Below are positions 1 to 28,096 of a stretch of 28,096 bases of DNA, piece by piece. The translations under genes and the position numbers were made by a program. Under the pieces are notes generated by a model. It was not told the DNA's origin. It saw only the letters and a program-made list of their open reading frames with translations, and did no database searches. Source of the stretch: Nitrososphaerales archaeon (lineage in GTDB: Archaea; Thermoproteota; Nitrososphaeria; Nitrososphaerales; UBA213); assembly GCA_036443875.1 (NCBI GenBank), contig JAZFZF010000231.1, positions 1 through 28,096 on the forward strand. The letters run 5' to 3'. Positions within the stretch are counted from its first letter, which is position 1. Each line of letters begins with the position of its first letter.

Positions 1-20
1 ACCCTACCTTTTGCTACCAT
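1..20 (-). CDS. atpA: Probable 5' end of V/A-type ATP synthase subunit A (partial, runs off the window)
   Basis: ATG at 20-18 reads MVAKGR, 5 nt after the subunit E stop. The E-then-A order is typical of archaeal ATPase operons. Only 6 codons are visible. Confidence 0.4.
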
Positions 21-25
21 AAATA

Positions 26-634
26 TCACTTCATGAACAGGGCAGCGATATCTTTTCTTATGATGGGTTTCAGACGTTCTATCCTGGAATCCAGCGTGTC
101 ATCGTAAACCATAGAGCCATCTTTAGACACGATCCTTAGTCCACCAAGGACATTTATCGCTTCTCCAACAACTTTAATCTTCACATTAACATTTCTTTCC
201 AATTCTGAAGCTATCTTCTTTACTACGTCTCCGTCCTTCCCATCACATTCCACGACGACCTCTTCCGTATTGACAGCGTTAAGACCATCCTCCAAAAGCT
301 TCTTCATCATGGAAGCATATTTGTCACCATATCTTACAGAGTCGATCTTTGCCTTGGCCTTTTCAAATGCAATTCCCACAGCCTCCTCTATAAGCACCAA
401 CTGCCTGTTTCTTGCAGAGAGTCTGCTATTGCCCACGACCTGCCTCTTAAGCTTCTCTGCCTGCTTTTTTGCATCACCTACGATTTTATCATAGTCAAAT
501 ACCATGTTATTTTTTGAAGATATCAGTTGTTTAACTGCATCATCATAAGCAGCATCAATGTTTGAGATCAAATCACTTTCTGCCTGCAACAAAACTTTGT
601 TTACTGTTTGCTCTAAAGCAGAATATGTATCCAT
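26..634 (-). CDS. atpE: V/A-type ATP synthase subunit E
   Basis: Helical, charged N-terminal half and C-terminal GGLRIVSKDGSMVYDDTLDSRI motif typical of subunit E. Likely start is MDTYS at 634; the ORF track extends to 655. Confidence 0.85.
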   Translation of the reverse strand: MDTYSALEQTVNKVLLQAESDLISNIDAAYDDAVKQLISSKNNMVFDYDKIVGDAKKQAEKLKRQVVGNSRLSARNRQLVLIEEAVGIAFEKAKAKIDSVRYGDKYASMMKKLLEDGLNAVNTEEVVVECDGKDGDVVKKIASELERNVNVKIKVVGEAINVLGGLRIVSKDGSMVYDDTLDSRIERLKPIIRKDIAALFMK

Positions 635-682
635 ACAACGCAAAACACAAAACAAGGCATTTTAACCTTACTAAGCCTATTC

Positions 683-1264
683 TTAACTTATCTTTTTGAC
701 GAACCTGTAAACCATATCCTTATCGTTATTTGACATGGATGCGAAGGCCTCAACTAGTTCTTTTTCAACACCTATGACTTTGGCAACCATTGATTGCATC
801 TTTTCAACATCAATTGGAACCATATCTGTCACTGTCCCCCGAATGTAAGAAGTTATGTATTCATTTATTATCTTGAATACAAATGTCGGTGCAAATTTCA
901 ACAAGATCAGAATACCTTCCTTCAAAAGTTTCTGGTTTGGTTCGCTGGCTGAGAAAGTGTCAAGGTATCTTTCCACTAATTTTTTCCTGCCGTCGCCCAA
1001 CTCCTCCACTGTTGATGCTACTAACAGTCCAGCTTCTGTAAGTTCGTAATATGGTACGCCCTCCTGTTGTAGCGCTCTTGGCCCTCTCCTTAATGGCAAT
1101 CTTCCACCCTCCTTTACAACAAATAACGGAACTAGAACTTCATCGAGATCCCTAAAGATGCCAGAGTAGATGTTCTGCCATACTATGCCATGTTTTTCAG
1201 CGATGGCATGCGCAATAGCTGTTCTAGTCTTAAGCTGAGGACTGGATTCCATGGCAAGAAGCAT
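683..1264 (-). CDS. Conserved hypothetical protein (possibly wHTH-like), probably N-terminally truncated
   Basis: Intact 193-aa ORF (WQNIYSGIFRDLDEVL, GRLPLRRGP, YYELT). The protein-like frame continues upstream beyond an in-frame TAG. Confidence 0.75.
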   Translation of the reverse strand: MLLAMESSPQLKTRTAIAHAIAEKHGIVWQNIYSGIFRDLDEVLVPLFVVKEGGRLPLRRGPRALQQEGVPYYELTEAGLLVASTVEELGDGRKKLVERYLDTFSASEPNQKLLKEGILILLKFAPTFVFKIINEYITSYIRGTVTDMVPIDVEKMQSMVAKVIGVEKELVEAFASMSNNDKDMVYRFVKKIS

Positions 1265-1368
1265 AAGGACACCACGCTACCTCTTCGCCTCACCAGTGAA
1301 CTTATTTGGTCTTGTCTTGAAAGTATTAAATATGGCTAGATTCGGTTTTGTCAGCTTCTTGTTTCCAA
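1265..1368 (-). pseudogene. Disrupted 5' part of the 683-1264 gene (1-nt frameshift plus in-frame amber)
   Basis: SD-like GAGGTG (1382-1377) lies 8 nt before TTG at 1368. One base short in GGAAAC it joins KKLTKPNLAIFNTFKTRPNKFTGEAKR*RGVL, with TAG at 1279-1277, in frame with ATG 1264. Confidence 0.55.
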
Positions 1369-1599
1369 TACAACCACACCTCTACAGCCCATGTTGATAG
1401 CAATTACAATATTAAAATTTGCCGATCTTTCTACAAACTATTATAATTTGTGGAGAAATCGCATATTACTACACATTCCTCTCTTTAAATAAAGACTAAT
1501 CGCAAATGAGGTATAAATGAGTTATCGTACAAAATATTTTCAAAGTAAGGAGATCGTCAAAGAATTTATTTCACTGCACCGTTTTATGCACAATAGTTA

Positions 1600-1605
1600 T
1601 TTAAA
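1600..1605 (+). promoter_or_regulatory. TATA box for the Cas4-like gene
   Basis: TTTAAA 26 nt upstream of ATG 1626, the spacing expected for a leaderless archaeal mRNA. Confidence 0.5.
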
Positions 1606-1625
1606 CAAAATCACGTATTATACAC

Positions 1626-2279
1626 ATGCTCGGAGACAGAGACCTAAAGGACATCATACTGAAGGTTATGGATGGTATCTACCGTGACCTTGATTCACAG
1701 ATAGATAAAGCCAATAATCAAAGGATGCATGTAGAGGAAGTCATAACTTGTCTCCGCAAGTCATATTATGATAGAAAGAGTCCTATTCTTCCGACCAGCA
1801 AGCAGAAGGTATCTGCAATAATTAGCGATGGTATGCGCAAGTCAATCAAAGCGAGCGCAACGGCAGGGTACGATATAAATTCTGAATTTTCGCTTGTAGG
1901 CCGTGCAGATACAATTGTTGATGATATGGTGATCAAGTTTGAAATAGTAGATAAATTGCCGAAGAAGCCTGAACCAAAAGATCTTCTGAACCTAAATGCA
2001 ACTATGTGGATATTTGACAAGATGGAAGGCATCCTTGTTTACATGACTAATGACGGCAAGACCGTGGAATTTGCCTTTGCAAAGGACAAACAGATGTTTG
2101 AGGAAACAATTAGGAGAGCTATGGTCTTTGGCACCCTTCTTAAGGACGAGAAGGTGCCTATACTAGAACCATGCGAAATATGTCTAACATGCCAATACTA
2201 CGAGAGGTGCTACATAAAGCAAAAAAAGTATTCCAATTTAACAGTGGAAAGGTTATTAGGATTGAAGAAGCAGGCATAA
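1626..2279 (+). CDS. Solo Cas4-like Fe-S protein (PD-(D/E)XK fold) with degenerate catalytic motifs
   Basis: TCLRKSYY N-terminal Cys, LVGRAD motif II and C-terminal PCEICLTCQYYERC give the Cas4 split Fe-S signature. No other cas genes or array are present. Confidence 0.75.
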   Translation: MLGDRDLKDIILKVMDGIYRDLDSQIDKANNQRMHVEEVITCLRKSYYDRKSPILPTSKQKVSAIISDGMRKSIKASATAGYDINSEFSLVGRADTIVDDMVIKFEIVDKLPKKPEPKDLLNLNATMWIFDKMEGILVYMTNDGKTVEFAFAKDKQMFEETIRRAMVFGTLLKDEKVPILEPCEICLTCQYYERCYIKQKKYSNLTVERLLGLKKQA

Positions 2280-2283
2280 CAAA

Positions 2284-2808
2284 TTATATTGTAAAATCAA
2301 AGTCTAAATCTTTAACGCCAGCTCTTACGGGGTGGATAACGAAGAATGTGCCATTAACACGCCATTGAACGTCATCATTCTGCAGATCGTTCCAAAGCCG
2401 GACAAGAGGTTCGGTCTTTTTTACTTCGACTTTGTCGTTCAGAGTCATGGAGAACTCACCGTACATAGTAAAGGTCTTACCTGTGCCTGTTACGAAACCT
2501 TCCACTCTTTCACCTATTGTGGAGCTGGCTATCGTTATTCCATTTGCATACAGGTTGTACCGTATCGACTCCAGAACGACTGAGCTCGTATTGGGGTTGA
2601 AGGCATCGAATGCTACTTTGATCACGATTTTTTCTTCATCTACATCCACTATATTCACGCTTCTCAACTTCAGCACAACATCCTGAATTATGAATGCTTG
2701 TTGGTCCTGAGAAGGTGACTGTAATAGACCGATGGAAGTCATTGCCAAAAATATTATGATAACGCCAACACCTCCGGCTATGGTCCCTATAATTCCTTTA
2801 TTAACCAC
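2284..2808 (-). CDS. Membrane-anchored LEA type 2 / WHy-like protein
   Basis: N-terminal TM helix, then a beta-rich domain with the AFDAFNPN...LESIRYNLYANG pattern. Confidence 0.65.
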   Translation of the reverse strand: MVNKGIIGTIAGGVGVIIIFLAMTSIGLLQSPSQDQQAFIIQDVVLKLRSVNIVDVDEEKIVIKVAFDAFNPNTSSVVLESIRYNLYANGITIASSTIGERVEGFVTGTGKTFTMYGEFSMTLNDKVEVKKTEPLVRLWNDLQNDDVQWRVNGTFFVIHPVRAGVKDLDFDFTI

Positions 2809-2894
2809 ATTTTAGGCTAAATTTCATTTAATCATTTAAAGCTTTCATATAGCAAGATGAAAAAGCATTTAGATGTTGACCAAGAAAAAAACAT

Positions 2895-3215
2895 GTGCAA
2901 TATCACGAAGCAGCACTCATGGGACAGAAAAGAGCAAGGAGTTCACAACATAAACTGTTCGAGTATGCTGGTTTTGCATTCCTTACGAAAACAGTCAAAC
3001 AGGTAAAGCGTGAGTTTGAACCAGTTGGGGAAGAGGAATTAATAGCCATGGAAGAGACTGGAGATGGTAACAAGCTAGTTATAATATGTGATGCAGACGG
3101 CTATGCAAAAGCACAAACAAAGCCATTACCTAAAGAACAGGCTGAGCGAATTTTTGAAAAGATGTTGAAAGACGGTTTCGAGGATTTCAAGGGAGAGACA
3201 AAAGCTGTCAAGTGA
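2895..3215 (+). CDS. Hypothetical protein
   Basis: 106-aa ORF with GTG start and upstream TTTAAA. Its stop overlaps the convergent pyrH end. Confidence 0.7.
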   Translation: MQYHEAALMGQKRARSSQHKLFEYAGFAFLTKTVKQVKREFEPVGEEELIAMEETGDGNKLVIICDADGYAKAQTKPLPKEQAERIFEKMLKDGFEDFKGETKAVK

Positions 3216-3885
3216 TTATTATGGTACCAACATCCGCTCCTTGAATTGCACGTTTTATAATATTCGGATCTGATTTGACCACTCTTGTATTGAGTTTGGA
3301 TCTTTCTATAACTTTCAATGCCACTATGTCCATCAGGTCATATGCTCCAGCCATACTGCTTTCATGAGCAAGCATATTCCGCAATTCATGAACCTTTATT
3401 GATCGGAATAGTTTTGCATTTTTTTGTTTGTTTGGATCTGTGTTATAGATACCGTCAACGTCAGTAGCGTTAATGAACATGCTGGCATTGATCTTTTCCG
3501 CTATCTGTGAAGATGTTGCATTTGTACTCTGACCCGGGTGCAACCCCCCCGCAACAACTATCTTGCCAGTTTCTACCGCAGCAACTATGTCATGTAAGTT
3601 CTTTGGAATGTTAGGATAGGCTGCGTTGGCCAGTGCATGCACAAGCACTTGTGCGTTTAACCTAGACACTCCAATCCCCAACTCGTCCAAACTGGCCTCA
3701 TCGGCTCCAAGTTCCCGGGCAAGATTAATGTAGTATCTCGCTATGCGTCCACCACCAGCCACAACAATAGGCTGCGTTTTTCTGCTGATTGATTTCAGCA
3801 TCTTTGCATACTTTACCAACGATTTCTTGTTGGCAGTATCACCAAACACACTTCCACTTAATTTAATTACAATACGTTTTTTCAT
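3208..3885 (-). CDS. pyrH: UMP kinase
   Basis: IVIKLSGS, VAGGG..AR, GGLHPGQST, ATDVDGIY..DP motifs. Likely start is MKKR at 3885. Confidence 0.95.
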   Translation of the reverse strand: MKKRIVIKLSGSVFGDTANKKSLVKYAKMLKSISRKTQPIVVAGGGRIARYYINLARELGADEASLDELGIGVSRLNAQVLVHALANAAYPNIPKNLHDIVAAVETGKIVVAGGLHPGQSTNATSSQIAEKINASMFINATDVDGIYNTDPNKQKNAKLFRSIKVHELRNMLAHESSMAGAYDLMDIVALKVIERSKLNTRVVKSDPNIIKRAIQGADVGTIIIT

Positions 3886-3897
3886 TCCACACACCTG

Positions 3898-5184
3898 TTA
3901 CATGCTAACTTTTTCATACCAAGATTCCATACCTAAAACCTTTTTCACAGCCTTTTCCACTTTAGCCCTGCTTTCACTTATGGTGTAAACTCTTATCATG
4001 TCCATGAAACCAGAAATGGAGCTTATCAATGGGATTTTGCTTATTGGCAGCATGTAGTGCATCTTCTTTCCGATAGCATCCTTACCTATAAGCACTATAG
4101 CACCACGCTCTTCCTTTGTAGGTGTTAACGGCATAGAAGGCGCCTTCGAAGCATCAATGTAAACATGGTTTGGATCCACACCAGCACTGGTTGCAATTTC
4201 TTCAGTCATACTCTTCAACAACCTTTTGTTGAATTCTTTTCTAACTATCCTGTCGCTTTTGTGTAAAATTTTTTCAAAGACGCATTTCAACAGCTTCCTG
4301 TCTCGATAATCTCTGGCTAGTTTTACGGCAAGCTTCAATTGTTCGTCTTTTGGCTCCAATGTAATCAATCTAACCATTGTAGCATCATCGGTAAGGTCAA
4401 GATAATTTTCCAACGATTCATCGGTAAGATGCAGTTCTTCGTCTGCGAGTATCATGGAACGTAACATCATTACTTCTGCTGCTCGCACAGTTTTATGAAA
4501 ATAAACAGCTTTGAACATTTCATATCTGGATATCATCATTGATTCGAACGAATATAAGGCGGCCTTGTCAAGTGCGAGCCTATTGGCATACACTTCAAAG
4601 GAATTGATTATACGTTCTGCATCGATATTACCATATTCTGCACCCGTAAAGTATGAATCTCTTTGCAGATAGTCCATTATATCCGCACTAAGCCCCCCAG
4701 CAATTACTTCGTTAAGAAACGATACCTTCGACTCTCCAAAAGATAGTATGGTAATTGATTTTGCATCAAAACCATGTTTGCTGAGAATATCCTTAATTTC
4801 TGTTTGCAGTATCATCTTTCTTCCTATATCTTCGTGCGTTCTATTGCTACCCTCTAACATTACTTCTTCGAATAAATGTGAGAAAGGTCCGTGACCAATA
4901 TCATGCAACAAGGCAGCAAGCCTGAGAATCTGAATCTTGTCTTCATCTATATACCCCTTATTCAATAAAACATTTCCAGCAAGCCCAGCAACGTGCGCTG
5001 TGCCCAGAGAATGTTCGAATCTGGAATGTTGTGCAGCAGGATAGGTTAAATGTGCCCCCGCAAGCTGCCTTATTCTACGTAACCGTTGAAAAACCTGGGT
5101 ATCAATTACATCGCGCTCTACATCTGATAGATAGAAATAACCGTGAATAGGGTCGCTTATTTCGCACACAGGAGTAAAGACCAT
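3898..5184 (-). CDS. HD-domain phosphohydrolase, SAMHD1-like dNTP triphosphohydrolase family
   Basis: DPIHG, FQRLRRIRQL, HSRFEHSLG, LLHDIGHGPFSH, ADIMDYLQRD and VYFHKTVR motifs. Confidence 0.9.
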   Translation of the reverse strand: MVFTPVCEISDPIHGYFYLSDVERDVIDTQVFQRLRRIRQLAGAHLTYPAAQHSRFEHSLGTAHVAGLAGNVLLNKGYIDEDKIQILRLAALLHDIGHGPFSHLFEEVMLEGSNRTHEDIGRKMILQTEIKDILSKHGFDAKSITILSFGESKVSFLNEVIAGGLSADIMDYLQRDSYFTGAEYGNIDAERIINSFEVYANRLALDKAALYSFESMMISRYEMFKAVYFHKTVRAAEVMMLRSMILADEELHLTDESLENYLDLTDDATMVRLITLEPKDEQLKLAVKLARDYRDRKLLKCVFEKILHKSDRIVRKEFNKRLLKSMTEEIATSAGVDPNHVYIDASKAPSMPLTPTKEERGAIVLIGKDAIGKKMHYMLPISKIPLISSISGFMDMIRVYTISESRAKVEKAVKKVLGMESWYEKVSM

Positions 5185-5210
5185 ACCAGATACATCAGTA
5201 ATATATGGTC

Positions 5211-5798
5211 TTAATGTTTTTGTTTTATTCGATATTCAACAATTTGCATTATTTCCTTATGAATATCTTCTCTACTTTTGTCACCATTAACCAAAATCCA
5301 TTCATATTTTCCAGCGAGTTCTCTGTATAATCTTGATACATTACGCATTATATCATCATTCATTTCGAAGATATCTCCCTTGCTAGCCATTCTCTGTATG
5401 GAAACTTCCGGGGAAACATCTAACAATATAACAATATCTTCCTTAGGCAAACCTTCATCCAATGCCAGTAACCATTCTGATTTCATACCGCTTGCTAAGC
5501 CATAAACCAAGTTCGACTGATAATACCTGTTCAATACTACAACTTCATTTTCCACTAACATTTTTTCGATTTCAGCCTTTTTCTCCCACCTGTTTGCCGA
5601 CAGTAACATATGCATGACCTGTACTGGATACTCTCTCTCACCATGCAAAATTGCTCTAATCTCTTCGCCTATCTTCGTCGTGTAAACAGGGAACGCTAGC
5701 GAAGCTCCACTCAGACCCTTCTTCTTCAAATCTTCTTTAAGCAACTGCGTCTGCGTTGCCTTGCCTGCTTTATCGCTTCCCTCTATTACGATCAGCAT
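5211..5798 (-). CDS. tmk: Thymidylate kinase
   Basis: IVIEGSDKAGKATQ P-loop, FP.Y, LLSANRWE and NRY..SNLVY motifs. Confidence 0.93.
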   Translation of the reverse strand: MLIVIEGSDKAGKATQTQLLKEDLKKKGLSGASLAFPVYTTKIGEEIRAILHGEREYPVQVMHMLLSANRWEKKAEIEKMLVENEVVVLNRYYQSNLVYGLASGMKSEWLLALDEGLPKEDIVILLDVSPEVSIQRMASKGDIFEMNDDIMRNVSRLYRELAGKYEWILVNGDKSREDIHKEIMQIVEYRIKQKH

Positions 5799-5822
5799 CT
5801 CTCCAGACTCTTCATACTACTC

Positions 5823-6737
5823 TCAGATTAATTCTACTATTCTTGACAATTCTTCAGCATTCAGGTTGTAATTATTCTGGTTAATTGCGAGGTAAGCGGC
5901 ACTCTTATTGCCATATGGCGCCTTGCATGAAAATAACGTAAGAACCAACCCCTTATGGTTGACCTTGAATCCATCGCACACCTCATGTGCCCTTATCAGT
6001 GCCTTCACATTGACTATTTTCAATGCCCTTTCTGTTAAATCTTTGCCAAAATATTTTCCGTAGCCCCTTGCAGAAGGCTGAGAGCCCTCTATCTCTCTTG
6101 GGTCGTTCCAAAGTATCTCTTCCAGATATCGCGTTTCCGCATTTGTCTTGTTTGCAGTTGCTATATCATCTATTGTATGAAAATTTGTTGGCACACCGCC
6201 ATGTAATATCAGGTATGAATTTTCCAGAACAACACCATGATACATGAGATCGAACAACGAGCGTAGTTTTGTATAGATCAACTCACCTGCTTTGCCAAAT
6301 TTGATTAAAAATGCATCTGGAAGATCATGTGGGTAAAATGGCATACTCTCCGGCCCCTCGTGATTACCACGCATCAGTATAACACGATTAGGATACCTTG
6401 CCTTGAGATAGAGTACTACATAATATACCTCCACGGATTCTCTTCCCCTGTCACCATAATCACCTAGGAATATCATTATGTTTGAAAGATCCTCGAGGAA
6501 ACCACTCTTCTCCAGTATTAGAGCCAAACTCTGCAAATCTCCATGCAGATCGCCTACAAGTATTAACTTTCGCCCTTGCTTAACCCTTACGAGTCCTCCC
6601 TTGACTGTTGAATCACATGTTACACCTTCACTCCTTTCTTGTTGCTGTATTAATGACATATTCTTGATCAGCATAGAAAATTCTGTGTAGGTTACTGACA
6701 TTGATTTTTCAATTATTTCCTCTAGCATATGATGCAT
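5823..6737 (-). CDS. PPP-family Ser/Thr protein phosphatase (metallophosphoesterase)
   Basis: GDLHG, GDYGDRG, RGNHE, HGG, LWNDP and RAHE motifs. Confidence 0.9.
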   Translation of the reverse strand: MHHMLEEIIEKSMSVTYTEFSMLIKNMSLIQQQERSEGVTCDSTVKGGLVRVKQGRKLILVGDLHGDLQSLALILEKSGFLEDLSNIMIFLGDYGDRGRESVEVYYVVLYLKARYPNRVILMRGNHEGPESMPFYPHDLPDAFLIKFGKAGELIYTKLRSLFDLMYHGVVLENSYLILHGGVPTNFHTIDDIATANKTNAETRYLEEILWNDPREIEGSQPSARGYGKYFGKDLTERALKIVNVKALIRAHEVCDGFKVNHKGLVLTLFSCKAPYGNKSAAYLAINQNNYNLNAEELSRIVELI

Positions 6738-6761
6738 GATGGTTACAGAAATAAAATACTT

Positions 6762-7259
6762 CTAATCGGCGAACTTTTGTATCTGTTCTGCAGTAGGATT
6801 ATAGTTGATCGGAACATCGAAGGTAGTCAAATACAGGTTGTAGTTGCTTGTACCAGTTAGCTGTGTACGCTCATGTGGAATTTCACCACCATAGCGATCT
6901 AGTACAGCATTGTTAGATGTAAATTCAGTATTTACTAGCGTTGTACTATAAGGTCCGATCATGAACGATTTTATTATTCCAGTTCCCAGATATTCTCCAT
7001 CGATATTAATGCTATAAGTCGTATCACCAATGGGGAGAGGCACAAAATTGGCATTCCTGAACTGTAAAGTAGCATGATATTTGGTTTGCTGGTGATCCTT
7101 AGATACAACCGTAGAATCGTATAGGGAAACATCCAGGTTCTTTGCAGCCTCTATACCAAAATATGTAAAGAACAGAGCTGTGCCAGCAATTACTGCAACC
7201 GCTATTAATGTCATCCTTCTTCTAAACGAGTGCCTTCTACGCATGCAATTTGCTAGCAA
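6762..7259 (-). CDS. Membrane-anchored LEA type 2-like protein
   Basis: Basic N-terminus and TM helix, then LQFRNANFVPLPI...YSINIDGEYLG. The start may be 7244. Confidence 0.6.
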   Translation of the reverse strand: MLANCMRRRHSFRRRMTLIAVAVIAGTALFFTYFGIEAAKNLDVSLYDSTVVSKDHQQTKYHATLQFRNANFVPLPIGDTTYSINIDGEYLGTGIIKSFMIGPYSTTLVNTEFTSNNAVLDRYGGEIPHERTQLTGTSNYNLYLTTFDVPINYNPTAEQIQKFAD

Positions 7260-7346
7260 TTACTGTATTAATTTTAGCAAGTCATAAAGTTTAGCAGTAT
7301 AAGTAAACTAACTTTGGCAGGTTTGTTACCTCAACGCTTCAGGATC

Positions 7347-7523
7347 CTAATGAATTTTTCTCGCTCTGTATCTATACAGCAGGAGACCAAACAGAGCGGA
7401 GAGGATATCTGCTACTAGGGGTTAGTCTGCAATAATTTCTCTATCTCAGGCAATCCTCCGTGAAAGTAATAACATGAGCACTAAGAACAATACGCTACCA
7501 AACAGCAATTCTTGCAGACGCAT
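7347..7523 (-). pseudogene. Possible decayed small two-TM membrane protein
   Basis: MRLQELLFGSVLFLVLM...LVADILSALFGLLLYRYRARKIH* spans 59 codons, with both hydrophobic ends in the same frame and two stops between them. Confidence 0.25.
7362..7398. repeat. Inverted repeat / hairpin
   Basis: CGCTCTGT (7362-69) pairs with ACAGAGCG (7391-98) over 8 perfect bp. Confidence 0.45.
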
Positions 7524-7582
7524 CACATTATAAGGGAAACAATGAGATTAAGATATATATCCAACAAAGACTAAAATATTTC

Positions 7583-7969
7583 ATGGGATTAGGAAGATAC
7601 ATGGCTAAAGAGCTCATGAAGGAGATAGGCAACAAATCAAGAGAATTCTTCGAGTTCGTCTCGCCACCAGTTGATATTGTAGAAGATGGCAATGAACTGG
7701 TTGTTACTGCTGATCTTGCTGGTTTCGATAAGAAGAATATCACACTTAGAATAAACAATAGCACTCTTTCCATTGGCGGAACAAGAGAGCCAGTTGAACA
7801 TGCAGGAACTTCTTACTGGCAGCAAAGACCACTAAAGATTGAAAAGAAGATACATCTACCTATAAAGATCAAGGAAGGTGAGGAAGCTCTGGGAAAAGCA
7901 AAGTATGAAAATGGCGTGCTTGAGATCCGCATACCGATAAGTAGTGTGGGTACAATAACTATACAGTGA
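7583..7969 (+). CDS. hsp20: Small heat shock protein Hsp20 (alpha-crystallin domain)
   Basis: PPVDIVEDGNELVVTADLAGF and AKYENGVLEIRIP motifs, with ATATATAT about 25 nt upstream. Confidence 0.93.
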   Translation: MGLGRYMAKELMKEIGNKSREFFEFVSPPVDIVEDGNELVVTADLAGFDKKNITLRINNSTLSIGGTREPVEHAGTSYWQQRPLKIEKKIHLPIKIKEGEEALGKAKYENGVLEIRIPISSVGTITIQ

Positions 7970-9526
7970 TCACCGTCTTCTGTTTATTATTATTGATATG
8001 CCCATAATTGCAGCTGACGCTACTAATCCAATCTGGCCCAATAACGGATTTGACTGCATTATAATAGATGAGCCTATTATTGCAGAAGATGTTAGAACAC
8101 TGCCAGCGATCAAAGTATTCTTACTCTGCTTACCATTCATAGCATTAGGGTTCTCTAAATACGATTTTAGTAATGGAACAACTGCCATTGAATCGTTCAA
8201 TGCTTTCGCAAACCTGCTGAAAGTATCCTTCACTTCCTCAACGTAAGCTTCCTTCATAAGACCTTCCTCCTCGAGCAGAGATCTCAATACTCCGACGAAT
8301 CGAAATTCAACTTTCAGGGTAAGGTAGATCCCTTCAAGTATGGAAGCCATCCTCATATAAAGCGCAAGCTGTTTTGGAAGTCTGAATGGAAATCTTGTCA
8401 TTGTCTTATTGGCAAGCTCCATTAATGCTTTAACTTCCATTTCATCTATCGTCTTTCCATGAAGCTCCTGCATCGCAAAACCTATTCCTTTTTCAACAAC
8501 CTGTCTATTCGCTTCTGGCGAGAGTGCACCTAGAGCAAGCAACACATTTACTGTCCTTGAAGGTTCCTTCTCTACTAATGAAAGGTACAGTCGAACAAGT
8601 TTTAGTCTTGTTTCATTGTCAAGTCTTCCCACCATACCGAAGTCATATAGTATAATCGAACCGTCTTCTGTAACAGAAATATTGCCGGGATGAGGATCGG
8701 CATGGAAAAGATCGTGTCTAAGTAGCATCTTGAAGAAGAGTCTATGAACCCTGAACACTAGCTTGGCCTTATCAATTCTAATCTCTTCTAGTTTCTTTGC
8801 ATCCGTTATCTTGATACCAGGAACATATTCTAGGGTTAGAACCTTTCTGGTACTTCTGTCCGGGTACACATTCGGAATTATCACCCAATTTTCATCATAC
8901 AGGTTTTTCTTTATGCGTAAAAGGTTCTCCACTTCCACCTTATAGTCCATTTCCTCGTAAACCGTTTCTATGAACTGGGCAAACATTGACTCGGCTGAAA
9001 ATGCAATGTTTTTATCGACAAATCGTATTGCCAATGGTAAGAGCTTCTTTAAAGCTGCTATATCCTTCGCAACAATTTCTTGAATGTTGGGTCTATTTAC
9101 CTTCACGATCACGTCCCTTCCCTTGTAAAGCGCGCGGTACACCTGGCCTATACTTGCACCAGAAATGCAAGCAGTATCGAAAGAATCAAATGTTTTCTCG
9201 ATTGGACCAAGTTCCTGTTCTATAATTCCTTTGACCTCTGCGAACGGTGCTGGTGTAACATTATCTTGTAATTTGGAAAATTCTTCCAAGTATGGCTCTG
9301 GTAAAAGATCTGCCCTGCTTGAAAGCCACTGTCCTAATTTTATGAATGACGGACCTAGTCTGATAAAGACCTTTACAGCTTTCTTACCATGTTTTCTGAA
9401 CTTTTCCTCATTGATGTTCCTGCCTTCTTTCCTGACCCATTCCCTTCTGTCACGCTTGAAAGTGATTACAACTGGTAGTAACGTTAGTGCTACCTTGACG
9501 GCTCTGCCTTTTGACCCACTTGTCAT
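7970..9526 (-). CDS. ABC1/AarF/UbiB-family atypical kinase
   Basis: LGPSFIKLGQWLSSRAD, ASIGQVYRA, VIVKV, FHADPHPGN and YDFGMVG motifs, plus C-terminal TM helices. Likely start is 9526; the track gives 9553. Confidence 0.92.
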   Translation of the reverse strand: MTSGSKGRAVKVALTLLPVVITFKRDRREWVRKEGRNINEEKFRKHGKKAVKVFIRLGPSFIKLGQWLSSRADLLPEPYLEEFSKLQDNVTPAPFAEVKGIIEQELGPIEKTFDSFDTACISGASIGQVYRALYKGRDVIVKVNRPNIQEIVAKDIAALKKLLPLAIRFVDKNIAFSAESMFAQFIETVYEEMDYKVEVENLLRIKKNLYDENWVIIPNVYPDRSTRKVLTLEYVPGIKITDAKKLEEIRIDKAKLVFRVHRLFFKMLLRHDLFHADPHPGNISVTEDGSIILYDFGMVGRLDNETRLKLVRLYLSLVEKEPSRTVNVLLALGALSPEANRQVVEKGIGFAMQELHGKTIDEMEVKALMELANKTMTRFPFRLPKQLALYMRMASILEGIYLTLKVEFRFVGVLRSLLEEEGLMKEAYVEEVKDTFSRFAKALNDSMAVVPLLKSYLENPNAMNGKQSKNTLIAGSVLTSSAIIGSSIIMQSNPLLGQIGLVASAAIMGISIIINRRR

Positions 9527-9531
9527 TCGAC

Positions 9532-9924
9532 TCACTTTTTGAAATGCTTGCAAAACTTGTAGCCTAGATACCCAGCGGTTACAAATGTTAGAGATCCCAT
9601 TAGCACACCTTCAACCAAAGCGTTTTTGGATCTTTTTTTCCTTTTATTGAACACATCACTTCCTGCTTTCATAGCAAAGCATATACTAGAAGCTATGCCG
9701 ATCAAAGTCTCTGGAGAATCTTTTAACAAATGACCAAACGGATCTTTCCTCGGATCTACTTTATCCATGTGAACAACATACCTGTCATAATATTCTCTAA
9801 TATGCAAATTGCCATAACGATACTGCTTCCTTGCACCCCTTCTTTCTCCCCAACTGGTTTCTTCAGCTGCTTCCATCATTATAGGGCGCACGGACATGGG
9901 GACTTCTATCTCTCCATCATCCAT
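9532..9924 (-). CDS. Conserved hypothetical membrane protein
   Basis: 130 aa with QYRYGNLHIREY..HMDKVDP..DPFGHL and two C-terminal hydrophobic segments. Co-oriented with the ABC1 kinase. Confidence 0.75.
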   Translation of the reverse strand: MDDGEIEVPMSVRPIMMEAAEETSWGERRGARKQYRYGNLHIREYYDRYVVHMDKVDPRKDPFGHLLKDSPETLIGIASSICFAMKAGSDVFNKRKKRSKNALVEGVLMGSLTFVTAGYLGYKFCKHFKK

Positions 9925-10106
9925 ACTGTCTGCTAAGGGTCGGAAGCAATATAACTATAGCGGGTTTTTACAAGAAATCTATTTCATATTCTCAGAACAA
10001 ATATCCCTATGAATATCAGAAAAGGTCGCATTAACTGGGCACACATCAATCCTTAATATATTATTTTCATAGGATTCTATAATCCAGAAGGTTAGATTAG
10101 TTTCTC

Positions 10107-10226
10107 TCAAAACGCATCTTCACGTCTATCTTCCCATTATTCTTCCATTGCCTTTGCTTTAACTCTTGCCTTCCTCTCTTCGTGGCTGAACGCTCTTGAC
10201 AAATCATTAGCGAATCTGTTAGCAGT
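10107..10226 (-). pseudogene. Possible relic of a small charged helical protein
   Basis: TANRFANDLSRAFSHEERKARVKAKAMEE*WEDRREDAF* with one internal TAA at 10139-10137 and no start codon. Confidence 0.25.
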
Positions 10227-10290
10227 CTACTCTATGCCAGCCTAATATAAAACACCATGTGAATCCTCATAACATTGTACCATGAATTCA

Positions 10291-10710
10291 CTATTCTCCG
10301 ATTATCTGCACGACCAAACTTCTATTCCTGTTTCTAATATCAAGTTCGATCAGGATTATTTGTTGCCAAGTGCCAAGTGTTAAATGCTTATTCGTAAAGG
10401 GCACTGTCAACGACGGTCCTACCAAAGAAGCTCTTATATGTGAATGTCCGTTCCCGTCGTGCCACATCTGTTGGTGTTTATAAGTAATATTTTTCGCTGC
10501 AATTCTCTCCAGCATATCTGGAAAATCACTTAGTAGTCCTGGTTCGTATTCTATGGTTGTAACAGCAGCGGTTGAACCTAGAACAAAAACAGTTGCTATT
10601 CCATCATTCATATTGCTTCCTTCTACAGCTTTTACAACTTCATTAGTTATGTTCACCATCTGCAACTCTCTTTCCGTTTTGATTTTCATCGTTTTGGTTA
10701 TTACTACCAT
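10291..10710 (-). CDS. yjbQ: YjbQ / UPF0047 family (secondary thiamine-phosphate synthase-like)
   Basis: GSTAAVTTIEYEPGL, HDGNGHSHIRASL and LGTWQQI.L.E.D motifs. ATG at 10710 gives 139 aa. Confidence 0.92.
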   Translation of the reverse strand: MVVITKTMKIKTERELQMVNITNEVVKAVEGSNMNDGIATVFVLGSTAAVTTIEYEPGLLSDFPDMLERIAAKNITYKHQQMWHDGNGHSHIRASLVGPSLTVPFTNKHLTLGTWQQIILIELDIRNRNRSLVVQIIGE

Positions 10711-10764
10711 ACAATTGATGAATTGACAGGTACGTTTAAGCGTAGTGTTAATACAAGGAACGAT
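10711..10764. promoter_or_regulatory. Compact bidirectional promoter (yjbQ / NUDIX)
   Basis: 54-nt gap with a central TTTAAG/CTTAAA (10735-40), about 25-30 nt from both ATGs. Confidence 0.4.
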
Positions 10765-11274
10765 ATGACCGAAAGCAAGCGCGTATTCGATGGAAGGATA
10801 ATCAGTGTTAGAGTTGATAGAGTACAGATCAATGGAAGGGAAACTATACGGGAAGTTGTTGAACACGGTGGTTCTGCTGCTACACTTCCCTTAATTGGCG
10901 ATACGATAATAATGGAAAAGCAGTACCGATATGCTATTGGAAAAGAACTGTATGAAATTCCTGCTGGGACAATCGAGAAGGGAGAAAGCCCTGAAAAGTG
11001 TGCTACAAGAGAGCTTGTTGAAGAAACTGGTTTCAAAGCTGGAAGACTTGAACCACTTGGGCAATGCTATATGACTCCTGGCTACTCTACTGAAATGATG
11101 TACTTCTTTGTTGCCACTGATCTGAAAGAAGCGAAGAGCCAAGAGATGGATGCAGATGAGCAACTTACTACTGTGAAAATAAGTATTGATGATGCTGTAA
11201 GGATGATATCAAATGGTGAAATTCAGGACGCGAAGACCGTTTACGCAATATTGACTTACAGGTCGAAACGTTAA
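10765..11274 (+). CDS. NUDIX hydrolase, ADP-ribose pyrophosphatase (NudF)-like
   Basis: Nudix box GTIEKGESPEKCATRELVEETGF, plus REVVEH, QYRY and IQDAKT. Likely start is 10765. Confidence 0.92.
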   Translation: MTESKRVFDGRIISVRVDRVQINGRETIREVVEHGGSAATLPLIGDTIIMEKQYRYAIGKELYEIPAGTIEKGESPEKCATRELVEETGFKAGRLEPLGQCYMTPGYSTEMMYFFVATDLKEAKSQEMDADEQLTTVKISIDDAVRMISNGEIQDAKTVYAILTYRSKR

Positions 11275-11300
11275 ATTTGACGCTTATGGAAAATATTGTG

Positions 11301-11377
11301 TTTGATGAGACTAACCTGCACTGATCCTAAGGACACCCGGATATGAAGAGATGCATCTCGACTGACGTCTCATCAAA
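11301..11377 (+). ncRNA. Box C/D guide sRNA candidate
   Basis: C box TTGATGA (11302-08), 12-nt guide, D' CTGA (11321-24), C' ATGAAGA (11343-49), 12-nt guide, D CTGA (11362-65). Upstream CGAAACG-TTAAAT (11264-76) is BRE/TATA-like. Confidence 0.8.
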
Positions 11378-11420
11378 TTTTCTTCCCAAATATTTATTAT
11401 ACATTGAATAGGAAAGCTAC

Positions 11421-13904
11421 TTGATGTATGTTCAAACTAAGAAGTTCGAACTCCCCGGAAGTAAACCAAATTACATTCCAGCCAAACAGTTCACAATCAA
11501 GCATATGAAACTTGAACTGAAGCCAGATTTCGATGAAAAGAGCATCATCTGTAGGCAGACGCTTACAATAAGTGCAGTTCAAGACGGTTTTGATCATGTA
11601 ATACTTGATGCGGCCGAGTTGAACATCAGATCTGTACGTACCAATGAACAGTCCTTACAGTTCAAAACCTTTGATGACAAACTAAGAATAGATTTTCCCA
11701 CTCCTGCCGGTGAAGATGAAACTATTATAATTTCAATTGATTATGATGCCAAACCGAGGCAGGGGTTTTATTTCGTAAAGCCAGATCAGAATTATCCTGA
11801 CAAGCAGGTTCAGGCATGGACTCAAGGTGAAGCCACACAGTCAAGGTATTGGTTTCCATGCTTCGATCATCCAGACATGAAATTCACGAGCGAAATGATT
11901 GTTGAAGTTCCAAATGATTTTGTTGTTATATCGAATGGAAAGTTGGTTGACGTAACCAAAATGGAGCTGACAAGGTATTACTGGATAGAGGAGCACCCAC
12001 ATCCTGCATATCTAACATCAGTAGTTATTGGAAAGTATGAAGAGATAAAAGAGAATTATAATGGTATAGATCTATTATATTACGTACCAGAAGAAAAAGT
12101 CGATAAGGCACCACTTGTGTTCTCCAACACAATAAGCATGATAAAGTTCTTCGAGGAGTATACGGGAGTAAAGTATCCTTACGATAAGTATGCACAGGCT
12201 ATAGTTGATGATTTCATTTACGGAGGAATGGAGAATATTAGCGCAACAACTTTGACGATGGATACATTGCATGACAAAAAGGCACACTTAGATTTCACCA
12301 GCGACCACTTGGTCTCGCATGAACTTGTACATCAGTGGTTTGGAGATTTAGTAACTTGCAGGGACTGGCAGCATATATGGCTCAATGAGTCATTCGCAAC
12401 TTACTTCGAGGCATGTTCATGGCTACATAGCAAGGGTCAGGATGAATTTAATTATTATATAATGCAGTTAGCTGAAGAATATTTTGAAGAAGCTTCGAAA
12501 CGGTACAAGAGACCAATAGTCACCAATGTATACAAACACCCTGACGATCTTTTTGATCGACACACATACGAAAAAGGCGCATGCACATTACACATGCTAA
12601 GAAATCTTGTGGGTGACCGCATCTTTAGGAAGACTATCAAATTATACGTTGAGAGGTTCAGTAACAAGAATGCTGAAACAGATGACTTTCGGAAATGTAT
12701 CGAAGAGGTATCTGGTTTAAGTTTACAACAATTTTTCGAGCAGTATATCTTCAAGCCAGGACACCTAGAATTGAAGGTCGACTTTGCGTTCGAACATTCC
12801 TCCAGAATAGGAACCATAAAACTTGCACAAATGCAGAACACAGACGATGGAACTCCCATCTATACATTCCCTCTGGATATTCATGTTACAACTGCAGAGG
12901 GCAAGAAGCAATTCAAGTTCACCATTGATTCTAAAGAACCGGTCTTTCACATTCCTCTAGATTCAGAGCCCATATGGTTTAGCATAGATCCAGAAAACAA
13001 ATTGCTGAAGAGAATGGAAGTAAAGGCATCGAAGCAGATGCTCATTGAACAGTTGAATAACGGAAACACGGTAGAAAGAATTTACGCCGCAAAGGCATTA
13101 TCGAATTTCAGCTCTGATGATGTTATAGGAGCATTGAAAGAAACCATGCTTACCGATTCTTTCTGGGGTGTGTCTGTACAATGTGCCAAAACGCTCTCAG
13201 ATATCAAGACCGAGGCTGCTTACAACTCGTTAGTTGATGCTCTTGACATAAAAAGCCCCAAGGCAAGACGAGCCGTCGTTAAAGCAATAGGAGAGTTCAA
13301 GAAGCAAGAGAGCGTCTCTTTACTGCGACCTCTACTTGAGAATGACGAAAGTTATTTCGTCCAAGCAGAATGTGCTACATCCATGGGAAAATCAACTTCG
13401 AAGGAAGCCTTTGCTACTCTATTGAAAGCATTACGAATAAGATCGTTTAATGAAGTGATAGCATGCGGTGCGCTTAAGGGCTTTGGCGAATTGAAGGATG
13501 ATATTGCATCACATGTACTGATTGAACATTCGAAGCTTGGAAAACATCATAGAATAAGGGAGGCGGCTACACTTGCGCTTGGAAAGTTTGCCAAGGACAA
13601 TGACAAAGTTATTGATCACTTGAAGCAGTTACTGAAAGATTCATGGTTTAGGGTGAGAATCAACGCGATAAAGGCATTTGTTGAGGTACAGGATTACAAA
13701 GATATCGCCAATATAGAGTGGGTTGCCAAGAACGATATTGATCCCAGAGTGCAAAGAATTGCAGAAGAAAGCGTATTGGCTCTAAGAGAATCAATGCAAA
13801 CTCCGGAGCAAATTACGCAGATGAGAGAAGAATTTGATAAATTAAAGTCACAGAATTTGGAGCTGGTACAGAGATTGGACAAAGTGGAAAGAGAACTTGC
13901 ATAG
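11421..13904 (+). CDS. M1 family aminopeptidase (PepN-like) with C-terminal HEAT repeats and coiled coil
   Basis: GGMEN, HELVHQW-x-WLNESFA zinc motif, YEKG and repeated HEAT-like helices. Confidence 0.93.
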   Translation: MMYVQTKKFELPGSKPNYIPAKQFTIKHMKLELKPDFDEKSIICRQTLTISAVQDGFDHVILDAAELNIRSVRTNEQSLQFKTFDDKLRIDFPTPAGEDETIIISIDYDAKPRQGFYFVKPDQNYPDKQVQAWTQGEATQSRYWFPCFDHPDMKFTSEMIVEVPNDFVVISNGKLVDVTKMELTRYYWIEEHPHPAYLTSVVIGKYEEIKENYNGIDLLYYVPEEKVDKAPLVFSNTISMIKFFEEYTGVKYPYDKYAQAIVDDFIYGGMENISATTLTMDTLHDKKAHLDFTSDHLVSHELVHQWFGDLVTCRDWQHIWLNESFATYFEACSWLHSKGQDEFNYYIMQLAEEYFEEASKRYKRPIVTNVYKHPDDLFDRHTYEKGACTLHMLRNLVGDRIFRKTIKLYVERFSNKNAETDDFRKCIEEVSGLSLQQFFEQYIFKPGHLELKVDFAFEHSSRIGTIKLAQMQNTDDGTPIYTFPLDIHVTTAEGKKQFKFTIDSKEPVFHIPLDSEPIWFSIDPENKLLKRMEVKASKQMLIEQLNNGNTVERIYAAKALSNFSSDDVIGALKETMLTDSFWGVSVQCAKTLSDIKTEAAYNSLVDALDIKSPKARRAVVKAIGEFKKQESVSLLRPLLENDESYFVQAECATSMGKSTSKEAFATLLKALRIRSFNEVIACGALKGFGELKDDIASHVLIEHSKLGKHHRIREAATLALGKFAKDNDKVIDHLKQLLKDSWFRVRINAIKAFVEVQDYKDIANIEWVAKNDIDPRVQRIAEESVLALRESMQTPEQITQMREEFDKLKSQNLELVQRLDKVERELA

Positions 13905-13945
13905 TATTCGTGATTATTAAATGGTGGTATGCTGCGAGGCTAAGA

Positions 13946-14920
13946 TTATGTAGTACTTGCGTAAGGTATTGGCTTCACAAGGTCTACAACATCGATCCAA
14001 CATTTAGCAATTTTATCCATTTCATATATAACATTCAGAGTAGTGGTTACGGCGTTCTGCTTTACAGAATCTAGAAGATTACTGAAATTTGCGTATTGCT
14101 TCATCGCTTTTATTGAATCGTCCCTGTTCTTATTTGCAAAAGCCCTTACTGCAATATCTTGCATTGTTTCTATAAGTTCTCCAGCCATTTTAAGATCACT
14201 GGATTTCTTTAACTGATCAATAGTAGAAATGGCTTTTGCGAGCTCTACTGTAGCATCACCCGCGCCCTCAAAAAGATTAGCCGCAATTCTATAGTCAAGC
14301 ATGTCTATATTGACGAGATTAAGTTTGCTTGCAAGTTTTGGGTTCATGATTGCGCTCCTGATCAAACGTACCAGTAAAAAGTACTGCCTGTCTACCTCAT
14401 CATCCCTTCTAGTAATAATTCTCAGCAGATTCGGCTCTTTGTTTGTTAGGGATGCTAAAGTATCCTTATACATTCCAGATACGATAGAACTCATTCTGTA
14501 TAGAATTTTCTCTGGATCAAGCGTTGTGGCATCTAGCAAAAACTGTGCGGTTATTTTATATGCATCTTCGTCAACTATTTCTAGGCCCACCATCTTCCCA
14601 ATTACTCCCTTTATAATCTCCCTATCATCATAAGATATTTGCAAGCTGCTTTTCACTTTGATAATATCGTAACCCAATAGATAAGCACCAGTGATTTCAT
14701 TTACTATAGTTCCTTTGTATTTCGATGGAAATTGTATAACACTTTCTTTTACTTCTTCCTGCTCTGTTCCAGAGGGATATACTACAAGCAAATTATCTCT
14801 TCCGACTTCAACAATAACTGTATCGCCCTTGTCCAATTTGTTGTGCTTTATCCATTCCTTCGGCAATGATACCAGAGCACTACTGCCTATCTTCTGTAAC
14901 CGTCTAGCGTATTTTACCAT
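13946..14920 (-). CDS. AbrB-PhoU phosphate uptake regulator family
   Basis: N-terminal RRLQKIGSSALVSLPKEW (AbrB/SpoVT) and GAYLLGYD, then PhoU-type RRDDEVDRQYFL. Confidence 0.85.
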   Translation of the reverse strand: MVKYARRLQKIGSSALVSLPKEWIKHNKLDKGDTVIVEVGRDNLLVVYPSGTEQEEVKESVIQFPSKYKGTIVNEITGAYLLGYDIIKVKSSLQISYDDREIIKGVIGKMVGLEIVDEDAYKITAQFLLDATTLDPEKILYRMSSIVSGMYKDTLASLTNKEPNLLRIITRRDDEVDRQYFLLVRLIRSAIMNPKLASKLNLVNIDMLDYRIAANLFEGAGDATVELAKAISTIDQLKKSSDLKMAGELIETMQDIAVRAFANKNRDDSIKAMKQYANFSNLLDSVKQNAVTTTLNVIYEMDKIAKCWIDVVDLVKPIPYASTT

Positions 14921-14946
14921 AATTATACTAATTTATACTTTTTAAA

Positions 14947-14968
14947 CAGCATTTATATATATTTGCTG
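14947..14968. promoter_or_regulatory. Dyad-symmetric site wrapped around the TATA box of the CoA operon
   Basis: CAGCAttTATATATAttTGCTG has 18 of 22 positions palindromic and lies between divergent genes. Confidence 0.4.
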
Positions 14969-14985
14969 GAAGATCGTTTTCATAC

Positions 14986-15870
14986 ATGCGTGCCGAAGCG
15001 TTTTCTCCAGGTCATGTTACAGGCTTTGTTGAATTCCCCCCTGGACTAAAAGATCCTCTGCTGAATGGATCGTGTGGAGCTGGTTTCTGCATAAGGAAGG
15101 GCGTGAGAACAACAGTAAATATTGAAAGGGCAAAGAATAGTTGTTCTATACTAATTAATGGAAAATTAGTTGATGATGCCGAAGTATCTAGGTTTGTAGT
15201 TGATGAATACCTCGCATTTGTGAATAAGAATTATAAAATAACTGTGGAGCATCAATCAGGAATTCCAATTGGTTATGGTTTGGGTTCTAGCGGAGCAGCT
15301 GCACTAAGTCTATCGCTTGCACTTAACCAAGCTCTTGGAAGACCATTAAATCATATCGAGGCTGCTCAGATAGCACATAGAGCTGACCTAGCATGCAAAT
15401 GTGGTTTTGGTACTGTGCTTGCAGAATTCCATGGCGGTTTCGAAATGCGGTTGGTTGCAGGGGCGCCAGGCATTGGTGTAGTAGAAAACATTCCATTGAC
15501 CGATAGGAAGGTAATATTATTTTGCATGGATCCAACGTGGACGAAAGATTTTCTGACAAACAAAATGAAGCCCATAAACGGTTTTGGCACAAAGATGCTT
15601 GCAAAACTAAGTAAAACAAGGTCTGTTGATGATTTTATGAGCATGTCATTACAGTTTGCAAGATCATTAGATATTATAACCAACAAATGTAAATGTGTTG
15701 TCGATGACCTACTTGCTAACAGTTACATATGTTCTACGGCAATGTTTGGTGAAACGATATTTGCTATAGTAAAGAATGATGACGTAGAAAATATGCGTAA
15801 AATTCTCAACAAGTACAATGGTAACCTGTTGGTATGCGATATTGATAATAGTGGAGCTAGGATATGTTAA
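14986..15870 (+). CDS. pok: Pantoate kinase (GHMP family)
   Basis: AFSPGHVTGF, GSCGAG, PIGYGLGSSGAAAL and GFGTV motifs. First gene of the CoA operon. Confidence 0.92.
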   Translation: MRAEAFSPGHVTGFVEFPPGLKDPLLNGSCGAGFCIRKGVRTTVNIERAKNSCSILINGKLVDDAEVSRFVVDEYLAFVNKNYKITVEHQSGIPIGYGLGSSGAAALSLSLALNQALGRPLNHIEAAQIAHRADLACKCGFGTVLAEFHGGFEMRLVAGAPGIGVVENIPLTDRKVILFCMDPTWTKDFLTNKMKPINGFGTKMLAKLSKTRSVDDFMSMSLQFARSLDIITNKCKCVVDDLLANSYICSTAMFGETIFAIVKNDDVENMRKILNKYNGNLLVCDIDNSGARIC

Positions 15871-16622
15871 GGAATATTCCACATAACCATCCTAGAGCAA
15901 TATCCCTCCAGATACGTGAGACACTTGTCGAGGGATTCAGAAATGGCATTGTTGTGGAGGAGGGTCTCATTGCACATGGAAGAGGAGAAGCACTAGATTA
16001 CCTAATTGGGGAGAGAACTACGAAGGAAGCGGGCAAGGCAATGAAATCAGCTGTTGCCCGCATGCTGCTAGCACAAAGACCTGTCATCTCCGTAAATGGA
16101 AACACTGCGTGTTTATGCGCAAAAGAAATTGTGGAACTTGCTCTAGTGACAGGTGCAAGCATAGAGGTGAACCTCTTTCATAGAAGTCCGGAGAGGGAAA
16201 TTGACATAGAAAAGTTGCTGATTTCTCATGGCGCAAACTGTGTTCATGGGATTGGGAGCAAGGCATCTGCAACTATACCAGAGCTCATGAGTGATAGGAG
16301 AAGAGTAGACCCTCAAGGTATCTATTTAGCAGATGTGGTTTTCGTTCCTCTGGAAGATGGAGATAGAACTGAGGCGTTAGTAAAGATGGGCAAGAATGTA
16401 ATTACAATCGATCTAAATCCTTTGTCAAGAACGGCCCAGAAAGCAGATGTGACCATAGTTGATAACGTGGTCAGGACAATGCCTAAGATGATAGAACTTG
16501 CTAAACGAATGGCAAAAATGAAGAAAAGTAAATTGAAAATGTGCGCGAATAACTTAGATAACAAGGAAAACCTTGTCGCTAGTTTGCAATATATTCTGAA
16601 GGGGTTGAAGGCGAGAGATTAA
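15864..16622 (+). CDS. pps: Phosphopantothenate synthetase (4-phosphopantoate--beta-alanine ligase)
   Basis: HPRAISL..RE, GLIAHGRGEALDYLIGE, EVNLFHR, VPLEDGDR and IDLNPLSRT motifs. Confidence 0.95.
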   Translation: MLRNIPHNHPRAISLQIRETLVEGFRNGIVVEEGLIAHGRGEALDYLIGERTTKEAGKAMKSAVARMLLAQRPVISVNGNTACLCAKEIVELALVTGASIEVNLFHRSPEREIDIEKLLISHGANCVHGIGSKASATIPELMSDRRRVDPQGIYLADVVFVPLEDGDRTEALVKMGKNVITIDLNPLSRTAQKADVTIVDNVVRTMPKMIELAKRMAKMKKSKLKMCANNLDNKENLVASLQYILKGLKARD

Positions 16623-17488
16623 TGGAAGACGGCAAAGCAAAGGTCACAGTAAATGAGATCGTTTCCATGAAGAAAAAAAGTAAGATAACTATGCTTACTG
16701 CATATGATTTTACCACGGCAACGCTCTGTGACAAGGCTGGTGTTGAGGTGTTGCTGGTCGGTGATAGTGCAGGCATGGTGATGCTTGGTTACAATACGAC
16801 TACACCTGTAACGATGGAAGAGATGCTACTATTTTGCAAAGCAGTTGCAAGAGCAAGCAGACGTGCAATGGTAGTAGCTGATATGCCCTTCATGTCATAC
16901 CAAGTTGATGTTACTGAAGCTGTTAGAAACGCATGCAGGTTTGTTAAGGAGGCTGGTGTTGATGCCGTCAAGATCGAGGGAGGGGAAGAGATTGTTGATA
17001 CAATAAAAGCCATTGTGAAAATTGGTGTGCCTGTTATGGGCCATATCGGACTTAAACCACAAACTGCTCTGCTTTGGCATGGGTATAAAGTGCAGGGAAA
17101 AGACAAAGAATCAGCGCTTCGACTTATACATGACGCCGTAGCACTTGAGAAGGCTGGTGTTTACTGTATTGTCCTTGAAATGGTAGTGACCGAAGTTGCA
17201 AAGATAATTACTGATATGGTGAAGATACCTACAATAGGAATTGGTGCTGGAAATGTTTGTGATGGACAGGTTCTTGTCATTCATGATCTCCTAGGCTTGT
17301 ATGAGCAAATGACGTCAAAGTTTGTCAAAAGGTATTTGAAATTATCGCAGGAAATTACAGAAGCATTACTATCCTTCAAGAATGATGTAACAAATGAAAG
17401 ATTTCCTTCTGATGAAAATACCTTCCATATGGACAGTGATGAATTTGATAAGTTATTGAAAGAATTGGGTGTGATGAAGAATGAATGA
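16622..17488 (+). CDS. panB: Ketopantoate hydroxymethyltransferase
   Basis: MLTAYD, LLVGDS.GM, ADMPF, VKIEGG, MGHIGL.PQ and IGIGAG..CDGQVLV motifs. Confidence 0.97.
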   Translation: MEDGKAKVTVNEIVSMKKKSKITMLTAYDFTTATLCDKAGVEVLLVGDSAGMVMLGYNTTTPVTMEEMLLFCKAVARASRRAMVVADMPFMSYQVDVTEAVRNACRFVKEAGVDAVKIEGGEEIVDTIKAIVKIGVPVMGHIGLKPQTALLWHGYKVQGKDKESALRLIHDAVALEKAGVYCIVLEMVVTEVAKIITDMVKIPTIGIGAGNVCDGQVLVIHDLLGLYEQMTSKFVKRYLKLSQEITEALLSFKNDVTNERFPSDENTFHMDSDEFDKLLKELGVMKNE

Positions 17489-18716
17489 ACATCCTTCAAA
17501 AGACATCGTCGATTCTGATGGAGAAGAGCTAAAGGGTAAGAAATTTGTTTTGTGTATTAGTGCAAGCGTCGCTGCCTATAAAGCAGTTGATCTAGCAAGA
17601 TTACTCATGCGTCATGGCGCCGATGTTCATACTGTTATGAGCAAATCATCGAACAAACTTTTGACGGCAGATCTTATGAAATGGGCTACTGGAAATGACG
17701 TAGTGACCAAACTAACTTGGAAATTGGAACACATACAGCTGGCAAATTACCGCATGTCTGATTTAATTCTATACTATCCATGCACTGGTAATACATTGAG
17801 TAAGATTGCCAATGGAATTGATGACACACCAATTACCTCGATTGCAAGCGTTGCACTGGGGTCAAAAATTCCCATAATGATAGCGCCTGCTATGCATGAG
17901 GCTATGTATGAGAATCCAATTCTGAAGGAGAATATAGAAAAATTGAAAGAGATAGTCGAATTCATTGAACCCCATATCATTGAGGGCAAGGCTAAGGTGG
18001 CAGAACCAGAGGCTGTTTTGGCAGCTGTTTTGGCCAAGTTCAAGGACCCTTCAAAACTGAAGGGGAAGAACGTTCTCATCACTGCAGGCGCTACCATTGA
18101 ACATATAGATCCTGTAAGAGTAGTAACAAATCCTGCTTCAGGCAAGTTTGGTGCTGCACTTGCCGAAGAAGCGATCAGACTCGGTGCTAATGTTACGATG
18201 ATTTATGGTTACGGTAATGCTGTTATACCAAAAAATTTACGAGTGATTAAAATAAGTACCAGCAGTGAAATGATGAGTACTGTAATTGATGAATTGCAGA
18301 AGAATAATTATGATATTGCGATTATGACGGCGGCTGTTTCAGACTTTAAACCTGAAAATCCAAGCCCTGAAAAAATAGATACCGAAAGTAATCCACAACT
18401 CACTATTAAATTGATAACTACCAGCAAGATAGTAAATCAGATCAAGAAGATCGCTCCTACGATATTCTTAATCGCCTTCAAGGCTGAGTGCAATGTTAGC
18501 AATGAGCAAATGGTGCAAACAGCATATTCTAAAATGAAGGAATGTGATGCTGACATAATAGTAGCCAATGACGTTGGAAAAGAAGGATCAGAGATGGGTT
18601 CGGATACTATCGAATTGTTTATTCTCTCTAAGGAAAAAAGAATTATTCACCTGCCCTTACAGACCAAGAAAAATATGGCACAAAAATTGTTCGAGCAAGT
18701 ACCGTTACAAAGTTAA
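17481..18716 (+). CDS. coaBC: Bifunctional phosphopantothenoylcysteine decarboxylase / ligase
   Basis: ASVAAYK, PCTGNTLSKIANGIDD, APAMH, ITAGAT.E.IDPVR.VTN and AAVSDF motifs. Confidence 0.96.
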   Translation: MNEHPSKDIVDSDGEELKGKKFVLCISASVAAYKAVDLARLLMRHGADVHTVMSKSSNKLLTADLMKWATGNDVVTKLTWKLEHIQLANYRMSDLILYYPCTGNTLSKIANGIDDTPITSIASVALGSKIPIMIAPAMHEAMYENPILKENIEKLKEIVEFIEPHIIEGKAKVAEPEAVLAAVLAKFKDPSKLKGKNVLITAGATIEHIDPVRVVTNPASGKFGAALAEEAIRLGANVTMIYGYGNAVIPKNLRVIKISTSSEMMSTVIDELQKNNYDIAIMTAAVSDFKPENPSPEKIDTESNPQLTIKLITTSKIVNQIKKIAPTIFLIAFKAECNVSNEQMVQTAYSKMKECDADIIVANDVGKEGSEMGSDTIELFILSKEKRIIHLPLQTKKNMAQKLFEQVPLQS

Positions 18717-18799
18717 GGAATCTTTTTTCATACTTGGTAAATGAAGTATTAAGATTTGTGAGCTCATTATTATCTCATTTGGCTTGATTCAACTGCATA

Positions 18800-19038
18800 A
18801 GGGTTGGGAGAAGGAAAGGTCATAACATGGTTCATAGACCGGTGCTATGTCTCGACCGTATCCCGAGCTGTTGAAGAACTTGTCCATCAACCGAATGAAT
18901 GTAGTCTCATGCTAGCTAGGACGTGAAATAAAAGAGAGGTACATTTGTGTAGATGTGAGCAAGAAGAGATACGCGGTATGCATAACGGATTAGTAAGGAT
19001 TCGTTATAGATGAATTGATGCCCTGTCTCATCACATAA
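18800..19038 (+). mobile_element. IS110-family relic: structured non-coding segment plus decayed DEDD recombinase N-terminus
   Basis: 18925-19017 reads EIKERYICVDVSKKRYAVCITD**GFVIDEL. This matches the IS110 N-terminal pattern (GxDVSK, first catalytic Asp) with tandem stops at 18991-96. Hairpins lie upstream. Confidence 0.65.
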
Positions 19039-19180
19039 GCCATTCCAACTTTGAGTTATATTAAAATTCAATGAAAGGAGGTTTCCCGGAGAGGATTTAT
19101 GAACTAATTCTCACCGCATATCAATAGATAAGTAACTTAATACCTACGTTTCTTATAATTTGACATGGAATCATCTACTA

Positions 19181-19230
19181 GAGTAGGTTGACAATTTCTC
19201 TCATCAGGAGAAGAACTGATCTACCTACTC
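19181..19230. repeat. 50-nt imperfect hairpin
   Basis: GAGTAGGT pairs with ACCTACTC (8 bp), and inner TTCTC pairs with GAGAA around a 7-nt loop. Confidence 0.55.
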
Positions 19231-19290
19231 ATCTTATTTGTTGTTATGGTTTGCTAATATATTATTATTACACGTCAGTAATGATCTTAC

Positions 19291-19317
19291 CGATAGTCTG
19301 ACCCTATCAGATTATCG
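19291..19317. repeat. 11-bp hairpin
   Basis: CGATAGTCTGA-cccta-TCAGATTATCG, with one G-T pair. Confidence 0.55.
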
Positions 19318-19487
19318 TCTCGTCTATAGTAATGTGTACAAGATATAGTGAATATATTTACAATATTAATCAAGTTTGCATAGTATACAAAAAATGCATT
19401 TGTTATACAAAGCATAATCAATCATTCAATGAAATCCGATACATACATACAGGTAGATAACAATAAAAAAAGTAGGTTATTATTACC

Positions 19488-19787
19488 TCAACTAAATGCT
19501 ATTGACGGAATCTCTTGTGATGAATTCGAAGGAGCTGATGGCTCTGGCAGAATTTCAGAATCAACGCATATGAGTGTATGACCGATCGAGACACCTCTTA
19601 CAGCAGAAATCGTCTGCAAAGCAATGTCAGATACATGCTTCAAGTCTCTTCCTTCTACTGTAACTAGTATGTCCGCACGACCTATTACTCTACATGCTTC
19701 TTTGACACTTTCTGACCTCCTTACGTTCTCAACGATCTTCTCAACATCGCTTCCTGGTTCGATATGAACCTCTATGTAGGCTTTCAA
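19488..19787 (-). CDS. Stand-alone Lrp/AsnC ligand-binding (RAM) domain protein
   Basis: KAYIEVHIEPG..V.E...V.GRADILV.V pattern, no HTH, TTG start, and TTTAAA 32 nt upstream. Confidence 0.8.
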   Translation of the reverse strand: MKAYIEVHIEPGSDVEKIVENVRRSESVKEACRVIGRADILVTVEGRDLKHVSDIALQTISAVRGVSIGHTLICVDSEILPEPSAPSNSSQEIPSIAFS

Positions 19788-19877
19788 TGCTTATCACTAA
19801 CCAAGATTACAATACTTGTTTAAAGTGCAGTGTTGACAAAAGACTATTCCAACGCTCAATAAAATTACACAGTATAA

Positions 19878-20354
19878 TTATCGTATCAGTGAAACAAGTT
19901 TATCCTTCCAAACATTCAAAACTGAAATTACCCGACTAATAATTACACCTTCTATGGTCTTGATATCGTTCGCAAGGATATTTGCAATATCACCAAAACT
20001 TGCCGCTCTCACCTTTAACAAAAGGTCTCCATAAGTATGTACTTCATACACTTCAATTATGTAGGTTACCTTTGCTAGTTCCTGCGCCAAATGCTGTACA
20101 TGGCCAGGGTTTACATTAACAATTACAAATGCTATGGCACCCAGTCCAAATGGCCGGCTCGGTAGCAACAGTAAATCCTTTAATTATGCCATGTTTCGTT
20201 AATTTCTTCAGTCTGTGCTTTATAGTACCTTCATTAACACCCAAACACTTGGCTATCTTAACGAATGGTGTAAGACAGTCATATCTTAGTAAATTAATTA
20301 TCTTCCTATCATTGTATCCAAAAGTTTTAGTTTTCGCTTTCTCTTGCGCCGCAT
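19878..20354 (-). pseudogene. Full-length Lrp/AsnC regulator with its HTH shifted out of frame by two compensating 1-nt indels
   Basis: MRRKRKRKLKLLD(T), then -1 near 20313 into NDRKIINLLRYDCLTPFVKIAKCLGVNEGTIKHRLKKLTKHGIIKGFTVATEP, then +1 near 20153 into FGLGAIAFVIVNV (RAM domain). Total span is 477 nt, or 159 codons. Confidence 0.8.
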
Positions 20355-20542
20355 TGGTTGAAGTTGGATGTAAGGTTGAAGTGGTAACGGCTATTTGGGC
20401 ATAGGATTGCTATGGGTAGGAATAGCAGTAACCAATCTGTTTGAAACAATGACAGGATTGAGCAGCTTTACAGTTGGCGTAGTACTGACTACCTTCGGTG
20501 TAAGAGAGAAGCGCTAAGAAGTAACTACTAACGCGTAATTTT

Positions 20543-21613
20543 TTAAAGCACTTGCACTTCCTTTGTATATCTGGTAAATAACTTTGCTTTTTTACCTACT
20601 ACAAGGCTATCCTCTATTCTCACACCAAACTTGTTCGGAATGTATATTCCTGGCTCTACGGTAATTGCAGTATTATTCTCCAAAACCTCATCATTTTTCA
20701 TCCTTATCCAAGGGGGTTCATGTATTTCCAAGCCAATACCATGGCCTGTAGAGTGTATAAAGTACTTCCCGTATCCTTTTCTCTCTATGAAGGAACGACA
20801 TACATTATCAACTTCACCACATTTTACTCCGGTTTTAGCAGCATTCAGTCCACTTTCCTGTGCTTCTTTAACTATACCATATATCTTGTTCATCTCATTA
20901 CTTATCCTTCCAATGGCAAAGGTTCTTGTTGCATCTGCAATGTATCCCTTATGCCTTAACGTTAGATCTACTGTTACAAAATCGCCCCTTCTTATCTTCT
21001 TGCCTGTAGGTTCCGCATGTGGTAGTGCGGAGTTTATACCCGAAGCTACTATCAAGGGCGACAATGTGTACCTGTGCGATGCAGGATATGCTCCCATTTT
21101 CATTGCTTCGTAAAGCAATGTAGCTTGCAGACGCTCTTCCGTAACACCGACCTTGATAGCCTTCTCGCATTTAACAAATAATTTATCGAGAATTCTGGCA
21201 GCATCAGCTATAATTTTTATTTCATTGCTGGTCTTGACCATTCTAGAATGATAAAATGGCTCTGTTGAATATACAAGCTTCCTTCCTACTTTTTTCTTAA
21301 TTGTTTCAAATATAGCAACATCATCACAATCTGTGCATATAATATCATTATTTAGGATGGATAACAGCATATCAAGCATGCCCCTGCCGCGTTCGGCAGC
21401 TGTTACCTCACAATCTCTACTATCTTTTCTCGCTCTTTCCATCTCAAGTTTTGGTGCTATTAGTTTAGTACCATCTTCATTTACCAGTGCTATAGCTTCT
21501 CCCCAGAATCCTGTTATGTAAAACACATTTTCTGGTTGAAAGGCAATGAGAGTATTGCAATTAATGTTTGCAGATTTTGCAAGTAATATCTTGTTCCTAA
21601 CCATAGGGGTCAT
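20543..21613 (-). CDS. pepQ: Xaa-Pro aminopeptidase / prolidase (M24B)
   Basis: NVFYITGF, SALPHA, D..D.TRT, HSTGHGIGLEIHEPP and TVEPGIY..GVRIED motifs. Confidence 0.93.
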   Translation of the reverse strand: MTPMVRNKILLAKSANINCNTLIAFQPENVFYITGFWGEAIALVNEDGTKLIAPKLEMERARKDSRDCEVTAAERGRGMLDMLLSILNNDIICTDCDDVAIFETIKKKVGRKLVYSTEPFYHSRMVKTSNEIKIIADAARILDKLFVKCEKAIKVGVTEERLQATLLYEAMKMGAYPASHRYTLSPLIVASGINSALPHAEPTGKKIRRGDFVTVDLTLRHKGYIADATRTFAIGRISNEMNKIYGIVKEAQESGLNAAKTGVKCGEVDNVCRSFIERKGYGKYFIHSTGHGIGLEIHEPPWIRMKNDEVLENNTAITVEPGIYIPNKFGVRIEDSLVVGKKAKLFTRYTKEVQVL

Positions 21614-21616
21614 GTG

Positions 21617-21693
21617 ATATCATATGCTTTTTAGTTTTGCTTCCCTATGACAAGTTTTCTTTCATAGTTGCTAAACTATTTTGCATATGATAT
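21617..21693. repeat. 77-nt imperfect inverted repeat (long hairpin / cruciform)
   Basis: ATATCATATGC/GCATATGATAT (11 bp), TAGTTT/AAACTA (6 bp), GC/GC (2 bp) and CTATGA/TCATAG (6 bp) are nested in register. Confidence 0.8.
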
Positions 21694-21723
21694 TTTTTAT
21701 GCATCATTATATGTTCTACGGGT

Positions 21724-22182
21724 GTGTCGAGAGCAAAGACTCAGTATGTAAGGCGGAAACATATTCCTTTACGTTCATATAAAAACAGTTATGATAAGAA
21801 TAACAATAAGCTTTGTTTGAACTGTGACAAACCAGTTATAGGAAGGAGGTCGGATGCAAGGTACTGTTCCAGCGACTGTTCTTGGGATTTTTACGTTAAG
21901 AACAATTGGCGATTGCTAAGAATGAAGATAATGAGAAGGGATAGACTCACATGTCAAAACTGTGGTGATAGAAGGAGCAGGGTCAAAGCAAATGGGAGGT
22001 ACAGGAGAAACTTCCAAGTTGATCACAAAGTGCCATTATTCAAGGGCGGAAGGGAATTCGAAGAATCAAATTTATGGACACTATGCGTTTCATGCCACCT
22101 AGAAAAGACACAGTCTGAATTAGCAGAAAGGATTTATGTTAAAAACAACCACATGAAATTCCTTCCCGAACTTCATATCTAG
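21724..22182 (+). CDS. HNH endonuclease with an N-terminal Cys4 zinc-finger-like module
   Basis: CLNC..RYCSSDC, then RDRLTCQNCG...QVDHKVPLFKGG...SNLWTLCVSCHLEKT. Confidence 0.9.
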   Translation: MSRAKTQYVRRKHIPLRSYKNSYDKNNNKLCLNCDKPVIGRRSDARYCSSDCSWDFYVKNNWRLLRMKIMRRDRLTCQNCGDRRSRVKANGRYRRNFQVDHKVPLFKGGREFEESNLWTLCVSCHLEKTQSELAERIYVKNNHMKFLPELHI

Positions 22183-22872
22183 TAATTATACATCAAACCC
22201 CATTAGTGTAGAAATTTTGCTTGAAGATTGTAGAAAACTGATGATCTTTATAGCAAGATACGCTAATATTCGATCATAAGATGGGCATGGACCAAATAGC
22301 AAATCACATAAACAGCTATCATTACCAATCATATCCTTATACCAGTTTCACATGATATTGCACGAGGAAAAGTAAGATAAAAAAGTGAAAGGTGATACCC
22401 AAAGGTGGATCAAAGGCAAAAAAGAAAAACAAGTGTCTGACTAAAGAAAGGAAGGAAGTGCAGGAGATGTTATGGAATCTCTAACATTTGATTAATTAGA
22501 ACCGTCTTAAAGCAAGGTAATCAATACATCGCTGCGGCTGAAGAGGTAAGCATACTGCCCTTTGAGTTACGTCAACTAGCTTTAGCGAATATATTACTGG
22601 AAGCATAGATACGCTATAAGAGGTAGATATCAAGTACGAAGTTACTCCCATTCCATGAATCATTTAGCATACATAGAATTTTTGATGGCTCGAAAGCTAT
22701 TACAACGAGGCGATTCAAACGGCGTATATTTGCAAGAGTCATCAACAGGTACACTAAATTATGTGAGGATGTTAAGGTTAGTTGACACAATCATTTGACA
22801 CGAAAATATTCCTTTTTCCATTCACGCTTTGTATGCTTGACTTCCGTTAAACTTAATATTTAACATTTACAT

Positions 22873-23910
22873 ATGGGTGATTTGGAGTACTTGCAAATGG
22901 AAGAGAATAAGAAGAAGCCAAGAGCTGTAGCACTGCTTTCTGGTGGGTTGGACAGCAACCTGGCTGTTAAATTAATGAAGCAACAAGGTATAGACGTAAA
23001 AGCTGTTGCTATAAAAACTCCGTTTTGTGATTTTGATTGTGGACATGGCTGTGGCTTTAGAGTTAAAGAAGTAGCTGAAAAACTTGATGTCGAGTTGAAA
23101 ACATTCTATCTTGGTAACGAATATCTTGCGATGTTAAAAAATCCTAAACATGGTTACGGTTCTGGTATGAATCCATGTATAGATTGTAGAGAGATGATGT
23201 TCAAAGTTGCCAAAGACTACATGCAGGAGGTTGATGCTGAATTTATCATTACCGGCGAAGTTTTGGAGCAGAGACCTATGAGCCAGAATCCACGAGCATT
23301 AAAGATCATTGAAAAAGAGTCCGGTTTGGAAGGAAGGATTTTAAGACCATTATCAGCTAAACACTTGCCAGAAACCAAAGCTGAAAAGGAAGGTTTGGTA
23401 GAAAGGGAACAACTATTGAGTATAAAGGGAAGAACAAGAAAAACTCAGATCCAACTTGCTAAAAACTTTGGTATCACAGATTATCCCAATTCAGCTGGTG
23501 GTTGTTTGTTAACAGATCCGTGTTTTTCGAAAAGAGTAAAGGATCTTTTCAAACATACCTCAGAACCAACACTCAATGATACGGAGTTGTTGAAGGTTGG
23601 AAGACATTTCAGACTTACAGGCAAGTCAAAATTAATAGTCGGAAGAAACGAAGAAGAAAATGACATTATCAGTTCGTTAGCGATGCCAGATGACTTGCTG
23701 ATAGAGGTGAAGGATTTCAAAGGACCACTAGCGCTACTGCGAGGTATTTGTGCTCACGACATAATAGAGTTGGCATCATCTATAGTGCATAGATATTCAG
23801 ATGCATCGAAAGGCGAAAAATGCATTTTAACAATTAAAAATAGCGATAACTTGAACGAGATTTCTGTCTCATCAATAGCTGATGAACAGCTAAATTCATA
23901 TAGAATTTAG
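22873..23910 (+). CDS. PP-loop tRNA sulfurtransferase-like protein (ThiI/MnmA-related, no THUMP domain, probable C-terminal DUF814/NFACT-R-like domain)
   Basis: LLSGGLDS PP-loop, NPCIDCR, TGEVLEQRPMSQ, AGGCLLTD and VGRHFR..LIVGRN motifs. The start may be 22897. Confidence 0.8.
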   Translation: MGDLEYLQMEENKKKPRAVALLSGGLDSNLAVKLMKQQGIDVKAVAIKTPFCDFDCGHGCGFRVKEVAEKLDVELKTFYLGNEYLAMLKNPKHGYGSGMNPCIDCREMMFKVAKDYMQEVDAEFIITGEVLEQRPMSQNPRALKIIEKESGLEGRILRPLSAKHLPETKAEKEGLVEREQLLSIKGRTRKTQIQLAKNFGITDYPNSAGGCLLTDPCFSKRVKDLFKHTSEPTLNDTELLKVGRHFRLTGKSKLIVGRNEEENDIISSLAMPDDLLIEVKDFKGPLALLRGICAHDIIELASSIVHRYSDASKGEKCILTIKNSDNLNEISVSSIADEQLNSYRI

Positions 23911-23911
23911 T

Positions 23912-23966
23912 CTCTTTAAGCTTCATGTTAACCAGTGTTGATCGGCAAGGATATCTGCTTAGAGAG
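23912..23966 (+). promoter_or_regulatory. 10-bp stem partly covering the sepF SD
   Basis: CTCTTTAAGC pairs with GCTTAGAGAG (one G-U). The GAGGTG SD is at 23964-69. Confidence 0.3.
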
Positions 23967-23979
23967 GTGTTGTTAGTTA

Positions 23980-24258
23980 ATGCAAGAGCATAAACAGCCA
24001 ACGTATGTGAAATCTATAACTCTACGAGATCCAACAGATGTTGATGAAATCAAACAAGATGTCAAAAAACATAATGTTGTTATAATCAGGGTTACGCCAT
24101 TAGCACAAAAGAACATTGATGAATTGAAAGTAGCCGTAGAAGAACTTTACAAGTTCACACAATCTATTGAAGGTGATATTGCAAGGCTTGGTGAGGAAAG
24201 AATCGTGATGACTCCTCCAGGGGTTAAGGTTTGGAAAGGGGCCTATGATATGAAGTAA
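23980..24258 (+). CDS. sepF: Archaeal SepF-family cell division protein
   Basis: LRDPTDVDEIK..V...NVVII.V, ELK..VEEL and GDIARLGEERIVMTPPGVKV pattern. Confidence 0.8.
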   Translation: MQEHKQPTYVKSITLRDPTDVDEIKQDVKKHNVVIIRVTPLAQKNIDELKVAVEELYKFTQSIEGDIARLGEERIVMTPPGVKVWKGAYDMK

Positions 24259-24328
24259 TTGAGATACTATTCAACTTTTTACAGATTGCTTCGATGAAAG
24301 AACAAAACAAAGATCAAACTAACAATAC

Positions 24329-25264
24329 TTAAAATAAATTCTTGCTGTGTTTGTATTGCTGGATTTTTTCATTCCTTGATGGTTTTCTAAACACATAAAG
24401 ATGTTCGTGTGCTATTTTATAGAAATCATAGTTTGAACCTCGCCACGCTTCCCTTGTTCCTTTTGTCTTATGCTGCAATTTGATGATGTCTTCTTTAAGA
24501 ATGAAACCAGCATCAAGGAATATGTGTAGCACGTTATGTGATATAGGTACATAATGTCTATGCTTCCTAGTGTCTCCTATAAGTATCCCACAGTGTCTGT
24601 CAGGCTTGACTACCCGGAAGCATTCTTCTGCCACAAGTCTCATTTCTTGCAAATACTTATCGATAGATAGCGCAGACAGATCAGCCTTGATCTGTGACCT
24701 TGAATATGAGATTATACCTGCGTAGGGTGGATGCGTTGCAATCAAATCAATACTTTCATCGTCGATTTTGTTCAAGTTGCGCGCATCGCCTACGTATGCG
24801 TTAACGGAAACCCTGTTATCATAGTCAAAGTTCAATCTATCCAAAGCTACTAATATTGAATTATAATTCACATCAATGCCTATTGCATTTCTGCCTAACA
24901 ATTTGCACTCAATTAGTGTAGTACCGCTACCCGTCATCTGGTCAAGAACAGTATCTCCCTCTTTGGTATACTTCCATATCAGATTGTAAGGTATGTAAGG
25001 ACTCCAGTTACCTCTGTACTTTCCGTCATGCGTTGACCAGTCCCCCCTGTCAGGGAACGACCAGACCGTAAATGACTCGTGTTTGTAATCGCTTGGTGGA
25101 GCAAATTTCTTGATTGATACCGCCTGCGCGATCGGTATGGTTACATTTCCAACTATAACCTGTCGATGTTTCTTTGCGAACTGATGATAATCATCACCAG
25201 TTACAAGCGTCATACTTGCATATTTTGCCTGTTTTAATGCTTCTGATGGTAGCGCTTTTTGCAC
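24329..25264 (-). CDS. Orphan SAM-dependent amino-methyltransferase (N4-C/N6-A DNA methylase-like)
   Basis: WSFPDRGDWSTH..YRGNWSP, motif I VLDQMTGSGTT preceding catalytic THPPY (alpha-class order), and IGDTRKHRHY, HEHL. Confidence 0.85.
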   Translation of the reverse strand: MQKALPSEALKQAKYASMTLVTGDDYHQFAKKHRQVIVGNVTIPIAQAVSIKKFAPPSDYKHESFTVWSFPDRGDWSTHDGKYRGNWSPYIPYNLIWKYTKEGDTVLDQMTGSGTTLIECKLLGRNAIGIDVNYNSILVALDRLNFDYDNRVSVNAYVGDARNLNKIDDESIDLIATHPPYAGIISYSRSQIKADLSALSIDKYLQEMRLVAEECFRVVKPDRHCGILIGDTRKHRHYVPISHNVLHIFLDAGFILKEDIIKLQHKTKGTREAWRGSNYDFYKIAHEHLYVFRKPSRNEKIQQYKHSKNLF

Positions 25265-25417
25265 CCTATTTCCTCGAAAATCTTATAAAAAAGCGCGCAA
25301 GCAACATCGAAGTTACCTTAGCAACAAATTTGTTAGACTAGTTCTCAAGGAATTGGACTAAACCAAAATTTCGGCTAAAACATAAGATCAATATACCAGT
25401 GGTGAGAATAGTGTGGT

Positions 25418-25648
25418 ATGAGCGATGATAACCACAAGAGAATAAGAATAGTTATTCACGAACTAGACAAGGGCAAGTACAGGAGAACCACCTCGCGAAA
25501 CATAAGTGTCTCCGACAGCGCCTCAGTAGACGAGGTACAGAACATCATCCTGAACGCCCTAGCTAGATACGGTATAAAGCACAAGTACACTTGGTATAGC
25601 GCTGAAGCACCAACCGCTGAAGCACCAACTGTGCAGGCGAAGAACTAG
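25418..25648 (+). CDS. Small hypothetical protein with a tandem AEAPT repeat
   Basis: 76 aa with GGTGAG SD at 25401-06. Many C/G-ending codons compared with neighbours. Confidence 0.65.
   Translation: MSDDNHKRIRIVIHELDKGKYRRTTSRNISVSDSASVDEVQNIILNALARYGIKHKYTWYSAEAPTAEAPTVQAKN
25600..25629 (+). repeat. Perfect 15-nt tandem duplication
   Basis: CGCTGAAGCACCAAC x2, in frame. Confidence 0.9.
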
Positions 25649-25706
25649 TACTGTGTGTACAGTTAAGACAAAGTAGTTCTACCCTCGGGGCTATCCTATC
25701 TCCCTT

Positions 25707-27644
25707 TTAAATAAGTTTAATTGCTTCCTGCACGCTAGGATGATAAGTAGGAATCCTGAATATCCTACCAACGGCACTGGCAACGTTCTCAACCTTACGC
25801 CTCTCGCCATGATCAACTATTACCCTTCTTAGCTTCGGTCTAAGCTTACCTATATAGGATATTAACTGGTTGTAATCGCTGTGACCGCTGAAACCTTCAA
25901 TCTTTTCCACACCACAATTGATATTAATCACTTGTATCTTTCCATCCCTTCCCATGACAGAAACCTGCCTAGAGCCGTCCAACACCCTCCTTCCAAGCGT
26001 TCCGTTGACCTGATAAGATACAAAGACCATCCTGTTCTTGGGATCTGGTGCAAGCACCTTGAAGTATTCTATCACTGGACCACCTTCAAGCATACCGGAA
26101 GTGGCCATTATAATAGCTGGTTCATCCCTTAGAGCTTCTTCTCTTCCATCAACATGCTCTATTATAGTAAAGTATTCGGACATGAACGGATTATCATCAG
26201 TTTCCATTATACGCTGTCTAAGGTTCCTTGCCAAGTACTCTGGATGGGATATGTGCATTGCAGTAGCTTCAGAGATCATGCCCTCGATGAACACTGGAGC
26301 TTCTATCATCTTTTCTGCTTTCATGTAAGAATCAATTACCATTAGTATTTCTTGTGCCCTCCCTACTGCAGGAACAGGAATCAGCACCTTCCCTCCCCCA
26401 GAAAGTGTGTTGTTAATTGTGTTTACAAAGTTCATTTCGACTTCTTCCCTTGACGGCATAATATCTTCTTTCGCACCGTATGTACTTTCTATGATCAGTG
26501 TTTCAACCCTAGGATAGTTCCATGATGCACTTTCAAGCATCTGACTTCTTCCATACTTTAGGTCACCAGTGTAAACCAAGTTGTGATCCCCGTTGCCAAT
26601 ATGAAGGTGTATTGTTGAAGAGCCCAAGATATGTCCAGAGATTGACAGTACTAACTTGACATCTGGAGCAATGTCGGTGACCATGCCGTAAGGCAATGTT
26701 ATCGTGTGTTTGATAACTTCCTTAACGTCACGATCGGTGTAGAGAGGAATAGAACCTTCTACCTTGGCCACTTTTATCATATCGCTTTGAATTAGTGTCA
26801 TTAATGGAAGTGTAGGTTCTGAGCAGTAAATGGGACCTTTGTAACCATATTTGAATATTACAGGCAAGAATCCTGTATGATCCAAATGCGCATGGCTGAG
26901 CACGATCGCATCCAATTCACCAAGGTCAATGTTTGCCCAGTCAAGTCTTGGGAACGCATTTAGCGAGCTCTTTGCACCAGGATTTATTCCACAATCAAGT
27001 AGTATCTTGCTCTCGTGAGTTGTTAACAGCATGCATGAACGTCCTACCTCGCCAAAACCACCCAGAGTAAGCAAACTTGCTTCTGCAGTTTCATCTAATT
27101 TAGGTCTGAATATTTGCTCGCCTATACGCTTGTAGAACTTACTCCTCTCATTTACTGTCATCTTCAACGTGAAGTTTATCTGCTGCATCATTTCCGATTT
27201 AATATGAGATGCTTTTCTTACACGTATCTTCCATCCAGTTTTTTCAACAAGCTCTATCATATTGAAGTCATTCCCATCCATATCTGGCGAATGTAGTATC
27301 CAAGGTTTCTTGACCTCTACAATGATTTCTCCCAAAGCAGTATCAAAGAACGTGCTCTTTATTTCTACTTCTTTTGGTAACAGGTGCATCAAGATGTTTC
27401 TAGCATCTTCTTCGTTCTTGCGTATTGATTCGTCAGTTCTTACAACTATACGCTTTTTGATCATGTTGACCATACCTGAAATTATGTGGTTATTCTCCAT
27501 CAAATACTTCGGATTTTTGGTGTAAAGTGCAATCCTTGGCCCTTCATACTCTATCTTCGTGACAGCAGCATCGCTAGGGATACTCTGTAGTATCACTGAC
27601 ATTATGTTCTGTCCTCCCTGCCCATTCATCTTTTCCTGCATCAT
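25707..27644 (-). CDS. fttA: aCPSF1 / FttA beta-CASP ribonuclease with KH domains
   Basis: EYEGPRIALY (KH), LGGFGEVGRS, SHAHLDH, GHILGS, TGD, ESTYG, VGRAQE and GFSGHSD motifs. Confidence 0.96.
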   Translation of the reverse strand: MMQEKMNGQGGQNIMSVILQSIPSDAAVTKIEYEGPRIALYTKNPKYLMENNHIISGMVNMIKKRIVVRTDESIRKNEEDARNILMHLLPKEVEIKSTFFDTALGEIIVEVKKPWILHSPDMDGNDFNMIELVEKTGWKIRVRKASHIKSEMMQQINFTLKMTVNERSKFYKRIGEQIFRPKLDETAEASLLTLGGFGEVGRSCMLLTTHESKILLDCGINPGAKSSLNAFPRLDWANIDLGELDAIVLSHAHLDHTGFLPVIFKYGYKGPIYCSEPTLPLMTLIQSDMIKVAKVEGSIPLYTDRDVKEVIKHTITLPYGMVTDIAPDVKLVLSISGHILGSSTIHLHIGNGDHNLVYTGDLKYGRSQMLESASWNYPRVETLIIESTYGAKEDIMPSREEVEMNFVNTINNTLSGGGKVLIPVPAVGRAQEILMVIDSYMKAEKMIEAPVFIEGMISEATAMHISHPEYLARNLRQRIMETDDNPFMSEYFTIIEHVDGREEALRDEPAIIMATSGMLEGGPVIEYFKVLAPDPKNRMVFVSYQVNGTLGRRVLDGSRQVSVMGRDGKIQVININCGVEKIEGFSGHSDYNQLISYIGKLRPKLRRVIVDHGERRKVENVASAVGRIFRIPTYHPSVQEAIKLI

Positions 27645-28096
27645 TAACCACTAAGTGAAAAGGACTGTATCTCCTGTCTTGGAAGCTCACGGTATCCGTT
27701 CTTGTCTATTACCGCCACATCGATCCCATCACCAGTTCCTGCATTTCTTCTAATAGCAGCTGCAATTGCCCTTGCGCCAAGTCTCGTTCCCTCGTCTATA
27801 GTCATACCTTCCTTGTATTCACTTTCAAGAATTCCGTATGCTACAGGCGATCCACTTCCTGTTGAAACAAACCTCTCTTTATTCAGTGAACCAAAGAGAT
27901 CTATATCGAATACTACGGCACCTTCTTGATCATGCCCTCCAACCAAGATTTCAATCATGTATGGTACTGGATATCGCTGTGAAAAGAACATATTCGATGC
28001 GAGTCTAGCACATGACTTCAAAGGTATAGGAATTCTGTTTTCCAGTTTGTAGATATTTGCTTGGTAGCGCAGTATATCTACAACATTTTGTGCATC
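27644..28096 (-). CDS. psmB: Proteasome subunit beta (partial, 5' end beyond the window)
   Basis: The frame is open to the window edge (DAQNVVDILRYQA..). IDLFGS, STGSGSPVAYG.LE and RNAGTGDGIDV motifs; conserved psmB-aCPSF1 linkage. Confidence 0.95.
   Translation of the reverse strand, partial: DAQNVVDILRYQANIYKLENRIPIPLKSCARLASNMFFSQRYPVPYMIEILVGGHDQEGAVVFDIDLFGSLNKERFVSTGSGSPVAYGILESEYKEGMTIDEGTRLGARAIAAAIRRNAGTGDGIDVAVIDKNGYRELPRQEIQSFSLSG

Follow-up and report, generated by a model that had tools for sequence, protein, structure and literature searches.

In the intergenic DNA that separates a NUDIX gene (10723-11274) from an M1 aminopeptidase gene (starting near 11421), a Nitrososphaerales archaeon encodes a box C/D guide RNA in a structural form new to this class, with a tail complementary to its own box C. 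By the window we mean the whole stretch of 28,096 nucleotides that was analysed, to which all positions refer. The RNA is almost certainly a genuine archaeal box C/D sRNA, with 16S rRNA as the predicted target of its methylation guides; its identification as a box C/D sRNA, first made in a sequence-only reading of this DNA, is borne out by the boxes and their spacing, a covarying internal stem, guides that match 16S rRNA and the presence of genes for fibrillarin, Nop5 and L7Ae. The pairing of the tail is very probably under selection. As the best explanation we put forward, tentatively, an independently transcribed dual-guide sRNA that extends from 11300 to about 11381 and whose panhandle is a precursor or storage state. 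Its anatomy, conservation, restriction to one lineage and predicted energetics are results of the analysis; where the transcript begins and ends, in which order the steps occur and that the closed form is inactive are inferred.

Anatomy and predicted transcription unit of the sRNA

On the forward strand, box C (TGATGA, 11303-11308) is followed by a 12-nt spacer, box D' (CTGA), a 19-nt linker, box C' (TGAAGA), another 12-nt spacer and box D (CTGA), with a single linker nucleotide (11366) between box D and the tail (Table 1). The base that precedes box C (UGAUGA in the RNA) is a U, not the purine expected from RUGAUGA. The arms at 11301-11311 (TTTGATGAGAC) and 11367-11377 (GTCTCATCAAA) are 100% complementary over the 55 nt that separate them, and the minimum-free-energy fold adds a wobble pair, G11300:U11378, as the twelfth pair of the panhandle; the z-score of the fold is -1.66. 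The sequence-only reading had described a C/D'/C'/D layout with two 12-nt guides, a tail that is the exact reverse complement of 11301-11311 and a 5' arm that covers box C and the first three guide nucleotides, all of which were confirmed by the sequence read and a repeat finder, with the arm now extending over 11300-11311. Flanking stem I, outside boxes C and D, is missing: only G11300 and C11366 could pair there, and this pair is not conserved. Such a lack does not exclude membership of the C/D class, because many natural archaeal sRNAs have two or fewer flanking pairs (PMC9014305).

No Rfam family matched at its gathering score, the best being sR42 with 15.5 bits against a cut-off of 38, and weak generic C/D matches appeared at relaxed thresholds; a tRNA scan of the window returned none. 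An sRNA on the antisense strand was rejected, since a box C-like word occurs there without a CTGA at the right spacing, and an alternative K-turn with the panhandle as its stem I was ruled out by inspection, given that the 5' strand has CC where GA is needed after the 3-nt bulge. Separately, positions 11348-11359, at the end of box C' and in the D guide, form a perfect 12-nt palindrome (GAGATGCATCTC), extended to 14 nt in Nitrosocaldus-like orthologues, which could fold as a small hairpin inside the guide or join two sRNA molecules and is partly explained by the TGCA core of the 16S target.

Table 1. Coordinates of the sRNA gene and its elements within the window
Feature	Position	Strand	Observation or basis
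BRE/TATA promoter of the sRNA gene, AAACGTTAAATTT	11266..11278	+	87-89% pairwise identity, 10 orthologues
Predicted transcription start, G after T	11300	+	22 nt after the TATA octamer; from archaeal TATA-to-start spacing
5' arm of panhandle	11300..11311	+	includes box C (11303-11308) plus nucleotides 1-3 of the D' guide
D' guide, 12 nt	11309..11320	+	majority form elsewhere complements 16S GCAGGTCAGT
Box D' (CTGA)	11321..11324	+	sequence read, alignment
Internal stem-loop closing the C'/D' motif	11325..11341	+	11325-11328 pair with 11338-11341
Box C' (TGAAGA)	11344..11349	+	sequence read, alignment
D guide, 12 nt	11350..11361	+	pairs with 16S GAGGTGCAT
Box D (CTGA)	11362..11365	+	invariant in all 10 orthologues
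3' tail, anti-box-C arm of panhandle	11367..11378	+	core TCTCATCA (11368-11375); perfect complement
T-rich run TTTTCTTC, likely archaeal oligo-T terminator	11378..11387	+	T-run after the tail in every orthologue; putative function

Judged by its sequence, the sRNA gene is a small transcription unit of its own, with predicted ends. The upstream AAAGGTTAAATTT element is 87-89% identical among the ten orthologues, as opposed to 44% for the 22-23-nt leader that follows it, and the BRE/TATA element accompanies the sRNA even beside other flanking genes. The stop codon of the NUDIX gene, TAA at 11272-11274, sits inside the TATA box, so that the end of this gene and the sRNA promoter overlap. The predicted start, G11300, is also the first paired nucleotide of the panhandle, and the same TATA-to-start spacing places the start of the aminopeptidase mRNA at its own ATG and that of a second sRNA of the family at the first G of its terminal stem. 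At the other end, the T-run follows the tail directly in one sub-clade and 5-6 nt later in the other. Promoter spacing and T-run together thus predict that the primary transcript begins with one arm and ends with the other, forming a panhandle. The stem does not fit the compact, G+C-rich hairpin with an immediate U-run that marks an intrinsic terminator, being A/U-rich, enclosing 55 nt and having an adjoining U-run in one sub-clade only. The aminopeptidase has a promoter of its own, TTTATTAT (window 11393-11426), which is kept in most but not all family orthologues and lies 23-24 nt before the ATG at 11424, implying a leaderless mRNA.

The sequencing runs that match the window are marine or sediment DNA metagenomes, and the search of sequencing runs returned no RNA runs carrying the locus. 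DNA contigs from four sediment runs gave fragments only, without informative variants at the locus.

Conservation of the tail, relatives and predicted rRNA targets

Orthologues occur in seven of the eight other genomes of the window's family, with weaker matches in two other families, and our alignment (A1) comprises ten family-type sequences, eight from genomes and two from metagenome contigs. Among these ten, 90.7% of the cells of the closing stem pair, compared with 25-45% in controls whose partners were slid by 1-3 columns, and identity is 78-81% in the tail, 44% in the leader and 16% at linker nucleotide 11366. The anti-box-C pairing spans nine genera in which the adjacent non-coding DNA is saturated with change, and in two genomes (G003 and G005) the tail is retained with the sRNA although the downstream promoter differs. 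The sequence-only reading had named a lack of complementarity in orthologues as one possible refutation, and its proposal survives this comparison, as nine of the ten family orthologues keep the pairing.

The covariation check that the same reading had suggested showed partial covariation. The two outermost pairs change on both sides (GU, GC or AU for one, UA in three sequences against AU in four for the other), but the eight pairs of the core are unchanged on either strand in nine of the ten sequences. Since only two pairs and essentially two sub-clades are involved, independent covariation events are few. The invariance of the core, in turn, suggests that box C is constrained by its use in a K-turn and that the tail tracks box C, which is itself kept in nine of the ten orthologues (box D in all). 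Within the internal D'/C' stem, 95% of the cells pair and two of the four pairs change on both sides within the family; the forms recorded are TCCT/AGGA, CCCC/GGGG and, in other lineages, TCCC/GGGA and TCGC/GCGA.

One genome departs from this pattern. In G004 (L008, G004:C2), box C reads TTAATT and the D' guide has diverged, with C', the D guide and box D intact; two of the eight nucleotides of the tail core have changed as well, the predicted pairing collapses, and a search for a second copy of the sRNA in this genome found none. That the sole orthologue without box C is also altered in the tail core supports a coupled decay of the two elements.

Beyond the family, a pattern search built on C', the D guide and box D matched at least 120 metagenome contigs and 63 species genomes, yielding 139 distinct sequences from Bathyarchaeia/Bathyarchaeota, Nitrososphaeria, Nitrosocaldus and Nitrosomirales, where loci identical to the family orthologues are labelled Nitrososphaerales archaeon or Candidatus Nitrosomirales archaeon. 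In 49 distinct Bathyarchaeia-type sequences, a GCGG/CCGC stem directly flanks the boxes; a soil sub-clade has external stems of 8-13 bp, placed 5 nt before C and 3 nt after D, with compensatory variants; and Nitrosocaldus-like versions show no consistent closing stem. The general expectation of the sequence-only reading, that terminal stems normally flank the boxes, thus holds for this RNA in other lineages, and among the lineages compared a stem that covers box C is found only in the window's family, a group of ammonia-oxidiser-like archaea. As a catalogue, these loci (L039-L221) describe an sRNA with both guides that is common to Bathyarchaeia and Nitrososphaeria and absent from Rfam. A few further matches lie in bins labelled as bacterial (Acidimicrobiaceae, Methylomirabilota, Acidiferrales and Acidoferrum) and are probably mis-binned archaeal contigs.

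Strict and relaxed C/D scans of the genome returned this RNA and one canonical sRNA, with no other anti-box-C tail among them. The canonical one (G000 contig C101, about 1318-1376; L264/L265) has its own conserved promoter, occurs in all nine family genomes and, unlike the RNA with the anti-box-C tail, has a flanking terminal stem with an invariant GGGG/CCCC (GGGG/CCGC-type). An anti-box-C pattern scan of 61 genomes found this family only, besides matches that do not look like C/D RNAs and lie mostly, it appears, in coding sequence, and within the family the strict dual-guide pattern retrieved no RNA other than this one.

To find targets, we used the 16S and 23S rRNAs of family members and of a Nitrosocaldus-like genome, because the window's own assembly contains no assembled rRNA. 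The majority form of the D' guide, found in other lineages, complements 16S GCAGGTCAGT perfectly over 10 bp, and the family form pairs with the 16S of family members through 6+3 pairs around one A.C mismatch; by our estimate, a 10-mer match has a chance of roughly 0.01 in about 4.5 kb of rRNA. The D guide makes nine contiguous pairs with 16S GAGGTGCAT, eight of them Watson-Crick and one G.U, and a T-to-C change in another family turns these into nine Watson-Crick pairs. The guides of the window's family fit 16S slightly worse than those of other lineages, which counts against the best explanation. By the fifth-nucleotide rule, the targets would be G1135 for the D' guide and G978 for the D guide (G001 16S numbering), two sites of the 3' major domain with some 157 nt between them, which, going by E. 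coli landmarks, may lie near the two strands of helix 34. We predict on these matches that the RNA directs, or chaperones, 2'-O-methylation at both sites. The genome also encodes the protein partners, with the genes for Nop5 and fibrillarin on contig C60 and that for L7Ae on C84. In the window's own genome, the only perfect 10-mer complements of the guides are the gene itself and one site on contig C179, and no 8-mer of the tail's complement occurs in the 16S or 23S of relatives, where it was sought as an additional rRNA-antisense element. Separately, the 23S match in the family genome G001 (L037, G001:C15:15113-18876) measures 3764 nt as opposed to 2961-3056 nt in two other family genomes, a difference that points to an inserted segment of about 700 nt, perhaps an rRNA intron.

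Two predicted exclusive structures and competing explanations

We modelled the full transcript as 11300-11381 and the trimmed form as ending one nucleotide after box D (D+1). Forcing boxes C and D to be single-stranded costs 10.2-12.4 kcal/mol (37-10 °C) in the full transcript and 3.2-3.5 kcal/mol after trimming to D+1. In the full-length models, box C is 97-100% paired in nine of the ten orthologues, a value that drops to 33-58% on trimming. The tail core (11368-11375) also complements the C' region (11344-11351) at seven of eight positions, and if box C is kept open in the model, the tail is predicted to pair with C'. For the two mutually exclusive structures, exclusivity is thus computed, selection for the helix is read from pairing and identity, and selection for the K-turn is deduced from the invariant boxes.

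In the model that we favour, the transcript would start only 3 nt before box C, too close for a terminal stem to flank the boxes. Its final 11-12 nt, just ahead of the oligo-T terminator, would pair with the first 11-12 nt, closing a panhandle in which box C is buried, and the RNA would therefore have two mutually exclusive states, panhandle and K-turn. The panhandle would replace the missing flanking stem by holding the ends together and protecting them, and may also aid termination. It could be opened either by L7Ae, if the protein binds boxes C and D before the tail has emerged from the polymerase, or by removal of the tail through 3' trimming, after which the active sRNP would form. Two exclusive states are favoured because the boxes are more invariant than a helix alone requires and the tail stays complementary to them; against the precursor reading, a 3' end within a 12-bp duplex is a poor substrate for trimming. 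A regulated lock is on this basis plausible but unproven. In its more specific form, the anti-box-C element would gate the RNA: the K-turn could form, and L7Ae bind the terminal C/D motif, only briefly during transcription or once the tail is gone, and assembly would be checked, or tuned to the availability of L7Ae, by the RNA itself; this we regard as possible but doubtful.

Several other explanations account for part of the data. The window has two perfect inverted repeats that reach 11 bp or more and enclose no more than 80 nt; simulations with a first-order Markov model of the window lead one to expect 0.66, and the genome as a whole gives 0.73 per 28 kb, so that an 11-bp repeat is not by itself beyond chance. 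It could be fortuitous, or act at the level of DNA, for instance as a protein-binding site or as the terminal inverted repeats of a small mobile element, with no role in the RNA. What raises it above chance is that it is conserved and partly covarying in orthologues and that its arms coincide with the predicted transcript ends, and the specific pairing register, the nine genera with saturated neighbouring non-coding DNA, the persistence of the tail with the sRNA where the downstream gene changes and the single copy per genome make this explanation highly improbable. A miniature mobile element with terminal inverted repeats is not supported, one copy being found per genome where multiple dispersed copies would be expected. 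A stem that serves 3'-end formation or stability only, as a terminator-like hairpin and exonuclease block that insulates the aminopeptidase promoter about 15 nt downstream without gating the RNP, is a rather unlikely reading. The close next promoter, the abutment of the 3' arm on the T-run in one sub-clade and the recurrence of long closing stems of this sRNA in other lineages agree with it. However, established work holds oligo-T alone to be sufficient for archaeal termination, the T-run lies 5-6 nt past the stem in the other sub-clade, and the tail is kept in G003 and G005 despite their different downstream promoter; moreover, whatever its purpose, the stem still occludes box C, and the conflict with the K-turn remains.

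The stem could also juxtapose the ends for circularisation, giving a mature circle with C/D as a K-loop-like motif. Archaeal C/D sRNAs are often circular, and an ATP-dependent ligase needs the terminal stem to act on them (PMC9014305, PMC7994747); yet circular sRNAs have been reported almost only in thermophiles (PMC7994747) and the organism here is from marine sediment, a Pab1020-family RNA ligase was not found in nine family genomes, five of them at least 90% complete, and RtcB, which is present, needs endonuclease-made ends for which no bulge-helix-bulge motif is visible. As circularisation would in addition leave the tail in place, we give it very little credence, and the circular route to activation that the sequence-only reading had offered is weakened by this negative search for the ligase. 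Finally, the panhandle may be the working form of the RNA, with a plain 11-12 bp stem replacing the terminal C/D K-turn, L7Ae bound only at the internal, stem-closed C'/D' K-turn and the single-stranded box D beside the stem acting as a Nop5 contact, which would make it a natural counterpart of the engineered guide BMG1. For a Sulfolobus RNP in vitro, both guides are active when the terminal C/D motif is removed but the stem is kept, and 3'-overhang nucleotides beside the stem touch Nop5 (PMC9670817); the lack of any flanking stem I in the family RNA and the proper covarying stem of its C'/D' motif fit such an arrangement. As plain-stem engineered guides work with archaeal Nop5-fibrillarin in vitro, the closed form need not be inactive (PMC9670817), and of the earlier claim that the untrimmed RNA folds into an OFF state, the occlusion of box C stands in the models and the inactivity of the RNA is called into question. 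We nevertheless consider the working-form explanation unlikely: a need for the helix only predicts compensatory drift, but the eight core pairs do not vary and box C is kept perfectly on the 5' strand, the tail also covers three nucleotides of the D' guide, and the gap from the D guide to the stem is 5 nt (CTGAC) compared with 3 nt in the engineered guides, a difference that would displace the methylation ruler.

Known systems and significance

C/D guide RNAs are usually viewed as passive scaffolds, whose terminal stem aids K-turn formation, and we know of no description, for archaeal or eukaryotic C/D RNAs, of maturation gated by an anti-box-C element. The RNA resembles archaeal box C/D sRNAs of the L7Ae-Nop5-fibrillarin system in its C, D', C', D order, its two 12-nt spacers, the accompanying core protein genes and the predicted pairing of its guides with rRNA, with the target at the fifth nucleotide from D or D', but differs in having no box-flanking stem and in using box C as a strand of its sole terminal helix. 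Terminal stems are considered important for L7Ae binding (PMC7994747). The versions of the same sRNA in Bathyarchaeia, the soil clade and Nitrosocaldus-like genomes are orthologous in guides, boxes and internal stem, but carry flanking stems or none, never one that covers box C. Eukaryotic snoRNA precursors have long external or terminal stems that draw C and D together and may reach past the mature termini (PMC4150776); those stems flank and stabilise the K-turn, whereas the one described here competes with it. The engineered C/D-free guides BMG1 to BMG3 likewise join a plain terminal stem to an internal C'/D' motif and leave two guides single-stranded (PMC9670817). They are, however, artificial and lack boxes C and D, both of which are retained and invariant here, and the spacing from stem to guide differs. 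A further likeness is with sR8 of M. jannaschii, for which Gagnon et al. (cited in PMC3001065) reportedly described, in 2006, a temperature-facilitated remodelling during sRNP assembly, the structure of the sRNA being rearranged before the full RNP assembles; to our knowledge, no dedicated conserved anti-box element was described in that case.

Both guides are intact across Bathyarchaeia and Nitrososphaeria, which is unusually deep for an archaeal C/D sRNA, considering that the targets of such RNAs are reported to be poorly conserved (PMC7994747), and this depth predicts two conserved Gm sites in 16S rRNA. Within that range, one lineage of nine genera keeps a terminal helix that competes with the K-turn, and its relatives use the usual closing arrangements for this RNA. 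Should the panhandle prove to gate the binding of L7Ae, it would offer a simple case from nature in which an RNA itself controls how its RNP assembles; should the panhandle prove active, it would stand as the first equivalent in nature of the engineered C/D-free guides.

Follow-up and report, generated by a model that had tools for sequence, protein, structure and literature searches.

Probable debris of an archaeal IS1111-type element downstream of coaBC: a decayed bridge RNA and the start of a recombinase gene

Insertion sequences of the IS1111 family are marked by sub-terminal inverted repeats of 11-13 bp with 7- and 3-bp extensions and by a guide order in which the top-strand guide comes first (Siddiquee et al. 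2024, PMC11187229). The seekRNAs of this family include those of ISEc11, ISPa11, ISKpn4, and ISPst6, and the long non-coding region usually lies downstream of the recombinase gene, with ISMtsp17 as an exception in which it lies upstream (PMC11187229). A non-autonomous form has also been described: MITEPpu9, the partner of ISPpu9, carries the small RNA gene ssr9 between IS110 ends and unlinked to a transposase, circularises, and has been proposed to move in trans (PMC12288879). Here, a 28,096-nt stretch of archaeal DNA (the window) was analyzed, for which a preliminary description had proposed that positions 18800-19038 hold the dead start of an IS110 recombinase gene preceded by a structured bridge/seekRNA that might still be usable in trans. 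The identification holds, and the suggestion of continued use is unsupported. Positions 18803-19017 are recognizable from their sequence as a fragment of ~220 bases of an archaeal IS110/IS1111 element, composed of the bridge RNA and the start of the recombinase gene, and it is very probable that this is a true bridge RNA homologue which is now a dead fragment.

The window is a contig of a 1.27-Mb assembly that is 76% complete. The parts of the relic and coaBC are on the plus strand. The relic lies in a 771-nt spacer between coaBC (17481-18716; TIGR00521, 356.9 bits; PF04127 and PF02441), the last gene of a pantothenate/CoA cluster and itself outside the element, and a convergent Lrp/AsnC gene. 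The RNA is on the coaBC strand and starts 87 nt past the coaBC stop, directly 3' of which a T6 tract (18723-18728) could act as an archaeal terminator and so reduce transcription from coaBC into the relic. A sigma-70 promoter scan is uninformative here, the host being archaeal. None of the eight family genomes searched (0/8) has IS sequence 3' of coaBC. The coaBC-Lrp gene order is kept in two family genomes with spacers of ~220 and ~330 nt, such that the window spacer is ~450-550 nt longer, and these two spacers are too diverged to align for the empty site to be located. Beyond the relic, an AT-rich stretch of ~450 nt (19018-19480) is of unexplained origin; no homologue of 19010-19460 was found in 300 genomes of the class, and three weak BLAST matches to the spacer region are attributed to chance.

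When the spacer was compared by BLAST to 60 related genomes, positions 18823-19016 matched G007, a genome of the same family, at 73% identity, with additional matches in G044 and at five places in G001. The G007 match abuts and enters an intact 350-aa recombinase gene (P0001) downstream, and thus the upstream segment is common to intact IS110 copies in other genomes, as had been anticipated. Over 211 columns, the relic and the intact G007 element are 73% identical. A DNA profile constructed from 58 intact elements (nhmmer) matched the window once, at 18822-19017 (63.7 bits, E 1.8e-20), covering element positions 53-256 of 1281 and taking in RNA and codons together. The homology stops at ~19017, short of the 19038 originally given, and neither DNA nor protein profiles detected further element homology in 18717-18821 or 19018-19500; these profiles also gave no support to a possible continuation at 19047-19057 or to a 'MESS' motif at 19166. 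Rfam returned no match in the window at the gathering score and only chance matches (E > 1) near the relic, which is single-copy in the 76%-complete assembly. Even the closest intact relative shares just ~73-79% identity with the relic, so some of the sequence differences may predate inactivation.

The coding portion of the relic retains the first ~28 codons of a DEDD recombinase (18934-19017; identified by the reading frame, nhmmer, and a clade protein profile). The frame (18934-19020) reads ERYICVDVSKKRYAVCITD, two stop codons (TAG-TAA at 18991-18996), and GFVIDE; it has no in-frame start codon, and a Shine-Dalgarno remnant (18918-18926; profile alignment) precedes it with one change from the family consensus AGGAGGTGA. 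The first catalytic Asp is retained (18952-18954), the conserved Gly before it has become Cys, and the remaining ~320 codons and the right element end are gone. The dead recombinase start was therefore correctly recognized in the preliminary description. In the Pfam test by which that description would have been refuted, the 33-residue peptide alone matched nothing, PF01548 included (E ≤ 1), but it is too short for this test. It does align with positions 2-30 of the clade profile, at 11 bits (E 5e-5 over six frames). The nearest intact recombinase, P0001, matches PF01548, PF02371, and NF033542 at 117, 87, and 287 bits, respectively.

A search with P0001 retrieved 100 loci, with Nitrososphaerota and Bathyarchaeia among the named records, and 58 of these are distinct elements with both ends (median 1283 bp). 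Intact elements have a left end of ~170 nt that carries the RNA, a DEDD recombinase of ~350 aa with the motif GL-P----SG, and a right end of ~62 nt, with a core TG at each junction (AG in a few). The sub-terminal inverted repeats have a median of 11 bp perfect (11.4/13 matches), with extensions of 7 bp on the left and 3 bp on the right. Some 30 nt ahead of the RNA, the left end has a TATA-like stretch, a possible promoter for it. In a 43-member alignment, the family RNA (~115-125 nt) consists of an outer stem around two stem-loops. Both contain a large internal loop, and the target loop precedes the donor loop. Almost all of the cells in this structure are paired (99%), compared to only 20-42% in slid controls, and both-sides changes occur in 36 cells versus 10.5 when shuffled, counts that are inflated by relatedness; the family helices are independently recovered by RNAalifold. 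A nested or four-way pairing of two GGTC/GACC hairpins, drawn from four sequences, was discarded, with the second hairpin covarying locally and the first constant.

The loops of intact members behave as guides. Both strands of the target loop vary and track the insertion site: among 38 distinct guide pairs, the 3' strand copies the left flank and core (5.03/6 versus 2.18 shuffled) and the 5' strand complements the core and right flank (4.45/6 versus 1.85), with 0 of 10000 shuffles as good, while the guide order of IS621 scores at the level of chance (1.6/6 and 1.8/6). The conserved donor loop corresponds to the ends of the element itself, with a 3' strand (ATGAGTG) that equals the right end and core and a 5' strand (TA(A/G)AG) that complements the start of the left end. 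By the criteria that Durrant et al. set out (PMC11208160), the family RNA therefore qualifies as a bridge RNA. Based on its ends and guide order the clade is assigned as IS1111-type, a label used here in place of typical membership because the RNA is upstream, not downstream, of the gene. One subgroup that targets GTGTG repeats (L067, L070, L065, L093, L095, and related loci) has the register between 5' guide and right flank shifted by one base, which lowers its score in a fixed register and possibly reflects a shorter core pairing.

Against this family, the window copy (18803-18916) is recognizable and degraded. A covariance model built for the bridge RNA, as the preliminary description had suggested, matched it at 23.9 bits (E 3e-5), below the 97-136 bits of intact members left out of the model, some of which are close to training sequences. 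From the 5' side, the tentative outer stem (18803-18808 with 18911-18916; covariance model and pair analysis) probably retains 5/6 pairs, two of them wobble. The closing stem of the target loop (18819-18822 with 18853-18856) keeps 3/4 pairs in its best register, and the covariance model favors another register in which 3/4 pairs are broken. Within that loop are a 6-nt remnant of the 5' target guide (18823-18828), the complement of core and right target; a hairpin (18829-18840) with 4/4 pairs, one a wobble, at pair probabilities of 0.5-0.6, the one helix of the family fold whose formation is still predicted; and the 3' target guide (18841-18852; by alignment), which corresponds to the left target with the core TG at 18848-18849 and is of full length but substituted. 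The donor loop is closed by a stem (18867-18871 with 18901-18905) with 5/5 pairs, three of them now G-U, and contains the 5' donor guide (18872-18879; by alignment), which complements the element left end in intact copies, a hairpin (18880-18893; covariance model and pair analysis) with 2/5 pairs broken, and a 7-nt 3' donor guide (18894-18900) that has a 4-nt deletion within the ATGAGTG motif. Two of the four guide strands are thus shortened where length is near invariant, as the 5' target guide is 11-12 nt and the 3' donor guide 11 nt in 43/43 intact members.

Pairing has eroded as well. In the best register, the 24 family pairs of the relic are 13 Watson-Crick, 7 wobble, and 4 broken, compared to intact members in which 35/43 have no broken pair and the others have at most three. 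In the relic, the family pairs have a mean predicted probability of 0.10, lower than in every member (minimum 0.24, median 0.91). Positions conserved in ≥90% of members are kept at 44/61 (72%) in the RNA and 22/29 (76%) in the dead coding part (Fisher p = 0.80), and with this equal decay no extra protection is apparent for the RNA. At conserved stem positions, the pair-preserving change C>T occurs in 5/16 cases and the pair-breaking G>A in 1/19 (p = 0.07), a weak hint that the fold may have outlived the gene for a time. Positions 18800-18930 fold no better than shuffles (z = +0.13), a test that is weak because intact members reach only -1.1 to -1.7.

The fold that was originally drawn for this segment survives in part. 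Its motifs are placed correctly (GGTC 18818, CATAG 18833, CTATG 18845, GACC 18854, GTTGA 18870, and TCAAC 18887) and GGTC/GACC approximates the true closing stem of the target loop, but CATAG/CTATG and GTTGA/TCAAC are not conserved, pairing in 43% and 41% of cells across the 43 members versus 99% for the family structure, and their pairing would sequester guide bases. The expectation that the loops would match an insertion site after coaBC was not borne out, as both element ends are gone and a search of the surroundings of the relic found no junction that fits one of the guides. Intact copies exist elsewhere, as outlined above, but the ends of the relic itself are undetectable: the end profiles score -12.6 and -9.8 near it, at shuffle level, whereas the lowest scores among members are 16 and 21. 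A candidate left end at 18780, proposed from 9/13 matches in one pairwise alignment, has a shuffle-level score and a flank that mismatches the guide. TGTTATG at 19242 complements the 5' guide remnant, but it is not preceded by a right end, and chance alone would produce 7-mers of this kind.

Could the relic nevertheless yield a functional RNA, either whole or as a seekRNA limited to the target loop, that is used in trans by a recombinase encoded elsewhere? Trans action of bridge RNAs has been shown experimentally (PMC11208160) and short seekRNA forms with only a target loop exist (PMC11187229; bioRxiv 10.1101/2025.10.25.684509). In the relic, the hairpin of the target loop is retained, as is the 12-nt 3' target strand, 20/24 family pairs can still form in the best register alongside the slight C>T bias, and the RNA lies on the coaBC strand shortly past the stop. 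However, either half of the 5' target guide is lost or the closing stem is broken, the 3' donor guide carries its deletion, and the TATA-like left end is lost, with the T6 tract placed after coaBC. The only other IS110-type gene start in the 76%-complete assembly, which has zero PF02371 matches, is on contig C95 (C95:1-412, minus strand; L001), in an element cut by the contig end that has a left end, an intact bridge RNA, an open recombinase frame, and a 3' target guide that matches its own left flank. With 34% identity to P0001 across 64 aa, this element belongs to a distant subfamily, and it has its own intact RNA (56 bits) and another left end (TG-AAGAG versus TG-ACTTT); because of that different end, even an undamaged donor loop of the relic would not fit it. 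Of the family-type ends in the genome, the best lies within a 517-aa host ORF on C16; neither this end nor another on C20 is accompanied by an RNA or element match. While a cognate intact copy could be unassembled, given the 76% completeness, the assembly yielded neither a cognate recombinase nor a matching donor end, and use in trans is considered very unlikely. An equally slim chance is given to a target loop that is still transcribed and serves as a stand-alone seekRNA or a decoy for a resident IS110-type recombinase; if true, the guide would have been orphaned in nature and would redirect or dampen an element resident in the genome.

Two further origins can be weighed on the same evidence. 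The relic may have begun as a non-autonomous, MITE-like derivative, with ends and RNA but hardly any or none of the gene, which moved in trans and decayed later. MITE-like elements of the same RNA family are present in G046, G079, and G047 (see below) and the window spacer is longer than those of the two syntenic relatives, but the right end is undetectable downstream, a second copy is absent from the assembly, and the relic keeps a Shine-Dalgarno motif and 28 recombinase codons, both of which are missing from the MITEs; this origin is judged highly improbable. Less probable still is that the host has taken over the RNA, perhaps as a regulatory element at the 3' end of the CoA operon, in the fold first drawn. 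The position 3' of coaBC and the presence of those local stems in some predicted folds are in its favor, but the sequence is absent after coaBC in every family genome searched, its fold is no better than shuffles, it has no Rfam match, and its decay is equal to that of the pseudogene. Because its guides are truncated and the element ends and nearly all of the enzyme gene are gone, the relic is almost certainly dead and not a working orphan RNA. The explanation that best accommodates these observations is that an IS1111-type element of ~1.28 kb, with an upstream bridge RNA and a 350-aa DEDD recombinase, would have landed between coaBC and Lrp. By analogy to IS621 and ISEc11, the recombinase of the living clade would use the guide pairings to cut out a circle and integrate it at the site that the guides specify. 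In the window copy, deletions would then have taken the left end and everything past codon ~30, and the remaining fragment would be decaying neutrally. The homology, the covarying structure, the guide-flank covariation in relatives, and the lesions of the window copy were observed directly; we infer how recombination proceeds, the order of the deletions, and the lack of expression of the relic.

Gene-less elements with their own bridge RNA occur in related genomes. The family RNA model identified elements of 315-333 bp in G046, G079, and G047 that have both ends, intact loops, and guides that match their flanks, and the relic fails each of these comparisons. A 332-333-bp element (L154:1457-1790 (G046:C14), L168, L153, L160, L164 (G079), L161/L195 (G046:C1)) has no recombinase gene and both IS1111-type ends, with an inverted repeat of 14 bp in L154, and its guides agree with the sequence on either side of it (GGCTC|TG|TTAA) and with the right end of the element. 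There are ~9 near-full-length copies in G046 and at least three in G079, 70-93% identical, and an autonomous 1439-bp relative in G046 (L207) has similar ends and target and a donor guide that differs together with its own right end. This looks like a true bridge-RNA-carrying MITE; no description of it was found in the literature searched, the nearest precedent being MITEPpu9 (PMC12288879). In G047, L149:1454-1768 (G047:C17) is a 315-bp gene-less element with both ends, a well-formed bridge RNA (73 bits), and flank-matching guides. The MITE target, GG(C/T)TC|TG|TTAAC, seems to be a terminal repeat of IS6-family elements (L161:853-1297 and the flanks of L154 and L168): an IS6 transposase fragment (NF033587, E 7e-20) begins ~50 nt past one target copy and an inverted second copy lies downstream of others. 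Autonomous members L042, L063, L068, L085, L113, and L119 also use this target, and the guides of the window could be decayed versions of guides to it. Additionally, L150 (G043:C1:678698-678817) has a bridge RNA (64 bits), a left end, and a Shine-Dalgarno motif, but what follows is not recognizable as a recombinase gene. The G043 genome is complete and contains several intact elements, and L150 is a better candidate for use in trans than the window copy.

The relic itself is ordinary transposon debris of little importance. The clade to which it leads, distributed among the Nitrososphaeria and Bathyarchaeia, has a compact bridge RNA of ~120 nt with a nearly constant donor, and its at least 38 natural guide pairs, with targets that can be read directly, make it a candidate archaeal programmable recombinase. 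The MITEs that carry their own bridge RNA merit follow-up more than the window locus.

Compared to the described systems, the clade resembles IS1111 in the sub-terminal repeats and extensions, a DEDD recombinase of ~350 aa with the GL-P----SG motif, and a top-strand guide located 5' of the bottom-strand guide; it differs in being archaeal and in an RNA that is upstream of the gene, and the window copy differs further as a fragment without ends. The clade is like IS621 and the IS110 group (Durrant et al. 2024, PMC11208160) in that the left end carries the RNA, which precedes the recombinase gene and runs in the same direction, the target loop comes before the donor loop, a 2-nt core lies within the guides, and the target is variable while the donor is conserved. 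Conversely, relative to the element its guides come in the opposite order, its outer stem encloses both loops where in IS621 a 5' stem-loop precedes them, and it has long sub-terminal repeats and the core TG. The marks of the IS110 (IS621-like) group, namely a lack of long sub-terminal repeats and a bottom-strand guide that comes first, are thus not those of the clade. MITEPpu9/ssr9 has both end boxes and occurs in several copies, unlike the relic with no ends, one copy, and broken guides. ISMtsp17 shares with the clade an IS110-like upstream non-coding region (PMC11187229), such that an IS1111-type clade with an upstream RNA is an exception already noted in the literature, and this combination of IS1111 ends and guide order with an IS110-like RNA position bears on the movement of the RNA between element ends.
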